Shown here piece by piece: positions 1 through 64,000 of a stretch of 64,000 bases of DNA (the stretch's first letter is position 1; each line of letters opens with the position of its first letter). The stretch lies in sequence record PQ433349.1, one strand, 5' to 3'. The stretch comes from Escherichia phage vB_Ec-G1. A model generated the notes under the pieces. It was not told the DNA's origin and made no database searches. It saw only the letters and a program-made list of their open reading frames with translations. The position numbers were made by a program, and so were the translations under genes.

Positions 1-207
1 AGTGAAAGGCCAAATAACAACATTGTCATCAGCGTCAACAACGATTCCGCGACATTCTAGAAGACGAGAATCAATGCTCCATAAGTTATCCCAGAAAACT
101 TTGTTCTTATACTTAAGAACAGATAGACCAGAATACTCTCCTTCTTTATATGTTTTCTTATGAACTAAACCTTTTTCAACCAAATCGTCGCAATTAAATT
201 TAGCCAC
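1..207 (-). CDS. hypothetical protein, partial (start codon in window, body runs past window edge)
   Basis: GTG at 205-207 (minus) 2 nt after stop of upstream gene with AAGGAG in front; open frame VAKFNCDDLVEKGLVHKKTY... continues to position 1. Confidence 0.4.
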   Translation of the reverse strand, partial: MAKFNCDDLVEKGLVHKKTYKEGEYSGLSVLKYKNKVFWDNLWSIDSRLLECRGIVVDADDNVVIWPFT

Positions 208-208
208 A

Positions 209-760
209 TTACTCTCCTTTGATTATTTTGTGATGGTCTACAGTCACGATATCTCGTTTACTCATCATAGAAATTATCTCATCAAAATGCAAGATTTTTC
301 CGTGTGCATCCCAACCCACATCTAACATTTTACCATAAGCTTCATCAGGGAAAGATCCGTGGGAATGCCCGTGTAGCATGATTGATCCACGACCTTGTTT
401 ATTCCAGGAGGCCATAGGGTAATGGCTTAAGACGAAGAACAGCTTCTGATATTTCACTTCGTCATAATACACCACTTCTCCATACTCTGCAAGCACTTCT
501 CGGTGTTTGCTGTAGTCATGGTTCCCAACACAGTAGGTGATATCTCCTTGGAGACGGGAAGCAATTTTACGGGTATCTTCTTCAGTTCCGAAACAGAAGT
601 CGCCCAAATGCCACATCTTAACACCAGGAGTAGTAGCACATTTGTTCCATGCTTCGATCAAGGCTTCTGTCATGTGGTCCATATCTTCCCAGGGACGATA
701 TTCAGGAGCAAACTCTCGAATACGTTTATGCATAAAATGCAAATCGCTTGTAATAAACAT
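209..760 (-). CDS. metallophosphoesterase (calcineurin-like Ser/Thr phosphatase family)
   Basis: 183 aa; motifs ITSDLHFMH, GDF, GNHD, HGHSH typical of binuclear metallophosphatases. Confidence 0.8.
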   Translation of the reverse strand: MFITSDLHFMHKRIREFAPEYRPWEDMDHMTEALIEAWNKCATTPGVKMWHLGDFCFGTEEDTRKIASRLQGDITYCVGNHDYSKHREVLAEYGEVVYYDEVKYQKLFFVLSHYPMASWNKQGRGSIMLHGHSHGSFPDEAYGKMLDVGWDAHGKILHFDEIISMMSKRDIVTVDHHKIIKGE

Positions 761-1116
761 TAGTATAATCCCTCGCTAAATAATTCATGGTCGTGACCAT
801 TACGCTCATGGTCGATCTGGTCAGCATTTTCCGCGATGATGTAAGCATCCGCACGACTCCACCAATTGTAATACTGATCGATAAAGCCTTGATTATCTGG
901 TCTGCACAAAGTTTTGTTGATTACACCTGCTTCTTTCAACACGTTTAACTGTGCATATAGTACAGGATTTGCATGTCGAACACAAGGAATAATTAACTCT
1001 TCACCATTATTCAAAATATACTTATTTGCAGCACAGACGATAACACGTTGCGCATAATGACCCTCACCCATCCAAGTGAGAGGTTGGTAACAAATGTTCT
1101 GATCAATACTGCTCAT
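760..1116 (-). CDS. hypothetical protein
   Basis: 118 aa ORF, start/stop coupled to neighbours in leftward operon. Confidence 0.55.
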   Translation of the reverse strand: MSSIDQNICYQPLTWMGEGHYAQRVIVCAANKYILNNGEELIIPCVRHANPVLYAQLNVLKEAGVINKTLCRPDNQGFIDQYYNWWSRADAYIIAENADQIDHERNGHDHELFSEGLY

Positions 1117-1127
1117 TAAGTTTCTCC

Positions 1128-1484
1128 TTAATAGTGAACACGCTTCATTTGAATACCATAACGCAGCATGGATTCTTTTGCAAGCATGAATTTATCCCCA
1201 GCGGAGGGATTAGAAGTATGCACGAAAATAGTAGGTGAACCAAAACAAGGTTTACCAAACATCAGGAGTTCTTCCAAACGTAAGAAAACATCATACCCAT
1301 CTTGATCAGAGTCTTCACCCAAATCGTTGTCAAAATGCCACTCGTCTACAAAACGATAACCCTTCTGCACCTCGTTCATGTAACGAGAGGCAAGAAGTTC
1401 CTGTGATGTTTTAAACCAGATTGCATCTGGATAACCATAATCTTTTGGATCACGTAAATCATCAAGCCAAATAATAGTATCCAT
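1128..1484 (-). CDS. hypothetical protein
   Basis: 118 aa ORF in leftward operon. Confidence 0.55.
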   Translation of the reverse strand: MDTIIWLDDLRDPKDYGYPDAIWFKTSQELLASRYMNEVQKGYRFVDEWHFDNDLGEDSDQDGYDVFLRLEELLMFGKPCFGSPTIFVHTSNPSAGDKFMLAKESMLRYGIQMKRVHY

Positions 1485-1494
1485 ATAACCTCCT

Positions 1495-1965
1495 CTAAGC
1501 AGGCATGATTAAAAAAGAACTCTCTACTTCAAAATGCCAATCCTCCACAAGCCCTGATTCCCAATCCTTCTCTTCATGGAAAGAGCAAATCCAACGGTAC
1601 ATACCTGGCGGTGTATTCTCAACATCTTCTGGCAACCCATAATCCAAAGCTGTCTTACCGTTCTCTGTAAAACTAGGATGGAGATTAGGAGCTTTCAATA
1701 CAGAAACCCTGCCTCCAACATCTACAGCCACAATCCACTCTGTCATGTATGGGCTGTCATATTGAGGCTCATCAGAACCTAACTCAACAGCCTCTGTGCG
1801 TAAGATGATAATAGCCTGCTCTGTGATTGGAGCTTTGACAATATAACCGTGGTCCTCAAAAAGATCGATAACCTCGAACTCATCGCCGTTTTCGACACCA
1901 TAACTCTTATTCAAAGAGATAAACTTCGGGTTATCATCGTAAGCTTTAGTTACTTTAATTCTCAT
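1495..1965 (-). CDS. hypothetical protein
   Basis: 156 aa ORF in leftward operon. Confidence 0.55.
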   Translation of the reverse strand: MRIKVTKAYDDNPKFISLNKSYGVENGDEFEVIDLFEDHGYIVKAPITEQAIIILRTEAVELGSDEPQYDSPYMTEWIVAVDVGGRVSVLKAPNLHPSFTENGKTALDYGLPEDVENTPPGMYRWICSFHEEKDWESGLVEDWHFEVESSFLIMPA

Positions 1966-2186
1966 TTTTCCTCCTTCACTTTAACCTCAAATTCTACAGG
2001 CTTACCCTCAATGTAAAAACACTGATACTCTGCCTTATCATCCTCGTCACGAGGCCAAGTTACCAAGGAGTTATAGCAATCTTCTGGTGCTTTGAAGATG
2101 TTTTTAGTCTCCACAGTAACATTCCCATTAAGTGTTGCCAATACCACCCAACCAGCTACAGGGATCATAGTGTCTCCACTTTCCAC
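1962..2186 (-). CDS. hypothetical protein
   Basis: 74 aa ORF, 4-nt overlap with downstream gene. Confidence 0.5.
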   Translation of the reverse strand: MESGDTMIPVAGWVVLATLNGNVTVETKNIFKAPEDCYNSLVTWPRDEDDKAEYQCFYIEGKPVEFEVKVKEEK

Positions 2187-2347
2187 GTTTTACCATTATC
2201 AACCAAGGTCTTTGCTACAGCATACTCCTTCCCATTAATAATGAAATAATAAACTATAAAAGATTTTCCGATTGTTACTGTCTTAGTAACCTCTACGCGT
2301 TTAACACCTTGCATGTATTTCGCCTTACCGGAATAGAGTAAAATCAT
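2165..2347 (-). CDS. hypothetical protein
   Basis: 60 aa ORF; true start may be internal. Confidence 0.4.
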   Translation of the reverse strand: MILLYSGKAKYMQGVKRVEVTKTVTIGKSFIVYYFIINGKEYAVAKTLVDNGKTWKVETL

Positions 2348-2625
2348 TTTGCATTCCTCTTGTTGTTGATAACATCCATAGCAGTATATGGTTTATTAGT
2401 GCCATGATACTCTAGAATCATTGGAGAGCCTTCTTGCACTACTTCAAAGATACCATAAACAGAACTTTCAGCAAATACCATTTGCTTCGTGCCTTCATCG
2501 TTTACAACGAGAGAAAACTTCTTGCCTGTCCCGTTGAGGATCTCGTATTTCTTGCCAGCAGTGAATAATCCAGAGTACCACTCATTATCTGTTGCTTTTA
2601 CACACTTCAGGAAAGTCTTGATCAT
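2344..2625 (-). CDS. hypothetical protein
   Basis: 93 aa ORF, coupled stops/starts. Confidence 0.5.
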   Translation of the reverse strand: MIKTFLKCVKATDNEWYSGLFTAGKKYEILNGTGKKFSLVVNDEGTKQMVFAESSVYGIFEVVQEGSPMILEYHGTNKPYTAMDVINNKRNAK

Positions 2626-2975
2626 TTCTTTTTGCTCCTCTTTTTAGATTTCTCATACAAACCTAACACAGCCGCTTCTTTTGCACAAGTAGGAACTGAA
2701 GTCATTCCTCTTCTTTTTGCTTCTGGTAGTTGCAAAGTCCATATTCCCCACCAATAAATTTGGTCTGCCGTGAGTGGTTCAGCCATTGGATCTGCCTCCT
2801 GCTCCTCAAGACGTTGCAACGCTTCTTCAATCTTCGCGATTGGTGTGTCAAAGACGAATGCCTCCGTATCAAATTTATCTTTCTTAGGAACTGATTTGGC
2901 TACTTTGAGAACCTCGTTTTTCGGTTTCTTAGTAACGTTCTTTGGCTTTGATAACTTCTTCGGTGTTTTCGCCAC
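2622..2975 (-). CDS. hypothetical lysine-rich basic protein (possible nucleic-acid binding)
   Basis: 117 aa; N-terminus MAKTPKKLSKPKNVTKKPKN and C-terminal KKRSKKK. Confidence 0.5.
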   Translation of the reverse strand: MAKTPKKLSKPKNVTKKPKNEVLKVAKSVPKKDKFDTEAFVFDTPIAKIEEALQRLEEQEADPMAEPLTADQIYWWGIWTLQLPEAKRRGMTSVPTCAKEAAVLGLYEKSKKRSKKK

Positions 2976-3168
2976 TTACTACCTCCATACGATCTAAAAA
3001 GTCATTCACAAATCTCCAATAACGTTGACCTGTTCTAAGATCTTCATAGATAACAACAGGATCAAACACTTTAGATATTCCGGCAGGTTTTGGAAATTCC
3101 ACGACCGTATATAAGCCACCTTTTGATACACAAGAATAGGTTACACCTGTAATTGGATATTTGCTCAT
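2929..3168 (-). CDS. hypothetical protein
   Basis: 79 aa ORF. Confidence 0.45.
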   Translation of the reverse strand: MSKYPITGVTYSCVSKGGLYTVVEFPKPAGISKVFDPVVIYEDLRTGQRYWRFVNDFLDRMEVVSGENTEEVIKAKERY

Positions 3169-3359
3169 TTCTTTACGTACTCCATGATTGGGGTATGGTC
3201 GCCAGTGAGCGTCACACGGTTGTAGGAAACGTTTTGTGTCTTCAACGTCTCAATCCATTCCAGGAAATGTTCTTTCGCTTCTGTGTAGTTCTGGGTGCCT
3301 TTAACAACATGAATATCATCCAGGGTGACACGGAATACCATTTGAATAACGTCTTTCAT
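3165..3359 (-). CDS. hypothetical protein
   Basis: 64 aa ORF. Confidence 0.45.
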   Translation of the reverse strand: MKDVIQMVFRVTLDDIHVVKGTQNYTEAKEHFLEWIETLKTQNVSYNRVTLTGDHTPIMEYVKK

Positions 3360-3455
3360 TTCTTACCTCCTTTGCTGTCAAAATAGCTTACCAGAACATC
3401 GTGAACCACACAAATGGCGAAAATCAGAACAATTGTTGCCAGGACTGGGTGCTCA

Positions 3456-3779
3456 CTAATTAGTGCTATCATCTTTAACTACCTCCAGTTGCCTTTCGAG
3501 TTTAACTTTGTTTGAGAACTGATAATGACACAGCTTACAATCAATGTCAACAATCTGATCGTGATTTAACCCTACAATTTTAACTTCCTTTGCACCATCC
3601 CACTCTAAGTATTCGAAGTCTGATAAACAACTACTCTTACTTAAAATAAAATCCACCTGTTGCCACTCCACCTGCATATCATCGATATGATAAGCTGCAC
3701 AGAATACATCATGGTAGTAAAATGCTATCATAACCATCTTTTCATCAATAGCAACTACTTCCCGCCTTGTAAATCTCAT
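3456..3779 (-). CDS. hypothetical protein (first gene of leftward early operon)
   Basis: 107 aa ORF immediately left of divergent intergenic region. Confidence 0.5.
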   Translation of the reverse strand: MRFTRREVVAIDEKMVMIAFYYHDVFCAAYHIDDMQVEWQQVDFILSKSSCLSDFEYLEWDGAKEVKIVGLNHDQIVDIDCKLCHYQFSNKVKLERQLEVVKDDSTN

Positions 3780-4030
3780 TCTAGCCTCCTAAACGCGTCT
3801 CTGACGCACTTTTTATATATAAGATGATAAATCACCTTACCTCGTAAGTAAACTTGCTCTACGAGCCTCTTATGAAGCTTGTGTTATAGGCTATACTATT
3901 GCTACCTGCTTAAGCAAGGTTTTTGCACACAGAAAATAATTTTAATAAAACTCTTGACTTTTGTGTTCGAAGTATGCTACCCTAGAAATCTATTAACGAG
4001 CGCAGCGAGTTAAGGTTTTAGGTTGTTGAT

Positions 4031-4232
4031 GTAGTACTCTGTACTCAAGTACTGTACTCCGTACTAGATTAATAATTATTAAATATTAATAATAAATAAT
4101 TATTAGATCTAACAAACAGGTACAGTGTATCAGAACTGGTACGTACAGATCAACTTCTATCAATTAAAAAATAAAATAATAAATTATTATAAATAATAGT
4201 TGATCTATAGATCAGTATGAAGTACAGTACGG
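4031..4232. repeat. GTAC-rich array with perfect AT-rich palindromes (candidate origin or operator region)
   Basis: about ten GTAC tetramers in ~200 bp (five as GTACT within 4034-4065), 14-bp palindrome TTAATAATTATTAA, 12-bp palindrome GATCTATAGATC, inverted copies of CAGATCAACT / AGTTGATCT. Confidence 0.6.
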
Positions 4233-4260
4233 AACATCTTAACAAGAATGGAGGTGTGCA

Positions 4261-4446
4261 ATGATTAGTGAGAATCCGTGCAAATGGCATCATGTGCCTA
4301 TTAAAGATTGTATGTCTTGTAATCCACGTTCTATTTATAACATTGCATCTTATGACGATGACAATGTGTTAGACGATGATGAAGGCTGGGAGGATTTAGA
4401 TTGGACTGGTTATGAAACCAAAAAGGATAAAATTATTCCTAGTTGA
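4261..4446 (+). CDS. hypothetical small acidic protein
   Basis: 61 aa, RBS GGAGGTG before ATG. Confidence 0.5.
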   Translation: MISENPCKWHHVPIKDCMSCNPRSIYNIASYDDDNVLDDDEGWEDLDWTGYETKKDKIIPS

Positions 4447-4483
4447 CTTAAGATATCCTTCGTGCTAAACTAGAAGTGAGGAG

Positions 4484-4735
4484 ATGCCGATCACTCCCCA
4501 TTTGGGGTTCGAAGGATATATGCAAAATAGTTTTTATTTTAGGTGCCGTGCTTGTAATAGGCATTTGACAAACCACTCCAGACGTGATAAAAATGGAGTC
4601 ATCAAGGAATCAGACCTCTGTTCTATTTGCACAGGTTTGGCTTTTGATGATAGTCCCGAAAGGGTTTATCAGCATCAATGTATAACAGACGTTCTCGTGT
4701 CAAACTTGGTAGAGGACGAACAACTAACAGATTAG
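4484..4735 (+). CDS. hypothetical Cys-rich protein (possible zinc ribbon)
   Basis: 83 aa with CRACN...CSIC pairs; RBS GAGGAG. Confidence 0.5.
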   Translation: MPITPHLGFEGYMQNSFYFRCRACNRHLTNHSRRDKNGVIKESDLCSICTGLAFDDSPERVYQHQCITDVLVSNLVEDEQLTD

Positions 4736-4743
4736 GAGGAACA

Positions 4744-4992
4744 ATGTCTCTATTAGAAAAACACGTGTTTGAAGATGGTAACGGCAATGCAGTTTTTCTT
4801 TTCCATCCAGAAAAATACACATCTGAAAACAATGGTACAACTTCTATTGTAATCACTAAAGATGTTAAAGTTATTGATTTCTTGGCTCTGATGCGAGAGA
4901 TGGATCTTGAAATTAATACTTTTAACGCAGAAGCTTTGGTTGTTGCTCTTCTGGAAAAGAAAGATAGTGAAGAAGTAGCAGAATATGCTTAA
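4744..4992 (+). CDS. hypothetical protein
   Basis: ATG at 4744 preceded by AGGAGGA; in-frame upstream extension to 4678 lacks RBS. Confidence 0.5.
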   Translation: MSLLEKHVFEDGNGNAVFLFHPEKYTSENNGTTSIVITKDVKVIDFLALMREMDLEINTFNAEALVVALLEKKDSEEVAEYA

Positions 4993-4999
4993 ATAACTA

Positions 5000-5029
5000 T
5001 TGACAAACGTATCCTTCATATGTTAGGAT
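5000..5029 (+). promoter_or_regulatory. sigma70-like promoter upstream of tRNA cluster
   Basis: TTGACA 5000-5005, 17/18-nt spacer, TTAGGAT; shares extended motif ACTATTGACAA...TATGTTAG with promoter at 5586. Confidence 0.5.
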
Positions 5030-5238
5030 ACGTTCATCAAGTGTGGTAACAGGGTCGTTGACTTTTGTTAAGAGGGGCTTGCACTGCGGTAGTGTTAGAG
5101 ACTACTTCTTCAGAGGTTAGCTACCAAAGAGGAAAAGGAATAGTCTCGGCTCAAGAACTTTTACGCTGAAAGTTGGGCTTGGTCTTAGAGAATGTAGCGG
5201 TTCTCTGCAATTGTCAGCGTCTCTGTTACCACATTTAT

Positions 5239-5313
5239 GGCCCTGTAGCTCAATGGGAGAGCTGTCGGCTCATAACCGATAGGTAGCTGGATCGAAACCA
5301 GCCAGGGCCACCA
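5239..5313 (+). tRNA. tRNA-Met: tRNA with CAT anticodon (Met/fMet/Ile2 not distinguishable)
   Basis: acceptor GGCCCTG/CAGGGCC, D-stem GCTC/GAGC, anticodon loop CTCATAA, T-arm GCTGG-ATCGAAA-CCAGC, CCA encoded. Confidence 0.75.
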
Positions 5314-5315
5314 AC

Positions 5316-5390
5316 GTCTTTATGGTGTAATGGATAGCACAGGAGTCTTCTAAACTCTTAGTCAAGGTTCGATTCCTTGTAAAGACACCA
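5316..5390 (+). tRNA. tRNA-Arg: tRNA-Arg (anticodon TCT)
   Basis: acceptor GTCTTTA/TAAAGAC, anticodon loop CTTCTAA, T-arm CAAGG-TTCGATT-CCTTG, CCA encoded. Confidence 0.75.
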
Positions 5391-5585
5391 GAACATTTTA
5401 ACATGAATTAGCTCAAGTGATTTGAACCCACTACTGATCATGGTGGCAGAGAATGAGGCAAGTATGTCAGACATTATAAACAAAGGCCACGGTTATATTA
5501 GAAGACATAAATGCTCGAAGAGCACCGTTCGTGGAGAACGGGGGTTGGTGGAGTCACCATTCATGGTAAAATGTTTTAAAAAACT

Positions 5586-5614
5586 ATTGACAACAAACAT
5601 TATTTTATGTTAGA
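5586..5614 (+). promoter_or_regulatory. sigma70-like promoter
   Basis: TTGACA 5586-5591, 17-nt spacer, TTAGAT. Confidence 0.5.
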
Positions 5615-5622
5615 TTATAAAT

Positions 5623-5713
5623 ATGGAAGGGCAAATCGACGTGGCGACGAAAACGGTCTTGAAAACCGCCGAGCTTGAAAGAGCCTTGGGAGTTCGACTC
5701 TCCCTCCTTCCGC
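5623..5713 (+). tRNA. tRNA-Ser: tRNA-Ser (anticodon TGA), long variable arm
   Basis: acceptor GGAAGGG/TCCTTCC, anticodon loop CTTGAAA, variable hairpin GAGC-TTGAAA-GAGC, T-arm GGGAG-TTCGACT-CTCCC, CCA; D-region spacing slightly atypical. Confidence 0.6.
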
Positions 5714-5737
5714 CAGATTGGTAGATTGGTAGATTGG
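5714..5737 (+). repeat. perfect tandem repeat (GATTGGTA)x3 spanning 5' end of tRNA-Ser(GCT)
   Basis: GATTGGTAGATTGGTAGATTGGTG read directly; second copy supplies the tRNA acceptor strand. Confidence 0.8.
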
Positions 5738-5811
5738 TGAAATGGTAGCCACAACAGTTTGCTAAACTGTAGTCGGAAACGGCGTGTAGGTTCGAGTCCT
5801 ACATCTACCGC
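5726..5811 (+). tRNA. tRNA-Ser: tRNA-Ser (anticodon GCT), long variable arm
   Basis: acceptor GGTAGAT/ATCTACC, anticodon stem ACAGT/ACTGT with loop TTGCTAA, T-arm GTAGG-TTCGAGT-CCTAC, CCA. Confidence 0.7.
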
Positions 5812-5941
5812 CAAGTTCTTTTTAATATAGCTTACTTTAATAGAGTAAATTTTCGGCAGATGGCCCCCATCATCTTACCGATACCTCATAGTTAGTGGTG
5901 CGAACACTGGCTATTTTAAAAAGAATTTAAATATTAGTATT

Positions 5942-6029
5942 TAGGTGAGTTAATTCCGTAGGGGTAGCGGGGCAGACTGTAAATCTGTTATCATTGCGAT
6001 TCGGGTGGTTCGACTCCATCACTCACCAC
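5942..6029 (+). tRNA. tRNA-Tyr: tRNA-Tyr (anticodon GTA), long variable arm
   Basis: acceptor GGTGAGT/ACTCACC, anticodon arm GCAGA-CTGTAAA-TCTGT, T-arm GGTGG-TTCGACT-CCATC, CCA; anticodon arm matches E. coli tRNA-Tyr as recalled. Confidence 0.8.
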
Positions 6030-6035
6030 CAAATT

Positions 6036-6121
6036 AAGATGAGTTGGCTGAATGGTTTAAGCAGCGGACTGTTAATCCGTGTTCGAAAGAACAATATAGG
6101 TTCGAATCCTATACTCATCGC
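6036..6121 (+). tRNA. tRNA, probable anticodon GTT (Asn) but with atypical long variable arm
   Basis: perfect acceptor GATGAGT/ACTCATC, T-arm ATAGG-TTCGAAT-CCTAT, CCA; best anticodon arm GCGGA-CTGTTAA-TCCGT; 15-nt extra hairpin GTTC-GAAA-GAAC. Confidence 0.45.
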
Positions 6122-6128
6122 CAGAATT

Positions 6129-6205
6129 ATGGACTTGTAGAGTTAAGGTAAACCCCCAGTCGCCAATAGGCTTCTGGAATTGCAGGTATCGAATCCTGCC
6201 GAGTC
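6129..6205 (+). pseudogene. tRNA-like element, probably non-functional or non-canonical
   Basis: acceptor-like GGACTTG/CGAGTCC and T-arm-like GCAGG-TATCGAAT-CCTGC (8-nt loop) but no convincing anticodon arm and no CCA. Confidence 0.3.
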
Positions 6206-6211
6206 CCAGCA

Positions 6212-6286
6212 TTGCTCCTATAGTATAATGGCTATTACAACGGTTTTGTAATCCGTGGATCTCTGTTCGATTCAGTGTGGGAGCAC
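6212..6286 (+). tRNA. tRNA-Thr: tRNA-Thr (anticodon TGT)
   Basis: acceptor GCTCCTA/TGGGAGC, anticodon stem ACGG/CCGT with loop containing TTTGTAA, T-loop TTCGATT, CCA. Confidence 0.6.
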
Positions 6287-6561
6287 CAACACAACATTAA
6301 GAGCACTGTGATTGATCGTCGTATCCTGTGCACAAGGTCTGCTCGAAAGACAGTGTTCTTAGTATTGTGTTGATCACAAAAAGAGTCACCCGAAACTTGA
6401 CCGGAGTAGGGTTGGATGGGGCAAAATGAGAAGCGGCTCTCCCATCGACAGCAACGAAGAATAATATTTGACTTTGGTTTTGTATTATTTTAAGTTAGCT
6501 TACCGAACGTAGGGCTAGTCACCCAACGGGATACTCGTCACTGTCCCAATCAATAAAAGTC

Positions 6562-6591
6562 TTGACAACAAATAGTAAAATGTAGTATAGT
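6562..6591 (+). promoter_or_regulatory. sigma70-like promoter upstream of tRNA-Gly
   Basis: TTGACA 6562-6567, 18-nt spacer, TATAGT. Confidence 0.55.
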
Positions 6592-6602
6592 AAATATATA
6601 GG

Positions 6603-6676
6603 GCGTTCTTGGTGTAGCGGTAGCATTCCGTCCTTCCAAGTCGGCGGCACGAGTTCGATCCTCGTAGAACGCTCCA
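6603..6676 (+). tRNA. tRNA-Gly: tRNA-Gly (anticodon TCC)
   Basis: acceptor GCGTTCT/AGAACGC, anticodon loop CTTCCAA, T-arm ACGAG-TTCGATC-CTCGT, CCA. Confidence 0.7.
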
Positions 6677-6772
6677 AATTATTTAATAAAGGGTTGCCAG
6701 AAAACTTTCTCTTTTACTCATGGTTTTCTCCTTCTCTCACACTTCTTCTGGTTGCCCTTCATTAAATGATTT

Positions 6773-6850
6773 ATTGGTTTGTAGTGTAGTCCGGTAGCAC
6801 ACGACACTTTGACTGTCGTAGGTTTGGTTCAAATCCAGACAGACCAGCCA
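6773..6850 (+). tRNA. tRNA-Gln: tRNA-Gln (anticodon TTG)
   Basis: acceptor TGGTTTG/CAGACCA (U1-A72), anticodon arm CGACA-CTTTGAC-TGTCG, T-arm TTTGG-TTCAAAT-CCAGA, CCA. Confidence 0.7.
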
Positions 6851-6855
6851 TATAA

Positions 6856-6932
6856 CGGAGTTTAGCTCAGTTTGGTAGAGCATACGCTTTGGGAGCGTAG
6901 GGTCGCAGGTTCGAATCCTGCAATTCCGACCA
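6856..6932 (+). tRNA. tRNA-Pro: tRNA-Pro (anticodon TGG)
   Basis: acceptor CGGAGTT/AATTCCG, D-stem GCTC/GAGC, anticodon arm TACGC-TTTGGGA-GCGTA, T-arm GCAGG-TTCGAAT-CCTGC, CCA. Confidence 0.8.
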
Positions 6933-6938
6933 ATTAAA

Positions 6939-7012
6939 TGTTTCGTAGTTCAATGGTAGAACCCACGACTGATAATCGTGAGACACAAGTTCGATTCTTG
7001 TCGAAACAACCA
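6939..7012 (+). tRNA. tRNA-Ile: tRNA-Ile (anticodon GAT)
   Basis: acceptor TGTTTCG/CGAAACA, D-stem GTTC/GAAC, anticodon arm CACGA-CTGATAA-TCGTG, T-arm ACAAG-TTCGATT-CTTGT, CCA. Confidence 0.8.
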
Positions 7013-7014
7013 GT

Positions 7015-7084
7015 TTCCCGTTAGACTTACAGGATAAGAGTTCCACAGCTTATTGTGATGCTGGTTCGAATCCAGCACGGGATA
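7015..7084 (+). tRNA. tRNA-like gene, anticodon unresolved (possible pseudo-tRNA)
   Basis: T-arm GCTGG-TTCGAAT-CCAGC and acceptor TTCCCGT/ACGGGAT (1:72 mismatch) but only a 4-bp CACA/TGTG stem with 6-nt loop where the anticodon arm should be; no CCA. Confidence 0.35.
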
Positions 7085-7090
7085 CATAAT

Positions 7091-7169
7091 AGCGGGATAG
7101 AGGAGTCTGGTCGTCCTCGCCAGTTTCATATGCTGGAGATCATCGGTTCAAATCCGATTCCCGCCTCCA
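7091..7169 (+). tRNA. tRNA-Met: tRNA with CAT anticodon, second copy (1:72 mismatch, initiator-like feature)
   Basis: acceptor AGCGGGA/TCCCGCC, D-stem GAGG/CCTC, anticodon arm CCAGT-TTCATAT-GCTGG, T-arm ATCGG-TTCAAAT-CCGAT, CCA. Confidence 0.65.
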
Positions 7170-7284
7170 AATATCGCTTGCCAGCGGTATCTTTGAAGAC
7201 CTTGCCTGGTTCCTTCTAAGATGGAGGGGTGCGACTCCTTAACGCACAATTATAATAAAGCATTTCAACTTAACAGTATTTACT

Positions 7285-7307
7285 AGCCTCCTTATTGGAG
7301 GCTTTTT
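7285..7307 (+). terminator. rho-independent terminator closing the tRNA cluster
   Basis: AGCCTCC-TTATT-GGAGGCT followed by TTTT. Confidence 0.7.
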
Positions 7308-7325
7308 GCTATCTATTGAATAAAA

Positions 7326-7354
7326 CTTGACTTATTATTTTTTATATGCTAAGA
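7326..7354 (+). promoter_or_regulatory. sigma70-like promoter
   Basis: TTGACT, 17-nt spacer, TAAGAT, then RBS AGGAGG and ATG at 7377. Confidence 0.6.
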
Positions 7355-7376
7355 TAAAGTTTAGGAGGATTTTATT

Positions 7377-7673
7377 ATGCCTAAACTAAAACGTGGTCGT
7401 GGAAGACCAACAGCCGAAATGCAACAGATCTATGCAATGGATGCGGCGCAAGCAAGTGTAAAAGAATTATTTGCAGAGCATTATTTAGAAGCTATGCGAT
7501 ATATTGTTGAACTTGTTAATGATAAGGATGCAGCAAAACCTCTCCGCTTCCAAGCAGCCAAAGCTATTAAAGAGCAAGTAGAAGAATGGTTAGAAGAACA
7601 TTATGAAGCTATGGAAGAAGAAACTCCTGCCGTGCAGAATACAGATGACGTTCCTAAAAAGATCGTAATCTAA
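7377..7673 (+). CDS. hypothetical DNA-binding protein (AT-hook-like N-terminus; small-terminase role not excluded)
   Basis: 98 aa; N-terminal PKLKRGRGRPT; strong RBS. Confidence 0.55.
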   Translation: MPKLKRGRGRPTAEMQQIYAMDAAQASVKELFAEHYLEAMRYIVELVNDKDAAKPLRFQAAKAIKEQVEEWLEEHYEAMEEETPAVQNTDDVPKKIVI

Positions 7674-7721
7674 TCCCTCTCCTCTCTTGGGGCTTTGCCC
7701 CTCCTCCTTGTTATTTTTAAC

Positions 7722-7760
7722 ACCCCTCTCCGAAAGGTTAGGGGCTTTTTTATTTTTAAT
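7722..7760 (+). terminator. rho-independent terminator
   Basis: CCCCT...AGGGG hairpin followed by CTTTTTTATTTTT; a second small hairpin GGGGC-TTT-GCCCC at 7689-7701. Confidence 0.6.
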
Positions 7761-7762
7761 AC

Positions 7763-7792
7763 TTGCAATTGTATATACTTTTGTGATAAGAT
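7763..7792 (+). promoter_or_regulatory. sigma70-like promoter
   Basis: TTGCAA, 18-nt spacer, TAAGAT (same -10 as promoter at 7326). Confidence 0.5.
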
Positions 7793-7813
7793 CAGATATG
7801 AGGAGGATAAAAT

Positions 7814-7984
7814 ATGCGCAATTTTGTAGTTAAAAATGATTTTAACCGTTCTTCTTATCATAAAGATAAAAAGAATGATTACACACGGGCTTGGAACTTG
7901 GAGGAAGAACTTTATGATGACAGAGAAGACGTGGGAAGAGATCCTAGCGGAGGCTCAACCAATGGAAGTGAAGAAGATAGTTAA
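7814..7984 (+). CDS. hypothetical small protein (alternative to overlapping frame 7914-8051)
   Basis: ATG 6 nt after AGGAGGA; 56 codons; not in supplied ORF track (<60 aa). Confidence 0.3.
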   Translation: MRNFVVKNDFNRSSYHKDKKNDYTRAWNLEEELYDDREDVGRDPSGGSTNGSEEDS

Positions 7985-8051
7985 TAATGCCCCTTCTCTT
8001 CCTAAAATAAAATTTTACGAGGAAGTAGAAGATAATGAATCTAAAGACTAA
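7914..8051 (+). CDS. hypothetical small protein (alternative frame)
   Basis: ATGATG after GGAGGAAG; 45 codons; overlaps 7814-7984 in another frame so at most one is likely real. Confidence 0.3.
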   Translation: MMTEKTWEEILAEAQPMEVKKIVNNAPSLPKIKFYEEVEDNESKD

Positions 8052-8427
8052 AACTGTATTAGGTTTTGTTTTAATTGTTGTTCTTATTCTTGCCGGAATG
8101 TTTGCTTATAACAAGATACGTGAGTCTGGCTACAAAGATGGTGTTGCCTATCAAACGCAATTATATCAAGCAGCCCAAGCAAAAGCAAAACAGGATTTTG
8201 ATGTTCTTCAAAAAAGAGCCGATGAAGAAAGAGCATTATTAAATACCCAAATAAACAACTTGTCTAAAAACAATGCACAATTAAAAGCAGATTTAGAGAA
8301 GAAGAAACAAACGATCAATGAGGATACAACGAATTATGCAAAAACTAATTCTGGCAGTATGTCTTGCTTTGCCCCTAATGATGACGGGTTGTTCATCATC
8401 AACAAAAGTTTCCCCAGTTCTTATTGA
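8035..8427 (+). CDS. putative i-spanin (Rz-like inner-membrane spanin subunit)
   Basis: 130 aa; N-terminal TM segment VLGFVLIVVLILAGMFAY then coiled-coil-like segment; o-spanin-like lipoprotein gene overlaps its 3' end in another frame. Confidence 0.6.
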   Translation: MNLKTKTVLGFVLIVVLILAGMFAYNKIRESGYKDGVAYQTQLYQAAQAKAKQDFDVLQKRADEERALLNTQINNLSKNNAQLKADLEKKKQTINEDTTNYAKTNSGSMSCFAPNDDGLFIINKSFPSSY

Positions 8428-8662
8428 TGAGTGTAAGGCTGTAGCCATAGAAAAGGTTAAAGGTCCAGATTCAGACTTGATGGATAAAGTATCGACACCT
8501 GTGCCATACACTAAAAATAAAATTGCAAAAGGGGTCAGTAGATCTGAAGTTGTTAACAACCAAACTCAAAACAACGCTCTTTGGGAGCAAGATAGACGAA
8601 AGGTTTTAGGTTTACAAACATATATTAAAACACTGCAAGAAAAAGGTATTATTGCTGAATAA
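8336..8662 (+). CDS. putative o-spanin (Rz1-like outer-membrane lipoprotein)
   Basis: signal peptide with lipobox LMMTGC; overlaps i-spanin out of frame; alternative start at 8318. Confidence 0.6.
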   Translation: MQKLILAVCLALPLMMTGCSSSTKVSPVLIDECKAVAIEKVKGPDSDLMDKVSTPVPYTKNKIAKGVSRSEVVNNQTQNNALWEQDRRKVLGLQTYIKTLQEKGIIAE

Positions 8663-8671
8663 GGAGGAAAT

Positions 8672-10747
8672 GTGGCAAAGAAAAAGGCAGCAGGTAGTTT
8701 AGCTGGAGTAGATATTGAAGTAAAGGCTCAACCAGGTAAACAGACTCTTGCAATGGATTTAATGCCAGAAGTTATGATTTATGGTGGTGCCGCTGGATGT
8801 GTTTCTGCTGAAACGGAATATCTTACAAAAGATGGTTGGAGACAGATTAGTGAATATTCAGGAGAGGATATTTACCAATACAACCCTAAGAATAAGCGTT
8901 TAGAATTGGTAACACCTTATTTTGTAGAATACGATTTAAATGGAGATAACCTATACAGAATAACAAATGGTGTAGGGTTGTTCCAAGAACTTAGTATGGA
9001 ACACCGTTTTGTATTCTATAAGAAAAAGAAATCAAAGAAACATTTCGAGATTCTTGTAGGAGATCTTATTGCATTACAGCAAATAGGAAAACCCCTTCAA
9101 GGTTATGTAGAAAATCCATTCGGTAAACGTGTTCCTTTTAACATACCTGGTAAAAAGAGCACTTACTTAAAAATACACGAGGTTATTTCAACAGATGATA
9201 AGAAATATTGTTTTGAGACTCCAAGCAGTTATATTGTCTTTAGACGTGGCGATCACTGCTTCGTTACTGGGAATAGCGGCAAGTCTCGTCTGCTATTGCT
9301 GAAAGCTTTAAAATACGCCTACAAAGATCCTTTGTTTGGTGGAATACTTTTTCGTAAGAACACCACTGCTCACCGTAAACCAGGTGGTCTGTTTACAGAA
9401 GCAAAACGTTTGTATCTTCCTTTACAACCGCACGTAAAAGAAAGTACAATGGATATCATTTTTGAAGCCACTGGTGGCGGAACCCTCAAATTCGACCATT
9501 TGGAAAATGATAACGTAACAGCAGAAACAAACCATCAGGGTACACAGTATTCAATGGTAGGTTTTGACGAGTTAACCCACTTCACGCAATATGAAATGCT
9601 CTATCTTCTGGGACGTATGCGTTCAGAATCAGAAACAAGCTTCATGTTGTGCACATGTAACCCCGATGCAGATAGTTGGGTTTTGAATTGGGTGTTACCT
9701 TATCTTGATGAGGGTGGTTATCCTAGAGAAGATATGTGTGGTAAACAAAAATATTTCATCATTGTTAACGATGAACCTGTTTTTGCTGACACACCTGAAG
9801 AACTGAAAGAAAAATATCCAGAAAACTGTTTCATGGAAAACCCTAATACAGGGGAGACAGTTGTTATTGAACCACAAACTTTCGTATTTATTGGTGGGAC
9901 AATATTTGATAACCCAGAACTGATTAGGCTTAACCCTAATTACTTAGCACAGCTTAAATCACAAACAGCAATTAAAAGAGCACAGCTTCTGGATGGTTGT
10001 TGGTTTGCACGTATTCAGAAAGAATCTTTCTTTCAACGTGAATGGTTACATAAAATATCTTATAAAGATGTTCCTAACAATCTTAAACTAATGCGAGCCT
10101 GGGATAAAGCTGTTTCAGTTCCTACAGAAACTTATCGTTATCCAGACTATACAACGTCTGTCAAAATGGGTAAAGATCAAGATGGTAATATCTACATCTT
10201 TGGTGACTATGACTATGACGCTGTGGATGAGAAAAGTAAAATTTTCGGAAGGTTTAGAAGACTACCTGGGGAAAGGGATAATCTGATTCTTAATCAATGT
10301 AAGATTGATGGACCAGAAGTTACAGTAGTGCTTCCTAAAGACCCATCTGGTGCTGGGACAATAGAATATACAGAGTCTGCAAAGAAACTTATTCTAGAAG
10401 GTTTTGTTGTTAAACCAGATGCTATGCCAGGTAACAAGAAAAAGCTTCAGCGTTTTATGCCTTTTAGTAGCGCGTGTCAAAATGGTTTTGTTTATATTGT
10501 TGAAGATTCTTTCCCTAATGTGGAAACTCTAACCCACTTTTATAAAGAATTGGAATCTTTCAATGGTGAAAGATCTACAGCCACTATTAAAGATGACATT
10601 CCCGATGCTGCTGCTTCTTGTTTCAATACTCTGTCAAAAGAGAATACTTTCAAGGCAGTAGCTATCCCTGCAACAACAAATGCTCCTACAGGATACAGTA
10701 GAATGAACAGCGGATTTCACCAACCGTATAGTGTCCGTAAAAGATAA
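8672..10747 (+). CDS. terminase large subunit, intein-containing precursor
   Basis: 691 aa; GTG start after AAGGAGG; Walker A split as GGAAG/SGKS around an insert, Walker B MVGFDELTHF; C-terminal nuclease-like region. Confidence 0.85.
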   Translation: MAKKKAAGSLAGVDIEVKAQPGKQTLAMDLMPEVMIYGGAAGCVSAETEYLTKDGWRQISEYSGEDIYQYNPKNKRLELVTPYFVEYDLNGDNLYRITNGVGLFQELSMEHRFVFYKKKKSKKHFEILVGDLIALQQIGKPLQGYVENPFGKRVPFNIPGKKSTYLKIHEVISTDDKKYCFETPSSYIVFRRGDHCFVTGNSGKSRLLLLKALKYAYKDPLFGGILFRKNTTAHRKPGGLFTEAKRLYLPLQPHVKESTMDIIFEATGGGTLKFDHLENDNVTAETNHQGTQYSMVGFDELTHFTQYEMLYLLGRMRSESETSFMLCTCNPDADSWVLNWVLPYLDEGGYPREDMCGKQKYFIIVNDEPVFADTPEELKEKYPENCFMENPNTGETVVIEPQTFVFIGGTIFDNPELIRLNPNYLAQLKSQTAIKRAQLLDGCWFARIQKESFFQREWLHKISYKDVPNNLKLMRAWDKAVSVPTETYRYPDYTTSVKMGKDQDGNIYIFGDYDYDAVDEKSKIFGRFRRLPGERDNLILNQCKIDGPEVTVVLPKDPSGAGTIEYTESAKKLILEGFVVKPDAMPGNKKKLQRFMPFSSACQNGFVYIVEDSFPNVETLTHFYKELESFNGERSTATIKDDIPDAAASCFNTLSKENTFKAVAIPATTNAPTGYSRMNSGFHQPYSVRKR
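8798..9274 (+). mobile_element. mini-intein (159 aa) inserted in terminase Walker A P-loop
   Basis: insert begins Cys43 (CVSAETEYLTKDGW), has TxxH-like SMEH, ends ...FVTGN201 followed by Ser; excision restores GGAAGSGKS. Confidence 0.7.
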
Positions 10748-10750
10748 TTG

Positions 10751-10779
10751 TTGACAAAAGTCACTTTAAAGTGTATTAT
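10751..10779 (+). promoter_or_regulatory. sigma70-like promoter upstream of portal gene
   Basis: TTGACA-N17-TATTAT with TG immediately upstream of -10. Confidence 0.65.
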
Positions 10780-10848
10780 AACTAGATAGGTGAGGTTGTA
10801 TATAATACAGCCTTGCCTTAACGATTTTATACCTGACTGGAGGAACAA

Positions 10849-12414
10849 GTGTCAACAGGAAAAAGAACGTACACTAAAAAGTCAGAATACTGGGACAAAG
10901 GTGCTGCAAATAAAGCTGCTCTCTCTCCAACAAAAGAAGCAGAGAAAGAGAAAACGTTACTCCTGTCACCTGAAATAGGAACGATCGGATTAAACTCAAT
11001 CAAAGCATTTACGAATTTCATGCAACCTTATGAGACTCGTTTCCCAGAATGTATTCGAACTTTTAAAGAGATGGGTGAAGACCCTGATGTAGCTACTGCT
11101 CTTGATGCTACGTATATCTTTGTAGATAGAGCATTCTTTGATTTTAAGATAAAATACAATGTAAGCTCGGCAAAGTCAAGAAAAGCTGCTAAGTTTATTG
11201 ATTATATGTTACGTAATATGCAAGCCCCTCTACGTCAATATGTTAGATCACTTTTGACATATAAGCAATATGGGTTTGCATTCGCAGAAAAAGTTTATGA
11301 GTTGGATGAAGATCCTAAGAGTCCTTACTTTGGGTATTGGCGATTAACTAAGCTGGCTTTTAGACCACAAGATACTCTTCACATGGCTCAACCTTTTACA
11401 TATTCGGCAGACGGACGTTCTATCTTGTCTGTTAACCAGAATATCACCAATACAATGTTAGCCCCAGGGAATACAACTTTAGAAACTGGTATTAAAGAAA
11501 TTCCTTTCAGTAAAGTTTTATTTGTTGGTAGCAACATTACAGAGAATAACCCACTAGGAGTTAGTCCGCTTTTAGCTGTATATCGTAGCTGGCGTGAAAA
11601 ATCTCTTATTCAGGAATTTGAGGTTATTGGGGTATCTAAAGATTTAGGCGGTATGCCAGTTCTTAAGGTTCCAAGTGACATTCTAAACAGGGCATCTTTA
11701 GATCCTGCTGGGGATGAAGCACAATCTCTTCGAGTTCTCCAAGCCAACATCGCTAACCTGCACTCTGGTGAGCAAGCCTACATGGTATTGCCTTCAGACG
11801 TTTATGAAGGTACAGTGATGCGTCAATACGATCTTGTATTCCAAGGTGTTGATGGCACGGGTAAACAGTTTGACACTCAAGCACTAATCAAACAACGCAA
11901 ACTGGATATTTATAACCGCTTTGGTGCGGGTGTGTTGATTATGGGTGATGGTGATGCAGGAAGTTTTGCGCTTTCTGACAACAAACAAACACTATTGTCT
12001 CATTTTATTGAGCGAGATGTAGATATTGTTGTAGAAGCTATAAACTCTCAACTGATCCCTCAAACACTACGACTAAACAATATCTTCCTTTCTGATGAAG
12101 ATATGCCTAAGTTTGTTAGTGGTGAAATGGGTGATCCTGATATTGAAGTAAATGCTAAAGCTATTCAACAGTTGGTAGCCTCTGGTGCAATACCTTTAAC
12201 CCCAGAAGTTATTAACGAGTTCCTTGAAAAAATTGGTTTTGAATATCGCATCCCTGACGATATTGTTGCCAATAAAGAGAAATTCTTTGAATTCATGGAT
12301 AACTATATGCCTGACAAAACTTCACGATCAGGAGATGGTTTAGCTACAGCGGGAACTGGAACGTCTGATACTGTTTCTGCTTTAGATCCTTCAGCACAAA
12401 ACCTGTCGAATTAA
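10849..12414 (+). CDS. portal protein (putative)
   Basis: 521 aa immediately after terminase; GTG start after GGAGGAA; size and position typical of portal. Confidence 0.7.
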   Translation: MSTGKRTYTKKSEYWDKGAANKAALSPTKEAEKEKTLLLSPEIGTIGLNSIKAFTNFMQPYETRFPECIRTFKEMGEDPDVATALDATYIFVDRAFFDFKIKYNVSSAKSRKAAKFIDYMLRNMQAPLRQYVRSLLTYKQYGFAFAEKVYELDEDPKSPYFGYWRLTKLAFRPQDTLHMAQPFTYSADGRSILSVNQNITNTMLAPGNTTLETGIKEIPFSKVLFVGSNITENNPLGVSPLLAVYRSWREKSLIQEFEVIGVSKDLGGMPVLKVPSDILNRASLDPAGDEAQSLRVLQANIANLHSGEQAYMVLPSDVYEGTVMRQYDLVFQGVDGTGKQFDTQALIKQRKLDIYNRFGAGVLIMGDGDAGSFALSDNKQTLLSHFIERDVDIVVEAINSQLIPQTLRLNNIFLSDEDMPKFVSGEMGDPDIEVNAKAIQQLVASGAIPLTPEVINEFLEKIGFEYRIPDDIVANKEKFFEFMDNYMPDKTSRSGDGLATAGTGTSDTVSALDPSAQNLSN

Positions 12415-12443
12415 AAATATTTAATATTTTTTAATTTTTCTAT

Positions 12444-12472
12444 TGACAAAACAACAAATATCCTGTAGACTA
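12444..12472 (+). promoter_or_regulatory. possible sigma70-like promoter (weak -10)
   Basis: TTGACA 12444-12449 then TAGACT about 17 nt downstream. Confidence 0.35.
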
Positions 12473-12507
12473 AGATTTATGGGATATCTGTTTTTAAGAG
12501 GTTTCAA

Positions 12508-12987
12508 ATGGAACTCAATAAAGATACACTGTGGGAACTCTTCAAAACCTTCGCTGGTTTTAAAGAGAATTCTGAATCCCAACAAGATTCTATACCATCT
12601 CAAAAACCTGAAACTCTAGTCAAACAAAATAAATTTGATGAAGAAAAGATGCAGGTTATTGAGGTCTTGTATTGTCCACCTGAAGAAGACGATCTCCACG
12701 GAGAGCGCATGTCTGATTTGGAAATCAGGAAGATGGTTGACAACTTCAATGAGAATATTACCAATATTAGTGGTAATCTTGGTCACATGAAGAACACCGA
12801 TAAGTTTTCTCCAATTAAAGCTTGGGTAAATGAAGTCGATTGTTACATTGGTGACGAACTCGTTGTGGAAGGAACTCCCCTCGTTAAAATCCAATTCAAC
12901 GACCCTGAATTATATCAAGCTCGTAAAGACGGCGTTCTTAAAGGTTTGAGTATAGGCGCAATGGGCGTTAAAGTCAAGAAGGACTAA
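12508..12987 (+). CDS. head morphogenesis protein (function unassigned)
   Basis: 159 aa between portal and scaffold-like gene. Confidence 0.45.
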   Translation: MELNKDTLWELFKTFAGFKENSESQQDSIPSQKPETLVKQNKFDEEKMQVIEVLYCPPEEDDLHGERMSDLEIRKMVDNFNENITNISGNLGHMKNTDKFSPIKAWVNEVDCYIGDELVVEGTPLVKIQFNDPELYQARKDGVLKGLSIGAMGVKVKKD

Positions 12988-12989
12988 TC

Positions 12990-14105
12990 GTGGCAAATAC
13001 ATATTTAACTAACGTAGACTTTTCTGGAAAAGCTACGGAAGAGTCACTAGGTGCTCATATTGCTTACACTTTTGATTTTCAAGGTGGAGCGGCATCTGGT
13101 TATAATACCCCCCTTTTATTTAAGTCAGACGGATCTCCAGACATAACTTTTGAAAAGTTAGAAGCTCTCACTAAAATGGGAGAAGATGTTACAGAGTTAC
13201 GTAAAAGCTATATTCAACAAGTAATGGATCGCATTTCTGAAAAAGTGCGTGAAAAATTTGAAGCTGGTTGGGATTGGGTTTACGTTATTGATGCTGACTT
13301 CGATGCGAACGTTGCAATTTTCTGTTCAGATAACGGTATGTTCTCTGTTGGCTTTAAAGTTGACGGACTGAATGTTGAAGTTGAAGAGGTTGCTAAACCT
13401 GTTGTTCGTGTTACTGATTATCAAGTTGTTGATGGTGATGTAATGATCTCCATTGATTTCTTTGAGGACGTTTTAGACGATGCTTTGAGTAATCTCGTTA
13501 AGAGTTCCTTGAAACAAAGTCAAGTTAAAGATTATTTAGTGAAAGCTCACGCTAAAGCTAATACAAACTCTGTGGATGCAGAGGCTAACCCCGCAGGTGA
13601 TAAATCTGCAAACACAACTGGAATCAATAAAGGAGAAACCCCTTTGGAAAATATCAACAAAGAAGAATTCCTGAAATCTGCTGAATTCCAAGAACTGATG
13701 AAAGCACAGATCGCTGAAGCTGTAGAAAAAGCAGCCGCAGATGCACGTGCAGCCGCAGAACTTGAAGCACAGGAAAAAATCGCTAAGGCAGAACAGGAAG
13801 CAGAAGAACTTCGTAAAGCTGAACAAGCTCGTATCGAAGAAGAATATACAACTGTTGTTAAATCCTATTCTTTCGTAGAAGAAGACAAAGTTGAAGCTCT
13901 CGTTAAATATCTGGTAGACAATAAAGATATCGCTGAAACTATCGTCAAAGCATTCGAAAAAGCACGTGCAGAAGTGGACGCAGTTAAGAAAGAATTTGGA
14001 ACAGAACGTGGTGTTGATGTGATCAATACTCAACCTGTAGCTAAATCTTCTTCTGAACTGATTAGTCAGAAAGCTGCTGAACTTAAAAAAGCCCAGAAAC
14101 AATAA
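12990..14105 (+). CDS. scaffolding-like protein
   Basis: 371 aa; C-terminal half Ala/Glu/Lys-rich and coiled-coil-like (AAADARAAAELEAQEKIAKAEQEAEELRKAEQARIEEE); GTG start. Confidence 0.55.
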   Translation: MANTYLTNVDFSGKATEESLGAHIAYTFDFQGGAASGYNTPLLFKSDGSPDITFEKLEALTKMGEDVTELRKSYIQQVMDRISEKVREKFEAGWDWVYVIDADFDANVAIFCSDNGMFSVGFKVDGLNVEVEEVAKPVVRVTDYQVVDGDVMISIDFFEDVLDDALSNLVKSSLKQSQVKDYLVKAHAKANTNSVDAEANPAGDKSANTTGINKGETPLENINKEEFLKSAEFQELMKAQIAEAVEKAAADARAAAELEAQEKIAKAEQEAEELRKAEQARIEEEYTTVVKSYSFVEEDKVEALVKYLVDNKDIAETIVKAFEKARAEVDAVKKEFGTERGVDVINTQPVAKSSSELISQKAAELKKAQKQ

Positions 14106-14124
14106 TCTTAGGAGATTAAATTAA

Positions 14125-14523
14125 ATGGCTAAAGGAATTACTTTATCTAACTCTCGCCAGGAATTCGGACACCTGGTTCTGGGTGGAGTGTTTAGCTCTG
14201 ACCTTGGACACTGTGTACGTGAAGTTAACCTGGTTAAAACAGCAACCATGAAAATTGGTTCTATCCTGAAAGCTGACAACACTGAAGCTGCTAAAGCTGA
14301 AGCTGCCGATGCTGCTAAAGTTCTGATTTGGACTGATGCTCTGTTCGGTATTGACGATGTAGCAGTAGGTGACACTTTCACCGCAGTTGTTGGCGTACGT
14401 GATCTTACTCTGAACCGCTTTGCAGTATACTACAAAGATGGCTCCCTGGTAGATGACGCTGGCGTAGCAGCACTGGAAACACATGATCTGAAACTGACCG
14501 AAAAAGTCGTTTTCACTTCTTAA
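14125..14523 (+). CDS. head decoration protein (putative)
   Basis: 132 aa directly upstream of major capsid gene, strong RBS, high-expression codon usage. Confidence 0.5.
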   Translation: MAKGITLSNSRQEFGHLVLGGVFSSDLGHCVREVNLVKTATMKIGSILKADNTEAAKAEAADAAKVLIWTDALFGIDDVAVGDTFTAVVGVRDLTLNRFAVYYKDGSLVDDAGVAALETHDLKLTEKVVFTS

Positions 14524-14544
14524 TTTTAATAGGAGATTAATATA

Positions 14545-15546
14545 ATGCCAGCAGTAATTTTAGATCAGGTTGTAGATTTCAGCCCTATGATCGAACTTCA
14601 GGATTCCCCTGATACACTGATTGCCAGCCTGAATCTGTTCAGCGTTGACTATCATTCAACTACCGCTATTGAAATCGGTAAAGAAAAAGCTGAAGATGCG
14701 CTGATCTCCGCTCGTGAGCGTGGTGGTGAGCGTAACTTCCTGACCATGAAAAATCCAGAACTGAAAGCATTCCGTATTCCGTTCTTCCCTCTGGATAAAA
14801 ACATCAAAGCTCAAGATATTCAATCTTTCCGTAGCTTTGCGATGGCAGGAATCAATGACTCTCTGCGCACAGACGCTGAAGTTGTTAACCGCTATATGTC
14901 CCAGATTCTGCGTGACGTAGCAAAAACCAAAGAGAAAATCTTTGCAGAAGCAGTTATGGGTCGTGCCTATAACGGCGTAGGTGGTGCAGCTAACTCTGCA
15001 TACAACTGGTATACCGAGTGGAATGCTACCCAGAAATCTGTTGCTGTAGACTTTGCTTCTACCACTGTTTCTCCAGCAGCCACTATCGAGCAAGAAGCTC
15101 GTGCTTACATCATCGATACTAAACAAGATGGCTCTACCGCTACTCGTATCGTAGCTCTGTGTTCTCGTGAATTTTTCGCATCTCTGGTTAACTCTCCATT
15201 TGTTCGCCAGGCGTATCAGTATTTCCAGGGAACTCCTAACCTTCTGCGTGACCGCCTTAGCGGTAACATGGATGTTCAGGTGTTCGAATGGAACGGTGTA
15301 ACTTACATTGAAGATATCCACGGTAACATCCCTGCTGGTGAAGCATATGTTCTGCCTATGGGTATCGAAGGTATGTTCCAGGCGCACTACGCTCCTGCGG
15401 ATACTCCAGAACTGGCTAACACCCAGGCTCGTGAACTGTATACCTTCATGATCAGCCAGCACCGCACCATTCAGCTTCAGTCTGAATTCTCGCTGCTCGC
15501 AGTTAACACCCGTCCAGAACTGGTAGTTAAACTGACTACGGCTTAA
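14545..15546 (+). CDS. major capsid protein (lambda gpE-like family)
   Basis: 333 aa; C-terminal region with LANTQARELYTF resembles lambda E motif as recalled; strong RBS, E. coli-like optimal codons, strong terminator downstream. Confidence 0.8.
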   Translation: MPAVILDQVVDFSPMIELQDSPDTLIASLNLFSVDYHSTTAIEIGKEKAEDALISARERGGERNFLTMKNPELKAFRIPFFPLDKNIKAQDIQSFRSFAMAGINDSLRTDAEVVNRYMSQILRDVAKTKEKIFAEAVMGRAYNGVGGAANSAYNWYTEWNATQKSVAVDFASTTVSPAATIEQEARAYIIDTKQDGSTATRIVALCSREFFASLVNSPFVRQAYQYFQGTPNLLRDRLSGNMDVQVFEWNGVTYIEDIHGNIPAGEAYVLPMGIEGMFQAHYAPADTPELANTQARELYTFMISQHRTIQLQSEFSLLAVNTRPELVVKLTTA

Positions 15547-15567
15547 CAGAACTCTGTTAATATTAGA

Positions 15568-15600
15568 GGCTCGTCCGTGATGGGCGAGCCTTTTCTGTTT
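15568..15600 (+). terminator. rho-independent terminator after major capsid gene
   Basis: 9-bp stem GGCTCGTCC/GGGCGAGCC with GTGAT loop, then TTTTCTGTTT. Confidence 0.8.
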
Positions 15601-15630
15601 ACAACAAGAGTTTACAATGAGGAGATTGAT

Positions 15631-15975
15631 ATGTCAAACCCAGAATTGAAACGTTACTTTAGTTATCACGAAATGATTCGTGATTTCGAATCGCTTTCAC
15701 CACTGATTGATGCTGATAAAACATTAGTATCTGCGCCACCAATGTCTTTCTATCTGAAAGATGGTCGTATTGCATTAGGTGGAAACTTCATTCACTTCCT
15801 CACACGTTTGAGAGAAGAAACAGGTATTCTTGTGCATCCTTTTGCAAGTGAAGAACACATGGGTTACTATCTTGTAAGTTACGAAGATTATGCACCTGTA
15901 AAAATCAAAGAAGAAGTTTTAAAAGTAGAAGCGGTAGACACTCCAGCTAAAAAACGTTCCCTTCGTAAAAAATAA
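15631..15975 (+). CDS. hypothetical head-tail joining protein
   Basis: ATG at 15631 after GAGGAG; the track ORF start at 15577 lies inside the terminator loop. Confidence 0.5.
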   Translation: MSNPELKRYFSYHEMIRDFESLSPLIDADKTLVSAPPMSFYLKDGRIALGGNFIHFLTRLREETGILVHPFASEEHMGYYLVSYEDYAPVKIKEEVLKVEAVDTPAKKRSLRKK

Positions 15976-15984
15976 GGTGGGCTT

Positions 15985-16533
15985 ATGCTGAATGCGGTAG
16001 AGTTGGCACCACTGATCCGAATTCTTGTTTATAACCCTTCTCAAGAAGTATTGCCAGATGCAATGCTGATTCAGATCATCCAGACTTGGATTGATATTAT
16101 AGGGAATGAAGATAAGGATAAGTGTGCAGTATTGTGGAACAGCTTGATTTCTGTTTTAGAGTATTTATGGAACAACGATGTTCTTAATAACAATACTCAA
16201 ACAGGAGGAGCTATGTCCCGCAGAGAAAAGATGGGTGAAGTCGAAGTTGAAGTTAAATTTAACAACGGTCAAGTAACTTATAAGTCTCCGTGGGAAGATA
16301 TTTATCATAACTATTTAAATGGTCTTATGGTTATTCCTGGGTGCACGGCAGGACGAGGAGCAACCAGTAAAGTTCTTATTGGTGGTGTTGATGCTCGTGA
16401 GATTGATCGAGTAAACAGTGATCCTAACTCTGTAAATGGTCTTGGTAATGTTGCAAGTGTTGATCGTAATACACGCAACGTTAATTATTTGCGAAATTAT
16501 GGACCTGTTTCTTTTTATCGTAGGGACAAATAA
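15985..16533 (+). CDS. hypothetical structural protein (head completion/connector region)
   Basis: 182 aa, position between capsid and tail genes. Confidence 0.45.
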   Translation: MLNAVELAPLIRILVYNPSQEVLPDAMLIQIIQTWIDIIGNEDKDKCAVLWNSLISVLEYLWNNDVLNNNTQTGGAMSRREKMGEVEVEVKFNNGQVTYKSPWEDIYHNYLNGLMVIPGCTAGRGATSKVLIGGVDAREIDRVNSDPNSVNGLGNVASVDRNTRNVNYLRNYGPVSFYRRDK

Positions 16534-17021
16534 TGGAAAGTGAGATCTTACCAGGTGATGATACGGATTGGGAAACCATTATCAAAAAGATGATGGACCT
16601 TGAACAAGTTCAAATCGAAGCTGGTTTTTTAACAAACAAAAGGCATCCTGAATCAGATCTCACTATTCCTGCAATAGCAGCTATTCAACAATATGGTAAT
16701 GAAACAAATAACATACCTGCTCGCCCTTTTATAACAGATGGCGCTGTTATCTCACAGAACAATATCGCTAAAAAGATGAAGCAGGTGTTTGCAAATTACT
16801 TAATGAATAATGTCGGGTTAGCTGTTTTTGAGCCTATAGCGAGAGCCTCTAGAGAAGGAATAGCTCAAGCGATTGCAATGCAACGTTATCGTCCTTTATC
16901 TCCTGTGACAATTAAGATACGACAAGATAAAGGCAACTATTCTAATCATATCTTAATAGATACGGCACACATGATAAATGCAATCGAAACAAAAATCACA
17001 AAAAGCAAGTCTAAAAAATAA
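16533..17021 (+). CDS. hypothetical structural protein
   Basis: 162 aa, ATGA start/stop overlap with upstream gene. Confidence 0.45.
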   Translation: MESEILPGDDTDWETIIKKMMDLEQVQIEAGFLTNKRHPESDLTIPAIAAIQQYGNETNNIPARPFITDGAVISQNNIAKKMKQVFANYLMNNVGLAVFEPIARASREGIAQAIAMQRYRPLSPVTIKIRQDKGNYSNHILIDTAHMINAIETKITKSKSKK

Positions 17022-17066
17022 CTTGCATAAACTTTGTTTTTGATGTATACTAAAAAGGAGATACAA

Positions 17067-17483
17067 GTGTTACTAGATCAATTTACTCTCCTTGATCTAA
17101 CTGAATACCAAGGTCGTAGACGAATCTACAAAGAGGCAGTTGATTCAGTTATTGCTAACTTAGACAGTAGTGTAGAATATGAACCATTTACTATTGAAGC
17201 GGCAAGCTTACAACCGATATCTGGTAAAACACTGAATGCACTACCTGAAGGTTACAGATCTAAGGCTCAATATAGTTTCTGGACTAAAACAGAAATGAAG
17301 GGGTTACAACAAGGAACAGAACAGTTATCAGATCAGATATTGATAGATGGTAAATGGTATTCTGTTTATTCCCTTAAAGATTGGACCAGAACATCTTTCT
17401 TAGTCCATCATCACTGTGTTGCAATATTAGACGATCAAAACAACTCCTGGTCTTATGGAACAGAAGGAGGAAACTTTGGCTAA
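17067..17483 (+). CDS. hypothetical structural protein
   Basis: GTG start after AAAGGAGA; track start at 17034 lacks RBS. Confidence 0.45.
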   Translation: MLLDQFTLLDLTEYQGRRRIYKEAVDSVIANLDSSVEYEPFTIEAASLQPISGKTLNALPEGYRSKAQYSFWTKTEMKGLQQGTEQLSDQILIDGKWYSVYSLKDWTRTSFLVHHHCVAILDDQNNSWSYGTEGGNFG

Positions 17484-18114
17484 TATTTACCAACAAATAG
17501 AAGCATACGAAAATGCCATCTACTTAAATATAGGTGGCTTCCTTCAAGAATTAGTGGGGTTGCCAGTCTATGTTATGGATAAGCCATTCATTAAACCGGA
17601 TACTCCTTACCTAGCACTACGTATTATCACTTCCAGCGATTCTGGAGGTTGGTCTTACCGAAGCTCTATTCAAAATGATATGTATTCCTACGAGATGGAT
17701 AATACCTACGAGATTGAACTTGTAGCCTATCGTGGAAGACCTACCACTTTGATGAGCTATGTTCTGGCTGCTCTCCGTGGTGCAGAGGAATTAAAATACA
17801 AACATCTCTATTCTAAAGGTCTTGGTTTTTTAGGAGCCTCTAATATAGCTCAAGCCAATACGATTGTAGACGGAGATAAGACTGAATTAAGAGCGCGTAT
17901 GGTTATGACGTTCAACACTCGTATGAGTATTGAAGATATTGCTACTACACCAATAGAAGCAATCAACATGCACATCCGTTCATTCAGAGATAGTTACAAT
18001 GATCCTATCCCTTTAGATTTAATTCTAAACAGGGTTTATGCAATTACTTTGGTTCCAGGCGAATACTCGTCAGTTAATCAAAATGGATCATTATTTAACA
18101 ACCCTACCGAATAA
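17455..18114 (+). CDS. hypothetical tail-associated protein
   Basis: 219 aa ORF; alternative TTG start at 17476 directly after GAAGGAGG. Confidence 0.45.
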   Translation: MEQKEETLANIYQQIEAYENAIYLNIGGFLQELVGLPVYVMDKPFIKPDTPYLALRIITSSDSGGWSYRSSIQNDMYSYEMDNTYEIELVAYRGRPTTLMSYVLAALRGAEELKYKHLYSKGLGFLGASNIAQANTIVDGDKTELRARMVMTFNTRMSIEDIATTPIEAINMHIRSFRDSYNDPIPLDLILNRVYAITLVPGEYSSVNQNGSLFNNPTE

Positions 18115-18148
18115 ACTCATTGGAATTAAGTTTCTAACAGGAGCATAA

Positions 18149-19522
18149 ATGGCAACTTTTCGTGAAAAGGTAGCAACCGTAACTTTACTGTATGGTGCTA
18201 CATCAATTCGTGAAACCCAGTTCGATATTCCTCTGATCCTTACAGGTCAGAACGTAACTGGCGAAGCGATTCAATATTACTCTTCTTCCGATGCACTTTT
18301 GGAAGCAGGTTATGGATTAAATGATCCAGCGTATATTATGGCAGTCAAACTGTTTAACGGTTTGTTCCCACCAGATCAAGTCATGGTTGGTAAGCGTGAA
18401 GTTACAAACTTTACTCTAACTCCAATCGTAGAAGATAGTGCAACTTACACAATTACCATCAAAAATGGTACCAAGAAAAAAGAATTTAAATTCATTGCTG
18501 ATGACACTGCAACTGCACAAGAGATTGTAGTTGGTCTGACTGAAATGATCAATGCAGATCTTGTTTATGGCCCACTGTTTACAGTAGCTAACAACGGCGC
18601 TGCAATGACTTTCACTCCAGTAGAAGGTAAGTTTGGTTCTATTGACAGCACAGGTTTCACTCAAGAAACTGTCTATGCTAATGCTATTACGGAAGATATC
18701 GCTGCTCTGCATGATATTGATAGTAGCTGGTTCTGGACCCTTTCAGATTCCCATGAAACAGAAGATGTTCTAGCTTTGGCTGCATGGGTAGAAGAGAATG
18801 ATAAAGTTTACTTCTTCTCTAGCTCTGAACCTGGAATTAAAACGAAAGCAGAAGATAACGTTCTGGAACGACTGAATGACCTCGGTTATAATAACACTTG
18901 CTTTGCTTTGTGGATGACTGATGCAGATTCTGTATTCCCAGAAGCAGCAGTTGTTGGTGCAATCTGTTCTCGTCAACCTGGTTTAACTACCCTTCACGGT
19001 AAAACACTGGTAGGAGTAGAGATCGAGAAACTGGATCAGACTTCGGAAAACAATATTGTTCAACAGAACGGTAACATCTATCGTAAAGAGCATGGAACTC
19101 TGTTCTATCGTGATGGATTGATGGTTAGCGGTTTCTTTGTTGACTATGTTGTTCATGCTTTGTGGTTTAAAGCTCGCACAGAAGAATCACTGTTTACACT
19201 GTTTAAACAACAGTCTATGCTGGGTGGTGGTGTTCGTGCTACTTCAAACGGTCTGGCTTTGATTCGACAAGCTGTTCTGGCTAACCCGATCCAAGTAGGT
19301 ATCCTCAACGGTTCCATCGCTAATGAAGTTGTTACTTCTGAAGAGACTGGTTTGCGTGTCGATCTGAAACCTATTGTTTATATTCCTTCTCGTGCCGATA
19401 TGACCGATGCGCAAATCAATGCTCGTCTGGTTGATGGGATGAAGATTGAATATGTTTACGCTGGCTTCTTCCATTACGTTAAAGTTCAGGTCAACGTCCT
19501 GACTAACCGTACTGCAAACTAA
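18149..19522 (+). CDS. tail sheath protein (putative)
   Basis: 457 aa immediately upstream of a ~160 aa tube-sized gene and chaperone/tape-measure set; strong RBS. Confidence 0.7.
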   Translation: MATFREKVATVTLLYGATSIRETQFDIPLILTGQNVTGEAIQYYSSSDALLEAGYGLNDPAYIMAVKLFNGLFPPDQVMVGKREVTNFTLTPIVEDSATYTITIKNGTKKKEFKFIADDTATAQEIVVGLTEMINADLVYGPLFTVANNGAAMTFTPVEGKFGSIDSTGFTQETVYANAITEDIAALHDIDSSWFWTLSDSHETEDVLALAAWVEENDKVYFFSSSEPGIKTKAEDNVLERLNDLGYNNTCFALWMTDADSVFPEAAVVGAICSRQPGLTTLHGKTLVGVEIEKLDQTSENNIVQQNGNIYRKEHGTLFYRDGLMVSGFFVDYVVHALWFKARTEESLFTLFKQQSMLGGGVRATSNGLALIRQAVLANPIQVGILNGSIANEVVTSEETGLRVDLKPIVYIPSRADMTDAQINARLVDGMKIEYVYAGFFHYVKVQVNVLTNRTAN

Positions 19523-19527
19523 TACGG

Positions 19528-19547
19528 CGGGGGTTAAGCCCCCGTTA
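19528..19547 (+). terminator. GC hairpin (attenuator or partial terminator) between sheath and tube genes
   Basis: CGGGGG-TTAAG-CCCCCG, weak T-tract. Confidence 0.4.
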
Positions 19548-19568
19548 TCAAAATAAAGAGGATCTATA

Positions 19569-20048
19569 ATGGATAAAATGCTTACTGGCGTAATGGCCTA
19601 CGACCCATCTCAAGTTATCCTTTCATTAGGTGGTTGGGAACCGTGGGGTTTTGCGGCTGATACTAAAATCGTTATTGCTAAATCTAACGATATTATCAAC
19701 CCTTATTCAGGGACTGATGGTGACGTTTCACTAGCTTTGAGTCGTAACCGTTTGGGAACACTCACAATGTCTTTGCAACGCACATCTCCAGCTAACGAAG
19801 TACTTGCAACATATGCACAAACAATGTATTCTACTCGTCAAGTAGCATTCAGCGTTTACTTGGAAGACCCACGTGGCTATTACATTAGCACGATTGGATG
19901 GATTCAAAGTCAGCCTGAAGATACTATTGGCGAAATGATTACAGAGAACCAATGGGTTATTGGTCTTAAAGATGCAAGCCTTCTGCGTAATGAAGTTGGT
20001 GTAGGTTTGAGCACCCTTAACTCAATCTCTGCTCTGACAATTCAATAA
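19569..20048 (+). CDS. tail tube protein (putative)
   Basis: 159 aa directly after sheath gene. Confidence 0.65.
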   Translation: MDKMLTGVMAYDPSQVILSLGGWEPWGFAADTKIVIAKSNDIINPYSGTDGDVSLALSRNRLGTLTMSLQRTSPANEVLATYAQTMYSTRQVAFSVYLEDPRGYYISTIGWIQSQPEDTIGEMITENQWVIGLKDASLLRNEVGVGLSTLNSISALTIQ

Positions 20049-20054
20049 TAAATA

Positions 20055-20076
20055 AAGGGCAGAAATGCCCTTTTTA
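20055..20076 (+). terminator. rho-independent terminator
   Basis: AAGGGCA-GAAA-TGCCCTT followed by TTT. Confidence 0.7.
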
Positions 20077-20093
20077 TCATTAGAGAGGAAAAT

Positions 20094-20576
20094 ATGTCAC
20101 AAGAACAAGATAACACAATTCAAAAATATGCTCGACCAGAAGAAGTAGTTGAGATTCCGTTAGATGGAAACAGATCTGTTACTTTCCGTATTATGAAGTG
20201 GAGTCCATCTAAAGTGTTTGACAGGATTCCAGAATTGGGTAGTGTTCTGGTTGTTCCTATGACTATGTATAGCACAGCAACAATGTCAGCAGACGAAGAC
20301 CTTGAGTCACGTATTGCTATGGCACTGATCCAACTTTTTGCGGGTTTGGAAGAAAAGAATTTAACTGTCTTTTTGCGTAAAATTTTAGATGAGGTTTATA
20401 CTCAAGACGGTTATAACGTTGCAGAAAATTTTGATGAATTATTTATGGCTCACCCAGAACTAGTGTTAGATCTTACTGCTAAAGTTCTGGAGGTAAACTA
20501 CGGCCCTTTTTTCAAACGAGGTTTCGGAAAACTGTTCACACAGCTTCAGGCGATGACGAGTTTAGCAGCAAATTAA
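20094..20576 (+). CDS. tail assembly chaperone (gpG-like)
   Basis: 160 aa between tube and tape measure; contains slippery TTTTTTC near 3' end. Confidence 0.6.
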   Translation: MSQEQDNTIQKYARPEEVVEIPLDGNRSVTFRIMKWSPSKVFDRIPELGSVLVVPMTMYSTATMSADEDLESRIAMALIQLFAGLEEKNLTVFLRKILDEVYTQDGYNVAENFDELFMAHPELVLDLTAKVLEVNYGPFFKRGFGKLFTQLQAMTSLAAN

Positions 20577-20842
20577 CACCTGCGATTGAACATGCTATCG
20601 ACACAGCAACGAAAACCCTTACTTTGAAGTGGTATGAGGTTATTCTTTGCAAAGTCGTTAAAGATACCTCGGAAACACTGAAAACATTGGATAACTACGG
20701 TGTAGATTATCTTTTAAAACTATATGAGTATTTAACATACGAAGAGTATGTTGAAGCCATGTATGTTAAAGACACTTCAATAAAGAGAAAACATCAAAAC
20801 CAGACAAATAAAATGTCAGATTTGTTTAAGAAACTTGTTTAA
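20094..20842 (+). CDS. predicted chaperone frameshift fusion product (gpGT-like)
   Basis: chaperone frame to 20512 joined to -1 frame 20513-20842, ending 21 nt before tape measure start. Confidence 0.5.
20507..20513 (+). other. candidate -1 programmed ribosomal frameshift site
   Basis: T TTT TTC in X_XXY_YYZ register of chaperone frame, 21 codons before its stop; -1 frame stays open to 20842. Confidence 0.55.
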
Positions 20843-20862
20843 TCCAACACGAGGAACATACT

Positions 20863-22851
20863 TTGTTAGAAATTAACGCCTCCAAAATTAGTAACGTGGT
20901 TACGTTTAAGGTGGACAAGAACAGTCTCAAGGAAGCAAAAGATGCCGTGTTGAGTGTTCAGAAGTTTGCAAATAAAATGCAACCCACTATGAACATGACC
21001 AAGTTTAGACAACAAATGAAAGAGATTGAGCGTGAACTTAAGAAAGCTCAAACTCAAAGTCAAAAACCTATGCGAGCACCTACTCCCGCTGGAGCGGGTG
21101 CTCCTGTAGGCGGATCTGGCAGACCTAGAACTCCTAAAACCCCGCAAGGAAGAGAAGAAGAAAAAGCTCGTAAAGCTGCTGAACGCGAAGCTAAAGCAGC
21201 AGCACGTAGGGAAGACTTAGGTAATCTTCGTTTGCAGAACTTTAACTATCGAGCAAGAGCATTTAGTAAAGCCAGTCCTGGCGCTATGCAAGAAGCTAGA
21301 GACGTTATGGGTAAAGCTGTAGAGCAATACAAAAAGGGTGAAATAACTCTTCAACGTATGAACCAAGCTCTTGCTCACCAGTTGGATGCTTTACGCAGAT
21401 CTCATCGTGAAAAGAATGCTGAAATAGAAGACGAGGTTCGCGGTCGTCGCCGTATTCGTAGAGAGTTAGAAGCAGAAGCTAAAATGCGTATACGTATGCG
21501 AAATCGTGAACTTAGGGATATAGAACGCAATCGTAAACGTGAATTAGCTCAACAAAGACGTGACCGTGATCGTCGATATGGACAATTAAAAGAAGGTGCA
21601 GCAGGTCTTAATCCACGCATGATTGCATCCTCTTTGATTGGTGCTGGGCTGTTTGCGGGTGGTTCTGTAGTTGGTAATACGTTGATGAATACTAATGAAA
21701 GAATTAAACTTGTAAGCCGTGGTGCTGAAAACGTTCAGACAAACGCCAACGCTATTTTGGCAATGACAGCTTGGGGTGAACAGAACGGTGTAGACTCTGC
21801 AAATATTATTAAGTCAATAGATAATATTAAAGACGTTCGTGAACGTCTTGGTAATACAGTTTTAGCCTCAAAATGGAATGAGAAAGAAGGGAAGTGGAAA
21901 GGCGGCGATAATGGCATAAATGACATTATGAACTTGTTTGGATGGAATCCAGAACAGCTTAAACCTTTACAGAACGATCCTTTAGCTTTTATTCAGGCTA
22001 CTGTTAATGAAGGTGAGCGTCGAGGTATGAACTCTGCTCAAATCGGGCGACTTCTTGAAAACCTTGGTGATGACCTTATGCACTACCAACGTATGTTTAG
22101 TAAAAACGGCGAAGGGTATAATGAAGTATTGAAAATGCTTCAAAGAACAGGTGCAACATTAACTCAAGAACAAATAGATGCTTCTAAAGAGTTTACTCGT
22201 TTTGCTGCAACAGTTCAGCTTGTAGGTCAAGGTATGCAGAACCATTTCTTAGAGGGTTTTGTGAAAGCCTTACCTAAAGATGATTCTTGGTTGGATAACG
22301 TTAAAGTGCTAGATCAGTTTGCCAAAGATTTAGGTGAAGAACTTGGTAAGACAACAGTGCAATTAGGAGGTTTTGCTAAAGAATTGGGAGATGGTTTCGG
22401 ATCTTTTACCAATTGGCTTAAAGAAACATTCCCAGATACATTCGGAGACAACACAGATCCTAATAAATCTATGGCACAAAAAGCATACGAGGCAACGCAA
22501 AGTGGAGACAGCAATCCTGTAGCAGATTGGTTGTACAATTTAACAGGTATTGATACACAAGATATTGGTCGTATGTGGAGAGGAGAACAAACAAGGACAC
22601 GTGCTTTTGGATTTGGTAATCCTCTTGAAGATTTACGTGAATCAGCCTATACACCTAACGTAAGTTTGGCTCGTAATCAACCTGTTGTTGAGAATACGGT
22701 AGCAATACCAAGTGATCTTATCAAAGTTACGATCAGCCCTTCTTCAGAGTTTGGAAATATTCTTGATGCAAGAATTCAAAATAGCGGAAATAGCATTTTC
22801 CAACGTTTGTCTCTTTCAACTCTAAGTGGACAATCTAACACTGGTGGTTAA
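20863..22851 (+). CDS. tail tape measure protein
   Basis: 662 aa, charged coiled-coil-like N-half, Gly-rich TM-like segment SSLIGAGLFAGGSVVG; TTG start after GAGGAA; follows chaperone pair. Confidence 0.75.
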   Translation: MLEINASKISNVVTFKVDKNSLKEAKDAVLSVQKFANKMQPTMNMTKFRQQMKEIERELKKAQTQSQKPMRAPTPAGAGAPVGGSGRPRTPKTPQGREEEKARKAAEREAKAAARREDLGNLRLQNFNYRARAFSKASPGAMQEARDVMGKAVEQYKKGEITLQRMNQALAHQLDALRRSHREKNAEIEDEVRGRRRIRRELEAEAKMRIRMRNRELRDIERNRKRELAQQRRDRDRRYGQLKEGAAGLNPRMIASSLIGAGLFAGGSVVGNTLMNTNERIKLVSRGAENVQTNANAILAMTAWGEQNGVDSANIIKSIDNIKDVRERLGNTVLASKWNEKEGKWKGGDNGINDIMNLFGWNPEQLKPLQNDPLAFIQATVNEGERRGMNSAQIGRLLENLGDDLMHYQRMFSKNGEGYNEVLKMLQRTGATLTQEQIDASKEFTRFAATVQLVGQGMQNHFLEGFVKALPKDDSWLDNVKVLDQFAKDLGEELGKTTVQLGGFAKELGDGFGSFTNWLKETFPDTFGDNTDPNKSMAQKAYEATQSGDSNPVADWLYNLTGIDTQDIGRMWRGEQTRTRAFGFGNPLEDLRESAYTPNVSLARNQPVVENTVAIPSDLIKVTISPSSEFGNILDARIQNSGNSIFQRLSLSTLSGQSNTGG

Positions 22852-22858
22852 TAAAATA

Positions 22859-22880
22859 CCTCGCTTCGGCGGGGTTTTTT
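22859..22880 (+). terminator. rho-independent terminator after tape measure
   Basis: CCTCGC-TTCG-GCGGGG then TTTTTT. Confidence 0.75.
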
Positions 22881-22888
22881 CGTTTCCC

Positions 22889-22918
22889 TTGACACGAAGT
22901 TTCTATATGTGTTACAAT
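22889..22918 (+). promoter_or_regulatory. sigma70-like promoter for baseplate genes
   Basis: TTGACA-N18-TACAAT. Confidence 0.6.
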
Positions 22919-22977
22919 AATCAATATGGGAAGATCTTGCATCTTCCTTTTGGCATTATCATTACTACGAGGTTATC

Positions 22978-23679
22978 ATGGCAGCAATGACTCCACAACA
23001 GTCGGTGAGAGCCGTCTATAAGGCAGAACAGGAAATCAACTCTACCGAGAATAAAAATACCTCGGCATCTACCGTAAAGGGTGATAATGGTTTCTGTATT
23101 TTAGCAAGTGTTTATAATAGTTCAAGCGATCAATACATTCAAAACTTTAAAGCAATTACTTTCGATTCAGTCCCTGAAATAGGTGTAACTCGTGAAGCAG
23201 ACGTTACAAGTTTTCCTGTGGAATCAGGATCGGATGTAAGCGATCATGTTCAGATAAAAAATAACAGATTTAAACTTTCAGGTATAATTACCGAAACACC
23301 AATTCGGCTTATGCGAGATCAATTATACAGTGCAGGTGTAAATGGAGCAAGGATTTCTCAAGCAATAGAATATCTAGACCAAATATTTGAGGCAAGACAA
23401 CCAATAGTTCTTTTGACAGAACACAGAACTTTTGAAAATGTTATCCTCAAAGGTTATTCGTATGATTATAAATCTGAATTTGCTATGCAATTTGATTTAG
23501 AGTTTGAACAAATCCGTCTCGTTTCTAAGGCCACTACTAACGCTATTGCTGTAAAAACAGCACCAAATAAGTCAACTGGTGGTGATGTGAAAGGTCAAGT
23601 TGCTTCGAATGGTCCTAAGTCAGATATTACAGTAAGAACTGCTGAAGCTACTAATACCCCAACAAACAACGGAGGTTAA
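22978..23679 (+). CDS. tail/baseplate assembly protein (putative)
   Basis: 233 aa, first gene after tape measure. Confidence 0.45.
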   Translation: MAAMTPQQSVRAVYKAEQEINSTENKNTSASTVKGDNGFCILASVYNSSSDQYIQNFKAITFDSVPEIGVTREADVTSFPVESGSDVSDHVQIKNNRFKLSGIITETPIRLMRDQLYSAGVNGARISQAIEYLDQIFEARQPIVLLTEHRTFENVILKGYSYDYKSEFAMQFDLEFEQIRLVSKATTNAIAVKTAPNKSTGGDVKGQVASNGPKSDITVRTAEATNTPTNNGG

Positions 23680-23681
23680 TA

Positions 23682-24095
23682 GTGACAACTTATTCTAAAA
23701 CAACAAGGTCTACAAGTAATACAGGCTACAGTGCAGTTTATCTGGAGGACCATTCTACTTATTTTGCATGGTATCTGAAAACTGAAGAGTACCCTGATCA
23801 AACATATACAGTTACATTGGATGGAGTTGATTATGACATTCGTTTAAGGTGGAACACTAGGGACGAGTCTTGGCAATGTCAGATAGGATTATCTGGAGAT
23901 GATCCAAGTATAAGTTTCAAAGTTACAAATGGTTTAGATCTTCTTAAACCTTATAAATATCTTGAAAGTGTGCCAGATGGTCAATTGTATATAGTAGATA
24001 CAGTTAAGATTAATGGTCGTCCTGGGTATACAACTACAGGTCGAGATAAACGTTTTGTATTGGTTTATATTGATAACAAACCTAATCAGGCGTAA
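23682..24095 (+). CDS. tail/baseplate protein (putative)
   Basis: 137 aa, GTG start after ACGGAGG. Confidence 0.45.
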   Translation: MTTYSKTTRSTSNTGYSAVYLEDHSTYFAWYLKTEEYPDQTYTVTLDGVDYDIRLRWNTRDESWQCQIGLSGDDPSISFKVTNGLDLLKPYKYLESVPDGQLYIVDTVKINGRPGYTTTGRDKRFVLVYIDNKPNQA

Positions 24096-24104
24096 GGAGA
24101 TAAT

Positions 24105-25115
24105 ATGGCAGAAAGAGAGTATACAAAAGCTCCTGCCCCTAATTTAAACAGGGCATACAAATTATTAATTGGTTCTGCCACAAACACAATACAGAAGAGA
24201 ACTAAGAACTCGGCATTTAAATCTACAGTAGATTTGGATACCAAGTTAGGGACAACAGAAAAATCCTCTTCTAATTTGTATTTGTTGCAAGACCATCAAA
24301 TAACCTTCAGTATTAAGAAAGATAATAACAAAGATCCTAACCAAGCAGAGATTGTAGTTTATAACCTTTCGGATGATACTGTTAACTATATAAACCGTGG
24401 TATCCGAAATAACTTGGCTGTTGCTTTAGCGGTAGGATACGAAGGTGAAGAGTTGGTTATGGTCTTCAAAGGAACTATCCAGTGGGTTAGTGATACTTTT
24501 GACTCGGTAGACAGGAAAACCACTTTACACTGTTTGGATGGCGGTATTAACATTGCAGAAGCAAGAACAAGCCGCAGTTATCCAAAAGGAACTAAAATCA
24601 AACGTGTTGTGACAGATTTGGTAAAGGATTTAGGAACTACAGAAGGTAATATACACGTAGATAATGATCAAACCTTATCCTCAGCAACAGCTATGTGTGG
24701 AAACACTTCACATTACCTAGAACATATTTGTAAAAGTATTGATCACAATGTGTCAATACAAGATGGATCTGTTTATGTCACTCCTCGTTCACAAATGTCT
24801 AGTGCACGTAGCGCCTACATTAGCCCTGAAACTGGTCTGATAGGAAGTCCAGAACCATTCCACAACGATATAAAACCTACTAAAAAAGTTACCAAGTCAT
24901 CTAAGAAGGCAAAGAAACCTACAGATGGTGTTAAATTCAAATGCCAAATGAATGGTGCAATATTACCAGAAAAAACAATCTGGTTAAAAAGCCGAGATTA
25001 TGATGGTCCATTTAAAGTTGTTTCTGTTTCTCACAATGGTGATAAAGAGGGTAAAGAGTGGGTTACTGAAGTGGAGTGTGTATCCGTGTCTGAAATAATG
25101 ACTAAGGAGAAATAA
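24105..25115 (+). CDS. tail protein (baseplate hub region)
   Basis: 336 aa, position. Confidence 0.45.
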   Translation: MAEREYTKAPAPNLNRAYKLLIGSATNTIQKRTKNSAFKSTVDLDTKLGTTEKSSSNLYLLQDHQITFSIKKDNNKDPNQAEIVVYNLSDDTVNYINRGIRNNLAVALAVGYEGEELVMVFKGTIQWVSDTFDSVDRKTTLHCLDGGINIAEARTSRSYPKGTKIKRVVTDLVKDLGTTEGNIHVDNDQTLSSATAMCGNTSHYLEHICKSIDHNVSIQDGSVYVTPRSQMSSARSAYISPETGLIGSPEPFHNDIKPTKKVTKSSKKAKKPTDGVKFKCQMNGAILPEKTIWLKSRDYDGPFKVVSVSHNGDKEGKEWVTEVECVSVSEIMTKEK

Positions 25116-25849
25116 TGGATGCATTAAATTTTGTCACAGCAATGCGTGGCTTAATGACAGAACAATTAGCAGAAGTCCATACAGCCCTGCCAGTCCGTGT
25201 GACTGGCGTTAATTATGGTGCTAAAACTGTCACTTTAGAATCTATTGTTAAAAACACACGATCTAGTGAAGATGAAATAGATTACCCTACTTTTGAAGAT
25301 GTTCCTTTTATGGTTAATGGGGGTGGGACAGGAAGAATCTCATTCCCTATTAAAGCTGGCGATTTAGGAACTGTTATATTTTCTGAAAGAGATCCTTCTA
25401 ATGCACTGCAAACTAGTGGGGAAACCTCTTCATCATCCACTTTTATGCAGCCTTGTGGATTATACCCTATTTGTTTTATTCCTAAAATAGCTACAGGAAC
25501 AGATTCAACAGAAGCTGTAGATTCTGAAAAGGTGGTTATTTCTAATAACAAAAACACATACGCTTCTTTCGACCCCACAGGAAATATCTCAATATGGAAT
25601 AGTCAAGGGATGAAAATAGATATTACTACCTCTGGCATCACTATTACAGATGGCACAGGGACTTTGGATCTAAAAGGTGGTAATTTAACTTTCAAAGGCG
25701 GCGTAGCAGATATCAATGGTCTTAAAATAGATCAGAATGGTTTGATGACAGATGGCAATGGCATCGGATTCCATACTCACACGCACACGGTTCGTAACAT
25801 TCAGAGCGGTAACTCAAGTGCCGAGTCCTTAAAACCAACAGGAGCCTAA
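25115..25849 (+). CDS. baseplate spike / gpV-like protein (putative)
   Basis: 244 aa; C-terminal IGFHTHTHTV His-rich tip. Confidence 0.5.
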   Translation: MDALNFVTAMRGLMTEQLAEVHTALPVRVTGVNYGAKTVTLESIVKNTRSSEDEIDYPTFEDVPFMVNGGGTGRISFPIKAGDLGTVIFSERDPSNALQTSGETSSSSTFMQPCGLYPICFIPKIATGTDSTEAVDSEKVVISNNKNTYASFDPTGNISIWNSQGMKIDITTSGITITDGTGTLDLKGGNLTFKGGVADINGLKIDQNGLMTDGNGIGFHTHTHTVRNIQSGNSSAESLKPTGA

Positions 25850-25850
25850 C

Positions 25851-26477
25851 ATGGGAATCCCTTTTGACTTAAAACTTGGGCCAAACAACGACCTCATCAT
25901 GGATGATGGGGATTTGGTCCTCACTACAACCAGAACAGAAATTGCAGCACAAACTCTTGGGATAACTCTGAACACGTATCGTGGGGAGTGGTTTTTAAAT
26001 ACTAACTTCGGTGTTCCTTACTTACAAGAGATTATTGGTGTTGCTAGAAAGAAAGATATTGTAGACAGAATATTTTTAGCAGAGATTGCCAAAAACGTTT
26101 ACATAGATACAATAAACAGTTATAAATCTGCTTATGACATGGACCAACGTTATTATTCAATGACAGTTATGGTCACAGTTGGAGCAGATACAGTAACATC
26201 TATATTCAATACTCAACCTTCTGAAGAGTTTATTTACCCTGAAGCTGGTGAAGACAATGCAGCGATCATTTGTGAAGCTTACAGTATTGTTGAGAATTCG
26301 AATAGACTTTATCGCTTTATCAACTTTGTTGGTTTGCCACGTGATACCTACTCTACTTGGTGGAATGAATGGTCTACAGAGTCAGCAGTGGAAAGAATCA
26401 TGGTTAACGAAAAAGGTGATGCATTAGCTACAAACAATAACTTCGGTATAACAGCTATGACAGGAGTAGAAGAGTAA
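25851..26477 (+). CDS. baseplate wedge protein (putative)
   Basis: 208 aa, position after spike gene. Confidence 0.45.
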   Translation: MGIPFDLKLGPNNDLIMDDGDLVLTTTRTEIAAQTLGITLNTYRGEWFLNTNFGVPYLQEIIGVARKKDIVDRIFLAEIAKNVYIDTINSYKSAYDMDQRYYSMTVMVTVGADTVTSIFNTQPSEEFIYPEAGEDNAAIICEAYSIVENSNRLYRFINFVGLPRDTYSTWWNEWSTESAVERIMVNEKGDALATNNNFGITAMTGVEE

Positions 26478-26950
26478 TGGCAGATTTAACTACGATCAAA
26501 ATTTCTGATCTTACACAAACAACCTCTGTGTCTGATACAGATTTCTTTGTAACAGATCAGGCTGGAATAACAAAGAAAACTTCTTTGAAAGTGCTGTTGA
26601 GTGGTGCAGGGGTAACTAGAAACCGTCTGAATGCACGGGGAACAGTAACTAGCACCCTGGCATTAGATATTAGTTCGGCAGAATATTTTTCAGCAACTTT
26701 ATCTTCTGCAACGTGCACAATTAGTTTTACTAATATTCCAGTAGCAACAAATGCAGTTTTAAACTTTACTTTAGCTTTGCGTCAAGGAAGTGGTGCAAAT
26801 AAAGTCGTATGGCCTTCTTCTGTAAAATGGAGTTTTGGTCGTTCCCCAGTTTTGAGTTATCGTCAAGGTGCAACAGACACTTTTGAGTTTATCAGTTATG
26901 ATAATGGAGCAACTTGGACAGGTAGCTTAGTTTTAGCAGGAGTTATTTAA
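26477..26950 (+). CDS. hypothetical baseplate protein
   Basis: 157 aa, ATGA overlap with upstream gene. Confidence 0.45.
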   Translation: MADLTTIKISDLTQTTSVSDTDFFVTDQAGITKKTSLKVLLSGAGVTRNRLNARGTVTSTLALDISSAEYFSATLSSATCTISFTNIPVATNAVLNFTLALRQGSGANKVVWPSSVKWSFGRSPVLSYRQGATDTFEFISYDNGATWTGSLVLAGVI

Positions 26951-29826
26951 TGTCAAGAGTTAAGCACAATATTGACAACACGTTTCAGTTGATTGAAGGG
27001 TTGGTTCAGTTTTTGGAAAGAAATACTGGGCTTACCATAGATCCTACGGTTCAGCATTACATTATCAACCCACAAAACGTATTGGCGAACAACAGACACT
27101 TTATTAACTGGACAGCGCAGGAAGGGCAACCAAACGGTGACGCTACTACCGAAGGTCAATCTGTGCTTATCACTGGTTTTGCTTATGCATATTTGGCTAC
27201 AGGGGATAAAAAATATCTTGAATCTGCCGAGAAGTATTGGCAAGCCTATATAGATCACTTCTTCGGGGGCCAACCTATTCCTGATCCTCCGGCTAAATAT
27301 CGTCCCAACTGGATCATCAATGGTAAAGAACCACGTTTAGCACACTACCCTCTCACAGATGATGGATATCCTACGCACGGCGGGTTCAAAGGTAGCATGA
27401 TGACTTGGATTAACGGAAGGACTGTTATTCCTAAAGGTGCGCCACACTGGGGAGAATACTTAGATAAAGCTTGGTTTGCTTTCAATGGTAATCTTGGTTG
27501 GAACTCTGTTAACGCAACAGTGTATGCAATTAACCCAGATGGTTCAACCAACTGGAAAGAATATGGAGATCAGTGGGACGTTGAATGGATTATAGATCGT
27601 CTAGGACGTAAAGTTGACTGGGATGGTAACATTTTATCTACTGGTCATAGCTTTGCAGAATATGGAACAGTGCAACTTAAAAACGCTTCTGTGAACGGTG
27701 ACTATAAATTCAACTACGCTACATGCAACCCTGTAGAACACGGTGGGTATCTACTTAAGCGTAATGAGATGTGGCATAACCGTCCTGTAAACGTTCCGGT
27801 AGAGTTAGGTTATCAAGATAATGCTTCCGATGCTGAAACGTGGTGGTGTGATGCAAACTACTTGATGTATCAGATCACAGGAGAGAGAAAATACTGGCTT
27901 TGCTGGCAATCTTCTTTATTGTTGTGTCAAGACTACTCAAACATCGATATGTTTGATAAATTCTTCCGTAGATCTACGTCAGCAATAATTCCTTTTACAG
28001 ATGGTATCTCTTATGATTACTCATACCCATCTACAGCAATACCTAAATATTCTCGTGACGAATTAGGATACACAGTAATTCGCCAAGATGTTTCAGCACA
28101 AACAACTCTAGAACAACAGGCAGTTTGGTTCAGAGTGGATCAGAATTCAAAACTGCGTATTGAGTTTCAAGGTGTAGATGATGCAGGGGAAGGCGTTCTT
28201 TTCCGTCCAGAGTTAGAATTAAGCAAGACTAAGAGTGAAACAGACACAGTGACATATCGTTGTGGCTTACCTCTTGGTGCAGCTAATATGACTAAGATGG
28301 ATATACCTCTATCTAGTTTTATGCGCACCGAACCTCCTGGAGGTGGTGTATATATTATTGCTGAACCTAGAATCATTGTTGACTGGGGAAGCAATACTGT
28401 GATACAATATAAATATGCAACTGGTATTGCTGGGACAAATAGTGATCAGATAGTTTCTGCTAATATGGATTCAGATGGTGGTTTTACTATTGGGTTTTGG
28501 TTAACACCAACTAAAACAACCAATTTAAAATCTATTACGTATCGTTCATACGCAGATGATTTTAACATCACTATTACGGATTCCGCAGGTTGGAGATGGT
28601 GGGCCATGTTAGAAAAAACAAATTCTACATGGGTTACTAAAGCTTTAAGTCCTGCTGATTTCAAATTAAGCACTTGGCAACCCAATCATAACGACACAGA
28701 GACAAAACCTTCGTCAATAAACCTGACTGCTGTTGATCAGATCAACATTGCATTGGATTCTGAACCTGCAAATGGCTTGACAGGGGCAATCGACTTTTAT
28801 TGCGTTAACGATATCCCATCTTTGTATTCTTCAGCCGCTGGTGATGATTACACAATGTATTTCAGGGTTACAGTTTCATCTGAAAATCCTTATACAGCAA
28901 AACTTGGAGATTGTACAATACTGGACTACAAACTTGACAGTTTGAATTATACTCCAGGAATCATTCCATTTTCCAATATTAGTGATCCTAACACAGCATT
29001 ATATGACGGTTGGCGTGGTATTCCTTACCCAGGTTATCAATACCCATCCTTATATTGTTTTAAAGGGAGAGATATTGACTGGGTTCGTATGAACAACAGT
29101 ATAGACTTTTTATATGATTCACAAATGTGGTTTTATAATAAGTTTGCTCCTGTAATGCCTGGGCCAATGGCACAAGCTTATGTTTGGGATCGTTGGGATG
29201 CTCATAAATATGGAAACAAAAATGAGTTCACAATGTATCATTGGAACGATAAAGCTTGGGATGGTTATGAAGCACGAGCATTCTTCTGTGCGTGTCATAC
29301 GGTATACGAACTGAAACAACGAGGAGCCGAAGTTCCTGAAAAACTTTTAACAGTTTGTAAAAACTGGATCAACTATCTGAAATGGTTCCAAGATAACAAC
29401 GAAGGAAGAACACCAACAATATTTTATCCCAATGGAGAAGTGGCTGCGCCTGTAGATGACTTTACAAGTCACATGTCTGCGCTCTTTATGGCGGGATGTG
29501 CTATAATGGGGATGGCTGGATATGATTCAGAAATTCCTAACATTAGAATAGTAGCAGACCGCTGTTTTGAACTTATTCAGGAAAACTATATTGTTCTTGG
29601 TCCTAATCACGTCATGAATGGTTGTTGGAGTGCCGCTCCTAGACCAGACAGTGATAACGGAGTCTTCTTTGGCTTCCACGCTGGAGAGTTGTTACGTGGT
29701 TTTGGGTTGTATGCTTTATACAAAAAACTTAATCCCCAAAATGCATTACCTGTTTTGGATTCGAGCAATATTCCTGCACTTACTGTTTTGACAATGGCAA
29801 ACATTAGTGTGGACGTTACCGAGTAA
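26950..29826 (+). CDS. large virion protein, possible glycoside-hydrolase-like barrel domains
   Basis: 958 aa; Trp/Tyr-rich segments (GFAYAYLATGDKKYLESAEKYWQAY) loosely resembling (alpha/alpha)-barrel glycosidases; no firm motif. Confidence 0.5.
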   Translation: MSRVKHNIDNTFQLIEGLVQFLERNTGLTIDPTVQHYIINPQNVLANNRHFINWTAQEGQPNGDATTEGQSVLITGFAYAYLATGDKKYLESAEKYWQAYIDHFFGGQPIPDPPAKYRPNWIINGKEPRLAHYPLTDDGYPTHGGFKGSMMTWINGRTVIPKGAPHWGEYLDKAWFAFNGNLGWNSVNATVYAINPDGSTNWKEYGDQWDVEWIIDRLGRKVDWDGNILSTGHSFAEYGTVQLKNASVNGDYKFNYATCNPVEHGGYLLKRNEMWHNRPVNVPVELGYQDNASDAETWWCDANYLMYQITGERKYWLCWQSSLLLCQDYSNIDMFDKFFRRSTSAIIPFTDGISYDYSYPSTAIPKYSRDELGYTVIRQDVSAQTTLEQQAVWFRVDQNSKLRIEFQGVDDAGEGVLFRPELELSKTKSETDTVTYRCGLPLGAANMTKMDIPLSSFMRTEPPGGGVYIIAEPRIIVDWGSNTVIQYKYATGIAGTNSDQIVSANMDSDGGFTIGFWLTPTKTTNLKSITYRSYADDFNITITDSAGWRWWAMLEKTNSTWVTKALSPADFKLSTWQPNHNDTETKPSSINLTAVDQINIALDSEPANGLTGAIDFYCVNDIPSLYSSAAGDDYTMYFRVTVSSENPYTAKLGDCTILDYKLDSLNYTPGIIPFSNISDPNTALYDGWRGIPYPGYQYPSLYCFKGRDIDWVRMNNSIDFLYDSQMWFYNKFAPVMPGPMAQAYVWDRWDAHKYGNKNEFTMYHWNDKAWDGYEARAFFCACHTVYELKQRGAEVPEKLLTVCKNWINYLKWFQDNNEGRTPTIFYPNGEVAAPVDDFTSHMSALFMAGCAIMGMAGYDSEIPNIRIVADRCFELIQENYIVLGPNHVMNGCWSAAPRPDSDNGVFFGFHAGELLRGFGLYALYKKLNPQNALPVLDSSNIPALTVLTMANISVDVTE

Positions 29827-29834
29827 GGGGTAAA

Positions 29835-31988
29835 ATGAAACAAGCTATATTTACTGTCACGCGAGACAAGAGAGTAAATGCGAGTTCATTTAACTACACG
29901 ACTGTTGACGGAACAGCAGTCGCTGGTAGAGATTATATAGCAAAATCGGGAACACTTGTGTTCCCTGATGATGCTGATTCTGCTACCATTGTGGTTGAAG
30001 TATTTGAACGACCAAAGAACTCAATAGATCTTAACTTCTCCCTCCAAGTTTCAGGGATTAGTCAAAATAACATGATGGTTGAAACGACCATCAATTGTAT
30101 TATAACTACTATCCAAGAAAATACTACTCCAATAACTTGGACTACAAAAGACGTTAAAATGTTCTCTCCTATGTATTGGACAATAGATTCTCAAGCAACG
30201 GAAAGTTGTTCTATTGTATCTCATGGAGACTCTTTTACTGCAAGATTTGTAAACAGAACAACAGCAGGTTTGGCAGGGGTTATCTGGAGCACAGTTGACA
30301 AATATGACCATAAAGGTGTTGGGTATTTACCCCACACAGATTTAAGTTCAGAGAAACTTTGGTTTAAAATGGAAATTAGTCAAAACATGCCAGGTTTTAA
30401 AGAAGAACCTTTGGTGCCAACTTTGACTGTAACTCTCTTGGATAAAAGTGTCCACTATGTTAGTTTAGGATTTTATGCTTCAGATATTTCAGAAGATGGT
30501 AAAACAGCTACAATCAAATTAGATTTTGGTAATATCTTCTCTGGTCCTAATAATGATATTCCTTTGGACATGAGTGCTGTAGATAATATTTTCTTCTCTT
30601 TGATTACAGCAAGGTATGAAGAAATAGAAGAGGTTGTACCTATTGACAGTCAAGAGGCTTGGTTTACTTTCACTCTTCTTGAACCTACCTCTGGTTACAG
30701 TATGATGAAAGTCAGCAACCTTGTCCAGCCTGAACATGATATTCGCATGTGCACATCTTATGATGATATGTATAACCTGACTCCAGAGAGAGTTATTTAT
30801 AATACGTATGCACTAGGTTATCGTGGAATGATTAACCATTACAACGGAATGTCTCACTATTATGAGTTCTCATGGAACGGAACATCTTGGGCTTTAAATA
30901 GATCTGTTTTCCTGAATCCGGCTACAGAAGCTTGGCTTAACAGTTTCCATTCTATAGCTAATGAAAATGGCTACACAATAATGAACTCTTTGAGTTTTGA
31001 GTTGATGAGCACAGTTTGTCCTGTAGAATGGGTTCAACATGATTGGAACGATGCTCTTGCAGCAACAGGTTATGAGCCGCCTAGTTATGTGTTATCTCCA
31101 ACAATTGATGAAGGTATGGAATATTTGCAAAATGTTATTAACAAAATAGCATCTATTTCTCAAGCTAACAATATTCCAGTCGTCATTCAAATTGGTGAAC
31201 CTTGGTGGTGGTATAATACAGCAAGTAAAATGCCTTGTATATATGATTACACTACCAAACTGGCATTCAATACAGAAACAGGCTTATTTGCACAAGATGC
31301 AGGAACAATAGATAATTATAAAACAGGAACGCCATTTGACGAATACTATGCATTTTTGTCTCGTAAACTAGGGTTAAGAGTTACAAAGTTTGCAACAGAT
31401 ACTAGAGCAACTTATCCAGGAGCTAAAGTAACATTGCTTCCATTCTTACCATCAATTATTGGCAACGGGTTGATGGAGAAAGTTAACTTTCCGTCTGATT
31501 ACTACATTCCTGAAGCTTTTGATTTTTACTGTTCGGAGTGTTACGACTGGCTTCTGGAAGGTAAAATGATGAAAGCATTTGATGCAATTACCATACCACA
31601 TGAAAAATTAGGTTTTGAATATTCTGATATTCACTACCTTTCAGGTTTTGTTCCAGATGCTACTCTTGCACCTTTGTATGGCTTTGATCCTAAATCAAAC
31701 TACCGCACATATCTTTGGAAGATGATTATAGGTAACATAGTGTTGAACGCCAATAAGTTTGACGGACTTACACAATATATATGGGCCTATCCTCAAATAA
31801 TGCATGATTCTATCACGGTAGTTAATTCTCAATCCCAAGTTTTCTATATGGGTAACGTGCCTTTGAACGTTTATTTACAGGATATCACTCTTAAACAGGT
31901 AAATGTTGAGATTGCCACCATAAGTGGAATTACATTAGCCACTAAATCTGGAGAAGATTTAGTAACAACACAAAAATTTTATATATAG
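29835..31988 (+). CDS. structural protein with N-terminal Calx-beta-like domain
   Basis: 717 aa; N-terminus NYTTVDGTAVAGRDYIAKSGTLVFPDDADSATIVVEVFE matches Calx-beta pattern as recalled. Confidence 0.5.
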   Translation: MKQAIFTVTRDKRVNASSFNYTTVDGTAVAGRDYIAKSGTLVFPDDADSATIVVEVFERPKNSIDLNFSLQVSGISQNNMMVETTINCIITTIQENTTPITWTTKDVKMFSPMYWTIDSQATESCSIVSHGDSFTARFVNRTTAGLAGVIWSTVDKYDHKGVGYLPHTDLSSEKLWFKMEISQNMPGFKEEPLVPTLTVTLLDKSVHYVSLGFYASDISEDGKTATIKLDFGNIFSGPNNDIPLDMSAVDNIFFSLITARYEEIEEVVPIDSQEAWFTFTLLEPTSGYSMMKVSNLVQPEHDIRMCTSYDDMYNLTPERVIYNTYALGYRGMINHYNGMSHYYEFSWNGTSWALNRSVFLNPATEAWLNSFHSIANENGYTIMNSLSFELMSTVCPVEWVQHDWNDALAATGYEPPSYVLSPTIDEGMEYLQNVINKIASISQANNIPVVIQIGEPWWWYNTASKMPCIYDYTTKLAFNTETGLFAQDAGTIDNYKTGTPFDEYYAFLSRKLGLRVTKFATDTRATYPGAKVTLLPFLPSIIGNGLMEKVNFPSDYYIPEAFDFYCSECYDWLLEGKMMKAFDAITIPHEKLGFEYSDIHYLSGFVPDATLAPLYGFDPKSNYRTYLWKMIIGNIVLNANKFDGLTQYIWAYPQIMHDSITVVNSQSQVFYMGNVPLNVYLQDITLKQVNVEIATISGITLATKSGEDLVTTQKFYI

Positions 31989-31996
31989 GAGTAAAA

Positions 31997-33619
31997 ATGT
32001 CAACTACAATTACTAATTTACCCGAAACATCAAAAGTTAATGGTTCAGATTACCTGGTTTTAGACCAACCTGATAAGACTGTTAAAAGCACAGTTTCCAA
32101 CTTTCTTGCTGACACTGGGGTGGTTTTAGCCACCCAGTTGAAAGATACAGATGGAGCAGATTTAATAGGCTCACCACATGCCGGAACTCTGGCACAAATG
32201 TTGCCGTGGGTTACTCCAGAGCAATTTGGCGCTGTTGGTGACGGTGTAACAGATGATATTGCGGCTCTTGACGCCTGTATGTCATACGCGAGAGAACGCG
32301 GAGTAGATATCGTATTTTCCAAAACTTATGCCATTTCCAGACCCTACGTAATATATATGGGGCTACGGAGGAACCCACGCCATATAGGTATGGGTAATAT
32401 GGCAAAAATAATCATTACAACTACGGCCACATCTGGGCTTCCGGTTGATTCTTATGAGATTCCTATGGACGTTAACGCGGCTGTTATTGTAGCCGCGATC
32501 ACAGGTACAGGGTATAACCAGCAACCACAGAACTTCCGCTGGGAAAACATCGACATTGATACTACTGTAAATGCAGATTACGGCATGTATACGACAAAAA
32601 TGCAATCAGCATCCATACGGAACTTCAGGACTCATAATTTCAAAACAGGTATCCAAGATAACGGGTCATGGAATACTTTGTATGAAAATATAAAAATGAC
32701 AAAACACAGTATTGTTGGCTTCCGTAAGACTAGGGGTACTAGCACTACTATACGTAACTGTTATGTAGAGCAATCCACCGTAGGGTATCACGTTCGCAGT
32801 GGCTATTCTCAGCTTGAGGGTTGTGCTTGTGATACAAGTACAGATGTATCTTATTGGATTGAAGGCAACCCTGTAGCGTCTAGTAGTGACGATACTTTCT
32901 CTATTGTATCTTGTGGCTCAGAGAACTCAGGCAAAGCTGTTATACGATTAACTGGTACAGTTACACTTAGTGTAAGAAACTTCCAAGCATTTAACTGGGC
33001 GCAGCAGCAAGACCCTATACCTGAATACTTCATGGATTTACAGTCAAATAGCGCTAGTATATCTCTTGAAGATATACGGTATTTAGGTATTAGCGCCGGA
33101 CGAATAAAAGATACTGGGGTTAGTAACAATATAACCATTCGCAACATGACTACACGTGGAAGCGATGTGCGCAGCGGCGATGTACTGCCGAATAGCACCA
33201 AGATTATTGAAATGTCGCGTTCAGGTGTTCGTGTGTCTTCCGGTTATTCCCCTGATGGGATACTTATAGATTTTGACAATCTCTTCTTCACCACAGGGTC
33301 TAGCACTCAGCCAGTAAACTACAGTCCATTATTCAATAAGCAGCGTATATACCGCACGAAGGTGACGGTAACAAGAACATCGGGAACATATGGGAGAGCA
33401 CAAGTAACTTTGCCATTCAATTTTTCTGATACAAGTTATGTAGTGCAACTTACACCCAATGTGTACCATACCGACATAGCTACACATGCTCTCGTGGCTA
33501 CTGTTGGGCCTACAGACAAGACAGTAAACAGTTTTTATGTAAATTTAGGTAGCATCAACGGCAGCAGTACGTGGACTAGTTGTCAGGTTGATGTTACCGT
33601 TTTCGGACTGACTCCATAA
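31997..33619 (+). CDS. tailspike with right-handed beta-helix (pectate-lyase-like) domain, putative depolymerase
   Basis: 540 aa; FGAVGDGVTDDIAALDAC motif near N-terminus of the helix domain; N-terminal virion-attachment-like segment. Confidence 0.7.
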   Translation: MSTTITNLPETSKVNGSDYLVLDQPDKTVKSTVSNFLADTGVVLATQLKDTDGADLIGSPHAGTLAQMLPWVTPEQFGAVGDGVTDDIAALDACMSYARERGVDIVFSKTYAISRPYVIYMGLRRNPRHIGMGNMAKIIITTTATSGLPVDSYEIPMDVNAAVIVAAITGTGYNQQPQNFRWENIDIDTTVNADYGMYTTKMQSASIRNFRTHNFKTGIQDNGSWNTLYENIKMTKHSIVGFRKTRGTSTTIRNCYVEQSTVGYHVRSGYSQLEGCACDTSTDVSYWIEGNPVASSSDDTFSIVSCGSENSGKAVIRLTGTVTLSVRNFQAFNWAQQQDPIPEYFMDLQSNSASISLEDIRYLGISAGRIKDTGVSNNITIRNMTTRGSDVRSGDVLPNSTKIIEMSRSGVRVSSGYSPDGILIDFDNLFFTTGSSTQPVNYSPLFNKQRIYRTKVTVTRTSGTYGRAQVTLPFNFSDTSYVVQLTPNVYHTDIATHALVATVGPTDKTVNSFYVNLGSINGSSTWTSCQVDVTVFGLTP

Positions 33620-33624
33620 AACTA

Positions 33625-33643
33625 AGCCCCCGAATTGGGGGGC
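33625..33643 (+). terminator. GC hairpin after tailspike gene
   Basis: GCCCCC-GAATT-GGGGGGC, no clear T-tract. Confidence 0.4.
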
Positions 33644-33660
33644 ACAATTACGGTAATATT

Positions 33661-34104
33661 ATGAATGAATCAGGTGAACTGCTCCTAGTCAGACTGGAGA
33701 AACGATTGAAGACTCTGTTTGATAATCAGGCAATGGATAGACAGGACCGTGAGAAACTGGAGGAAACTTTGGTAGAACTACGGGATTCAATAAACGATAT
33801 AGTAAATAGACTTAACAGCGTGGAGGATATCTTAGCTAAATCTGAACCTACCATCGAAGAGTTCATCACCATTAAACATAAAGTTGCTGGTGCTGGAATT
33901 TTTGGCAAGTGGGCTTCATTAAGGTTCACACAAGATATGTCCTGCAAGCGCATGTCATCGCCATGTGATAAAATGATGAAAACATATCGTAGCAGGGTTA
34001 ATCTTGTCTTTAATTACTATCGTACTAACTCAAAGTGTTGTCACTACCACTGCAAGCCCCTCTTTGGAGGGGGCTTACTTAGAAAAACAAAGAGGTTGTT
34101 ATGA
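33661..34104 (+). CDS. hypothetical protein
   Basis: 147 aa, weak RBS. Confidence 0.4.
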   Translation: MNESGELLLVRLEKRLKTLFDNQAMDRQDREKLEETLVELRDSINDIVNRLNSVEDILAKSEPTIEEFITIKHKVAGAGIFGKWASLRFTQDMSCKRMSSPCDKMMKTYRSRVNLVFNYYRTNSKCCHYHCKPLFGGGLLRKTKRLL

Positions 34105-34409
34105 ATGAAATGTTCTCCCAAGGTGGTAAAGGTTCAACCGGAATCTTAACCAATAAACAAGCAGTAGCCCGTCACTTTGGAGTTAAACAATCTGAGGTTG
34201 TTTACTTCTCAGTTGGTGTGGATTTGGGTGGGTATAAGGTTGTCTATGATAAGGAGACGCAAAGGGCGTATTCCCTACCTGCTGATATTGCCTCAGGTAT
34301 TACTGCCATTAGTCTTAGTGCTGCTGTACTTGTGCATTCAGCGGGTTCTGTAGACCTTGGGGAATTAGCTGTATATCGTGATTTAAAAAGTAATGAGAAC
34401 GCACCATGA
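34101..34409 (+). CDS. hypothetical protein
   Basis: 102 aa, RBS AAAGAGG. Confidence 0.45.
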   Translation: MNEMFSQGGKGSTGILTNKQAVARHFGVKQSEVVYFSVGVDLGGYKVVYDKETQRAYSLPADIASGITAISLSAAVLVHSAGSVDLGELAVYRDLKSNENAP

Positions 34410-34648
34410 GAAAATTTTTAATAGGTATGTTTTGTACATATCCTGATAATAAAGTCAGTTCTACTAAAGTCTGGAACGCTGTAGGCATGTCGGTTATGAC
34501 AGGCATGTTTATCTTTTTAGGAATAGAAAAAGAAATTCCTGAATGGATGGGTTGGGCTTTTGTTTTCATGATAACCCCTTCTCGCCTCATGAAAAATCTT
34601 ATTGATTTACGTTGGGGCAGATCACAATCTACCAAAGAGGATGACTAA
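34406..34648 (+). CDS. small membrane protein with two predicted TM segments (holin-like topology)
   Basis: 80 aa; hydrophobic stretches VWNAVGMSVMTGMFIFLGI and WMGWAFVFMITPS, charged C-terminus. Confidence 0.4.
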   Translation: MRKFLIGMFCTYPDNKVSSTKVWNAVGMSVMTGMFIFLGIEKEIPEWMGWAFVFMITPSRLMKNLIDLRWGRSQSTKEDD

Positions 34649-36135
34649 TGGACGAATATGGTTTGACAGATGCGGGATTTGTAATCCCGACTTTTGACGA
34701 TGTTCTAAACAATTATATGACAGCAGTAAAAAACACATTTGGTGCAGATGCAGCCACTTCGGAAGATACTGTGATCGGACAACTGTTTAGAATAATTGCA
34801 TACACAGATTACACATTGTGGGAAGGTATGCAAGGTGTTTATAATACTCAAACACTGGATGGTGCAGAAGGTATTTATCTTGATGAAATCTTTTCTAAAC
34901 GCGGTTTCTATCGAGCAGGGGCAGCAGCAAGTACAGGTTATGCATATGTTAAGAGTAATAACAAAGCAGCTTGGACTTATGAGCTAGGCACGGATATTTA
35001 CTTCAACTCTGATAGTGATATGAACTACTATGTTAGCACACCAACTATGTTGAATGCTAAGATTGCAGCTTATCAAATCTCTCGTGCTAATGCAACTGCT
35101 ACAGGTGTTCCAAATATTACTTTTTATGCACAAAGTGCGGTAGATGGAGGACTAAACAGTAAAACACTTGCACCTGGTTCTTCTACATTTATAACCGATC
35201 TTGAAACTTTTATCAAGGCAAATTTAACAGAAGCTGATCGTAGTCTTGTATTTTCTGATTCAGGTAACTTATCAATTGGTTTTACTTCTTTAACTAGTGA
35301 TACTCCAGTGGGACTGGTAACTCCTATTAAATTTTATGCTAGTGTTCCGGTTGGAACCAAGTGGAGTGAGATTCCGGTAGTTGCAGCAGAGAAAGGATAC
35401 AATCCTGTTGGTGTGGAGTCTATTACAGGGATATCTTCTACCTTTACAGGTTATCTTGACAGTGGTAACTTCTATTCATTTTCTCCTGGTCGAGATGTTG
35501 AGACAGACGCAGAATTCCGCTCTCGTTTCAATGACAATGTTGATGAAGCTAACGCAGGGACACGAGCAGCCATTGTGAAAGCTCTGCTACTTACAGATGG
35601 TGTTACTAAGGTGAAGATTTACGATAACCCTACGTTACATGATCAAGAACATGCTCCGGCTATGACTTTCCAGACTATAGTTTATGGAGGAAGTGCTGAA
35701 GAAGTTGCTGAAGTTATTTACAAAACTAAACCAATCAACAGTTTGACACATGGAACAACCAACATAACTGTTACAACGGAAGACGGAGGACAAGAAATTA
35801 TTCGCTTCTCCCCTGGTGCTTCTGCTATGTATTCCGTAAAACTTGTTTATCAAACTGTCAACGGAACAACTTTAAGTGGAACAGAAAAACAAAACATCGT
35901 AGAAGCTTTACAAAACCTGCAAGCTTACTTTGAGTTAGGTTCTTCAGTAACGAACGATCAAATCAAAGGTGTTATTTATGCAGCACTTGCTTTTGGACGC
36001 TTGACTTCTCTTCGTGTTTATGTTAAACTTAATACTGAGGATGACAGTAAATATACAGAGAATAATATAGTTCCTGCTTATAATGTTGTCCCTTCTTTTG
36101 ACCTTGATAACATTTCTTACGAGTATGGAGTGTAA
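34648..36135 (+). CDS. baseplate J-like protein (putative)
   Basis: 495 aa, position and size. Confidence 0.5.
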   Translation: MDEYGLTDAGFVIPTFDDVLNNYMTAVKNTFGADAATSEDTVIGQLFRIIAYTDYTLWEGMQGVYNTQTLDGAEGIYLDEIFSKRGFYRAGAAASTGYAYVKSNNKAAWTYELGTDIYFNSDSDMNYYVSTPTMLNAKIAAYQISRANATATGVPNITFYAQSAVDGGLNSKTLAPGSSTFITDLETFIKANLTEADRSLVFSDSGNLSIGFTSLTSDTPVGLVTPIKFYASVPVGTKWSEIPVVAAEKGYNPVGVESITGISSTFTGYLDSGNFYSFSPGRDVETDAEFRSRFNDNVDEANAGTRAAIVKALLLTDGVTKVKIYDNPTLHDQEHAPAMTFQTIVYGGSAEEVAEVIYKTKPINSLTHGTTNITVTTEDGGQEIIRFSPGASAMYSVKLVYQTVNGTTLSGTEKQNIVEALQNLQAYFELGSSVTNDQIKGVIYAALAFGRLTSLRVYVKLNTEDDSKYTENNIVPAYNVVPSFDLDNISYEYGV

Positions 36136-36137
36136 AA

Positions 36138-36767
36138 ATGGCAGTGAGTGTTGACCATGTAACAACTTGGGCCAGTATCAATGAAGACGTTAAAAACCTT
36201 CTGATTGAAGATTTTAAATCTTCTCCTAACATTGTCAAGCTCCTCTACATCGTATCCAGTGAAAAGCAAAAGATAGATCAGGCAATGATCTATCTTGCTA
36301 AACACCGCTTGATCTCCACAGCCACAGGCAAATACCTAGATATCTTAGGAGAAGAAATGGGGATCGAACGTAATGGCTCTGATGATGAAGAGTATAGAAC
36401 AATATTAAAAATCAGGGCTTACCGCGTAGCCTCATCGGGGACTCGTGGTGACATAATTGATATCTTCGCCCGTTTCACAGGAACCGAGCGTGAAACGCTT
36501 AATACTTACGTAGGTTTGAATAAAACCTTTGATGTGTTTTTCTACAACCTGTGTCTTCAATCTGATCAAGCTTTAGAGCAGTTGCTAAGTGTTTTTCCTA
36601 TTATTAGCAGCTACCGTCTTGGAGCAAAAGCAGGATCAGCTTTTGGTTTTAGTTCTTATTATGCTACCAAACCGCCTCATGGTATTGGTGGTTTAGGTTC
36701 CCTGTACATGGAATCTACTGGGGATGAAACAGGACGCATGTGTACGCTTCTCAAGCAAATAGATTAA
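36138..36767 (+). CDS. baseplate/tail protein (gpI-like, putative)
   Basis: 209 aa following J-like gene. Confidence 0.45.
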   Translation: MAVSVDHVTTWASINEDVKNLLIEDFKSSPNIVKLLYIVSSEKQKIDQAMIYLAKHRLISTATGKYLDILGEEMGIERNGSDDEEYRTILKIRAYRVASSGTRGDIIDIFARFTGTERETLNTYVGLNKTFDVFFYNLCLQSDQALEQLLSVFPIISSYRLGAKAGSAFGFSSYYATKPPHGIGGLGSLYMESTGDETGRMCTLLKQID

Positions 36768-36776
36768 GGAGTTTAA

Positions 36777-37838
36777 ATGGCGAAGCCAATATATTATCCT
36801 GACTGGGCTACACAAACTGTAACGCTCCCAGGAACTTTAAACACAAACAAAATTAGACCTAAAGAAACCATCCGCACAGTTGGTATGGATTATGGTCAAA
36901 TCATGACTTGCGAAGAAATGAACTGGATTCTTAATAATATCGGTTTATGGATTCGTTATTTGGTGGATGACTTTATTCCAACTTTACCTAATACTTACTT
37001 GCCTTTAGTTGGAACTAAGATTACAATGGCAGGCGATGCTACTGGTGAGGCTACTTGGAACGGTGATAAAGAAGTTATTTTATCTATCCAAGTTCAAGAT
37101 AACAGTCATAATCACTTATCGGCAAACATTACAGATGCTACTAGTTCAATAGTAACACCAAATGTGTTGGTAAAACGTGATGCAGGTGGTGCTATTTATG
37201 GTGGTGATGTTTATGTTAATGGTACTTCCACAACAGATCCTGCAACCCTGTTTTTCAAGAACTTTGCAGGACAGACTAATGGTGAGATTTCTGCCGAATA
37301 CCAAAGTGGAGGTCAGCTTTATATTTATCGTAGAAATCCTAGCACAGGTAGTGTAGCCGCAGGTGTTCGTTTATATGATGCAGGTTATGTTCTAATAGAC
37401 AATCCAAGATCAAACAATGGACAAGACACTTCTAACGGAAATGCTTTAGTTCGTTTAGATTATCTGAACTCTCGTTTGACTTCCCTTCAGAACACATTGC
37501 AGACGAATATTAACACTGTTCAAAACAACTTGAATAATGTTAACAACAACCTCTCTTCTCGTATAAACAATGTAGAAAGTAATCATCAAAGTCAGATTAC
37601 AAATAACTACAACTATGCTAACGGAACCTTTGTAAGAGATATTCGTTATACTAGCCAAGGTGTGTATTATCCACCAGGGAACGAGGTTTCTTGGACTTAT
37701 ATCTGTTCTTCTGGTTATGTTCTTTCTGGTATTATCGTACAGGAAACAGGACGTAGCTCTGCGGATAACATCGGTGGGGTTTACTTCAAACGCCTCCAGC
37801 GCAACGTTAACGGAAACTGGTACGATATTGGAGGCTAA
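36777..37838 (+). CDS. tail fibre protein
   Basis: 353 aa, Asn/Thr/Ser-rich, followed by assembly-chaperone-like gene. Confidence 0.55.
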   Translation: MAKPIYYPDWATQTVTLPGTLNTNKIRPKETIRTVGMDYGQIMTCEEMNWILNNIGLWIRYLVDDFIPTLPNTYLPLVGTKITMAGDATGEATWNGDKEVILSIQVQDNSHNHLSANITDATSSIVTPNVLVKRDAGGAIYGGDVYVNGTSTTDPATLFFKNFAGQTNGEISAEYQSGGQLYIYRRNPSTGSVAAGVRLYDAGYVLIDNPRSNNGQDTSNGNALVRLDYLNSRLTSLQNTLQTNINTVQNNLNNVNNNLSSRINNVESNHQSQITNNYNYANGTFVRDIRYTSQGVYYPPGNEVSWTYICSSGYVLSGIIVQETGRSSADNIGGVYFKRLQRNVNGNWYDIGG

Positions 37839-38384
37839 ATGATATTTACAAACTTTAAAAAATATATTCCTGAAGACCCTGAAATAAAAGAATTGGTAGA
37901 AGCAGAGAACATTCTTTTTCTTCGTTGCGATCAAGGTTACGATTGGTATGATTTACGTAGCACAGAATTCAATAACGATAAAATGAAAGTCGTTTTTGAC
38001 GATCAAAATCGTATTGTGTTTTGGAACACTGATCCTACATTACTTTGCCCTGAAGATCTTTCTATAGCACAAGTGGACTTTAATATAGACACTTTTGAGG
38101 ATATTAGAAACAAGGTTCTGGATTTAGAAACTTTGACTCTTAAGGATAAAGAGTATTCCCGTGAAGAGTTGATGACACAAGCTAGTGCAAAAATTCGCTC
38201 TTTACAAGAAACAGCGGTAGCACTTATAACACCTTTACAGTATGCTAAAGATTTAGAAATGGCTACTGAAGACGAATTAGCTTATCTTAAAAATCTTCAA
38301 GTTTATGTAGTTAAACTAAATCGTGTTCCGCTTCAAAAAGACTATCCTTACGCTATAGATTGGCCTACATTACCGACAGAATAA
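37839..38384 (+). CDS. tail fibre assembly protein (putative)
   Basis: 181 aa immediately downstream of fibre gene. Confidence 0.5.
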   Translation: MIFTNFKKYIPEDPEIKELVEAENILFLRCDQGYDWYDLRSTEFNNDKMKVVFDDQNRIVFWNTDPTLLCPEDLSIAQVDFNIDTFEDIRNKVLDLETLTLKDKEYSREELMTQASAKIRSLQETAVALITPLQYAKDLEMATEDELAYLKNLQVYVVKLNRVPLQKDYPYAIDWPTLPTE

Positions 38385-38393
38385 GGGATCACT

Positions 38394-38729
38394 ATGGAAT
38401 TTCAAGAAGCATGGGGACTTGCAAAGGATGCAATAATCCCTTTAATCGGAGTCATCTGGTTCTTTTTCAAACAAAAAATGGATAAATTCGGCTCTGATCT
38501 TGAGGAAATGGAGGAGAAAAGTCGAGAGCTAGAGAAGAAGTTGGTCTTTGTTGAATCAACTTATGCAACTAAAGCCGAACTTACCCAGATGCTAAATCAA
38601 ATTAACTCTACATTAATGGCAAATAATAACACCCTTGAGCAAAAAATTGAAAAGATTATGGACCTCAAGAATGCGACTATCCAAATGATGCTAGATGACA
38701 TAGTTAAACGTACACAGAATAAGGGGTAA
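38394..38729 (+). CDS. membrane-anchored coiled-coil protein, unknown function
   Basis: 111 aa; N-terminal TM AIIPLIGVIWFFF then charged helical region. Confidence 0.45.
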   Translation: MEFQEAWGLAKDAIIPLIGVIWFFFKQKMDKFGSDLEEMEEKSRELEKKLVFVESTYATKAELTQMLNQINSTLMANNNTLEQKIEKIMDLKNATIQMMLDDIVKRTQNKG

Positions 38730-38732
38730 TTA

Positions 38733-41700
38733 ATGGCAACATTCCCAACATATCCAGCAACGTCTCTCGAACAGGGCGTAGACCTGGTTATTTTCTCATC
38801 TAACCAACTCCATGATGTTATTAATGGAAGTGCTACAGAGAGTATTGAAACAGAATCAGGGTTGATACCAACCCTGAGAAAAGCCCTTGTTGACAACTTT
38901 TTCTTTAAAAGCCCATTGGATTGGGCGCAAGGCACAAACGAAACAGTTTTTAACCAACTTCGTTATTTCCAGAATGGAGTATTGAGCGGTTATTACTATG
39001 CCCCTAACGCTACATTGGTTAACCCAATCCCTATGCAAGGGACTCCAGTAGGAGATAACAACTGGGTATTGTGGGGACTGAAAACAGAACAATTAGCAAC
39101 AGAAGTCACCCCGTGGGTATACTCTGGTGCAACGGGTTATGAAACAGTAATTAGTCCTCCTTACATCTTTGATAGTGCTATTGTTACGATCAATGGTGTT
39201 ATTCAGGTTCTGGGGGAAGCTTTCCGTATAGAAGATAGTAAGATCATCCTATCTGAACCTTTGGGACACGATCCTGCAACAGGACTGCCAAACAAGCTTT
39301 TTGCTTACATTGGTAAAATCGTAGCTTCCGCAGATACAGATCCTAACCTAGAGAACCGTCTTGTCAGTTTAGAAACAAAAACGGAAGAACTAACAGAAAG
39401 CATGGATAAAGTCCCTCTGCAAACTATTGCTCGTAAATATGGTTTGTTAGATGATGAGGTGGCTTACGCAACAGCAGGTCAATCGTTAACAGGGATTAAA
39501 GCTCTGTATGATCCAGTAGCACAGTCTTCCTACACATTACCTCCTAACATCACAGGAACTTTAACATCCTTGTCTGTTTCTGGAGTAATGACTTATTCTG
39601 GGGGGTCTGTAGATCTTTCTGCACTAGCTGTTGAACGTGGACAGTTTGTTCATTTGCCTACAAGCTTTGGTAATAACGTAACTCTGACAGCTAAAAATCA
39701 GACGATTGGACGTGGTGCTGGTCGTTATCGTTGGGCTGGAAGTTTACCAAAAAGTATTTTGGCCTCCGATACATTGGAGACAAGTGGTGGATTAGGTCCA
39801 AATGCATGGGTTCTGACCAATACAGAAGGACTGTTAACCCCTCGTGGTGGAACATACAACGATTTATTCGATGTTGTCTACTTGTCAGAATTTGCTAACA
39901 ACACAACAACATATACCACACCAGAAGCAGCTTTCCAAGCGGCACTGTTAGCAGCAAAAGCTTCGAAAAGCAAGATTCTCGATGCTTACGGTTGCGATAT
40001 GACTTTCACGACAAGCTCTTTTGATATTCAAGGTATCACTTTGCGTGGGGGTGTGTTCCGTGGTCAACGCGACTATCGTGTGCAAAATGCTACAGTAGAA
40101 GGCACAACTTTCCGTAACTCTCGTGTTATGTATTGGGGTGGTGCTGTGCGCATGTTCGATTGTTTGTGGGACGGTGCTCCTCGCGCAGGTCAAGTTGGTA
40201 GCTTGGTATTCCAAGGCAACCCAATATCAGGTACTTTTGAAATTGATAATTGTACTTTTAAAAACGGGTTGTATGGCATCCTTCAACAAGGAACAGGGGA
40301 ACCAGTAACACGTGGTGTCTTCCGTAACCTTACCTTCATGGACATGCAAGGTGATGCAATAGAACTGAACGTCATCAATAAACATTATGACGATGGTTGT
40401 GTGATTGAGAATATTTACCTGTCTAATATCGATGGGACTAACGCTCCTATTCCTCTGTCCAACTGGGGTATCGGTATCGGTGTAGCTGGTAAAGGACCAT
40501 ATGGTTACGGAATCCCTGATGATCAATATTGCAAGAATATTACAATTCGTAACGTTTTTGCAAAACGTTGTCGTCAGATTGTCCACGTAGAAGTTGGTCG
40601 TAATATCTCTATCGAAAACATTCATGGCGATCCAGACCAGACCGTATCTGTTGGGACAGGTTTGGCAACTGGCGCAGTTGTAATGTACGGAAGTAAAGAT
40701 TTTACGATTGACGGTGTTTACGGAGAGCCTAAAACAGACGGTAGCACACTTGCAAGTAATATCCGTATGATTTATTTGGAGTGGGGAACTAACGCAGTTC
40801 TGGACGGAGAGGGTAATCCGGTAGTTCCGGCACAGGGTAGACCTTCAAACCCATGCTTTAACTATTCTGTTCGTAATATTCATACCAAAACTGGACGTGT
40901 TTTTGCGGGAGTTTCCGCTGGGCCAGGTTATGAAAACAGAGTTAGCTTTGAAAATATTCGTTGCGCTGCATTGCAGTTGTTCGGTATAGCTTCTTGGCTT
41001 TCAATGTCTAACATCACCTGTAATATCTTCGATTGTGTTGGTCAACCTGAATCTGGTCCAGGGACATTTTATGATGGATTCTTCCGTAGAGAAAAATCTG
41101 TTCTTGAAATGGTTAACGTAAACTGTTACCCAGATGGCAAGACGATGGTTACTGGTCGTCCACAGTGGAGCCGTTGCCGTTACTCGGATATTCATCGTGT
41201 CAACTGTAATGTTGAAGCTAATATGTATACCAATATCGCAGGTGGTATTGGAGCTATTGTAGGGACAACGGGCAAAGTTTATTACTTAGAGCCTAATCCT
41301 AGTCGAAACATTGATGGAATGCATTTCCCAACAGGGAAAGAGTTTGACAAAGGGGATATGATAGTCAAGGCGGATAATACGTTCTTCCTTGTAACAACAA
41401 GTGGGGCATATATTCCAGATATCCCAGCTTTCGGTATTCGAGCTACACAGGCAGGAGATACCTTCCTGACACAGAACTTGACTCCTAACGGGACAGCAAC
41501 AAATGCTTCTTGGTTGTATCATTACCCTCTGTCAGCAGGGACACGTATCCGTATTCCTGGTGCTGGCGTAGGTGGAGCAGATTTGGACACAGTTATTACT
41601 CGTGCACCTTATCAAGATAATGATACGTGGACTAACCCAGTTAAAATAGACATTGCAGATCCAATTGTAACGCCTACAAGTGCTGGAGTTAGAATTAAAA

Positions 41701-41786
41701 CCATACCTAATGATTCCAGTAATGTTTCTGTAGGTAATACTGCGGTTATTCGCCCAACGCCAGTAGTAGATGTGCCAACAACCTAA
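38733..41786 (+). CDS. large tailspike/fibre with parallel beta-helix repeats (second putative depolymerase)
   Basis: 1017 aa; repeated beta-helix-like rungs (NCTFKNGLYGIL..., NLTFMDMQGDAIELNV..., IENIYLSNIDG..., NITIRNVFAKRCRQIVHVEVG...). Confidence 0.6.
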   Translation: MATFPTYPATSLEQGVDLVIFSSNQLHDVINGSATESIETESGLIPTLRKALVDNFFFKSPLDWAQGTNETVFNQLRYFQNGVLSGYYYAPNATLVNPIPMQGTPVGDNNWVLWGLKTEQLATEVTPWVYSGATGYETVISPPYIFDSAIVTINGVIQVLGEAFRIEDSKIILSEPLGHDPATGLPNKLFAYIGKIVASADTDPNLENRLVSLETKTEELTESMDKVPLQTIARKYGLLDDEVAYATAGQSLTGIKALYDPVAQSSYTLPPNITGTLTSLSVSGVMTYSGGSVDLSALAVERGQFVHLPTSFGNNVTLTAKNQTIGRGAGRYRWAGSLPKSILASDTLETSGGLGPNAWVLTNTEGLLTPRGGTYNDLFDVVYLSEFANNTTTYTTPEAAFQAALLAAKASKSKILDAYGCDMTFTTSSFDIQGITLRGGVFRGQRDYRVQNATVEGTTFRNSRVMYWGGAVRMFDCLWDGAPRAGQVGSLVFQGNPISGTFEIDNCTFKNGLYGILQQGTGEPVTRGVFRNLTFMDMQGDAIELNVINKHYDDGCVIENIYLSNIDGTNAPIPLSNWGIGIGVAGKGPYGYGIPDDQYCKNITIRNVFAKRCRQIVHVEVGRNISIENIHGDPDQTVSVGTGLATGAVVMYGSKDFTIDGVYGEPKTDGSTLASNIRMIYLEWGTNAVLDGEGNPVVPAQGRPSNPCFNYSVRNIHTKTGRVFAGVSAGPGYENRVSFENIRCAALQLFGIASWLSMSNITCNIFDCVGQPESGPGTFYDGFFRREKSVLEMVNVNCYPDGKTMVTGRPQWSRCRYSDIHRVNCNVEANMYTNIAGGIGAIVGTTGKVYYLEPNPSRNIDGMHFPTGKEFDKGDMIVKADNTFFLVTTSGAYIPDIPAFGIRATQAGDTFLTQNLTPNGTATNASWLYHYPLSAGTRIRIPGAGVGGADLDTVITRAPYQDNDTWTNPVKIDIADPIVTPTSAGVRIKTIPNDSSNVSVGNTAVIRPTPVVDVPTT

Positions 41787-41792
41787 TGGAAT

Positions 41793-41812
41793 AGAGGGGG
41801 AATTCCCCCTCT
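41793..41812 (+). terminator. perfect palindromic hairpin between tailspike and collagen-like fibre genes
   Basis: AGAGGGGG-AATT-CCCCCTCT. Confidence 0.4.
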
Positions 41813-41848
41813 TCTTCCAATAGAATGGTCTAATGATAGGAGAGATAA

Positions 41849-43873
41849 ATGAATTTAACAAGACCTAATAGTGCGATAGCCGATCTGGTAGAAGCTACTT
41901 ATCGAAAACGTCGCAGCTTTGAGGCAGGTTTTACATTACGTAATTCCCGTGAAGTTTTGCTGTTAGCAGCAGAAGGGAATTATTACCAATGGAAAGGAAC
42001 TTTTCCTAAAGTAGTTCCAGCAAACTCTACGCCAGCCACCACAGGTGGTATTTCTTCCCTTGCATGGCAAAGTGTTGGGACCGCTGATGATATAGCAATT
42101 ATCAATGCCAAGTTTACGGCAATGCAGCAACAGATTGATGATCTGTCGGAAACAATACCTGAAGCTGGTAAATCGGCTTATCAGATCGCACTTGATAATG
42201 GTTTTGTTGGAACAGAAGCACAATGGCTTGCTTCTTTGAAAGGGGATACTGGTGCTCAACTTAATATTAAAGGATCATTAGCAAGCACTAGTGAACTACC
42301 ATCCACAGGTAACGTTGCAGGGGATGGTTATATCGTAGGTGATGTAATCTACGCTTGGGATGGTTCTGTTTGGAAACTTATTTCTTCTCTTGGGCCAGAA
42401 GGTAAATCAGCTTACGAGGTATGGTTGGCAGATGGTAATACAGGATCTGTTTATGATTTTCTTACCTCTATAAAAGGTGATAAAGGCGATGTTGGTCCTA
42501 CAGGGCCACAGGGAGCACCTGGTGTTAACGCCAACGGTTTTGATTATCGTGGGGATTTGCCTTCTACAAGTAACTTACCACAACCTAACTCTGAAAACGT
42601 AAGCCAAGCTTATTCTATCAATGGTAATCTTTATGTCTCTAATGGGACAGCTTGGGTCAACATGGGTAATATTGTTGGTCCTCAAGGTCCACAAGGTGAG
42701 GCAGGTAAAGACGGTCTAGATGGAACAGATGGGGATGAAGGGAAATCTGCATATCAAAGTTGGCTGGATGCTGGTAATGAAGGGACAGAAGTAGATTTTA
42801 TTGCCTCACTTAAAGGTCCAAAAGGAGACAAGGGTGATCAAGGAGAGCGAGGTCCACAAGGTGAACTAGGTCCACAAGGACCAGTGGGTGCAACAGGATC
42901 AGGCTTAGAGATTATCGGGGTTCTGAACAGTGAAGCTGAACTTCCTCCTACTGGAGAAGTAGGTGATGCATATAAAATTAATAATGATTTGTATGTTTGG
43001 GTTCAAGATGCTACGGAATGGATGAATGTTGGCAGTCTTGGAGGAACATCAATTACAGCTAAAGGTCATGTTCCGAACAGTGAAGCTCTCCCTGTTTATA
43101 ATAACTATGGTGATGCCTACTTAACTGAAGATACTAGTAATCTTTACATCTATACCTACGATCAAGACACCAATTCCGCATCTTTTGTTGACATGGGAAG
43201 TATTAAAGGCGACAAAGGTGAAAAAGGGGATAAAGGAGATAAGGGTGATCCTGGAACAAACGGAACCAACGGTACTAATGGGACCAACGGTAAGGACGGC
43301 GCACAGTGGTTTGTAGCAACAACTAATCCAGTCGCAGGTGATGGTGTTATCAATGATTACGCTTTCAATACTACCACTGGGGCAGTGTTTAAGAAAACAG
43401 ATTCTTCTACGTGGACACTTATAGGAACTCTTCCTAGTATACCAGAAGCCCCTCAAGATGGCTTGACGTATGGTCGTTCTGATGGAAACTGGATCGAAAT
43501 ATCAGGATCAGATCCTACGGAAGCTATAACACCAACTAGAGTTACAGCAGGTTTCATGGAACTTGAAACAACTACTGCCAACTCTGGAGCATCTTGGACT
43601 CCTTCTGGAACTTCCAATATGTATGTTGTTACAGTAACTGATGCTCTGACAGTTGGAGCATGGCCTGGTGTCACTGGCTCTACAAAACCTAAAGCGTTTT
43701 CAGCAATGATTTATTTGATTCAAGATACAACGGGACACACGGTTACACTAGATGCGTCTTATGGAGCACTAAATGATACAGAAATAGCAACTGCTGCTAA
43801 CGCAGTAACAATTTTGCAATTAACGTATCCTGGTGTGGGTGATATCGTGGACATGGTTGTTGTAACACGATAA
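41849..43873 (+). CDS. collagen-like tail fibre protein
   Basis: 674 aa; Gly-X-Y runs (GPQGPQGEAGKDGLDGTDGDEGK; GDKGEKGDKGDKGDPGTNGTNGTNGTNGKDG) and three ~30-aa repeats GKSAYxxWLxxGxxG...SLKG. Confidence 0.7.
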   Translation: MNLTRPNSAIADLVEATYRKRRSFEAGFTLRNSREVLLLAAEGNYYQWKGTFPKVVPANSTPATTGGISSLAWQSVGTADDIAIINAKFTAMQQQIDDLSETIPEAGKSAYQIALDNGFVGTEAQWLASLKGDTGAQLNIKGSLASTSELPSTGNVAGDGYIVGDVIYAWDGSVWKLISSLGPEGKSAYEVWLADGNTGSVYDFLTSIKGDKGDVGPTGPQGAPGVNANGFDYRGDLPSTSNLPQPNSENVSQAYSINGNLYVSNGTAWVNMGNIVGPQGPQGEAGKDGLDGTDGDEGKSAYQSWLDAGNEGTEVDFIASLKGPKGDKGDQGERGPQGELGPQGPVGATGSGLEIIGVLNSEAELPPTGEVGDAYKINNDLYVWVQDATEWMNVGSLGGTSITAKGHVPNSEALPVYNNYGDAYLTEDTSNLYIYTYDQDTNSASFVDMGSIKGDKGEKGDKGDKGDPGTNGTNGTNGTNGKDGAQWFVATTNPVAGDGVINDYAFNTTTGAVFKKTDSSTWTLIGTLPSIPEAPQDGLTYGRSDGNWIEISGSDPTEAITPTRVTAGFMELETTTANSGASWTPSGTSNMYVVTVTDALTVGAWPGVTGSTKPKAFSAMIYLIQDTTGHTVTLDASYGALNDTEIATAANAVTILQLTYPGVGDIVDMVVVTR

Positions 43874-43875
43874 CA

Positions 43876-43900
43876 GAAGCCCCGAAAGGGGCTTTCTTTT
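43876..43900 (+). terminator. rho-independent terminator
   Basis: GAAGCCCC-GAAA-GGGGCTTTC then TTTTT. Confidence 0.7.
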
Positions 43901-43914
43901 TATGGAGGGTTTAA

Positions 43915-46587
43915 ATGTTTCCAATTCCAATATTTACTATTATGACCAGCACTGGTGTCGTTCCTCTGCCAGCAGGTATTGTTAAAAAAGTAATTACTTT
44001 AGATTACCCAGATAACGCTGGTAATTCTAACAGCAGTTTAGCAATTTTGCTTAATGATGGTAGATTGTTTACTCAAGGTGCAAACCTCTTTGGTGAGATT
44101 GCAGATGGAACTCGTAGTGCACGATTCAATAATTTCCACTTAGCTTCTACTGTAGTAGCAGATGTGTTTACCGCAGATCGTTGTTTTGTTATTAAAACTA
44201 ACAGTGGGGGATGGCAATATTCAGGATTGACAGCAGGGTTGGTAGGATCTATAGCAGCAGGTGGTACGGATGCATGTGTAACTACTTGGACCAGCTTTCC
44301 ATCTGTGATAACAGGGACTATTTCTTTAGCCAATCTTAAAGAGGTTAAAGGAGGGTATAACAATACTCTCTGGTTAATGAATAGCGGCGTTCTTTATGGA
44401 TCGGGTCAAAACACAGTAGGCAGTTTAGGTGCAAGTACTACTAACGAAGTTTCTACTCCTCGTCAGATAACAAGCGCAGCAGTTGCTTTTGATGCAGGTT
44501 ACAACCAATGCTCTTATGTCAACAATGTGGGAACCTTGCGTGTTTGTGGAGCTAGTAAAGGTTTAGCAGGTAATAATAACACAACAACAGCTTTTGTCAA
44601 TGCCAAGATATCCGCTACTGAAACAGTGTATGTCAAAGATTACATCAATACAGTTTCCCAGACAATAGTTGTAGGAGATACCTCCGGTGGCACGGGTACA
44701 GTAAACTACTTATATGTTAGATCTAATACAGAAACAACCTACACTAAACTGGATACCTTTGCAGCAGGTTTCTCAACATGGAAGTTTCCACCAAGCCGCC
44801 ACTCTTTTTTCGTTGGGATCAATAATTCCTTGTGGGCTATTGGTAAGAACTACACTGCAAACTTAGGTTTGGGGTATGATTCTGCGAGCGGAGATCCACT
44901 CCAAGTGGGAAAACCAGTTAAACCTGAAGGAGTGGGTTCCTGGGATATAAACAAGCTCACAAGCGTTCATACGCTGAATATGGATGTTACTAACCAATTA
45001 GGTTATCAAGGAACCTTTTTCGTTTATAATGGAGATATGTATTATTCCGGTATTTGGAAAGATGGGAAAGCCTCGTATCTGTTCAATAGTGGTCTAAACT
45101 ATAATAAATTCACACCAATAGCAAGCTCCGTGATTACGGGTGATATTCTGGCAACTGGTTTAACTACAGATTCTTTAGGAATTTGTATTGTAGGTGGAAC
45201 TAAACAGTTGACACATTCTGTTAGCCCAGAAGGAGGTAAACTTTTCAATATTAAATACACTTCTTCTGCCCCTCCAAACATGACAATATCATCTACTGGT
45301 TTAATGACTTTCCATGCAGAAGGTGGTTTTGATGCAGGTATGACAGCCTTAAACGCTGAAGGAACAACTTTATCAGATACCTCTGGAGGATATGCTTCAA
45401 CATTGAGCGTTTACACCCCTAGCTTATCTGCGATGGATGTAGGAACAACACAAACAATGGTAGCAGAAATAACACCAACAGGAGCAGCAAGCTTACCTGA
45501 TATGGTTGTTGAGTATACAACTACAGATCCTAATGTTGCTACAGTAGATCCTACAACTGGTGTAATAACTGGTGTTGGTGATGGTGGTTGTAGGATTGGT
45601 TGCACAGCTACGTATCAAGGTGTTGTTACCGCTTCTGATAGTTCTTATTTAACGGTGAATGCTGTTGCGGGAAAGGAGTTAGCTCCATCTCCGAGTAGTA
45701 GTTTAACGGTTCTAAACGGATATTTCAACCACTCGGCAGATGGGGCAATTACGTTCCCAACTTTATCGGGTACTGTTACACCAGCTAACTTTGTAGTTAA
45801 GGTGGATGACGTTGTAGTTCCTTCAAGTAAAGTAATATTTAGAAACAAAGCTTTCTCTACAGTGGATAGTTATCCAGCAGGAGAATATAGACTGACTATT
45901 GAATTTGCAAGTGCTTCAGTAGTTAATAGTGTGGAAGTGTCTATGGAAGCAAACCCAAGTCTTTTAGAACTTTGGGGCGGTAATAGAATCAGTTATTCTA
46001 CAAGCCCAGCCTCACAATTCTTAAAAGGTTGTGCTAACTTAAGACGAATAACTTCTGATTGTTTTAGTAACACATCTTACACCGGAACATCTATAAGCGG
46101 TATCTTCTCTGGCTGCACAAGTTTGACAGCTATCCCTGAAGGATTATTCAGTGATGCTTTATTTCCTTCAATGACAACAATGTCAAGCACGTTTGAAGGT
46201 TGTACATCTTTAACATCTATTCCTTCAGATTTATTTAAGAATCTGTCAAAAGTTACAAGATATTCTTACACCTTTAAAGATTGCACCTCTCTTGCAGAAG
46301 TTCCAGCAGGAATGTTTGATAATATTCCAACGAAAGTGACCTCTTTAACAGCTACATTCCAAGGTTGTTTAGGACTTACAGATTTTAATAAGATCTTTAA
46401 TGACAACCCAGGGTTAACTGTTTGTGGTAAACGTGGAGCATTATCTTCTTTCTTTAGTGGATGCACAAATCTTACAGGAACAGGAACAACATTAACAAAT
46501 ACATTAGGCGGAGTAGCTAATAGTTACCTATTCAGGTATTGCACAAAACTTTCTGATTATAACAACATTCCTTCGGGTTATAAATAA
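43915..46587 (+). CDS. tail fibre / receptor-binding protein with Ig-like (Big_2-like) region and C-terminal BspA-type leucine-rich-repeat-like units
   Basis: 890 aa; C-terminal repeats FSGCTSLTAIP, FEGCTSLTSIP, FKDCTSLAEVP, FQGCLGLTDF, FSGCTNLTG; upstream DPNVATVDPTTGVITGVGDG Ig-like signature. Confidence 0.6.
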   Translation: MFPIPIFTIMTSTGVVPLPAGIVKKVITLDYPDNAGNSNSSLAILLNDGRLFTQGANLFGEIADGTRSARFNNFHLASTVVADVFTADRCFVIKTNSGGWQYSGLTAGLVGSIAAGGTDACVTTWTSFPSVITGTISLANLKEVKGGYNNTLWLMNSGVLYGSGQNTVGSLGASTTNEVSTPRQITSAAVAFDAGYNQCSYVNNVGTLRVCGASKGLAGNNNTTTAFVNAKISATETVYVKDYINTVSQTIVVGDTSGGTGTVNYLYVRSNTETTYTKLDTFAAGFSTWKFPPSRHSFFVGINNSLWAIGKNYTANLGLGYDSASGDPLQVGKPVKPEGVGSWDINKLTSVHTLNMDVTNQLGYQGTFFVYNGDMYYSGIWKDGKASYLFNSGLNYNKFTPIASSVITGDILATGLTTDSLGICIVGGTKQLTHSVSPEGGKLFNIKYTSSAPPNMTISSTGLMTFHAEGGFDAGMTALNAEGTTLSDTSGGYASTLSVYTPSLSAMDVGTTQTMVAEITPTGAASLPDMVVEYTTTDPNVATVDPTTGVITGVGDGGCRIGCTATYQGVVTASDSSYLTVNAVAGKELAPSPSSSLTVLNGYFNHSADGAITFPTLSGTVTPANFVVKVDDVVVPSSKVIFRNKAFSTVDSYPAGEYRLTIEFASASVVNSVEVSMEANPSLLELWGGNRISYSTSPASQFLKGCANLRRITSDCFSNTSYTGTSISGIFSGCTSLTAIPEGLFSDALFPSMTTMSSTFEGCTSLTSIPSDLFKNLSKVTRYSYTFKDCTSLAEVPAGMFDNIPTKVTSLTATFQGCLGLTDFNKIFNDNPGLTVCGKRGALSSFFSGCTNLTGTGTTLTNTLGGVANSYLFRYCTKLSDYNNIPSGYK

Positions 46588-46589
46588 GA

Positions 46590-46619
46590 AAAGGAGCCAT
46601 TTGGCTCCTTTCTTTTATT
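46590..46619. terminator. bidirectional terminator between convergent late and replication blocks
   Basis: AAAGGAGCC-ATTT-GGCTCCTTT flanked by A-run on one side and T-run on the other. Confidence 0.7.
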
Positions 46620-46651
46620 CAGCGTTCAACCTCATACACTTGAAACAAACC

Positions 46652-47578
46652 TTAGAAGCAATGCAGGAAGTTTCTACCATATTGCAGTCCAATAGGGGCA
46701 AATGGAATATCATCATCGAAGTCCATTGGAGGTTCTTCTTGATTACTTGGTTCTGGTTGTGGTTCAGGTTTCTTCTCTTCTTTCTTCTCTTCTTTCTTAG
46801 GTTGTTCTGCGGAACCACGAATGGCAGCAGCAACTTTATCAGACAGAGCCAGAACTTTACGAGCAGAATCAATCAGATCTTCTACAGATACAGTCTTAAT
46901 GGTATGGTCTTTACAAGCATTGAGAATAGCGTGACCAACAGATGCCCCAAGATCATAATCATTAATATCAACGCCACGAGATTCAGCAATTTCAGATTTC
47001 AGCGTGACAGTTGCAGATTGAACAACCCCAGCGATATCGAAAGCATCGCCTTTAACACCATTACGAATCAGTTCCAGTGCACCATTTACTGCGTGACCAG
47101 TTTCCAGACCTACAGTATCACGTTTTTTATAGGACTGTTTAGGAGCAGCATCGTTGGAACCTTTATTGCCAGAAGATTTGTTAGACTTCTGAACACCATC
47201 GGTAGACAATACTGTAATACGAGATTTTTTAGTATTGTAGTAAGTTTTACCGCCTTTATTATCAACGCGATCAATATCAATACTTACTTCTACACCTTTT
47301 TCAATAGTGATCCAATTATCACCTTCTTTGACTTGCAGGTTTTCATAACCTTCTTTCAGTTCAATATCACCAAGAGAAATCCAAACACCTTTCTCATCTG
47401 GTTTAGCACCTTTCTCTTTCAGAACAAGAGAAGCTCGGTGAGTTGAAACAATCGTTTTTCCTTCCCAATGAAAAGTTTTAGGTTCAGCGAATTTATCCAG
47501 TTTAACGTAGTCTACGATACCAGTTGCATAAGTTACGGTTTTGCCTTTACGATCAGTTTCAGTATTAATTACGGACAT
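46652..47578 (-). CDS. ssb: single-stranded DNA-binding protein
   Basis: 308 aa; OB-fold-like N-terminus, Gly/Lys-rich linker, acidic C-terminal tail ending DFDDDIPF; RBS GAGGAGA. Confidence 0.8.
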   Translation of the reverse strand: MSVINTETDRKGKTVTYATGIVDYVKLDKFAEPKTFHWEGKTIVSTHRASLVLKEKGAKPDEKGVWISLGDIELKEGYENLQVKEGDNWITIEKGVEVSIDIDRVDNKGGKTYYNTKKSRITVLSTDGVQKSNKSSGNKGSNDAAPKQSYKKRDTVGLETGHAVNGALELIRNGVKGDAFDIAGVVQSATVTLKSEIAESRGVDINDYDLGASVGHAILNACKDHTIKTVSVEDLIDSARKVLALSDKVAAAIRGSAEQPKKEEKKEEKKPEPQPEPSNQEEPPMDFDDDIPFAPIGLQYGRNFLHCF

Positions 47579-47594
47579 TATTATCTCCTCTACA

Positions 47595-47987
47595 TTACAT
47601 TAATTTTGCACAGAAAGAGCGGAGTCTTTCCATATCATCTTGCTCTAACAGGTATTTACCTTTACCTATTCCAACTCCAATTTCACCATTAGGGAAATGA
47701 ACTATTTGCACTGGAAAACCTCCGAGTTTAATTGTGGCAGCTTTGCCTTCTTCGTCTATAACGTTTCGGATTGTATCTTGCAGTGAAATGAATTCTTTGT
47801 TTGTAACAGTGGTTTCAATTATTTCAGATGCTTCAACACGAGCAGTTAGCTTCTTGTTTCCACCTTGAATAACCAAAATCTGAAAATAAAAAGAGTTGTC
47901 AAGACCTACAACATTTTTCTCAACTAGTGTTAAACTGGTATAGTTTCCATAAACAGTTTCAACAGCTATCTTAGAACGTTCAGTCAT
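47595..47987 (-). CDS. hypothetical protein
   Basis: 130 aa. Confidence 0.5.
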   Translation of the reverse strand: MTERSKIAVETVYGNYTSLTLVEKNVVGLDNSFYFQILVIQGGNKKLTARVEASEIIETTVTNKEFISLQDTIRNVIDEEGKAATIKLGGFPVQIVHFPNGEIGVGIGKGKYLLEQDDMERLRSFCAKLM

Positions 47988-48032
47988 TGAATGCTATCCT
48001 ATCATAAAATGTTTAATATTGTCAAGCTTTAA

Positions 48033-48626
48033 TTACCAAGGAATATCATCTTCTTCTAATCTGGTATCTACTTGAGGTGGACGTGGAACCTTAACCTCTT
48101 TCACAAAACGAAGATATGGGAAACGTGTAGCAATTTTAATAACATGTTTGGCATCTTCTCTAACATCTTTGTGCAAGAAGCAGATCCCTGTTTCCAAGGT
48201 TGTTTCAAAATCTTTAGAATAATAACAGTCCTTCCCATCAAATGCAGCCTGGCAGATGGATAGATCGAACTCATTTAGAAAGGTTGTCATTACGCTTGGT
48301 TCCATAATCATAAGGTTGCAAAGCTGACCATCACGTTCAAACTCAAAAACGTGTTTAAGACCAGTAACACCCTCGTAGTTATCCGAAGCTTCTTTGTTTC
48401 CTAATTTACGAACATTAGTTCCCATCAAAGCAGATGCAATCAATTCTTGTATTTGCTCTTCTGATCGATGTGCAGGAAGAGACGTGTAAAAATCCAGATC
48501 ACGTCCAGCAATATCAAGAATACGCCAATCACGAACAGCGCCGCCAGCCAAGACAGAATTAGGATCAGCAATCTTTAATACGGTAAGAATTTCTTTGGCA
48601 ATATTGATTTGTTTTGATTTAGTCAT
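48033..48626 (-). CDS. nucleotidyltransferase (pol-beta superfamily) with SSB-like acidic C-terminal tail
   Basis: 197 aa; GGAVRD...DLDF motif; C-terminus EEDDIPW. Confidence 0.55.
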   Translation of the reverse strand: MTKSKQINIAKEILTVLKIADPNSVLAGGAVRDWRILDIAGRDLDFYTSLPAHRSEEQIQELIASALMGTNVRKLGNKEASDNYEGVTGLKHVFEFERDGQLCNLMIMEPSVMTTFLNEFDLSICQAAFDGKDCYYSKDFETTLETGICFLHKDVREDAKHVIKIATRFPYLRFVKEVKVPRPPQVDTRLEEDDIPW

Positions 48627-48837
48627 GGATACGCTCCACAGTTACTTTTACAACATCGTCCATATTAATCTCATCCCCCAAGACCTCAATAACACCTTCC
48701 TCATAAAGTCGAGCACATTCTTCCCACACTTCAGCTTCCGTCATTCCACCTGCAATCTTATTTGCAAGACCTTTAATAACATCTTCATTTTGTTCATCAA
48801 CAAGAATTGAAACATTAAAGCTCACTAATTTACGCAT
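48619..48837 (-). CDS. hypothetical protein
   Basis: 72 aa, RBS AAGGAGA. Confidence 0.5.
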   Translation of the reverse strand: MRKLVSFNVSILVDEQNEDVIKGLANKIAGGMTEAEVWEECARLYEEGVIEVLGDEINMDDVVKVTVERIHD

Positions 48838-48848
48838 TGTTTTCTCCT

Positions 48849-49015
48849 TATACTTCTAAACGGAAAGTTTCTTTAGATACAAAATCGTATCCACCTTTTT
48901 CAAGCCAGTCATTGTAAACCTCATCGGCTTGAGACTCTATCATAAAATACCGAGTGATAACTTCGTCTCCGACAATACGCACAATTTTATAGCAAATCAT
49001 GATACCATTTCCCAT
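48849..49015 (-). CDS. hypothetical small protein (not in ORF track)
   Basis: 55 codons MGNGIMICYKIVRIVGDEV...; ATG after GGAGGAAG, TAATG coupling to upstream gene. Confidence 0.4.
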
Positions 49016-49206
49016 TAATCTTCCTCCAGATCAATTTCATTATAACAATGTATGCAGAAACCATCATTGTGCATATGTTGTTCATAGGACATATCTTTAC
49101 CACAAGACCAACAACGGATATCCCCATCGTCCCATTCACGTTCTTCTTCACCTTCAAATTCATCTGGTAGGTAAGGCATACCAAGACAATCTAAATCGTA
49201 ATGCAT
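49015..49206 (-). CDS. small zinc-ribbon-like protein
   Basis: 63 aa; CWSCG...CIHCY; RBS AGGAGGAG. Confidence 0.5.
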   Translation of the reverse strand: MHYDLDCLGMPYLPDEFEGEEEREWDDGDIRCWSCGKDMSYEQHMHNDGFCIHCYNEIDLEED

Positions 49207-49219
49207 ATCTCCTCCTATA

Positions 49220-49237
49220 AAGGGGCAGAAGCCCCTT
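49220..49237 (-). terminator. hairpin downstream of DNA polymerase gene
   Basis: AAGGGGC-AGAA-GCCCCTT. Confidence 0.45.
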
Positions 49238-49254
49238 ATAAAACAATGAGTTAA

Positions 49255-52200
49255 CTAGTGACAGGACGCCCAGGAGTTACCCACATCATATCCGGCAGTA
49301 AGCTGAACATTAAGATTGTAAAATTCTCCAGCCTTAGTAACAGCTAAAGCAGCAAGTTCACCTGCCCGACTATAGGCTGTAAACCATCCACCTTTGGGAG
49401 ATTCATGAATGTTAGCCCAAATTTGCCCTGTCTCTTTTTCCTTATTATGCTTCCATTCTTCAACTTTAGCAAGGCATTCTTTATCAATTTTCTTTTGTTC
49501 TTCAGGATCGTCTACTTTCTTCCAACCTAATGATTCAGGTGAAAACCATTTAAATTCTACAAGGTTACGAGAAACTTCAAGCTGGGCTTCATCGTGATAT
49601 GCAATCATTTGTTGCACGAAGTCTTTATTCTTCCAGTCATCTTTAAAGAAGTCAACACTTAGCCCTTCTTCTTCGATCATGTCGTCATAAATAACCATTG
49701 CACGTTTAGCACAGATAACCCCACCACTTTGGAACAGAGAGTTAAGAATCGCGTGAGCAGAACGAGTAGGAACCTTACGACCGTCAATACCCAAAACATA
49801 CTGTTTACCAGTCTTAACCCAGAAATCGTTTAAACGTTCTTTAAGACGCGCCAGTGGGAATGCAGCTTCCCAGAAAGCATCGAACACCAACTGACCTGTA
49901 AACTTATCGCTACCAATTGTTTTAGCAACCTTGTCGGCTTGTGCACCATAAGTAATACCATACTTAACAGATTTAGCAGGACTACGTTCAAATTTACGTC
50001 CAATAGTTTCAGTGATACGTTTTGCCATCATTGTGTGAACATCATTAGGTTTCTCTAACAACAGAGCGTTACAATATTCATGTGGCTCCGGCTCGTACCG
50101 CCAACAGTTTCCTGTGATGGTAATGCAGTCTTTCTGACGCATGACCCACGTACCAAGTTCTGTTTGTGGACACCAAACATCCTCTACACCCCACTCTTCA
50201 ATAGTCAAACTTTGAACAGGAATGTGAGAGCGGTTAGCCAATGTTACCACTTTTACTTTCTGCTCTTTTGTATTGAAAGCTACAGAGATATTGCCTCCAT
50301 GCACCAGGTACGAGGCAGTTAAAGCTGCTTCAAAAAGTTCACCTGGGTTCTGCGCCCAACGCCAAACAGGTTTTTGTTTATGTTCATGCCAGTAACCATC
50401 TGCAATCAAGAAACCTTCCAAGAAAGCTACACGCTCGGCATGAGACATATTAACTACACGCTCTACCCACGGAACATCCCATTTACCTTGTTGAACAGAA
50501 GTTAAACTATTTACCTGATCTTGTTCCATGTTAAATGGAGCATTACAAATAATATTATCTCCTGTGCAAAGCTCGGCAGTTGTTCTGACTTTAGGCACAT
50601 AAGTATTCCCTTTACTACGGGTATTAACATACCAACGGTGATCTGCTGTTGCACGGTAAGTGTGTGATTTCCCTTTAATCTCAAACGTCTTACTATTTTT
50701 ATAGAAGACCTTACCTTTTACTTTAGTCCATTCTTTCAGACCTGTTTCAGCATTGTACCCTAAAATCTCATCCCCTTCCTTCAGGTCGTGATATCCTACC
50801 CAACCTTTACGAGTCAAAGCTTGAGCATCCATCGGCACACAGTAGTGTGACTCAATCTTTGCTTCCAAAGAGTCGAAGTCATAACCGATCTGGAAGTATT
50901 TAGGAACTTCTACACCAAACAAGTTACGCATCTCCCATCCAAACAAAGATGTGACACGAGGAATATTAGCTACAGATCTATGTTTCATACGAGAGGTTGC
51001 AGCATCACATGTAGCGGCTGGGGTAGGAATACGCCCATCTGCCCTTACTGCGGCTAAGAAACCTTTATCGTATTCTTGATCTTCTTCATCTTCTTCCCAA
51101 TCAGCACCGCCACCTAAAATAGAGTTCCTACGATGCTTATACGTTAAGTATTCTACAATCTGTGTAGCATAGGGAAATTTCTCACCCAAAGCTTGCAAAT
51201 TGGGACAGATTTCTTTTTCCTGACCTTTGGTAAAACATGGGTTAGTCAATACTTTAAGACCGCGACCTTTACCTTTTGCTATACGCTCTTGAATCTTCCT
51301 TTCCAAGGTTTCCGGTGTGCACTCCAGATGATCACAACGGTCCTGACAAAAATTAGAAGATAAAGTTTGCTCAACGTAAGCTCGAATACCTTTCTGAAGT
51401 TCTTCCTCACTCTTTTTAATCTTGGTGCCAGATTTAAGAGTCAAATCTTTATCTTTATATTCTGATGGTACCCAACCTAATCCTACAAGCCAGTTTTTAA
51501 TATGGGTTGTATCGTTCAATGTTGCAGGGATGTTAGGATCACACAGAGGCTCATCTGCTGCAACTGGCAGTTTCCACTCTTTCCCCAACATAACTAACCA
51601 CCAATCGCCATCCCTCTCTTCCAAATGACCATCATGTTTCTTAGCAAAATTGATCATATGGTTAGTTGGTTCTAGGTTCTTTTTAATTTGCAATTTAGGC
51701 GGAATAAAAGCTTTAAGATAACCTTTTGTTGCTGGTTTAGGTGGCAAAATAGGCTCAACGAGTAAACGAAGACGCTCCATTTCTGCATCCAAAAAAGCAA
51801 GGTTCTCTTCTGCTTGTTTCATGTTAAAAGCAAACCCACGGTGTTCCTGGCGTGTAATAATGTCTGCTACACGTTGTTCAAGTTCAAATGGACCTTCCCA
51901 TTTATCATAATCACCCCATTCTTCCATAAGGTAATTATATACGCTCGTATTGGCTTTGTTGTCATAGATACAGTAATAAAGCATATCCGCAGCAAAAGTC
52001 TTAAATCGATCTTCTTCTGGAATCTCTTTACGGAAATCTATTTTTACATCACCACCTGCTTTTCGAGAAAGTGCTGCCAAGCTATGTCCTGATTTGCCCT
52101 CAATCTTTCGATCTGGGTTTAACACTTTACTCAAAATCAAGGAGTCAATAAGTTTTACCTTATTTTTGCCCCACGTATTATATTTAACACTGTAATCTAA

Positions 52201-52587
52201 TCCATAAAACAGTTTTGTAGCCAACCAGTCGTAGTTGATACCGTTGTGAGCCACAGCCATTTCAACCAGATATTCAGGCTTGTCTTTAAAATAACCTTCA
52301 TGATTAATAAAATCTGGGAAATCTTTTAGTTGAAAATGCGTGTAATCTTGCGCCACATACTCTTTAAGAACATATGTGTATTTACCATCTGACTCTTCAT
52401 AAGGACGCCCATCAAAGATGTATTTAGGGCCATCGTGGAAAGCTACTATTTCTCCTGTTTCATGGTTCTCTAAGACAATACAGTGCATTTGAAATGTGTC
52501 TTTGAGACGATAAGGACTAGCTAAATAATCAATAGTGTCATTATTCAACAATCCGTTTGCTTCAATATCCCATGTAAACTTACTCAC
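49255..52587 (-). CDS. family A DNA polymerase with 3'-5' exonuclease domain, intein-containing precursor
   Basis: 1110 aa; exo motif DIEANGL; motif A GYDFDSLEAKIESHY, motif B RSPAKSVKYGITYG, motif C YHDEAQLEV; GTG start after AAAGGAGG. Confidence 0.9.
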   Translation of the reverse strand: MSKFTWDIEANGLLNNDTIDYLASPYRLKDTFQMHCIVLENHETGEIVAFHDGPKYIFDGRPYEESDGKYTYVLKEYVAQDYTHFQLKDFPDFINHEGYFKDKPEYLVEMAVAHNGINYDWLATKLFYGLDYSVKYNTWGKNKVKLIDSLILSKVLNPDRKIEGKSGHSLAALSRKAGGDVKIDFRKEIPEEDRFKTFAADMLYYCIYDNKANTSVYNYLMEEWGDYDKWEGPFELEQRVADIITRQEHRGFAFNMKQAEENLAFLDAEMERLRLLVEPILPPKPATKGYLKAFIPPKLQIKKNLEPTNHMINFAKKHDGHLEERDGDWWLVMLGKEWKLPVAADEPLCDPNIPATLNDTTHIKNWLVGLGWVPSEYKDKDLTLKSGTKIKKSEEELQKGIRAYVEQTLSSNFCQDRCDHLECTPETLERKIQERIAKGKGRGLKVLTNPCFTKGQEKEICPNLQALGEKFPYATQIVEYLTYKHRRNSILGGGADWEEDEEDQEYDKGFLAAVRADGRIPTPAATCDAATSRMKHRSVANIPRVTSLFGWEMRNLFGVEVPKYFQIGYDFDSLEAKIESHYCVPMDAQALTRKGWVGYHDLKEGDEILGYNAETGLKEWTKVKGKVFYKNSKTFEIKGKSHTYRATADHRWYVNTRSKGNTYVPKVRTTAELCTGDNIICNAPFNMEQDQVNSLTSVQQGKWDVPWVERVVNMSHAERVAFLEGFLIADGYWHEHKQKPVWRWAQNPGELFEAALTASYLVHGGNISVAFNTKEQKVKVVTLANRSHIPVQSLTIEEWGVEDVWCPQTELGTWVMRQKDCITITGNCWRYEPEPHEYCNALLLEKPNDVHTMMAKRITETIGRKFERSPAKSVKYGITYGAQADKVAKTIGSDKFTGQLVFDAFWEAAFPLARLKERLNDFWVKTGKQYVLGIDGRKVPTRSAHAILNSLFQSGGVICAKRAMVIYDDMIEEEGLSVDFFKDDWKNKDFVQQMIAYHDEAQLEVSRNLVEFKWFSPESLGWKKVDDPEEQKKIDKECLAKVEEWKHNKEKETGQIWANIHESPKGGWFTAYSRAGELAALAVTKAGEFYNLNVQLTAGYDVGNSWASCH
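50107..50841 (-). mobile_element. intein (245 aa) with LAGLIDADG-type homing endonuclease motif in DNA polymerase
   Basis: insert starts Cys583 right after motif A, has TxxH-like TADH, LEGFLIADG, ends ...ITITGN827 followed by Cys828; separates motifs A and B. Confidence 0.75.
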
Positions 52588-53381
52588 TATTCCTCCTTTC
52601 TAATGTTCTCCAGAACCCACTGAAGTTCTTTTAAACTTAAACTTCTTACTCCCGCAGTTTTACTAGCTTCAGCTTTAAGTAACGGGTAAGCCTCAATGAT
52701 ACGCGTTTTAAGATCAGAAGTCAAGGCTTTTAAAAAATAGGTAGATGCTTCAGATAAAGAATCTTCTTCTGATAACACTTTACCTGCACTTGCTCCCGCT
52801 CTCCTAACGGCTATATCGTAGTCTTTACTGTTACCTAATACGAATAGTCGATTCTCTCCTAAAACAACGGGAGAACGCTTCTCGTTGCGTTTAATCCATA
52901 TCTGGAATACACAAGGAACATCCCAAGGTTCTCCATGAAGAATAAAAGATCCTTTTGGACATTCTTCTTCGTAAAGAAGATGCATGTGGGGATTTAGTTT
53001 GTGTGCAAAAAAGATTTTTTGAAATGTGCGAGGCAAGATAAAACAAATACCACCTTCGTTATCCAACATTTCAGCACAATGGTTAAAGAACTTAATGGCA
53101 AGACTAGCATTTTTTCCAAACGGAGGATTACCGACAAAAGCAGTTACACTACCAACAGACTCAACAGATTGAGCTAAAAAATCTGCCTCAATACAATCTT
53201 CAAACTTAGGGTCAATATCAAAAGAAGTTATGTTTTTAAAACAAGAAGAGAAAGCTCCTTCTCCCGCAGATGGTTCTACGTAGTTAGCTTCCTCTCCAAA
53301 AATTTCTTTGATCTTATCACATAAGAACCCCGCATAAGCGGGGTTAGTGTAATATTGATCAAGTGTGTTCAACTTGCTCAA
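52587..53381 (-). CDS. N6-adenine DNA methyltransferase (motif I before NPPF; N4-cytosine not excluded)
   Basis: 264 aa; VEPSAGEGAF then VGNPPFG; TTG start after AAGGAGG; 1-nt overlap with polymerase start. Confidence 0.7.
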   Translation of the reverse strand: MSKLNTLDQYYTNPAYAGFLCDKIKEIFGEEANYVEPSAGEGAFSSCFKNITSFDIDPKFEDCIEADFLAQSVESVGSVTAFVGNPPFGKNASLAIKFFNHCAEMLDNEGGICFILPRTFQKIFFAHKLNPHMHLLYEEECPKGSFILHGEPWDVPCVFQIWIKRNEKRSPVVLGENRLFVLGNSKDYDIAVRRAGASAGKVLSEEDSLSEASTYFLKALTSDLKTRIIEAYPLLKAEASKTAGVRSLSLKELQWVLENIRKEE

Positions 53382-53390
53382 TAGTCCTCC

Positions 53391-53822
53391 TTAGTTGTTA
53401 GCGAACTCAATAGTGAGGTCAACTTTACCATCATCAGAAATAACCATGTTTTTAGTATTTTTAAAGATGATATCTACTTTACCTTCACTTACACGACAGA
53501 ATGCAACACCATCTGCAACTTTATCGATATAATATTTGTAAGAAAGAATACCCACTTTACTACGACCAGCACCTTTTGTGAAAGAAGGGCTTACATCGAA
53601 ACGGAAACCTTTAGAAGAAACAACACGGTAAGAACGTCCAGTTGGGATATGTTCAATAACAGAGACATTGTTCTCAACAACTTTTACAGCAAACTCTTCA
53701 GGATGATCCTCAACAATCATGTGCGGAATGGCAAATGCCAACGCTTGTTTGTGTTTAATAACACCAGCACCCAGAGCACCAGCAGCTTTAACTTTTGCAT
53801 TCAGATCGATTGTCATACGCAT
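53391..53822 (-). CDS. hypothetical protein
   Basis: 143 aa, RBS AGAGGAGAAG. Confidence 0.5.
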   Translation of the reverse strand: MRMTIDLNAKVKAAGALGAGVIKHKQALAFAIPHMIVEDHPEEFAVKVVENNVSVIEHIPTGRSYRVVSSKGFRFDVSPSFTKGAGRSKVGILSYKYYIDKVADGVAFCRVSEGKVDIIFKNTKNMVISDDGKVDLTIEFANN

Positions 53823-53855
53823 TTTTACTTCTCCTCTTGTTTGGTTGATGAGACA

Positions 53856-53884
53856 AGTATAAGTCCCTTCCGCAAAGTTGTCAA
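53856..53884 (-). promoter_or_regulatory. sigma70-like promoter (minus strand)
   Basis: minus-strand TTGACA-N17-TATACT between terminator hairpin and gene 53391-53822. Confidence 0.6.
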
Positions 53885-53888
53885 CAGG

Positions 53889-53916
53889 TATTTTTAATAA
53901 AAGGGCCGAAGCCCTT
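53889..53916 (-). terminator. terminator hairpin at primase-helicase stop codon
   Basis: AAGGGC-CGAA-GCCCTT overlapping stop, T/A-rich tract on minus strand. Confidence 0.55.
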
Positions 53917-55693
53917 AATAGTTGCTATCCGTAGGCAAATTAGCAGGATTGTTGAAATACTGCTCTTTGTCATGCAGAGTTGCAGTTCTAATATCATAGT
54001 AAAACTGCCCTGCTGGACCAGTTTCCGAGAACTCACGGTTTTTTAGGATAAAGCAATGAGTCGTATTGCGTTCTACAGGGTCTTCAGCGGCTTTATCTCG
54101 TTCCAAAGCCAAGGTAATACCAGCACCTTTAGCCAAGAAACTACTACCCATTGCATCGTCCTCTGTTAAGTGTTCATTGCCACCATTAGCCGATTTCTTA
54201 ACGTGTGAGATGACGATAATAGTTATAGCATACTCTTTCATGATGCGCTTCAACCATGTTGCTAACTCTTCCTGGGCTTGAACATCCATACCAGAAAGCA
54301 AATCAGAATAAGGGTCGATAACAAGAATTGTTACTCCAAAATAGATGATCATCTCCAAAACTTTTTCTTTGATAGACTCCACATCTGCTCCACGATCATC
54401 ACACACATAAAAACGTGGTGATCCATCTTCTCTTTCGTAAAAATCTAGGATTTTTTCTTTATTCTCTTCCAAGATTTGAAATTTCTCTTCCGGTGTTTTC
54501 CTGTGTAGAGGAATATGCAGGAACGAGGACAACAGGTTACGAGAATATTTCTTATAAGTTGCTTCCAAGGACAGAATACCTAGGGTATGTTCTGGGTGCG
54601 CAACAATAATATGTTTGGTGATCTCGTTCACCATCAAAGTTTTACCGATACTGGTCTTTGCCAGGATGACTGTAATCTCTTCCTCTACTAAACCACCACC
54701 CAGCATATTTGCAGCAACACGCATAAAAGGAGGCAAGGTAATCATCTTGGATTCCAAGCATTCTAATGCAGCTTCATACAAGACATTAGAAGCATAAACA
54801 CCTGCTGGGGTGTATAGACGAGCACTCCAAAAAGCTTTTACGAAATCTTTTGCACGACCTTCTTCCAGATACTGATTGGCATCCTTAAGATCCATCTGCA
54901 TACGGTAGACTTTGTTACGAGGCAGCACCTTAACAATATTTTCAAATGCCTCATTACCTGCTTTGTCATTATCCATGCAAACAATAATCTTCTTAAATTT
55001 TTCAAAGAAAGGGTATTGTGCCTGAACTTGTTTATACATACTGGTTTCACCAGTTGTGCCACTAACTACTGCTGGAAGTTCATATTTGTTGTCCAAGTTT
55101 TCAGACAGCATTTGATAAGCTGCCAGAGCATCGTGTTCACCACCTGTAATTACCACAGTATGAGAACGGTCTGCAAAACGGATTTGTCCAAAAAGATCTA
55201 CATCTTTACCTACTTGACCAATAGGTTTACTGAAATCTTTAGGATGAATACGACGCTTAAAACCAACCAATTCTTTACCGATAGTAGTTGGATATAAACA
55301 ACTTTCTACTACCATCTGATCCCCTTCCTGACGGTATTCATAACGAACACCATAGAAAGATGAAACTTTTTCTTTAATGCCTCGATAACCACGTGGGTTG
55401 GTTGATGTTTCTTGAACAATTTTACGATGAATCTGTTTATTAAATTCCGAACCCACAATCTCCTCCTCTTCTTCTAAAACTTCACCATTTTCTCGTAACC
55501 ATTCTACGCTAGGAATAGTGTATTCACACGCAAAGCACTTAGCACCTTTATGCTCTCCATTAGAATCTAATCCATAAACCATCAGGTTATTACGAGAGCG
55601 ATCCTTGCCATTTTTCATGCAGCGCGGACAACCTGTATGCCCTTCCTTGCTAAGATCAACATCAAATCCATATTTAGTTATAATGTGCGACAC
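53915..55693 (-). CDS. bifunctional primase-helicase (T7 gp4-like)
   Basis: 592 aa; N-terminal zinc ribbon CPRC...CFAC, TOPRIM-like region, helicase Walker A AKTSIGKT and Walker B LVIDPYSD; GTG start. Confidence 0.85.
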   Translation of the reverse strand: MSHIITKYGFDVDLSKEGHTGCPRCMKNGKDRSRNNLMVYGLDSNGEHKGAKCFACEYTIPSVEWLRENGEVLEEEEEIVGSEFNKQIHRKIVQETSTNPRGYRGIKEKVSSFYGVRYEYRQEGDQMVVESCLYPTTIGKELVGFKRRIHPKDFSKPIGQVGKDVDLFGQIRFADRSHTVVITGGEHDALAAYQMLSENLDNKYELPAVVSGTTGETSMYKQVQAQYPFFEKFKKIIVCMDNDKAGNEAFENIVKVLPRNKVYRMQMDLKDANQYLEEGRAKDFVKAFWSARLYTPAGVYASNVLYEAALECLESKMITLPPFMRVAANMLGGGLVEEEITVILAKTSIGKTLMVNEITKHIIVAHPEHTLGILSLEATYKKYSRNLLSSFLHIPLHRKTPEEKFQILEENKEKILDFYEREDGSPRFYVCDDRGADVESIKEKVLEMIIYFGVTILVIDPYSDLLSGMDVQAQEELATWLKRIMKEYAITIIVISHVKKSANGGNEHLTEDDAMGSSFLAKGAGITLALERDKAAEDPVERNTTHCFILKNREFSETGPAGQFYYDIRTATLHDKEQYFNNPANLPTDSNY

Positions 55694-55705
55694 TTTGTTC
55701 TCCTG

Positions 55706-55984
55706 TTAAAATGGTTCGTTAGTCTCCATCATATATTCTGCTTCTAGTTCTTCCATGTGCTTTCTAAATTGGAAAGCAATTTCTGCTACAGTTACATTTA
55801 AATCTTTTTCAAAAACTTCTGTAGAGCCTTCATAAAAACGAATACCGTCAATTAAAAGCCCTCCGTGGTAATCCCAATCACTTTCACGAGAAAGCGGGTT
55901 AGGCTCTTCATAATAGTAATCCACCTCCACGACTAAGGCTTTCCCGTTACGAGTGGTGTATTCAAAATCAAAAGTGTTAATCAT
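55706..55984 (-). CDS. hypothetical protein
   Basis: 92 aa. Confidence 0.5.
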   Translation of the reverse strand: MINTFDFEYTTRNGKALVVEVDYYYEEPNPLSRESDWDYHGGLLIDGIRFYEGSTEVFEKDLNVTVAEIAFQFRKHMEELEAEYMMETNEPF

Positions 55985-56928
55985 TATAGCTCCTCAAATA
56001 AAAGTCTACGACGCTCATTCAACACATCAATGTGATAATGAGTCCTGACATACTTAGCTAATGCTAATCCTTTCTCCATGCAAACATCGGGAGCACTTAA
56101 TAAGTATTCCGTAATATCTTTCCACTCGGAAGGTGTTTCAGCAAAGAATAACAGATCTTTAAACTCTTGTGTATGATAATTCTCACGAGGAGAACAGATC
56201 AAAGGTAAACCCTTAGCACCTGCCTCAAGAATTTTAAGATTGCTTTTTGCATTATTAAACACGTTATCAATCAATGGCGCAAGACTGATTTGATGACCAT
56301 CGTAAGATTCCATGTAGTTGGCATATGGTCTTACACCTTCATAAACACAAGTTGGTGCTACATTTTCCCTGATTACAGACCATTCACGACTACTTAAAAC
56401 TTCAGAATCCCTACGAAAACCACATATTGTAAGATCTTTACCAAAATCGGGCAAGATAGCCAAATCTTGTTTATGTGTTTCACTTCCAGCCCAGACTAAT
56501 GGAGTTTTGGAGTAGCGATCACGGGTCAACACAAATTGACCTTCATCGTAAGGAAGTCCATTAGGGATTATGTGCACATTATCATTGTATTGTGAAAGTT
56601 CAACTTGCAAGGCAGGTGTCGTAGTTGTAACAAGGTCACTGTGCTCTAAAAACCATTTTAAATGTTCACGAATACCTGATTCAAAAATACCTTCTAACAT
56701 GTGTCCTTTTGGAATAACTAAAGAGTCATCCAAATCCATAACCATTTTAAAGCCTAGGTTTTTAAGGGCTAAAAAGCCCTCTTTACCTTTTGTTGGCACC
56801 CCGTTAAAAACGAAAACGTTGTGTTTAGGTTGTGAAGAGAACTGCCTTGAGTAAGGCAGCACTACCCTATGGAAATCGCAGACACTATAATTGATTCCGT
56901 TACGATTGTCAAGAATTATTTGTCCCAT
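55984..56928 (-). CDS. glycosyltransferase-like protein (GT-B-like)
   Basis: 314 aa; KILEAGAKGLPLICS; paralogous to 56936-57883. Confidence 0.55.
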   Translation of the reverse strand: MGQIILDNRNGINYSVCDFHRVVLPYSRQFSSQPKHNVFVFNGVPTKGKEGFLALKNLGFKMVMDLDDSLVIPKGHMLEGIFESGIREHLKWFLEHSDLVTTTTPALQVELSQYNDNVHIIPNGLPYDEGQFVLTRDRYSKTPLVWAGSETHKQDLAILPDFGKDLTICGFRRDSEVLSSREWSVIRENVAPTCVYEGVRPYANYMESYDGHQISLAPLIDNVFNNAKSNLKILEAGAKGLPLICSPRENYHTQEFKDLLFFAETPSEWKDITEYLLSAPDVCMEKGLALAKYVRTHYHIDVLNERRRLLFEEL

Positions 56929-56935
56929 ACATCAC

Positions 56936-57883
56936 CTACAAACTTTCAATAACCTGGCGTCGCAATTCGTTTGCATCTGCCAGATTGTAGTGTGTTCGAA
57001 CATGTTCAGCCAAGAACAAGCCACGATCTTCCCGATAGTTTGGATTGCGAAGAAGCTTAACAATTTCGTAATGCCATTCTGCTTTATTCTCTGCGTAAGC
57101 AACAGCACGAGCATCTACAGGGTTAAAATAAGGTAACACCTTAGAACAAACAATCGGAATACCTTTTGCCCCAGCTTCCAGGATTTTGAGATTACTTTTG
57201 CAATTATTAAAATCATTATCTACCAAAGGAGCTATAGCAATAGCATGACTTTCGTAAACATTCATGTAATTATCTAAATCTTTTACAGCAGCTTTATATT
57301 TGGCATTTGGTAAATTTCTGCGAATCTTAATCCACTCTTGTCCCGTGATGCTCTGCGATGCTTCATATCCCGCAATAGTAAGAAGTTCATCATCGAAAGT
57401 ATTAGAGACTAGTCGTAAATCGGGTTCGTGACTAGCACCGCCAGCCCATACAACAGGGGTACCGGATGAACGATCATTTGACAAAGTGAATTGTCCACTA
57501 TCAAAAGGAAGTGCATTTCGGATCACAACAACATTCCTATTTAAGTGACGGATCTTATATGCCAAGTATTCCGTAGTCACAATAACCACATCAGCAAGCT
57601 TAACCATAGCCACAATAGCATGAGTGTTTGACTCGTATAAACTTGCCAAATAATGCTCTGGATTAAGTTGGTAAAAATCATCTAAGTCTACAACAATCTT
57701 AACACCTTGGCGTTTCAAAGATAAAACGTATTCTGCACCTTTAGAGTGGATACGGTTAAACACAACAACATCTTTCTTAGGTTGAATATTATTGTTGTTA
57801 AATGGTATAACAATACGATGATAGTCACAACCGCTGTGAGGTTTTGCATCAATTTTTAGTTTAGACCATTTTTTATTTGACAT
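56936..57883 (-). CDS. glycosyltransferase-like protein (GT-B-like), paralog
   Basis: 315 aa; shares CD(F/Y)HR, VDLDD, P(L/V)VWAG, APL(I/V)DN.FNN.KSNLKILEAGAKG, VRTHY with neighbour. Confidence 0.55.
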   Translation of the reverse strand: MSNKKWSKLKIDAKPHSGCDYHRIVIPFNNNNIQPKKDVVVFNRIHSKGAEYVLSLKRQGVKIVVDLDDFYQLNPEHYLASLYESNTHAIVAMVKLADVVIVTTEYLAYKIRHLNRNVVVIRNALPFDSGQFTLSNDRSSGTPVVWAGGASHEPDLRLVSNTFDDELLTIAGYEASQSITGQEWIKIRRNLPNAKYKAAVKDLDNYMNVYESHAIAIAPLVDNDFNNCKSNLKILEAGAKGIPIVCSKVLPYFNPVDARAVAYAENKAEWHYEIVKLLRNPNYREDRGLFLAEHVRTHYNLADANELRRQVIESL

Positions 57884-58556
57884 GTGCTAGTGCCTCCTCA
57901 TAAGAAAGTCGGATTTTCCCATTTTTAATATCCTCTAAAGATGCTTTGTATTCTTCCCAGTTAATACCAATAGCAGCTTCTTTCTCTTCTTTTGTCAGAT
58001 TAGCAAAAGGCATAGGATTGTTTCCAAAAACATCGTCTGGGTGGATATAAGCCATGATACGAAGTGGACAAGGTGTTGCCTGAATACCATGATTCAAACC
58101 AGCAGCTTTCAAACGGTGTCCCCATTCAGCATCTTCAAAACCATAACCGTGAGTGTAAGGGCGGAAATAACCCATCTTCTCAACAACGGCACGAGAATAC
58201 ATTGCAAATTGACACATTGCAAGTTCCCAGAGAATAACTTCTCCTTTGCTTCCAACAACTTTATCTTTGAAATACTCCGGCATACCAAAGAAATCCCATC
58301 CTCCAGAAACAGCCTGATCTACAAAGTATGTTTCCCATCCTTCCATGACTGGGTAGCAATCATCGTCAAAAATAAACCAATAATCATAACCTTCTTCATA
58401 AAACTGGTGCATAAGTTCATTCCTGGCATAAGCTACACCTTTACGATCTGGATCGTTGAATACTCGAAAATCTGCACGTGGATCTGTTACAAGGTAGTCT
58501 TTAAGTGGACGGACGCCTACAGTGATAACACCCACTCCGATTTTAATATTTTCCAT
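57873..58556 (-). CDS. glycosyltransferase (GT-A-like, DxD motif)
   Basis: 227 aa; YWFIFDDDCYP. Confidence 0.55.
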   Translation of the reverse strand: MENIKIGVGVITVGVRPLKDYLVTDPRADFRVFNDPDRKGVAYARNELMHQFYEEGYDYWFIFDDDCYPVMEGWETYFVDQAVSGGWDFFGMPEYFKDKVVGSKGEVILWELAMCQFAMYSRAVVEKMGYFRPYTHGYGFEDAEWGHRLKAAGLNHGIQATPCPLRIMAYIHPDDVFGNNPMPFANLTKEEKEAAIGINWEEYKASLEDIKNGKIRLSYEEALAHVK

Positions 58557-58564
58557 TATCTCTC

Positions 58565-59128
58565 CTAAATAGTTTTACTGTGATCGTGACAGTGTAATAA
58601 ATGATGTATAGACCGTTGAGGATTTGTTTGACCTAATCTGTAAATGTGAAACAGATACATTCCCCGCATCAATCCTAACCTCTTTCCTTTTTCATGTAAA
58701 GTGCGAGAGAAAATTAAGTCGAATTGGATAGATTTTTCTTCGAAAGGAATTTCATTCCACAACGATTTTCTAAAAAGCAAAAAGAAACCTGCCAGAGGTG
58801 TTCCGAAAGGAACTTCTTCAACACTCACTTTATGATATTCTCTTGCAATCTTAGCATATTCTATATGGTTTAGAATATCTGGATCATCGTTAATTTGGTT
58901 AGAGAAAAGCTGATAACCACTACCTAACCTGTTACAAGTTGCACCTATTACATCAAAAGGTGGGTTTGAAATAACAAGCTCTTCAAGCATAGATGGTTGA
59001 TCAGGCAGGAGGAACATTGTATCGGTATCTCTTAAGCACACCCAACTATCATCTGGAAGAACGGCAATAGCTTCATTGATAGCCTTGCCGATATTTCCTG
59101 TCAGATAGGGAGTAATATAATAAATCAT
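58565..59128 (-). CDS. putative glycosyltransferase-like protein
   Basis: 187 aa; N-terminal YYITPY...LRDTDTMFL DxD-like pattern; weak assignment. Confidence 0.4.
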   Translation of the reverse strand: MIYYITPYLTGNIGKAINEAIAVLPDDSWVCLRDTDTMFLLPDQPSMLEELVISNPPFDVIGATCNRLGSGYQLFSNQINDDPDILNHIEYAKIAREYHKVSVEEVPFGTPLAGFFLLFRKSLWNEIPFEEKSIQFDLIFSRTLHEKGKRLGLMRGMYLFHIYRLGQTNPQRSIHHLLHCHDHSKTI

Positions 59129-59144
59129 TCTCCCCTCCGTTATA

Positions 59145-59336
59145 TTAACTGTCAGCTACAATCCCACGTTTAATCATTTCTTGTTGGATTTGGATGACAC
59201 GATCTCGTGCTTCCATATATTCTTTAAAAGATTCTTGGAGATGGTCACGAGCTACATCCCGTAGTTTAATCAGTTTGTCGTTTGTCACTTCTTGAAGAGA
59301 GATCTCGCCAGTTTCATTGGTCCCAAGCGTTTTCAT
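59145..59336 (-). CDS. hypothetical protein
   Basis: 63 aa, RBS AAGGAGG. Confidence 0.45.
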   Translation of the reverse strand: MKTLGTNETGEISLQEVTNDKLIKLRDVARDHLQESFKEYMEARDRVIQIQQEMIKRGIVADS

Positions 59337-59544
59337 TTACAACCTCCTTAATAGCTACTGCACAGTTCTTACAAATACATTGACCTTTGTTCTTAGAAAT
59401 TTCAATGTAAGGTTCATTTTCGTTTTCTCCGCGTCGTGAATCGTATATTACAGTATTGAAGCAGACAACGCAAATGTTTTTAATAACGACATATTTTTGC
59501 ACTTTCTGTTTAGTGCGGAAATTGACTTCAATGACTTCTCCCAT
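59314..59544 (-). CDS. small Cys-rich protein
   Basis: start at internal ATG (MGEVIEV...) after AGGGGAG; two CxxC pairs. Confidence 0.45.
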   Translation of the reverse strand: MGEVIEVNFRTKQKVQKYVVIKNICVVCFNTVIYDSRRGENENEPYIEISKNKGQCICKNCAVAIKEVVNENAWDQ

Positions 59545-59828
59545 CAGTGAATCTCCCCTAAAATGTTGTTTTGAGACATTACTGCGGAGCATTCTACAGC
59601 ATCATGAGTCCTTGCAAAACGCTCCCACAGCACAGCATCTACTTTAAGAACCATACAAGGATAAATACTGTCGTTGATCATATCAATGCTATATTTATCT
59701 ACATCCTTTTCATCTTCCATAAACAAAGTAGCGTATGCTTCCAAATGTTTACGGGTGTAGTATACGTCCTCTTCGGTAAGACCGACAACCAGGTAACTTG
59801 CTACAACAACAGTATTATCTTCTTGCAT
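59544..59828 (-). CDS. hypothetical protein
   Basis: start at internal ATG 59828 after AAAGGGGAG; track start at 59891 is GTG without RBS. Confidence 0.45.
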   Translation of the reverse strand: MQEDNTVVVASYLVVGLTEEDVYYTRKHLEAYATLFMEDEKDVDKYSIDMINDSIYPCMVLKVDAVLWERFARTHDAVECSAVMSQNNILGEIH

Positions 59829-59829
59829 T

Positions 59830-60351
59830 TTAACTCCCCTTTGGTAGATAGAAACCATGCACTTTATCTCGATAAACAAGACGCATATCACGCTCCCAGT
59901 GTGTCCTTATATTCCGTTTCTTGAAGTATAGAGCACCTTTAGTAACATCTAAAACAGACCGCAATTCAGGAAAATGTTTCTCTAAATAAAGTAAACGCTC
60001 CGCTATTGCTTTTGCTTCCTGCCACTTATCTTTCTCTGTTACGTTAAAAGTTTTCGCATATGAGAATTGCCCTTTCTGGAACAAGACTCCTCTGACTGTG
60101 TTAGGAAAGTAGGCATCATTTCTTCTATTGATTACCACATTCCCAACGGCATTCATTCCTTTTTTACCCAGACCGCGACCTTCTGCGTAAATTGCACAAG
60201 CTAATAGAATTTTATCATTATATTGCTTTGTACATTTGTGAACTACTTTAGCGGTTTTTACGTTTGCAGCTTCGGCTTTCGCCACAACAGGTGTAAATGT
60301 AAAAGCAGTTAAGGATAGTAACGCAACTGTTACAAAGTTTTTTATCAGCAA
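59830..60351 (-). CDS. secreted cell-wall hydrolase (SleB-like), candidate endolysin
   Basis: 173 aa; N-terminal signal peptide-like FVTVALLSLTAFTFTPVVAKA; CAIYAEGRG...GNVVINR; TTG start after AAGGAGG. Confidence 0.65.
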   Translation of the reverse strand: MLIKNFVTVALLSLTAFTFTPVVAKAEAANVKTAKVVHKCTKQYNDKILLACAIYAEGRGLGKKGMNAVGNVVINRRNDAYFPNTVRGVLFQKGQFSYAKTFNVTEKDKWQEAKAIAERLLYLEKHFPELRSVLDVTKGALYFKKRNIRTHWERDMRLVYRDKVHGFYLPKGS

Positions 60352-60383
60352 ATTTTGCCTCCTTTTTAAGTTAACGAATTTCT

Positions 60384-60412
60384 AGTATAACACGATAGAG
60401 GCTTTATTGCAA
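60384..60412 (-). promoter_or_regulatory. sigma70-like promoter (minus strand) for hydrolase gene
   Basis: minus-strand TTGCAA-N17-TATACT. Confidence 0.55.
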
Positions 60413-60432
60413 GAGGGGGATTTCTCCCCCTC
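60413..60432 (-). terminator. GC hairpin downstream of TerD-like gene
   Basis: GAGGGGGA-TTTC-TCCCCCTC; no clear T-tract. Confidence 0.4.
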
Positions 60433-60450
60433 AAAATCATTTGTTAATTA

Positions 60451-61053
60451 TTATGGACATTCATACCATTCTTTTTTACCACCGAAGGCCATCACCACAT
60501 CACAAATATCCAGACCAGCTTTGCCTACACCATATGCTTTCAGCTTCCATTCCCCATCTTCACGAACCAAGGAAGCCACGTGGCAGATTGTGTTGCCAGC
60601 TACTTCAGGAGCCAGGAAGTCAAAATCCAGAATTTCCACATTGCGCTCGGAGTCGAAGATTTTAAGCATACCTTCAGAAGCATGACCAAAACGTTTCAGA
60701 CCTGTATCATCATCAATGGTCAGAACAAAGGCAATCTCTTGTGCATCAGGGGAGATTTTAGCCAGAGTAATATCAATCTGCTCCATGCTGCCAGTTCCAT
60801 CACGAACATCGTCACCAGCGAAGGTAGAACGTTCAGGATCAAACTTGTTAGCATAGCAAACCAGATGACGTGCAGACAGCATTTCAGGATTGCCAGCGGC
60901 ATTGTGACGACAAACCAGTGCACTTACATCCAGATCCAGTTTAGAATCAGATTTCCAAGAGAATTCCAGGCGCAGTTCTTTCAGAGCCGGAGCAACTTTC
61001 TTCAGGGAAATTTTTTCGCTAGAGCCTTTTTTCAGGGAAATTTTATCAGTCAT
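60451..61053 (-). CDS. TerD-domain protein
   Basis: 200 aa; duplicated ISLKK N-terminus, LDLDVSALV, GDDVRDG, GEWK consistent with TerD family as recalled. Confidence 0.75.
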   Translation of the reverse strand: MTDKISLKKGSSEKISLKKVAPALKELRLEFSWKSDSKLDLDVSALVCRHNAAGNPEMLSARHLVCYANKFDPERSTFAGDDVRDGTGSMEQIDITLAKISPDAQEIAFVLTIDDDTGLKRFGHASEGMLKIFDSERNVEILDFDFLAPEVAGNTICHVASLVREDGEWKLKAYGVGKAGLDICDVVMAFGGKKEWYECP

Positions 61054-61068
61054 CTTTTGTCTCCTCTA

Positions 61069-61338
61069 TTATTTAAGTGTAATACCAGTTACAGTCAATT
61101 CTACTTCCAAAAGCTTAGATGTGTTTTGGATTGATACTAATTGTGCATGATGGTTTAGTTCTACAGCAGAATAATCATTTTCCCCATCGTCTACTTTTAA
61201 ATAAACAATGATTTCACTAAGGTCTAAACCATTTTCGTCAAATGCATTTTCATAGACGAAAGTATCTCCTACATCCAAATCTTTAATGGTAAGGCATCGT
61301 TTATTTACTTTTTGCTCATCAATTTCGAAGTTTAACAC
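61069..61338 (-). CDS. small hypothetical protein, paralog B
   Basis: 89 aa; aligns along its length with 62360-62638 product (shared LDVG.TF, VELTVTGITLK / VDLEVTNITLK). Confidence 0.5.
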   Translation of the reverse strand: MLNFEIDEQKVNKRCLTIKDLDVGDTFVYENAFDENGLDLSEIIVYLKVDDGENDYSAVELNHHAQLVSIQNTSKLLEVELTVTGITLK

Positions 61339-61567
61339 TTCTTCCTCCTAATGTTATCTCCGGTTTGTATATACGAAGAATTATAGCGTTTTCATTTTCT
61401 TTGTCAACCCATTCTTCATAATCAGGCCATACATGAATCTCTACTCTACTTACAATATCTTCCATTCGCACAGTCCCAATGAAATACTCTTTGAGACTGC
61501 GCATAATGAAAGCTTCTCTCTCACGCCAATAATTTTCTATGACTTGAGAGGCAAGCTCGTCGATCAT
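61319..61567 (-). CDS. hypothetical protein
   Basis: 82 aa. Confidence 0.45.
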   Translation of the reverse strand: MIDELASQVIENYWREREAFIMRSLKEYFIGTVRMEDIVSRVEIHVWPDYEEWVDKENENAIILRIYKPEITLGGRSVKLRN

Positions 61568-62358
61568 TTTTTAGCACCTACTTTAACAACCCACTCTCCG
61601 AACTCTTCAGATAAGAGTTTGTCATAAAGCTCTGAATCTGTCAAGTCTAAATCTTTAATACCAATAAAACCAACATTATCATAAGCATTTGCCAGTTCTT
61701 TCAGGAAGCCAAACTTCTCATTACCAACGCCAACCATGAACCAATAAATAGGTTTATTCTTATTCTCTTCGATAAGACGACGAACAGCACTAGGATCACC
61801 ATTCTCACCATCCGTCTGGAAGAATACAACACCAGGGGTAACGTCAGCACCTGGTTCAGATACAGCTACAACTTTTTCACGCTCTACAGACACTGTTTCA
61901 GTTTTACCAAGCAGACGATTAAAGAAGCCTTTCTTTGGAGCCTCCTCTTGTACCACTTGTTTAGTGGTAATATATTTAGTAACAGTGCCAAAATACTCAT
62001 CGTAGATATCCGCCATTACAGGGGCGTAATTTGTTCCACCTCCGATACGAACATTACGCATACATTTACCAACATAGTCATCGTAAACATCTGCTGTTGC
62101 TGGAGTAAGCTCTTGGGAACTCGTATTGAAGGCCCACATATCAATTTGTTGATTATCGTCGAACAGCATACCAAAAGGAAGCAGTTTACCTACAAAATCA
62201 CTCACTACCCCACTAGAATATAGACCATGCATACTACCAGAAATATCTAGAGCACATGCTACACGAAGAACAATCTTACCTTCATTCAGGTTCTTATTCT
62301 TTTTCAGAGAGAAAGCAAGGTTTTCTTGACGTTTTTTCAGGCTGATTTTCTCGGACAT
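61564..62358 (-). CDS. von Willebrand factor A (vWA) domain protein, TerY-like
   Basis: 264 aa; MIDAS motif DISGSM; N-terminus MSEKISLKK echoes TerD N-terminus. Confidence 0.7.
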   Translation of the reverse strand: MSEKISLKKRQENLAFSLKKNKNLNEGKIVLRVACALDISGSMHGLYSSGVVSDFVGKLLPFGMLFDDNQQIDMWAFNTSSQELTPATADVYDDYVGKCMRNVRIGGGTNYAPVMADIYDEYFGTVTKYITTKQVVQEEAPKKGFFNRLLGKTETVSVEREKVVAVSEPGADVTPGVVFFQTDGENGDPSAVRRLIEENKNKPIYWFMVGVGNEKFGFLKELANAYDNVGFIGIKDLDLTDSELYDKLLSEEFGEWVVKVGAKK

Positions 62359-62359
62359 A

Positions 62360-62638
62360 TTATTTCTCCTTCTTAAGTGTGATATTGGTAACTTCTAAAT
62401 CTACTTCCACCATATTTGTATCTGGTGGGATGCAATGAGTATAGCCTCGTTGTGCTAGTGATCCATTAATACAGATCGCACTGTTTGTGGAATTTTTAAT
62501 GAACACCAAGTTACGGTAGGTATCCAACCCTGCGTCTTCATAGGCATCATAATACATGAATGTGGCCCCTACGTCAAGATCTTCGAAAGCAATAGGTAAA
62601 TCCTGACTTTTTTCTTCTTGAATATTGAATCTAAACAC
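62360..62638 (-). CDS. small hypothetical protein, paralog A
   Basis: GTG start overlapping upstream stop after GAGGAGG; product VFRFNIQEEK... Confidence 0.5.
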   Translation of the reverse strand: MFRFNIQEEKSQDLPIAFEDLDVGATFMYYDAYEDAGLDTYRNLVFIKNSTNSAICINGSLAQRGYTHCIPPDTNMVEVDLEVTNITLKKEK

Positions 62639-63194
62639 GCATACCTCCTCTACCAATTTTGAAGCCCAAATCGTAAGCTTCCTTAGTGATCTTTTGTAAC
62701 TCACTTATAGGAAGTGTTACAAGAGGATCATCTTCTTCAATTTCCATCTTGTCATCTTCTGTTTCAATGAGAGTATTATGCACTTTGTGATAAGGGTTGT
62801 CAACACGTTTAAACTTATTCTTTTCTGTGCTGAAAAAACAGTCTGGATCTTCTTCACCATCACCCCAACCTTGGTTAGGATCTCCGTCAGATTGTTCTGT
62901 AGGGATTTCACCTGTAAAGTACTCTTCCAGCACCATAGCAATACCGTCCCTTGGATTTGAGGAATGCATTAAATCACAAACCTTACCCCAATCCATAGCC
63001 CATTCGAACCGTTCACGAATGCCATTTTCATCCTCCTTCCCAGAGAAAACACAACCATAACTATCATAGTTGCCATACATCTCTTCAATAACAACACCGT
63101 CCTTCAAAAGAAAGAGGTAGCAAGGTGATCCGTCGAAAGAAGTAGAAAGGGCAGCTTTGCCCGATTCTTTGCACAAAAAGCTAAAACAACCCAT
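62631..63194 (-). CDS. hypothetical acidic protein
   Basis: 187 aa. Confidence 0.5.
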   Translation of the reverse strand: MGCFSFLCKESGKAALSTSFDGSPCYLFLLKDGVVIEEMYGNYDSYGCVFSGKEDENGIRERFEWAMDWGKVCDLMHSSNPRDGIAMVLEEYFTGEIPTEQSDGDPNQGWGDGEEDPDCFFSTEKNKFKRVDNPYHKVHNTLIETEDDKMEIEEDDPLVTLPISELQKITKEAYDLGFKIGRGGMRV

Positions 63195-63592
63195 TACAAA
63201 CCCTCCTTCAGATTATCAAGAGCTACAGTGGTTTCACAAAATTCTCCATAAGCTTTATGATGTTCCAGAAAAGCTTCGGGTCCACCCCAGTCATTATCTT
63301 GTGTATTCCAGCCATCAATAAAAGCATCTTCAATGATTGTGATCAGTTCCTGTCGAGTCAACGTAATGGTATCAGGTTTCTGCGTAGTTTCCACACGGAA
63401 CCCTGGTTCTTCATAAAAACCTTTAGTTACAATGGATTCTAACTCTTCTGCATCACAGAGGAAGTAGCCACAAAGATAACACCAACCGTCATCATCTTTC
63501 ATTACTTCATAAACTTCACCACTTGCTAACTTGGTGAAAAGAGTAGGGTCTGTTACTGTAAGTTTTAAAAGAATACCTGTTGGATTATACAT
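63194..63592 (-). CDS. hypothetical protein
   Basis: 132 aa. Confidence 0.5.
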   Translation of the reverse strand: MYNPTGILLKLTVTDPTLFTKLASGEVYEVMKDDDGWCYLCGYFLCDAEELESIVTKGFYEEPGFRVETTQKPDTITLTRQELITIIEDAFIDGWNTQDNDWGGPEAFLEHHKAYGEFCETTVALDNLKEGL

Positions 63593-63758
63593 CTTCTTCC
63601 TCCTCTAAAATATGGAACCCGTAATTACAATAATCCTGAAAGGTTTCGTGTGCAAGATCTTCTATATCCTCTTGAGACATATCATCTTCAATTTCGATAT
63701 CCACAACCTCATTGCATCCACACCAAGCAGTTTCAATATTCACTCGTAATATTTTCAT
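63585..63758 (-). CDS. hypothetical small acidic Cys-containing protein (not in ORF track)
   Basis: 57 codons MKILRVNIETAWCGCNEVVD...; ATG after GGAGGAGGAG. Confidence 0.4.
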   Translation of the reverse strand: MKILRVNIETAWCGCNEVVDIEIEDDMSQEDIEDLAHETFQDYCNYGFHILEEEEDV

Positions 63759-63955
63759 TACTCCTCCTCCTCATTGAAGTCAATATCTGCAAGGAGTTCG
63801 AATTTACGGAAGTTACGACAACCTTCATAAATATAACAATCACGACAAACTGCTAGAACACTTGGGGGATATATGCCTCCCATCGGTGCGAATCGTTTTT
63901 CGTCATCATAACGGACACCAATGTCTTCATCAATTATATAGATACGGATTCTCAT
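63758..63955 (-). CDS. hypothetical protein
   Basis: 65 aa; CRDCYIYEGC. Confidence 0.45.
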   Translation of the reverse strand: MRIRIYIIDEDIGVRYDDEKRFAPMGGIYPPSVLAVCRDCYIYEGCRNFRKFELLADIDFNEEEE

Positions 63956-64000
63956 TTACCAAGCCCTCGTTTCACAGCAGCTACCATCCCGTCTTCCAGA
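63956..64000 (-). CDS. hypothetical protein, partial (only last 14 codons in window)
   Basis: open minus-strand frame ending TAA at 63956-63958 overlapping downstream ATG. Confidence 0.3.
   Translation of the reverse strand, partial: SGRRDGSCCETRAW

What the first reader, a model, noticed from the sequence alone, without database searches (positions are those of the whole stretch)
4031..4232. GTAC-rich palindromic array in the divergent intergenic region
The ~480 bp untranslated gap between the leftward early operon and rightward genes holds about ten GTAC tetramers in 200 bp (five as GTACT within ~35 bp), a perfect 14-bp palindrome TTAATAATTATTAA, a perfect 12-bp palindrome GATCTATAGATC, and inverted CAGATCAACT / AGTTGATCT copies. 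That is far above chance for a 4-mer and looks like an array of protein-binding sites. It could be an operator for the divergent promoters, a replication origin, or a packaging or nuclease recognition region.
Basis: seen in the sequence. Interest (0 to 1): 0.65.

Follow-up and report, generated by a model that had tools for sequence, protein, structure and literature searches.

The report
GTAC repeat cluster between phage promoters
A 200-bp non-coding stretch of a phAPEC8-like coliphage holds ten copies of GTAC, the four-letter word this phage avoids most elsewhere; it sits between two predicted rightward promoters and is most likely a lineage-specific protein-binding control element, but its function is unproven.

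Summary
The window is a Phapecoctavirus (phAPEC8-like) genome. GTAC is the most depleted of all 256 tetramers (63 seen, about 205 expected), yet 10 copies lie at 4034-4230. A complete relative has no comparable cluster. E. coli K-12 does not avoid GTAC.

The array lies in a divergent intergenic region whose layout is shared across the subfamily: promoter P1, a conserved leader box, GATC inverted repeats, an A/T block, then promoter P2. Only core Phapecoctavirus (64 records) adds the GTAC elements:
- five GTACT direct repeats downstream of P1;
- a central trio of GTAC;
- two copies over the -10 of P2, which also form a 16-bp inverted repeat with the left array.

Best reading (confidence about 0.35): a lineage-specific operator-like array that times rightward transcription into the tRNA and structural genes. 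No binding protein was identified.

A packaging site is disfavoured, because the terminal repeats of Schickermooser lie 54.5 kb away. A replication origin is not excluded, but a more iteron-like candidate lies elsewhere in the genome.

Side findings: the depletion spares GGTACC; two public records carry GTAC-specific changes; a methyltransferase cassette co-occurs with GTAC depletion; a relative has no CTAG at all.

The parts
3824..3852 (-). Predicted leftward sigma-70-type promoter (TTTACT-17-TATCAT) for the operon that starts at ORF 3456..3779
   Evidence: Consensus scan, 9 of 12 matches. Invariant in 10 aligned Phapecoctavirus genomes. Prediction only.
3954..3983 (+). Predicted rightward promoter P1: TTGACT, 18-nt spacer ending in TGC (extended -10), then TACCCT
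   Evidence: Read from the sequence. The same arrangement is conserved at the same place in BME3, KP13-26, Tr1 and two IMG/VR contigs. It recurs at three places in the Schickermooser genome. It falls below the threshold of the simple scan.
3997..4009 (+). Conserved leader box CGAGCGCAGCGAG, about 8-20 nt downstream of the predicted P1 start
   Evidence: Conserved across Stephanstirmvirinae relatives while the flanks vary. It follows all three P1-class promoters in Schickermooser, as CGAGCG(C or AT)AGCGAG.
4034..4065 (+). Five GTACT direct repeats (GTACTCT GTACTCAA GTACT GTACTCC GTACTAG) with start-to-start spacing of 7, 8, 5 and 7 bp
   Evidence: A 56-bp query (4020-4075) that spans the repeats is identical in 41 of 64 records and differs by one base in about 17. 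The repeats are absent from phiWec188/179, BME3, KP13-26 and Tr1.
4068..4105 (.). A/T block 1: 38 nt of pure A/T, containing the 14-bp palindrome at 4069-4082
   Evidence: It is a 72%-identical direct repeat of the second A/T block plus GATC (family D1). It forms a hairpin in single-strand folds.
4105..4146 (.). AGATCTAAC motif followed by the central GTAC trio: GTACAGT...ACTGGTAC hairpin arms and the palindrome GTACGTAC
   Evidence: GATCTAACA(G/A)AC is shared with BME3 and Tr1, but there it has no GTAC.
4147..4206 (.). Inverted repeat AGATCAACT (4147-4155) / AGTTGATCT (4198-4206) enclosing A/T block 2 (4162-4198, 37 nt of pure A/T)
   Evidence: The right arm overlaps the -35 of P2.
4200..4228 (+). 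Predicted promoter P2: TTGATC-17-TACAGT, preceded by A/T block 2 as a UP-like element. The 12-bp palindrome GATCTATAGATC (4202-4213) lies in its spacer.
   Evidence: Read from the sequence. A TTGAC-type -35 directly after the A/T block, with a TAnnnT hexamer 17-18 nt downstream, is found at the same place in BME3, phiWec, KP13-26 and Tr1. It is conserved in alignment A1. It falls below the threshold of the simple scan.
4214..4230 (.). Right arm AGTATGAAGTACAGTAC, holding GTAC at 4222 and 4227 across the P2 -10. It is complementary to 4049-4065 of the left array: 16 pairs (one of them G-U in the RNA fold) and one mismatch, with the arms 148 bp apart.
   Evidence: The fold z-score is -4.0 to -4.9 for this lineage only.
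4249..4446 (+). Ribosome-binding site GGAGG (4249-4253) and the first rightward gene (61 aa, 4261..4446). Two small genes, ten tRNA genes (5239-7169) and the terminase (8672..10747) follow.
52587..53822 (-). Association only: an N6-adenine methyltransferase-like gene (52587..53381) and a 143-aa partner gene (53391..53822). Within the subfamily they occur only in the genomes that carry the array.
   Evidence: Their specificity and any link to the array are untested.

Best explanation
The GTAC elements are a lineage-specific set of recognition sites for a sequence-specific DNA-binding factor. They were added to a regulatory leader that the whole phage subfamily shares.

Proposed mechanism (inferred, not shown). 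A dimeric or oligomeric protein recognises the palindromic GTAC core, most often in the form GTACT. It occupies three clusters:
- five sites 45-75 nt downstream of the P1 start;
- three central sites;
- two sites on the -10 hexamer of P2.

Cooperative binding would shut P2 and block transcripts coming from P1. It may be helped by looping across the two pure A/T blocks and the 16-bp inverted repeat that links the left array to the P2 -10. The effect would be to set the time at which the rightward module (three small genes, ten tRNAs, terminase and structural genes) is expressed.

Shown here: the sites, their statistical excess, their position relative to conserved promoter-like elements, their conservation within the lineage, and their absence from sister lineages.

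Inferred: that P1 and P2 are active promoters, that a protein binds, and the regulatory outcome.
For: 1. Extreme local excess of the genome's most avoided tetramer. There are 10 GTAC in 197 bp against 53 in the other 63.8 kb. The array uses the most avoided hexamer contexts, AGTACT (O/E 0.19) and TGTACT (O/E 0.15). The host sample shows no GTAC avoidance (O/E 0.90). The sites therefore persist against a phage-specific pressure.

2. Placement. The left array follows a promoter class that is conserved across the subfamily and recurs three times in the genome. The right pair covers the -10 of P2.

3. Short same-orientation repeats at 5-8 bp spacing, together with inverted copies 150-170 bp away, fit multi-site operators.

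4. Conservation. The 481-bp spacer is 98-99% identical among relatives whose surrounding 2 kb is about 96% identical. A 56-bp query spanning the five repeats is identical in 41 of 64 records. All 10 GTAC are kept in five independently sequenced genomes: this window, nepoznato, ASO2A, Schickermooser and UP17.

5. Sister lineages keep the whole scaffold (P1, leader box, GATC repeats, A/T block, P2) but lack the GTAC elements. This fits a regulatory add-on rather than a core function.

6. A distant lineage, rV5, also avoids GTAC most of all tetramers. Its densest GTAC cluster is likewise in an A/T-rich spacer, after GATCTA and upstream of small ORFs, tRNAs and terminase.

7. Dense GTACT arrays occur in non-coding spacers of unrelated viral contigs.
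Against: No binding protein was identified.
- The flanking small proteins are shared with phiWec188, which lacks the array.
- They have no convincing Pfam domain.
- The only lineage-specific HTH protein found is present in just 18 records.

P1 and P2 are predictions that fall below the threshold of the simple consensus scan.

Conservation inside a group that is 95-99% identical is weak proof of selection. Between this window and Schickermooser, 0 of 10 array sites changed, against 10 of 53 other GTAC sites. That has a probability of only about 0.12 by chance (my arithmetic).

Spacings of 5-8 bp are irregular for a cooperative array.

If the GTAC changes in the BI-EHEC and KKP 3954 records are real mutations, most GTAC cores are dispensable.
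Confidence: 0.35

Rival explanations
1. Replication origin of the promoter-plus-unwinding-element type (as in T4 oriF/oriG or the T7 primary origin). Transcription from P1 would run into the pure A/T block 75-115 nt downstream and form an R-loop that primes leading-strand synthesis. The GTACT repeats and hairpins would serve as loading or iteron-like sites.
For: - The region is the second most A/T-rich 200 bp of the genome (24% GC).
- A promoter followed by an A/T block is conserved subfamily-wide.
- It lies at a strand-switch and GC-skew minimum, so bidirectional forks would run with transcription.
- Single-stranded DNA folds unusually well (z = -4.9).
- In one unrelated contig (L130) a GTACT array lies 200-450 bp downstream of a primase/helicase-like gene.
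Against: - GC skew turns equally at the other divergence point (130.3 kb) and simply follows transcription.
- The repeats are 5-bp cores at 5-8 bp spacing, not phased 17-22 bp iterons.
- No initiator gene is adjacent.
- The GTAC elements are missing in sister lineages that keep the scaffold.
- A more classical candidate lies at Schickermooser 136.7-137.25 kb: four dyad-symmetric 19-mers at exactly 29-bp spacing, next to the most A/T-rich DNA in the genome.
Confidence: 0.2
2. A structured 5' leader RNA (or single-stranded DNA) element. The P1 transcript would fold into a 180-nt domain closed by the 16-bp helix 4049-4065 / 4214-4230. That helix could be an RNase III-type processing or stability site. 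On this reading the GTAC motifs exist because they are self-complementary.
For: The RNA fold of 3990-4262 is -63.2 kcal/mol with z = -4.0 to -4.6. No shuffle folded as well. In BI-EHEC the changes in the left arm (C to T) and the right arm (G to A) keep 9 consecutive pairs (my reading).
Against: - Relatives with the same scaffold show no comparable stability (z = -0.5 to -2.4), so there is no conserved fold.
- There is too little variation for covariation tests.
- phAPEC8 breaks one pair without compensation.
- Rfam has no match.
- The ribosome-binding site is not sequestered.
- The first two GTACT units are not used by the helix.
Confidence: 0.1
3. A methylation-sensitive switch. The GTAC sites would be targets of a DNA methyltransferase, either the phage N6-adenine methyltransferase cassette or a host enzyme. 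Their methylation state (full, hemi or none) would gate P2 or initiation, as Dam GATC clusters do at oriC, IS10 and the P1 pac site.
For: - Two public records show changes aimed specifically at GTAC. In the nanopore-only BI-EHEC assembly 59% of GTAC sites changed, against 6% for an average tetramer. KKP 3954 has 7 of the 10 array sites changed.
- In BI-EHEC, no G-to-A-type change occurs at a GTAC G that is preceded by G (GGTAC). This matches the genome-wide depletion, which spares GGTACC.
- Within the subfamily the methyltransferase and its partner occur only in array-bearing genomes. They also occur in rV5-like phages, which are GTAC-depleted too.
- Two GTAC sites lie in the P2 -10, and four GATC sites are interleaved.
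Against: - The specificity of the methyltransferase is unknown (only a weak Eco57I-family match).
- A protective GTAC methylase should relax GTAC avoidance, not accompany it.
- The relative DW-EC was sequenced with the identical nanopore pipeline and keeps its GTAC sites.
- In BI-EHEC 9 of 11 coding changes are synonymous, which points to real mutation rather than modified-base miscalls.
- The co-occurrence amounts to one or two phylogenetic events.
Confidence: 0.1
4. A functionless by-product. Local duplication and slippage of a GTACT-containing unit, plus a duplicated P2-like module, would be young enough to look conserved.
For: - The region shows internal duplication: A/T block plus GATC occurs twice at 72% identity, GTACTCNGTACT occurs twice, and AAGTACNGTAC occurs twice.
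- The array is restricted to one shallow clade (95-99% identity).
- One record has a 13-bp deletion between repeats (dw-ec).
- phAPEC8 and anhysbys each lost one site.
Against: - Everywhere else GTAC is strongly selected or mutated away (O/E 0.26-0.32) and turns over faster than average (19% against 7%). A neutral cluster in non-coding DNA should decay first.
- The spacer is more conserved than its flanks.
- A similar cluster occurs at the analogous place in rV5.
Confidence: 0.1
5. A packaging (pac) or programmed nuclease site, built like the P1 pac site. In P1, clusters of a short methylatable motif flank the cleavage point.
For: The form resembles P1 pac: short repeats containing a 4-bp palindrome lie in clusters on either side of a roughly 150-bp core. 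The terminase gene lies 4.4 kb downstream. One GenBank record (nieznany) begins inside this region.
Against: Schickermooser has 329-bp direct terminal repeats at its record ends, 54.5 kb away, and they contain no GTAC. Stephanstirmvirinae in general are reported to end in direct terminal repeats. Only one of more than 64 records starts here.
Confidence: 0.04
6. Binding sites for host TrpR or a TrpR-like protein. GTACT matches the GNACT half-site of the trp repressor.
For: The TrpR half-site is GNACT (PMC9413887). The array has five GTACT. From my memory, GTACTC and GTACTAG equal the left halves of the trpR and aroH operators.
Against: No GNACT-N8-AGTNC pair exists in the array. The only such match in the window is elsewhere and is at chance level. 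The closest array pair has a 9-bp spacer. No TrpR-like domain was found in the neighbouring proteins.
Confidence: 0.04

Closest known systems
Multi-site operators made of short tandem repeats (omega protein heptads of pSM19035, MetJ met-boxes, ParG/ParR tetramer or iteron arrays around a promoter). Recalled from general knowledge.
   Same: Several contiguous 5-8 bp units in direct and inverted orientation. The clusters flank or overlap a promoter. A palindromic core suits a dimeric reader.
   Different: No cognate ribbon-helix-helix or other binding protein was identified here. The unit spacing is irregular (7, 8, 5, 7). The sites are spread over 200 bp with two pure A/T blocks between them.
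Bacteriophage P1 pac site (TGATCA/G hexamer clusters containing Dam sites). Recalled from general knowledge.
   Same: Clusters of a short motif containing a methylatable 4-bp palindrome, arranged on both sides of a core of about 100-150 bp.
   Different: The genome ends of a close relative map 54.5 kb away. There is no evidence of cleavage or of methylation dependence.
T4 oriF/oriG and the T7 primary origin (promoter followed by an A/T-rich unwinding element). Recalled from general knowledge.
   Same: A predicted strong promoter with a 38-nt pure A/T block about 75-115 nt downstream, located at a transcription divergence point.
   Different: The promoter plus A/T scaffold is shared by relatives that lack the GTAC elements, so the array itself is not explained. 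No replication data exist.
Trp repressor operators (GNACT half-sites)
   Same: The five GTACT repeats match the half-site.
   Different: The defining inverted pair with an 8-bp spacer is absent.
The rV5 spacer between ORF79 and ORF78 (Vequintavirinae)
   Same: An A/T block, then GATCTA, then three or four GTAC within 60 bp, upstream of small ORFs, tRNAs and terminase. That genome's most depleted tetramer is also GTAC, and it carries a homologous methyltransferase cassette.
   Different: rV5 has four 18-bp palindromic repeats (CTGTCCGT-N4-CGGACA) directly upstream and fewer GTAC. The two sequences are not alignable and the rV5 function is unknown.

Membership tests
P1-type pac site / terminase recognition site | Lies at the point where packaging starts, that is, at or next to the physical genome ends | tested here: not met
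   The Schickermooser record starts and ends with an identical 329-bp repeat (328 bp reported in PMC6563267). The array lies at 54.75 kb. The repeat contains no GTAC.
P1-type pac site / terminase recognition site | Clusters of a short repeated motif flanking a central cleavage region | tested here: inconclusive
   The 5 + 3 + 2 arrangement is similar in form, but no cleavage data exist.
Iteron-type (lambda-like) replication origin | Three or more iterons of about 17-22 bp at regular, helically phased spacing | tested here: not met
   The repeats are 5-bp cores at spacings of 7, 8, 5 and 7 bp. A regular array of four 19-mers at 29-bp spacing lies elsewhere in the genome.
Iteron-type (lambda-like) replication origin | Adjacent A/T-rich unwinding region | tested here: met
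   Pure A/T blocks of 38 and 37 nt; 26% GC over 4001-4200.
Iteron-type (lambda-like) replication origin | Initiator gene at or next to the origin | tested here: not met
   The neighbouring ORFs (107, 61, 71-83 and 82 aa) have no replication-protein domains. The helicase and polymerase genes lie about 45 kb away.
Promoter-plus-unwinding-element origin (T4/T7 type) | Promoter directing transcription into a downstream A/T-rich unwinding element | tested here: met
   Predicted P1 at 3954-3983, with the A/T block at 4068-4105. This is prediction only.
Promoter-plus-unwinding-element origin (T4/T7 type) | Replication actually initiates there | not testable with these tools
   GC skew is uninformative because it follows transcription at both divergence points.
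TrpR operator | GNACT half-site | tested here: met
   Five GTACT; half-site definition from PMC9413887.
TrpR operator | Two inverted half-sites separated by 8 bp | tested here: not met
   The pattern GNACT-N8-AGTNC does not occur in the array.
Tandem short-repeat operator (ribbon-helix-helix type) | Two or more contiguous short repeat units next to or over a promoter | tested here: met
   Five contiguous units downstream of P1, and two units over the P2 -10.
Tandem short-repeat operator (ribbon-helix-helix type) | A cognate small DNA-binding protein encoded nearby or co-distributed with the sites | tested here: inconclusive
   The adjacent proteins have no DNA-binding domain and are shared with the array-less phiWec188. 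The co-distributed 143-aa protein could not be modelled (pLDDT 43).
Known RNA family (Rfam) | Match to a curated covariance model | tested here: not met
   Only a tRNA matched in 3700-5300 at E <= 1.

The most novel reading that the evidence does not exclude
The array would be the cis-acting part of a GTAC-centred epigenetic or restriction-linked circuit. A GTAC-specific modification or cleavage activity would act in these phage-host pairs. Hints of such an activity are the lineage-specific genome-wide purge of GTAC that spares GGTACC, the GTAC-targeted changes in two public records, and a methyltransferase-plus-partner cassette found only in the two GTAC-depleted lineages. The ten retained sites would then form a methylation-state sensor. 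It would couple firing of the late-module promoter, or a replication or recombination start, to DNA replication. This would be a GTAC counterpart of Dam-GATC control at oriC and the P1 pac site. Similar GTACT arrays in unrelated phages suggest the theme may be widespread.
Probability: 0.1. Interest if true: 0.75.

Novelty: new variant of a known kind. Interest (0 to 1): 0.45.

Why it matters
Phapecoctavirus phages are widely isolated and are proposed for therapy against pathogenic E. coli. Nothing is known about how they time gene expression or start replication.

This spacer is the clearest candidate control region in the genome. It offers a simple handle for experiments: ten copies of a motif that is nearly absent elsewhere.

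Keeping ten restriction-type palindromes in a genome that has shed about 70% of them is a natural test case for how function and anti-restriction pressure trade off.

If the sites turn out to be read through their methylation state, that would add a second example of palindrome-cluster epigenetic control in phages.

Tried and rejected
- **Genome terminus or pac site:** rejected. The terminal repeats of Schickermooser are elsewhere.
- **GC skew as origin evidence:** uninformative. It follows transcription.
- **Rfam search:** no match.
- **Conserved RNA fold across the subfamily:** not supported.
- **Canonical TrpR operator:** absent.
- **d(GCGNAGC) mini-hairpin in the leader box:** dropped. The two other copies of the box read GCGATAGC.
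they are shared with the array-less phiWec188 and have no significant domains.
present in only 18 records.
- **Homologue of the rV5 ORF79 regulator:** none found.
- **Methyltransferase specificity:** Pfam, NCBIfam, PDB and 2,465 homologues gave no specificity.
- **Structure of the 143-aa partner protein:** the AlphaFold model had pLDDT 43, so no fold search was run.
- **'Dcm-like' protein (Schickermooser_00059) as a GTAC C5-methylase:** it has no Pfam match, and its region was matched in phiWec188 by the whole-genome comparison, so the gene is apparently also present there.
- **Protein-based search of IMG/VR for relatives:** found nothing.
- **14-mer promoter search of IMG/VR:** gave mostly chance hits, with two true relatives.
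- **Literature:** no paper in the searchable library describes this region, its promoters, or a GTAC methylase in these phages.
Full report
**What the window is.** A 2-kb query around the finding matches 152 phage records at up to 96% identity, nearly all of them phAPEC8-like coliphages of the genus Phapecoctavirus, subfamily Stephanstirmvirinae. The finding lies in the 481-bp non-coding gap 3780-4260.
- To the left, a long operon runs leftward, starting at ORF 3456..3779.
- To the right run three small genes, ten tRNA genes (5239-7169), the terminase (8672..10747) and the structural genes.

In the complete genome of the relative Schickermooser (151,194 bp), this is one of two points where transcription diverges: 54.5-55.0 kb and 130.3 kb.

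GTAC starts at 4034, 4041, 4049, 4054 and 4061 (all as GTACT, in the same orientation), and at 4120, 4139, 4143, 4222 and 4227.
- The window has 63 GTAC where a second-order Markov model expects 205. GTAC is the most depleted of all 256 tetramers.
- No other 200-bp window in it has more than three.
- Schickermooser has 147 against 456 expected. The homologous cluster is the only 200-bp window with more than six.
- A 50-kb sample of E. coli K-12 has GTAC at 0.90 of expectation, so the avoidance belongs to the phage, not the host.
- The chance of ten sites in 200 bp is below 1e-8 per window even at the undepleted rate (my arithmetic).

**Anatomy.** Reading left to right:
- a predicted leftward promoter (3852-3824);
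- a rightward promoter P1 (TTGACT, 18-nt spacer ending in TGC, TACCCT; 3954-3983);
- a leader box CGAGCGCAGCGAG (3997-4009);
- five GTACT repeats (4034-4065);
- 38 nt of pure A/T (4068-4105);
- AGATCTAAC;
- a hairpin-forming trio of GTAC (4120-4146);
- an inverted repeat (4147-4155 / 4198-4206) around 37 nt of pure A/T;
- a second rightward promoter P2 (TTGATC-17-TACAGT; 4200-4228), whose -10 is covered by the last two GTAC;
- the ribosome-binding site and the start codon at 4261.

Units 3-5 of the left array (4049-4065) are complementary to 4214-4230, with 16 pairs and one mismatch. The region therefore folds far better than shuffled sequence, as RNA (z = -4.0) and as single-stranded DNA (z = -4.9). 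P1 and P2 are predictions. Both fall below the threshold of the simple consensus scan and rest on conservation.

**Comparison with relatives.** The scaffold is shared by other Stephanstirmvirinae: BME3 and two IMG/VR contigs (Justusliebigvirus), Klebsiella phage KP13-26, Citrobacter phage Tr1 and the phiWec179/188 group. It comprises P1, the leader box, GATC-bearing repeats including GATCTAAC, one A/T block, and P2 with a TTGAC -35 directly after the A/T block.

None of these relatives has the GTAC elements, and phiWec has no GTAC at all in this spacer. The array is thus an addition specific to core Phapecoctavirus, which comprises 64 records.

Within that group:
- the spacer is 98-99% identical, while the surrounding 2 kb is about 96% identical;
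- a 56-bp query spanning the five repeats is identical in 41 of 64 records;
- all ten sites are kept in five independently sequenced genomes;
- phAPEC8 and anhysbys each lost one site.

P1 belongs to a small promoter class that occurs three times in Schickermooser (54668 +, 128649 -, 15108 -). Each copy is followed by the box CGAGCG(C or AT)AGCGAG. The strong fold is confined to the array-bearing lineage: relatives give z = -0.5 to -2.4.

**What it is not.** It is not the genome end. Schickermooser carries identical 329-bp terminal repeats at its record ends, 54.5 kb away and free of GTAC. Direct terminal repeats are also reported for other members of the subfamily. There is no Rfam match. It is not a canonical TrpR operator. 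GTACT equals the GNACT half-site, but the required inverted pair with an 8-bp spacer is absent.

**Origin or operator.** Several features fit a T4/T7-type origin:
- a promoter running into an A/T block;
- the second-lowest GC content in the genome;
- a GC-skew minimum.

The skew, however, turns equally at the other divergence point and simply follows transcription. The GTAC units are not phased iterons, and no initiator gene is nearby.

A more classical element exists at Schickermooser 136.7-137.25 kb, outside this window. It has four dyad-symmetric 19-mers at exactly 29-bp spacing, next to the most A/T-rich DNA of the genome. A related motif occurs in the terminal repeat.

The GTAC elements were added to a conserved promoter scaffold. 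They bracket the leader and cover the P2 -10. I therefore rank a lineage-specific operator-like array first (0.35) and an origin second (0.20). Lower down come a structured leader RNA, a methylation switch and neutral duplication (about 0.1 each), then a pac or nuclease site and TrpR-type binding (0.04 each).

**Search for the reader protein.**
- The flanking small proteins are 67-87% identical to those of the array-less phiWec188 and show no significant domains.
- A whole-genome comparison of Schickermooser with phiWec188 listed about 40 lineage-specific segments.
- Among them is an HTH_38 protein, but it occurs in only 18 records.
- Also among them is an N6-adenine methyltransferase-like gene with a 143-aa partner (window 52587..53822). 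These occur in all 64 array-bearing records and, at 54% and 30% identity, in rV5-like phages.
- The methyltransferase specificity could not be inferred.
- The partner protein gave an unusable model (pLDDT 43).

**GTAC biology around the array.** The depletion is lineage-specific:
- O/E is 0.32 in Schickermooser and 0.49 in rV5, the lowest tetramer in both;
- it is 0.62 in phiWec188 and about 0.6-0.9 in short loci of other relatives.

The depletion affects every flanking context except GGTACC, which is at 1.1.

Two public records carry changes aimed at GTAC.
- BI-EHEC is a nanopore-only assembly. It differs from Schickermooser at 59% of GTAC sites, against 6% for an average tetramer. Most changes are GTAC to ATAC or GTAT, and they include 9 of the 10 array sites.
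- KKP 3954 has 7 of the 10 array sites changed, with small indels.
- In BI-EHEC, no G-to-A-type change occurs at a GTAC G that is preceded by G (GGTAC).

Two readings remain open.
- Miscalls at a modified base: favoured by the indels and by each site being changed at only one of its two ends.
- Real loss under selection: favoured because 9 of 11 coding changes in BI-EHEC are synonymous, and because DW-EC, sequenced with the identical pipeline, keeps its sites.

Either reading implies a GTAC-directed activity in some hosts. Either makes the retention of ten sites in the most avoided contexts (AGTACT at 0.19, TGTACT at 0.15) more notable.

rV5 also places its densest GTAC cluster in an A/T-rich spacer, after GATCTA and upstream of its tRNA-terminase module. 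Dense GTACT arrays also occur in non-coding spacers of unrelated viral contigs, one of them next to a primase/helicase-like gene.

**Verdict.** This is a real, highly non-random and conserved non-coding element in a lineage-specific form. Its kind (a short-repeat recognition array in a promoter leader) is familiar. Three aspects are new, and I found no description of them in the searchable literature:
- it is built from the genome's most avoided word;
- it shows a possible link to GTAC modification;
- it recurs in other phages.

The mechanism remains an inference.

Noticed in passing
L118-L120 (phiWec188, LC739537.1, whole genome): This 149,831-bp relative contains no CTAG at all, where 243 are expected. 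Its GTAC is only mildly depleted (O/E 0.62). Total loss of a tetramer suggests very strong, lineage-specific restriction pressure or a modification or sequencing effect.
   Followed up: no
Schickermooser whole genome (L003-L007); applies to the window as well: GTAC depletion depends on context. All sixteen NGTACN hexamers lie at O/E 0.08-0.59 except GGTACC (the KpnI site), which has 17 observed against 15.5 expected.
   Followed up: partly
L112, L117 (BI-EHEC, OL505078.1) and L123 (KKP 3954, OR067838.1): Two public records show substitutions and small indels aimed specifically at GTAC, mostly GTAC to ATAC or GTAT. BI-EHEC is a nanopore-only assembly. It is unresolved whether these are miscalls at a modified base or real site loss.
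   Followed up: partly
window 50107-50838 (- strand), inside the DNA polymerase gene 49255..52587: The family A DNA polymerase is 1110 aa here against 865 aa in Schickermooser. The difference is a 244-aa in-frame insertion between extein parts that are 99.8% (583 aa) and 100% (283 aa) identical. The insertion begins with Cys and ends ...GN followed by Cys, which looks like an intein. Pfam did not recognise it.
   Followed up: partly
window 3954-4009; Schickermooser 54668 (+), 128649 (-), 15108 (-): A distinct promoter class (TTGACT, T-rich spacer, TGnTACCCT), followed 13-14 nt downstream of the -10 hexamer by the box CGAGCG(C or AT)AGCGAG, occurs three times per genome. One copy points antisense into the early region.
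   Followed up: partly
Schickermooser 136,700-137,250 (L007 33,700-34,250), outside the window: The most A/T-rich 500 bp of the genome holds 138-bp direct repeats and four dyad-symmetric 19-mers (AAATGAGAA-N3-TTCTCAT type) at exactly 29-bp spacing. This is a lambda-ori-like layout. A related ATCATTCTCAT motif occurs in the terminal repeat.
   Followed up: partly
Schickermooser 139-147 kb, outside the window: About a dozen short early genes are each preceded by a sigma-70-like promoter and a conserved leader hairpin, GTAGGGCGGC-aatggt-GCCGCC.
   Followed up: no
L121 24,931-25,308 (rV5, DQ832317.1 64,930-65,307): The spacer after the rV5 ORF79 (a putative winged-helix regulator) holds four 18-bp palindromic repeats (CTGTCCGT-N4-CGGACA) about 22 bp apart, then an A/T block, then GATCTA and a GTAC cluster. 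The annotated ORF78 overlaps a GAGCGAAGCGATAGCG box and may be spurious.
   Followed up: no
window 52587-53822 (- strand): A two-gene cassette (N6-adenine methyltransferase-like, 264 aa, plus an unknown 143-aa protein) lies between the helicase and polymerase genes. It is shared with rV5-like phages and absent from phiWec188.
   Followed up: partly
MN850598.1 (nieznany), record start: This GenBank record begins inside the studied spacer, near window position 4220 (the P2 -10 and the right arm of the inverted repeat). This is probably an assembly break at the A/T-rich inverted repeats.
   Followed up: no
L124/L129, L128, L130, L125 (IMG/VR contigs): Unrelated viral contigs carry dense GTACT or GTACTA arrays, up to about 15 GTAC in about 130 bp and often as two clusters around a central segment. 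They lie in long non-coding spacers. In L130 the array is 200-450 bp downstream of a primase/helicase-like gene.
   Followed up: partly
window 3456-3779 (- strand): The 107-aa protein next to the spacer is at most 80% identical to its counterparts in other Phapecoctavirus records, although the adjacent spacer is 98-99% identical. This indicates a mosaic allele exchange that ends at the spacer.
   Followed up: no

Follow-up and report, generated by a model that had tools for sequence, protein, structure and literature searches.

Phage T4 RNAC and RNAD (species 1 and 2) are stable RNAs that come from the tRNA region and its tRNA precursors, and their roles are unknown (PMC3014915, PMC9697503). 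In phage T5, gene rna3 specifies the 73-nt RNA3, annotated as a stable RNA of unknown function (GenBank AY734508, KM979355), and T5-type records describe rnaX, rna2H, rnaI, rnaIII and rna3 as stable RNAs or as putative ones. The stability of RNA3 is as annotated in GenBank, where the record of DT571/2 says "putative". The tRNA regions of T4 and T5 are similar in build to that of Escherichia phage vB_Ec-G1 (PQ433349.1), of which we analysed a stretch of 64,000 nucleotides, hereafter the window. By sequence, its source is assignable to Phapecoctavirus, as a phAPEC8-like lytic coliphage; the closest genome given, AV126, is 98% identical to the window.

Layout of the cluster and its spacer RNAs

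The cluster occupies positions 5239-7169 of the plus strand and holds 12 genuine tRNAs and two tRNA-like elements, designated TLE1 and TLE2 (Table 1). With five closed, structured spacer RNAs these make up a region of three transcription units, as predicted from three sigma70-type promoter-like sites and one terminator; the predicted start from P2 coincides with the 5′ end of tRNA-Ser(TGA), and that from P3 with the 5′ end of tRNA-Gly. Since every element has homologues in other phages, the elements are not products of chance.

Table 1. Features of the tRNA cluster and its surroundings (positions in the window)
Feature	Position	Strand	Basis or remark
Promoter-like site P1	5000..5029	+	TTGACA-18-TAGGAT, with TG
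Spacer RNA 1, 209-nt leader	5030..5238	+	long terminal helix closes leader, GUGUGGUAACAG.../...CUGUUACCACAU; MFE -78 kcal/mol, z = -6.0
tRNA, CAT anticodon (Met, or possibly Ile2 reading AUA)	5239..5313	+	ARAGORN default, Rfam
tRNA-Arg(TCT)	5316..5390	+	ARAGORN default, Rfam
Spacer RNA 2	5391..5578	+	closed structured RNA, ~185 nt; z = -3.4
Promoter-like site P2	5587..5616	+	TTGACA-18-TAGATT, with TG
tRNA-Ser(TGA), atypical	5625..5715	+	ARAGORN -ps80 only; tRNA-Sec model 37.4 bits
Perfect tandem repeat (AGATTGGT)x3	5715..5738	+	Tandem Repeats Finder
tRNA-Ser(GCT)	5728..5813	+	ARAGORN default, Rfam
Spacer RNA 3	5814..5930	+	three hairpins within closing helix; z = -4.3
tRNA-Tyr(GTA), type II, weak score	5944..6031	+	Rfam 39 bits (5944-6028); ARAGORN -ps80 only
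Type-II tRNA-Asn(GTT), 86 nt	6038..6123	+	ARAGORN default; Rfam 62 bits; G73-CCA
TLE1, putative non-decoding tRNA-like RNA	6131..6206	+	T5 RNA3 homologue; model R2 83 bits
tRNA-Thr(TGT)	6214..6288	+	ARAGORN default, Rfam
Spacer RNA 4	6289..6561	+	structured; 5′ portion a closed hairpin; z = -2.8
Promoter-like site P3	6562..6591	+	TTGACA-18-TATAGT
tRNA-Gly(TCC)	6603..6676	+	ARAGORN default, Rfam
Spacer RNA 5	6677..6774	+	closed hairpin-like RNA; z = -6.1
tRNA-Gln(TTG)	6775..6850	+	ARAGORN default, Rfam
tRNA-Pro(TGG)	6856..6932	+	ARAGORN default, Rfam
tRNA-Ile(GAT)	6939..7012	+	ARAGORN default, Rfam
TLE2, putative non-decoding tRNA-like RNA	7015..7084	+	model R1 87 bits; covariation
tRNA, CAT anticodon, 79 nt	7091..7169	+	ARAGORN default, Rfam
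3′ trailer and intrinsic terminator	7170..7303	+	stem 7285-7303, then T run

The gaps between the tRNAs are closed structured RNAs, two of which are conserved in other phage groups. Spacer RNA 2 is kept in Vequintavirinae (Seunavirus, Cronobacter phages, 4MG), and comparison with phage KE22 (~70% identity) reveals compensatory changes in its closing helix. Spacer RNA 3 shows 75-96% conservation in rV5-like, some T5-like, Cronobacter and Justusliebigvirus phages. Spacer RNAs 1 and 4 were found in Phapecoctavirus alone, and the 3′ end of the former abuts the 5′ end of the first tRNA. In phiWec181, spacer RNA 5 is 99% identical, as against 69-81% for spacers 1-4.

Two families of tRNA-like RNAs

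The sequence-only reading had described the stretches at 6129-6205 and 7015-7084 as having acceptor and T arms without a proper anticodon arm, and this description held. Taking as a canonical tRNA one that reaches the RF00005 gathering cut-off of 29 bits or is called by ARAGORN at default settings, neither TLE1 nor TLE2 is canonical; both are absent from Rfam matches even at E <= 10, and ARAGORN calls them at -ps80 only. The same reading had staked its claim on such software not folding the odd elements as canonical tRNAs, and, when run, it did not. The relaxed calls are, for TLE1, a "Leu-CAA" tRNA that has C33 and a T loop of 8 nt and lacks CCA, and for TLE2 a "4-base anticodon" tRNA overlapping tRNA-Ile.

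Like canonical tRNAs (RF00005), both elements lie among tRNA genes, and covariation maintains in each an acceptor stem of 7 bp and a T stem of 5 bp; TLE2 has in addition a TTCGAAT T loop and a D hairpin with GG. They differ from canonical tRNAs in lacking the anticodon arm of 5-bp stem and 7-nt loop with conserved U33 and a purine at 37, in the 8-nt T loop of TLE1, and in the absence of an encoded CCA from both window copies. In each family a hairpin of varying length takes the place of the anticodon arm, and neither U33 nor an anticodon is conserved in it. In TLE1 its loop is GCCAAUA, with C33, and loops of 4, 6 and 7 nt occur across lineages; in TLE2 a 5-bp stem carries a CUUA tetraloop, the family having loops of 3, 4, 6 and 9 nt, and the stretch from position 26 to the T stem is 3-4 nt shorter than in any tRNA. 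The 3′ tail of TLE2 is A-CAU in the window and ACAU, ACCU or ACCC within the genus, whereas the copies of phiEB49, KP8 and SonariX end in CCA, as does T5 RNA3. The phiWec187 copy of TLE1 also lacks CCA.

TLE1 aligns with T5 RNA3 over its full length, and with copies in Epseptimavirus and Justusliebigvirus, and is a homologue of T5 RNA3. Model R2 scores T5 RNA3 at 93 bits, TLE1 at 83 and the family at 77-93, and it matched no ordinary tRNA at E <= 0.001, or at E <= 0.01 in a search of the T4 tRNA region. Each copy in T5, Epseptimavirus, Justusliebigvirus and the window lies directly 3′ of tRNA-Asn, the intervening spacer measuring 7 nt in vB_Ec-G1 and 2 nt in T5. Copies of TLE2 were found in five lineages, namely Phapecoctavirus, Vequintavirinae (A7_1), Drexlerviridae (phiEB49), Schitoviridae (KP8) and Enterobacter phage SonariX, and its architecture recurs in myo-, sipho- and podoviruses. 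Model R1 gives this family 84-98 bits and the best ordinary tRNA at most 49. Public records leave the homologues of TLE2 unlabelled or call them tRNAs; the labels tRNA-Val in phiEB49 and tRNA-Leu in KP8 are misannotations.

Covariation, counted over 4-5 distinct phage lineages, is evident in both families. For TLE1, pairing holds in 93.8% of cells and both sides have changed in 8 of 12 pairs, with slid controls at 21-42%; for TLE2 the corresponding values are 96.2% and 8 of 21, with slid controls at 34-42% and none of 500 shuffles reaching the observed value. Identity to phiWec181 is 97.4% for TLE1 and 95.7% for TLE2, that is, 96-97% as compared with 69-81% for spacers 1-4, and the changes within the genus fall in loops or convert G.U to A-U. 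Host-encoded copies were looked for and none were found. These comparisons indicate that TLE1 and TLE2 represent conserved, covarying families of apparently non-decoding tRNA-like RNAs, and that purifying selection on the acceptor stem, T arm and D region, though not on the anticodon-arm position, is as strong as that on tRNAs.

The tRNAs and the codons they read

Twelve tRNAs had been claimed from hand folding, and all twelve were recovered: ten by ARAGORN at default settings, all on the plus strand, tRNA-Tyr(GTA) by the Rfam tRNA model and tRNA-Ser(TGA) at relaxed settings. CCA is encoded in each (12/12). The two weaker members are detected at relaxed thresholds only, and homologues of both are conserved, the relatives of tRNA-Tyr(GTA) being annotated as Tyr or as pseudo-GTA. 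The best T4 match of the first CAT tRNA is tRNA-Ile(CAU), with the first 18 nt identical. The D loop of the last CAT tRNA is long, and its pair 1:72, A1xC72 here, is a mismatch in each of the three genomes compared.

In tRNA-Ser(TGA) the acceptor stem has 7 bp and the T stem 5 bp; the variable arm is long, G73-CCA is present and the D region is non-canonical (CAAA-UCG...CGA-AAA). Homologues labelled tRNA-Ser(TGA) occur in Justusliebigvirus, T5-like phages, Seunavirus and Mydovirus, and this unusual D region recurs in Mydovirus, where TAG/CTA is a compensatory change. The best score of this tRNA falls on the tRNA-Sec model (RF01852), and its homologues in Justusliebigvirus and Seunavirus resemble tRNA-Sec and other tRNAs of extended D stem in having an 8/4 acceptor/T fold and a D stem of 5 bp with a 4-nt loop; the window copy differs in having a 7/5 fold. 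An assignment as tRNA-Sec was rejected, the 37.4 bits being below the gathering cut-off of 47 and the anticodon being UGA, for the serine codon UCA, rather than UCA, for the stop codon UGA.

The repeat (AGATTGGT)x3 spans the spacer between tRNA-Ser(TGA) and tRNA-Ser(GCT) and the first 11 nt of the latter. A perfect threefold repeat at the start of tRNA-Ser(GCT), as previously described, is thus real, but in the frame then chosen the third unit ends in G rather than A. The spacer between the two serine tRNAs is 4-5 nt in relatives and 12 nt here, because the relatives have one repeat unit fewer. The repeat is a strain-specific 8-nt slippage duplication, a trivial polymorphism.

Codon usage in 57 window ORFs was compared with that in 49 ORFs of a 49-kb E. 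coli K-12 sample. The phage has a G+C content of 39.5%, and its five most enriched codons (ACA, GGA, ATA, CCT and AGA) are all read by cluster tRNAs, ATA being enriched 3.5-fold; among the most enriched codons overall, 12 of 16 are covered. The proposal that the anticodons supplement AT-rich phage codons is supported by this comparison: the cluster tRNAs read exactly the A/U-ending codons over-used by the phage relative to E. coli.

Processing, charging and possible roles

We consider it reasonably probable that the cluster is a tRNA region of the T4/T5 kind in which TLE1 and TLE2 are excised, stable, trans-acting tRNA mimics and the type-II tRNA-Asn is charged by AsnRS. Because the acceptor/T-arm shape has been kept, host tRNA-processing enzymes would be expected to excise both elements from the polycistronic precursor, with RNase P cutting the 5′ side. 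The elements would then accumulate as stable RNAs of ~70-76 nt, by analogy with the T5 annotation of RNA3, and might work in trans as mimics rather than decoders. Their target could be a factor of host or phage origin that recognises the acceptor/elbow portion of tRNAs, for example a defence, modification or processing enzyme. The lack of CCA and the variable tail of TLE2 may mean that a tRNA-like 3′ end is unimportant, or that the window copies are less functional than those ending in CCA.

A purely cis-acting role would fit equally well, because the conserved parts of the elements are those that RNase P needs. On this alternative, which we hold possible though rather unlikely, TLE1 and TLE2 are former tRNAs that act only as processing scaffolds: the RNase P cut at their 5′ side would make the short 3′ trailer of the upstream tRNA and separate the transcript, and the excised RNA would be idle. 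RNase P accepts minihelix substrates, and what it recognises, namely the acceptor stem and T arm, is conserved here while the anticodon arm and CCA are free to vary. In every genome examined, moreover, the elements follow a tRNA at a distance of 2-7 nt (in phiWec181 an ORF replaces the upstream tRNA-Asn), and they close the tRNA run in T5, Epseptimavirus, phiEB49, SonariX and A7_1. The phiWec181 arrangement argues against a scaffold, however, in that TLE1 is retained at its high identity although a small ORF has taken the place of its tRNA partner. TLE2 appears to move as its own module, because four different tRNAs (Ile, Tyr, Arg and Gln) precede it in different phages, and the 669-bp phiEB49 stretch examined contains just one other tRNA-type gene. 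Moreover, the D-region sequences (GUAGAGUUAA; UUAGGCUUACAGGAUAAGA) are conserved beyond what RNase P recognition alone should need, and most neighbouring tRNAs of the cluster mature without such a partner.

The charging of the GTT tRNA bears on the other part of our preferred reading. A type-II-length variable arm had been ascribed to this gene at 6036-6121; the long arm is real, and the coordinates are 6038-6123. The tRNA is a phage tRNA-Asn body with a hairpin inserted in the variable region rather than a serine derivative. Its acceptor pattern, its D, T and anticodon arms (the last with a CUGUUAA loop) and its G73-CCA are shared with the type-I phage tRNA-Asn(GUU) of Klebsiella phage KP8, Enterobacter phage SonariX and T5, which lack the ~10-nt variable-region hairpin that makes it type II. 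The insert has a 4-bp stem and GAAA loop here and a 3-4 bp stem across variants, and the arm covaries (GTTC/GAAC, GAAC/GTTC, GTC/GAC). The same type-II form is present in Justusliebigvirus, Epseptimavirus and Seunavirus, and BLAST matches suggest that some T4-like phages may carry one too.

SerRS does not depend on the anticodon, and this tRNA, whose variable arm is long, whose discriminator is G73 and whose 3-bp D stem contains C11:G24, might conceivably accept serine and insert it at asparagine codons, SerRS reading the arm and G73. We regard this as improbable. Without the insert, the body fits the type-I tRNA-Asn of KP8 and SonariX better than it fits serine tRNAs, with alignment scores of 28-39 for Asn and 17-21.5 for Ser tRNAs. 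GUU stands in an asparagine-type loop above an Asn-like body, whereas of the type-II serine features the long arm is present and a Ser-like body and anticodon are not. G34-U35-U36 and G73 are all present, and we take these to be the E. coli AsnRS identity set. Further, the stem of the arm has no more than 3-4 bp, the acceptor begins G1-C72, A2-U71 where serine tRNAs have G2-C71, the type-II variant is widespread among lytic coliphages, and, as asparagine codons make up 5.8% of phage codons, a systematic Asn-to-Ser swap would be very costly. Charging by AsnRS would make the extra arm a phage-specific structural variant.

Two further readings of the tRNA-like elements are both very improbable. 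Decaying pseudogenes, neutral relics of duplicates losing their anticodon arms, would explain why standard tRNA finders miss them and why the window copies lack CCA, and TLE2 does have a T arm in common with T5 tRNA-Asn and a resemblance to tRNA-Gln, which it adjoins in N4-like phages; but all helices are kept by compensatory changes across 3-5 lineages, substitutions avoid or repair the stems, identity exceeds that of four of the five flanking spacers, and the same architecture recurs in three phage morphologies. Unusual functional decoders, with TLE1 as tRNA-Leu(CAA) and TLE2 as a 4-base-anticodon tRNA or tRNA-Val(AAC), would imply frameshift suppression or recoding and could draw on the relaxed ARAGORN calls (the 4-base anticodon being "tcca"), the recorded Val and Leu labels and a possible 7-nt loop, UUAACAA, in the phiEB49 copy, but loop length and sequence differ in every lineage, most copies lack U33, the "anticodon" assignments conflict among homologues, and TLE2 is too short between position 26 and the T stem.

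Among known RNAs, T5 RNA3 is closest to TLE1, sharing the GUAGAGUUAA(G) motif, the T loop of 8 nt with sequence YAUYGAAU, an acceptor stem of seven positions, a T stem of 5 bp, a hairpin replacing the anticodon arm and a place on the 3′ side of tRNA-Asn. It differs in its U1xU72 mismatch, where TLE1 has G1-C72; in the 3′ end, which is ...CACAGAU-A-CCA in the T5 and Epseptimavirus copies and ...CGAGUCC-C-AGC, without CCA, in TLE1; in the length and sequence of the middle hairpin; and in the upstream tRNA-Asn, type I in T5 and type II in the window. Global alignment gave no homology of T4 rnaC or rnaD to TLE1 or TLE2, and on the T4 tRNA region models R1 and R2 match ordinary tRNAs at most. RNAC and RNAD, at 139 and 119 nt, are longer than TLE1 and TLE2 and not cloverleaf-sized, but they too are non-tRNA small RNAs inside a phage tRNA operon, and RNAC has a tRNA-like T arm, CCGGGUUCGAAUCCCGG. 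The cluster of vB_Ec-G1 probably adds a new member to an old class, the stable RNAs of the T4 and T5 tRNA regions.

Organization and coding capacity of the tRNA cluster

Window positions 4990-7310 align over their full length, at 97.7-98.5% identity, with the best 30 Phapecoctavirus matches listed. Coverage of this region is 80% or more in 69 records, and phage AV126 is the top match. The matching phages are phAPEC8-like E. coli myoviruses of ~150 kb from the subfamily Stephanstirmvirinae, and the public annotations of these relatives place 10-11 tRNAs at the cluster and no other feature. In the relative anhysbys, the cluster resides at the junction between leftward early genes, which include an RNA ligase and a phosphoesterase, and rightward late genes, among them those for the large terminase subunit and the portal protein. 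By comparison with anhysbys, the phosphoesterase gene adjoins a putative RNA ligase gene just upstream of the window, ~5 kb from the cluster, and by analogy with T4 Pnk/Rnl the two products may constitute a tRNA-repair pair.

Four strong promoter-like sites (TTGACA and TAnnnT separated by 17-18 nt) were identified on the + strand, together with a single intrinsic terminator, and the cluster can therefore be divided into three predicted transcription units. From the spacing of these sites, we infer that transcription would start near the 5′ ends of the Ser-TGA and Gly tRNAs.

Features of the tRNA cluster (+ strand) and flanking genes, with predicted transcription units
Feature	Window coordinates	Unit
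Phosphoesterase gene (minus strand)	209-760	
Promoter-like site P1	5000	
Spacer 1	5030-5238	P1
First CAT tRNA	5239-5313	P1
tRNA-Arg		P1
Spacer 2	5391-5578	P1
Promoter-like site P2	5587	
tRNA-Ser(TGA)	5625-5715	P2
Threefold repeat	5715-5738	
tRNA-Ser(GCT)		P2
Spacer 3	5814-5930	P2
tRNA-Tyr(GTA)		P2
tRNA-Asn(GTT), type II	6038-6123	P2
TLE1	6131-6206	P2
tRNA-Thr		P2
Spacer 4	6289-6561	P2
Promoter-like site P3	6562	
tRNA-Gly		P3
Spacer 5	6677-6774	P3
tRNA-Gln		P3
tRNA-Pro		P3
tRNA-Ile		P3
TLE2	7015-7084	P3
Second CAT tRNA	7091-7169	P3
Trailer		P3
Intrinsic terminator	7285-7303	P3
Fourth promoter-like site	7327	
Large terminase subunit gene	8672-10747	
Portal protein gene	10849-12414	

The sequence-only reading had listed twelve tRNAs, and all are present: ten are reported by ARAGORN at default settings, Tyr-GTA is added by the Rfam tRNA model (39 bits), and Ser-TGA is recovered by ARAGORN only at a relaxed threshold, scoring 37.4 bits, below the cut-off, on the tRNA-Sec model. 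The same reading had singled out two elements without a proper anticodon arm, here called TLE1 and TLE2, and neither ARAGORN nor Rfam finds them at standard settings. Under relaxed settings, ARAGORN draws 6131-6207 as a 'Leu-CAA' that has C33 and a T loop of 8 nt but lacks CCA, and 7008-7085 with a 4-base anticodon and an overlap with tRNA-Ile. An encoded N-CCA is present in all twelve tRNAs and in neither of the odd elements, which end in C-AGC and A-CAU, respectively. The original observation is confirmed and its interpretation supported.

Codon usage was compared between 57 window ORFs (17,466 codons) and 49 ORFs from a 49-kb region of E. coli K-12, using one ORF caller for both. The codons most enriched in the phage are ACA (4.2-fold), GGA (3.7), ATA (3.5), CCT (3.1) and AGA (2.6), and cluster tRNAs read each of these codons if either CAT tRNA is of the Ile2 type. 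The proposal that the cluster supplements the codons favored by the phage holds up, with 12 of the 16 most enriched codons covered. The T4 tRNA closest to the first CAT tRNA is tRNA-Ile(CAU), whose first 18 nt are identical. Because of this match and the enrichment of ATA, the first CAT tRNA, which relatives annotate as tRNA-Met, may instead be an Ile2-type tRNA that reads AUA.

The second CAT tRNA (79 nt) has a long D loop and an A1xC72 mismatch, and phiWec187 (UxC) and inny (CxU) likewise have mismatches at position 1:72. This mismatch recalls initiator tRNAs, although the three anticodon-stem G-C pairs of the initiator are absent, and some records flag the gene as a pseudo-tRNA. An annotation problem of another kind was encountered in Klebsiella phage vB_Kpn_K23PH08C2 (OY757067), where ARAGORN finds 19 + strand tRNAs within positions 1262-6371. 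This region is annotated wholly as minus-strand pseudo-CDSs ('RNA ligase', 'phosphatase', 'exonuclease'), an annotation that looks spurious.

Atypical tRNAs and an embedded repeat

The GTT-anticodon tRNA had been described as carrying a variable arm of type-II length, and it does: it scores 62 bits as a tRNA, with a variable arm consisting of a 4-bp hairpin capped by a GAAA loop. Its nearest relatives among 119 phage tRNAs are type-II Asn tRNAs and the 75-nt tRNA-Asn of phages KP8 and SonariX, with Ser tRNAs far behind, and the alignment reveals a tRNA-Asn body bearing an insert of ~10 nt in the variable region. The stem of the inserted arm is GTTC/GAAC, GAAC/GTTC or GTC/GAC depending on the lineage, and because the stem flips in this way the arm is a real structural feature. 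AsnRS identity in E. coli resides mainly in GUU and G73, both of which are present. T5 carries a type-I Asn tRNA at the same position; Seunavirus shares the type-II variant (85 nt), and BLAST coverage suggests that such a variant may occur in some T4-like phages. A mistranslating tRNA derived from Ser or Tyr was considered and rejected, because the body aligns with type-I phage tRNA-Asn.

Ser-TGA is accepted as a real but atypical tRNA. In its fold, the acceptor stem is 7 bp, the T stem 5 bp and the variable arm 4 bp, and the anticodon loop, CUUGAAA, is good, but the D region is odd (CAAA-UCG-ACGUGG-CGA-AAA). The odd D layout recurs in the Ser-TGA of Klebsiella Mydovirus, where UAG/CUA is a compensatory change; in Justusliebigvirus and Seunavirus the D stem is Sec-like, with 5 bp and a loop of 4 nt, and the T4 and N4-like copies are canonical. 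Homologues are called tRNA-Ser(TGA) by ARAGORN at default settings, and some records list them as tRNA-Ser. In AV126 (OR352956, ~2220-2226), this tRNA reads ...CCTTCAGCCA versus ...CCTTCCGCCA in the window, giving G1xA72 atop the acceptor stem, which may reflect relaxed constraint on Ser-TGA in some strains.

A perfect (AGATTGGT)x3 repeat, reported earlier at the start of tRNA-Ser(GCT), was located by Tandem Repeats Finder. Mt1B1_P17 and WPEC4 carry one unit fewer, and the spacer between the two Ser tRNAs is 4 nt in these phages, 5 nt in AV126 and 12 nt in the window. A functional role for the repeat is rejected because copy number differs between near-identical relatives. The repeat arose recently, when slippage duplicated 5′ sequence of the tRNA itself into the spacer, and its last copy still provides tRNA-Ser(GCT) with an intact 5′ end.

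Two families of tRNA-like elements

In the sister genus Justusliebigvirus (phiWec187, inny), the cluster is syntenic and contains an unannotated gap of ~80 nt between Asn and Thr that aligns with TLE1. Compensatory changes occur in the acceptor stem (2:71 G-C to U-A and 3:70 A-U to G-C), the T stem (GCAGG/CCUGC to GUAGG/CCUAC) and the middle hairpin (CCAG/CUGG to CUAG/CUAG), whose length differs by 8 nt. The element likewise lies 3′ of tRNA-Asn in T5-like Epseptimavirus phages; the T5 record (AY734508) lists it as 'RNA3', a misc_RNA of 73 nt, and the DT571/2 record labels it 'putative stable RNA with unknown functions'. Across four lineages, 93.8% of alignment cells pair, compared with 21-42% in slid controls, and both sides change in 8 of 12 pairs. 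Family members share the motif GUAGAGUUAA, a D hairpin of 3 bp (GUU/AAC) and a T loop of 8 nt, with a hairpin bearing a 4-, 6- or 7-nt loop at the anticodon-arm position. At the thresholds applied (E <= 0.001 or E <= 0.01), R2, a covariance model of this family, picks up no ordinary tRNA and matches only family members in T5-like, Justusliebigvirus and Phapecoctavirus phages (77-93 bits). A loose 15-base RNA3 pattern gave mostly chance matches in IMG/VR; when a tighter three-part pattern was combined with R2, only contigs of these same three groups remained. Among the features tested, only the encoded CCA sets TLE1 apart from the T5 RNA3 family, to which it belongs.

The idea that the conserved TLE1 11-mer acts as a base-pairing 'seed' was considered and rejected. 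Its one exact complement, the 11-nt TTAACTCTACA at window positions 38602-38612 within an ORF at 38394-38729, is probably a chance match, since complementarity goes no further.

Homologues of TLE2 were detected by BLAST in unrelated phages, where they are either unannotated or assigned conflicting tRNA identities. The element follows tRNA-Tyr directly in A7_1 (Vequintavirinae) and tRNA-Gln in Enterobacter phage SonariX, unannotated in both; it is labelled tRNA-Val in phiEB49 (Drexlerviridae), where the 669-bp stretch examined has just one other tRNA-type gene, and tRNA-Leu in the N4-like Klebsiella phage KP8. Scanning IMG/VR with a structural pattern yielded more N4-like and SonariX-like contigs, in which TLE2 comes after tRNA-Gln and ends a small tRNA cluster that starts with Asn (Asn-Asp-Tyr-Gln in two of them). 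Across five lineages, 96.2% of cells pair and both sides change in 8 of 21 pairs, values reached by none of 500 shuffles, and slid controls gave 34-42%. The family conserves UUAG(G/A)CUUA-N4-5-UAAG, which forms a D hairpin with GG in the loop, and a T arm with a UUCGAAU loop. The anticodon-arm position is taken by a hairpin of 5-7 bp whose loop has 3, 4, 6 or 9 nt and lacks a conserved U33, and relative to a tRNA, 3-4 nt are missing between position 26 and the T stem. At the 3′ end, phiEB49 and SonariX have A-CCA, KP8 G-CCA, A7_1 C-CAA and the window A-CAU. The TLE2 motif has no target within the window.

R1, the covariance model of the TLE2 family, scores members at 84-98 bits and the best ordinary tRNA at 49 bits or less. 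A single family comprising both elements was rejected: R1 misses TLE1 and R2 misses TLE2, and we therefore retain two families of similar architecture.

Constraint, possible function and relation to known stable RNAs

The divergent Phapecoctavirus phiWec181 (LC739534) provided an internal control for constraint. Of the ten tRNAs whose position is conserved, eight are 94-100% identical to those of the window, the exceptions being Thr (84%) and Pro, which carries an 88-nt insertion, while spacers 1-4 retain 69-81% and the promoter regions 74-88%. TLE1 (97.4%) and TLE2 (95.7%) are as tightly constrained as real tRNAs. At positions 1283-1523, a 42-aa ORF takes the place of the type-II tRNA-Asn, and TLE1 is kept directly downstream. 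The tRNA-Tyr of this phage is a different allele (56% identity). Within the genus, TLE1 varies in its loop and a C-run linker; in TLE2, one difference converts a hairpin G.U to A-U, and the tail reads ACAU, ACCU or ACCC. Neither element has a BLAST match in 5,426 complete E. coli genomes, and the TLE2 structural pattern finds four matches in 185,579 bacterial and archaeal genomes (one per species), none scoring as TLE2; a host origin is rejected on these grounds. The constraint in phiWec181, the changes within the genus and the absence from hosts together exclude neutral pseudogenes and point to phage-specific RNAs under selection.

Both elements are conserved tRNA-shaped RNAs in which selection falls on the acceptor stem, T arm and D region. 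We favor a mechanism in which RNase P and 3′ processing enzymes would excise TLE1 and TLE2, which would then accumulate and serve as trans-acting tRNA mimics. The chief competing model is a purely cis role, with the elements serving as RNase P entry sites; action in trans is preferred because TLE2 travels between unrelated phages beside different tRNAs and because TLE1 outlasts the loss of its upstream tRNA. Anticodon function is conserved in neither element, and decoders and pseudogenes are both unlikely readings.

Individual T5 tRNAs defeat tRNA-cleaving host systems, with tRNA-Lys overcoming PARIS (PMC11464382) and tRNA-Tyr overcoming retron Eco7 (PMC11555353), and phage tRNA clusters have lately been re-read as counter-defence arsenals. 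By analogy, a tRNA-mimic role for TLE1 and TLE2 is plausible. A more specific proposal, which we consider doubtful, is that the RNA3 and TLE2 families form an unrecognised class of anticodon-less tRNA mimics that spread horizontally among enterobacterial myo-, sipho- and podoviruses and act in trans on a host factor by which the acceptor/elbow half of tRNA is recognised; one such action would be to neutralise or titrate a defence enzyme directed at tRNA. If true, this class would extend the finding that phage tRNAs act in anti-defence and, after decades, give the T4/T5 'stable RNAs' a function. Literature searches covering Phapecoctavirus tRNAs, T5 stable RNAs, tRNA-like decoys and long-arm tRNA-Asn revealed no account of the elements, and we found none of TLE2 as a family. 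The present results establish conserved homologues of T5 RNA3 in Stephanstirmvirinae and an element, TLE2, common to five unrelated phage lineages. With two defined non-decoding tRNA-like families, each with conserved motifs and natural variants, the old stable-RNA question is now testable. For annotation, such elements should be neither counted as decoding tRNAs nor ignored.

Every gap of more than 90 nt between tRNAs of the cluster forms a self-contained fold closed by a long terminal helix, with z-scores for spacers 1 to 5 of -6.0, -3.4, -4.3, -2.8 and -6.1. Conservation of spacer 2 is ~70% in Vequintavirinae (Seunavirus, Cronobacter phages, 4MG), where its closing helix shows compensatory changes, and that of spacer 3 is 75-96% across rV5-like, some T5-like, Cronobacter and Justusliebigvirus phages. 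None of the five spacers matches an Rfam family. The T5-type rnaX, rna2H, rnaI and rnaIII share this closed architecture but no sequence similarity; kinship of the spacers or TLE2 with these RNAs was rejected after a sensitive local BLAST against the T5 stable RNAs, in which the sole match was rna3 with TLE1. T5 'RNAX' (AY734508, 7168-7886; comparison sequence L133, 7665-8300), annotated as a stable RNA of 636-719 nt directly 5′ of tRNA-Arg, holds an internal tRNA-like T arm, GUAGGUUCGAAUCCUAC. Like spacer 1, it is a long leader that ends at a tRNA.

In the tRNA regions of T4 and T5, tRNA genes are interleaved with small stable RNAs, and the cluster described here is of this type. Such small non-tRNA RNAs have been known in T4 and T5 since the 1970s and are still without a function (PMC3014915). 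The elements in the window belong to this already known but unexplained kind.
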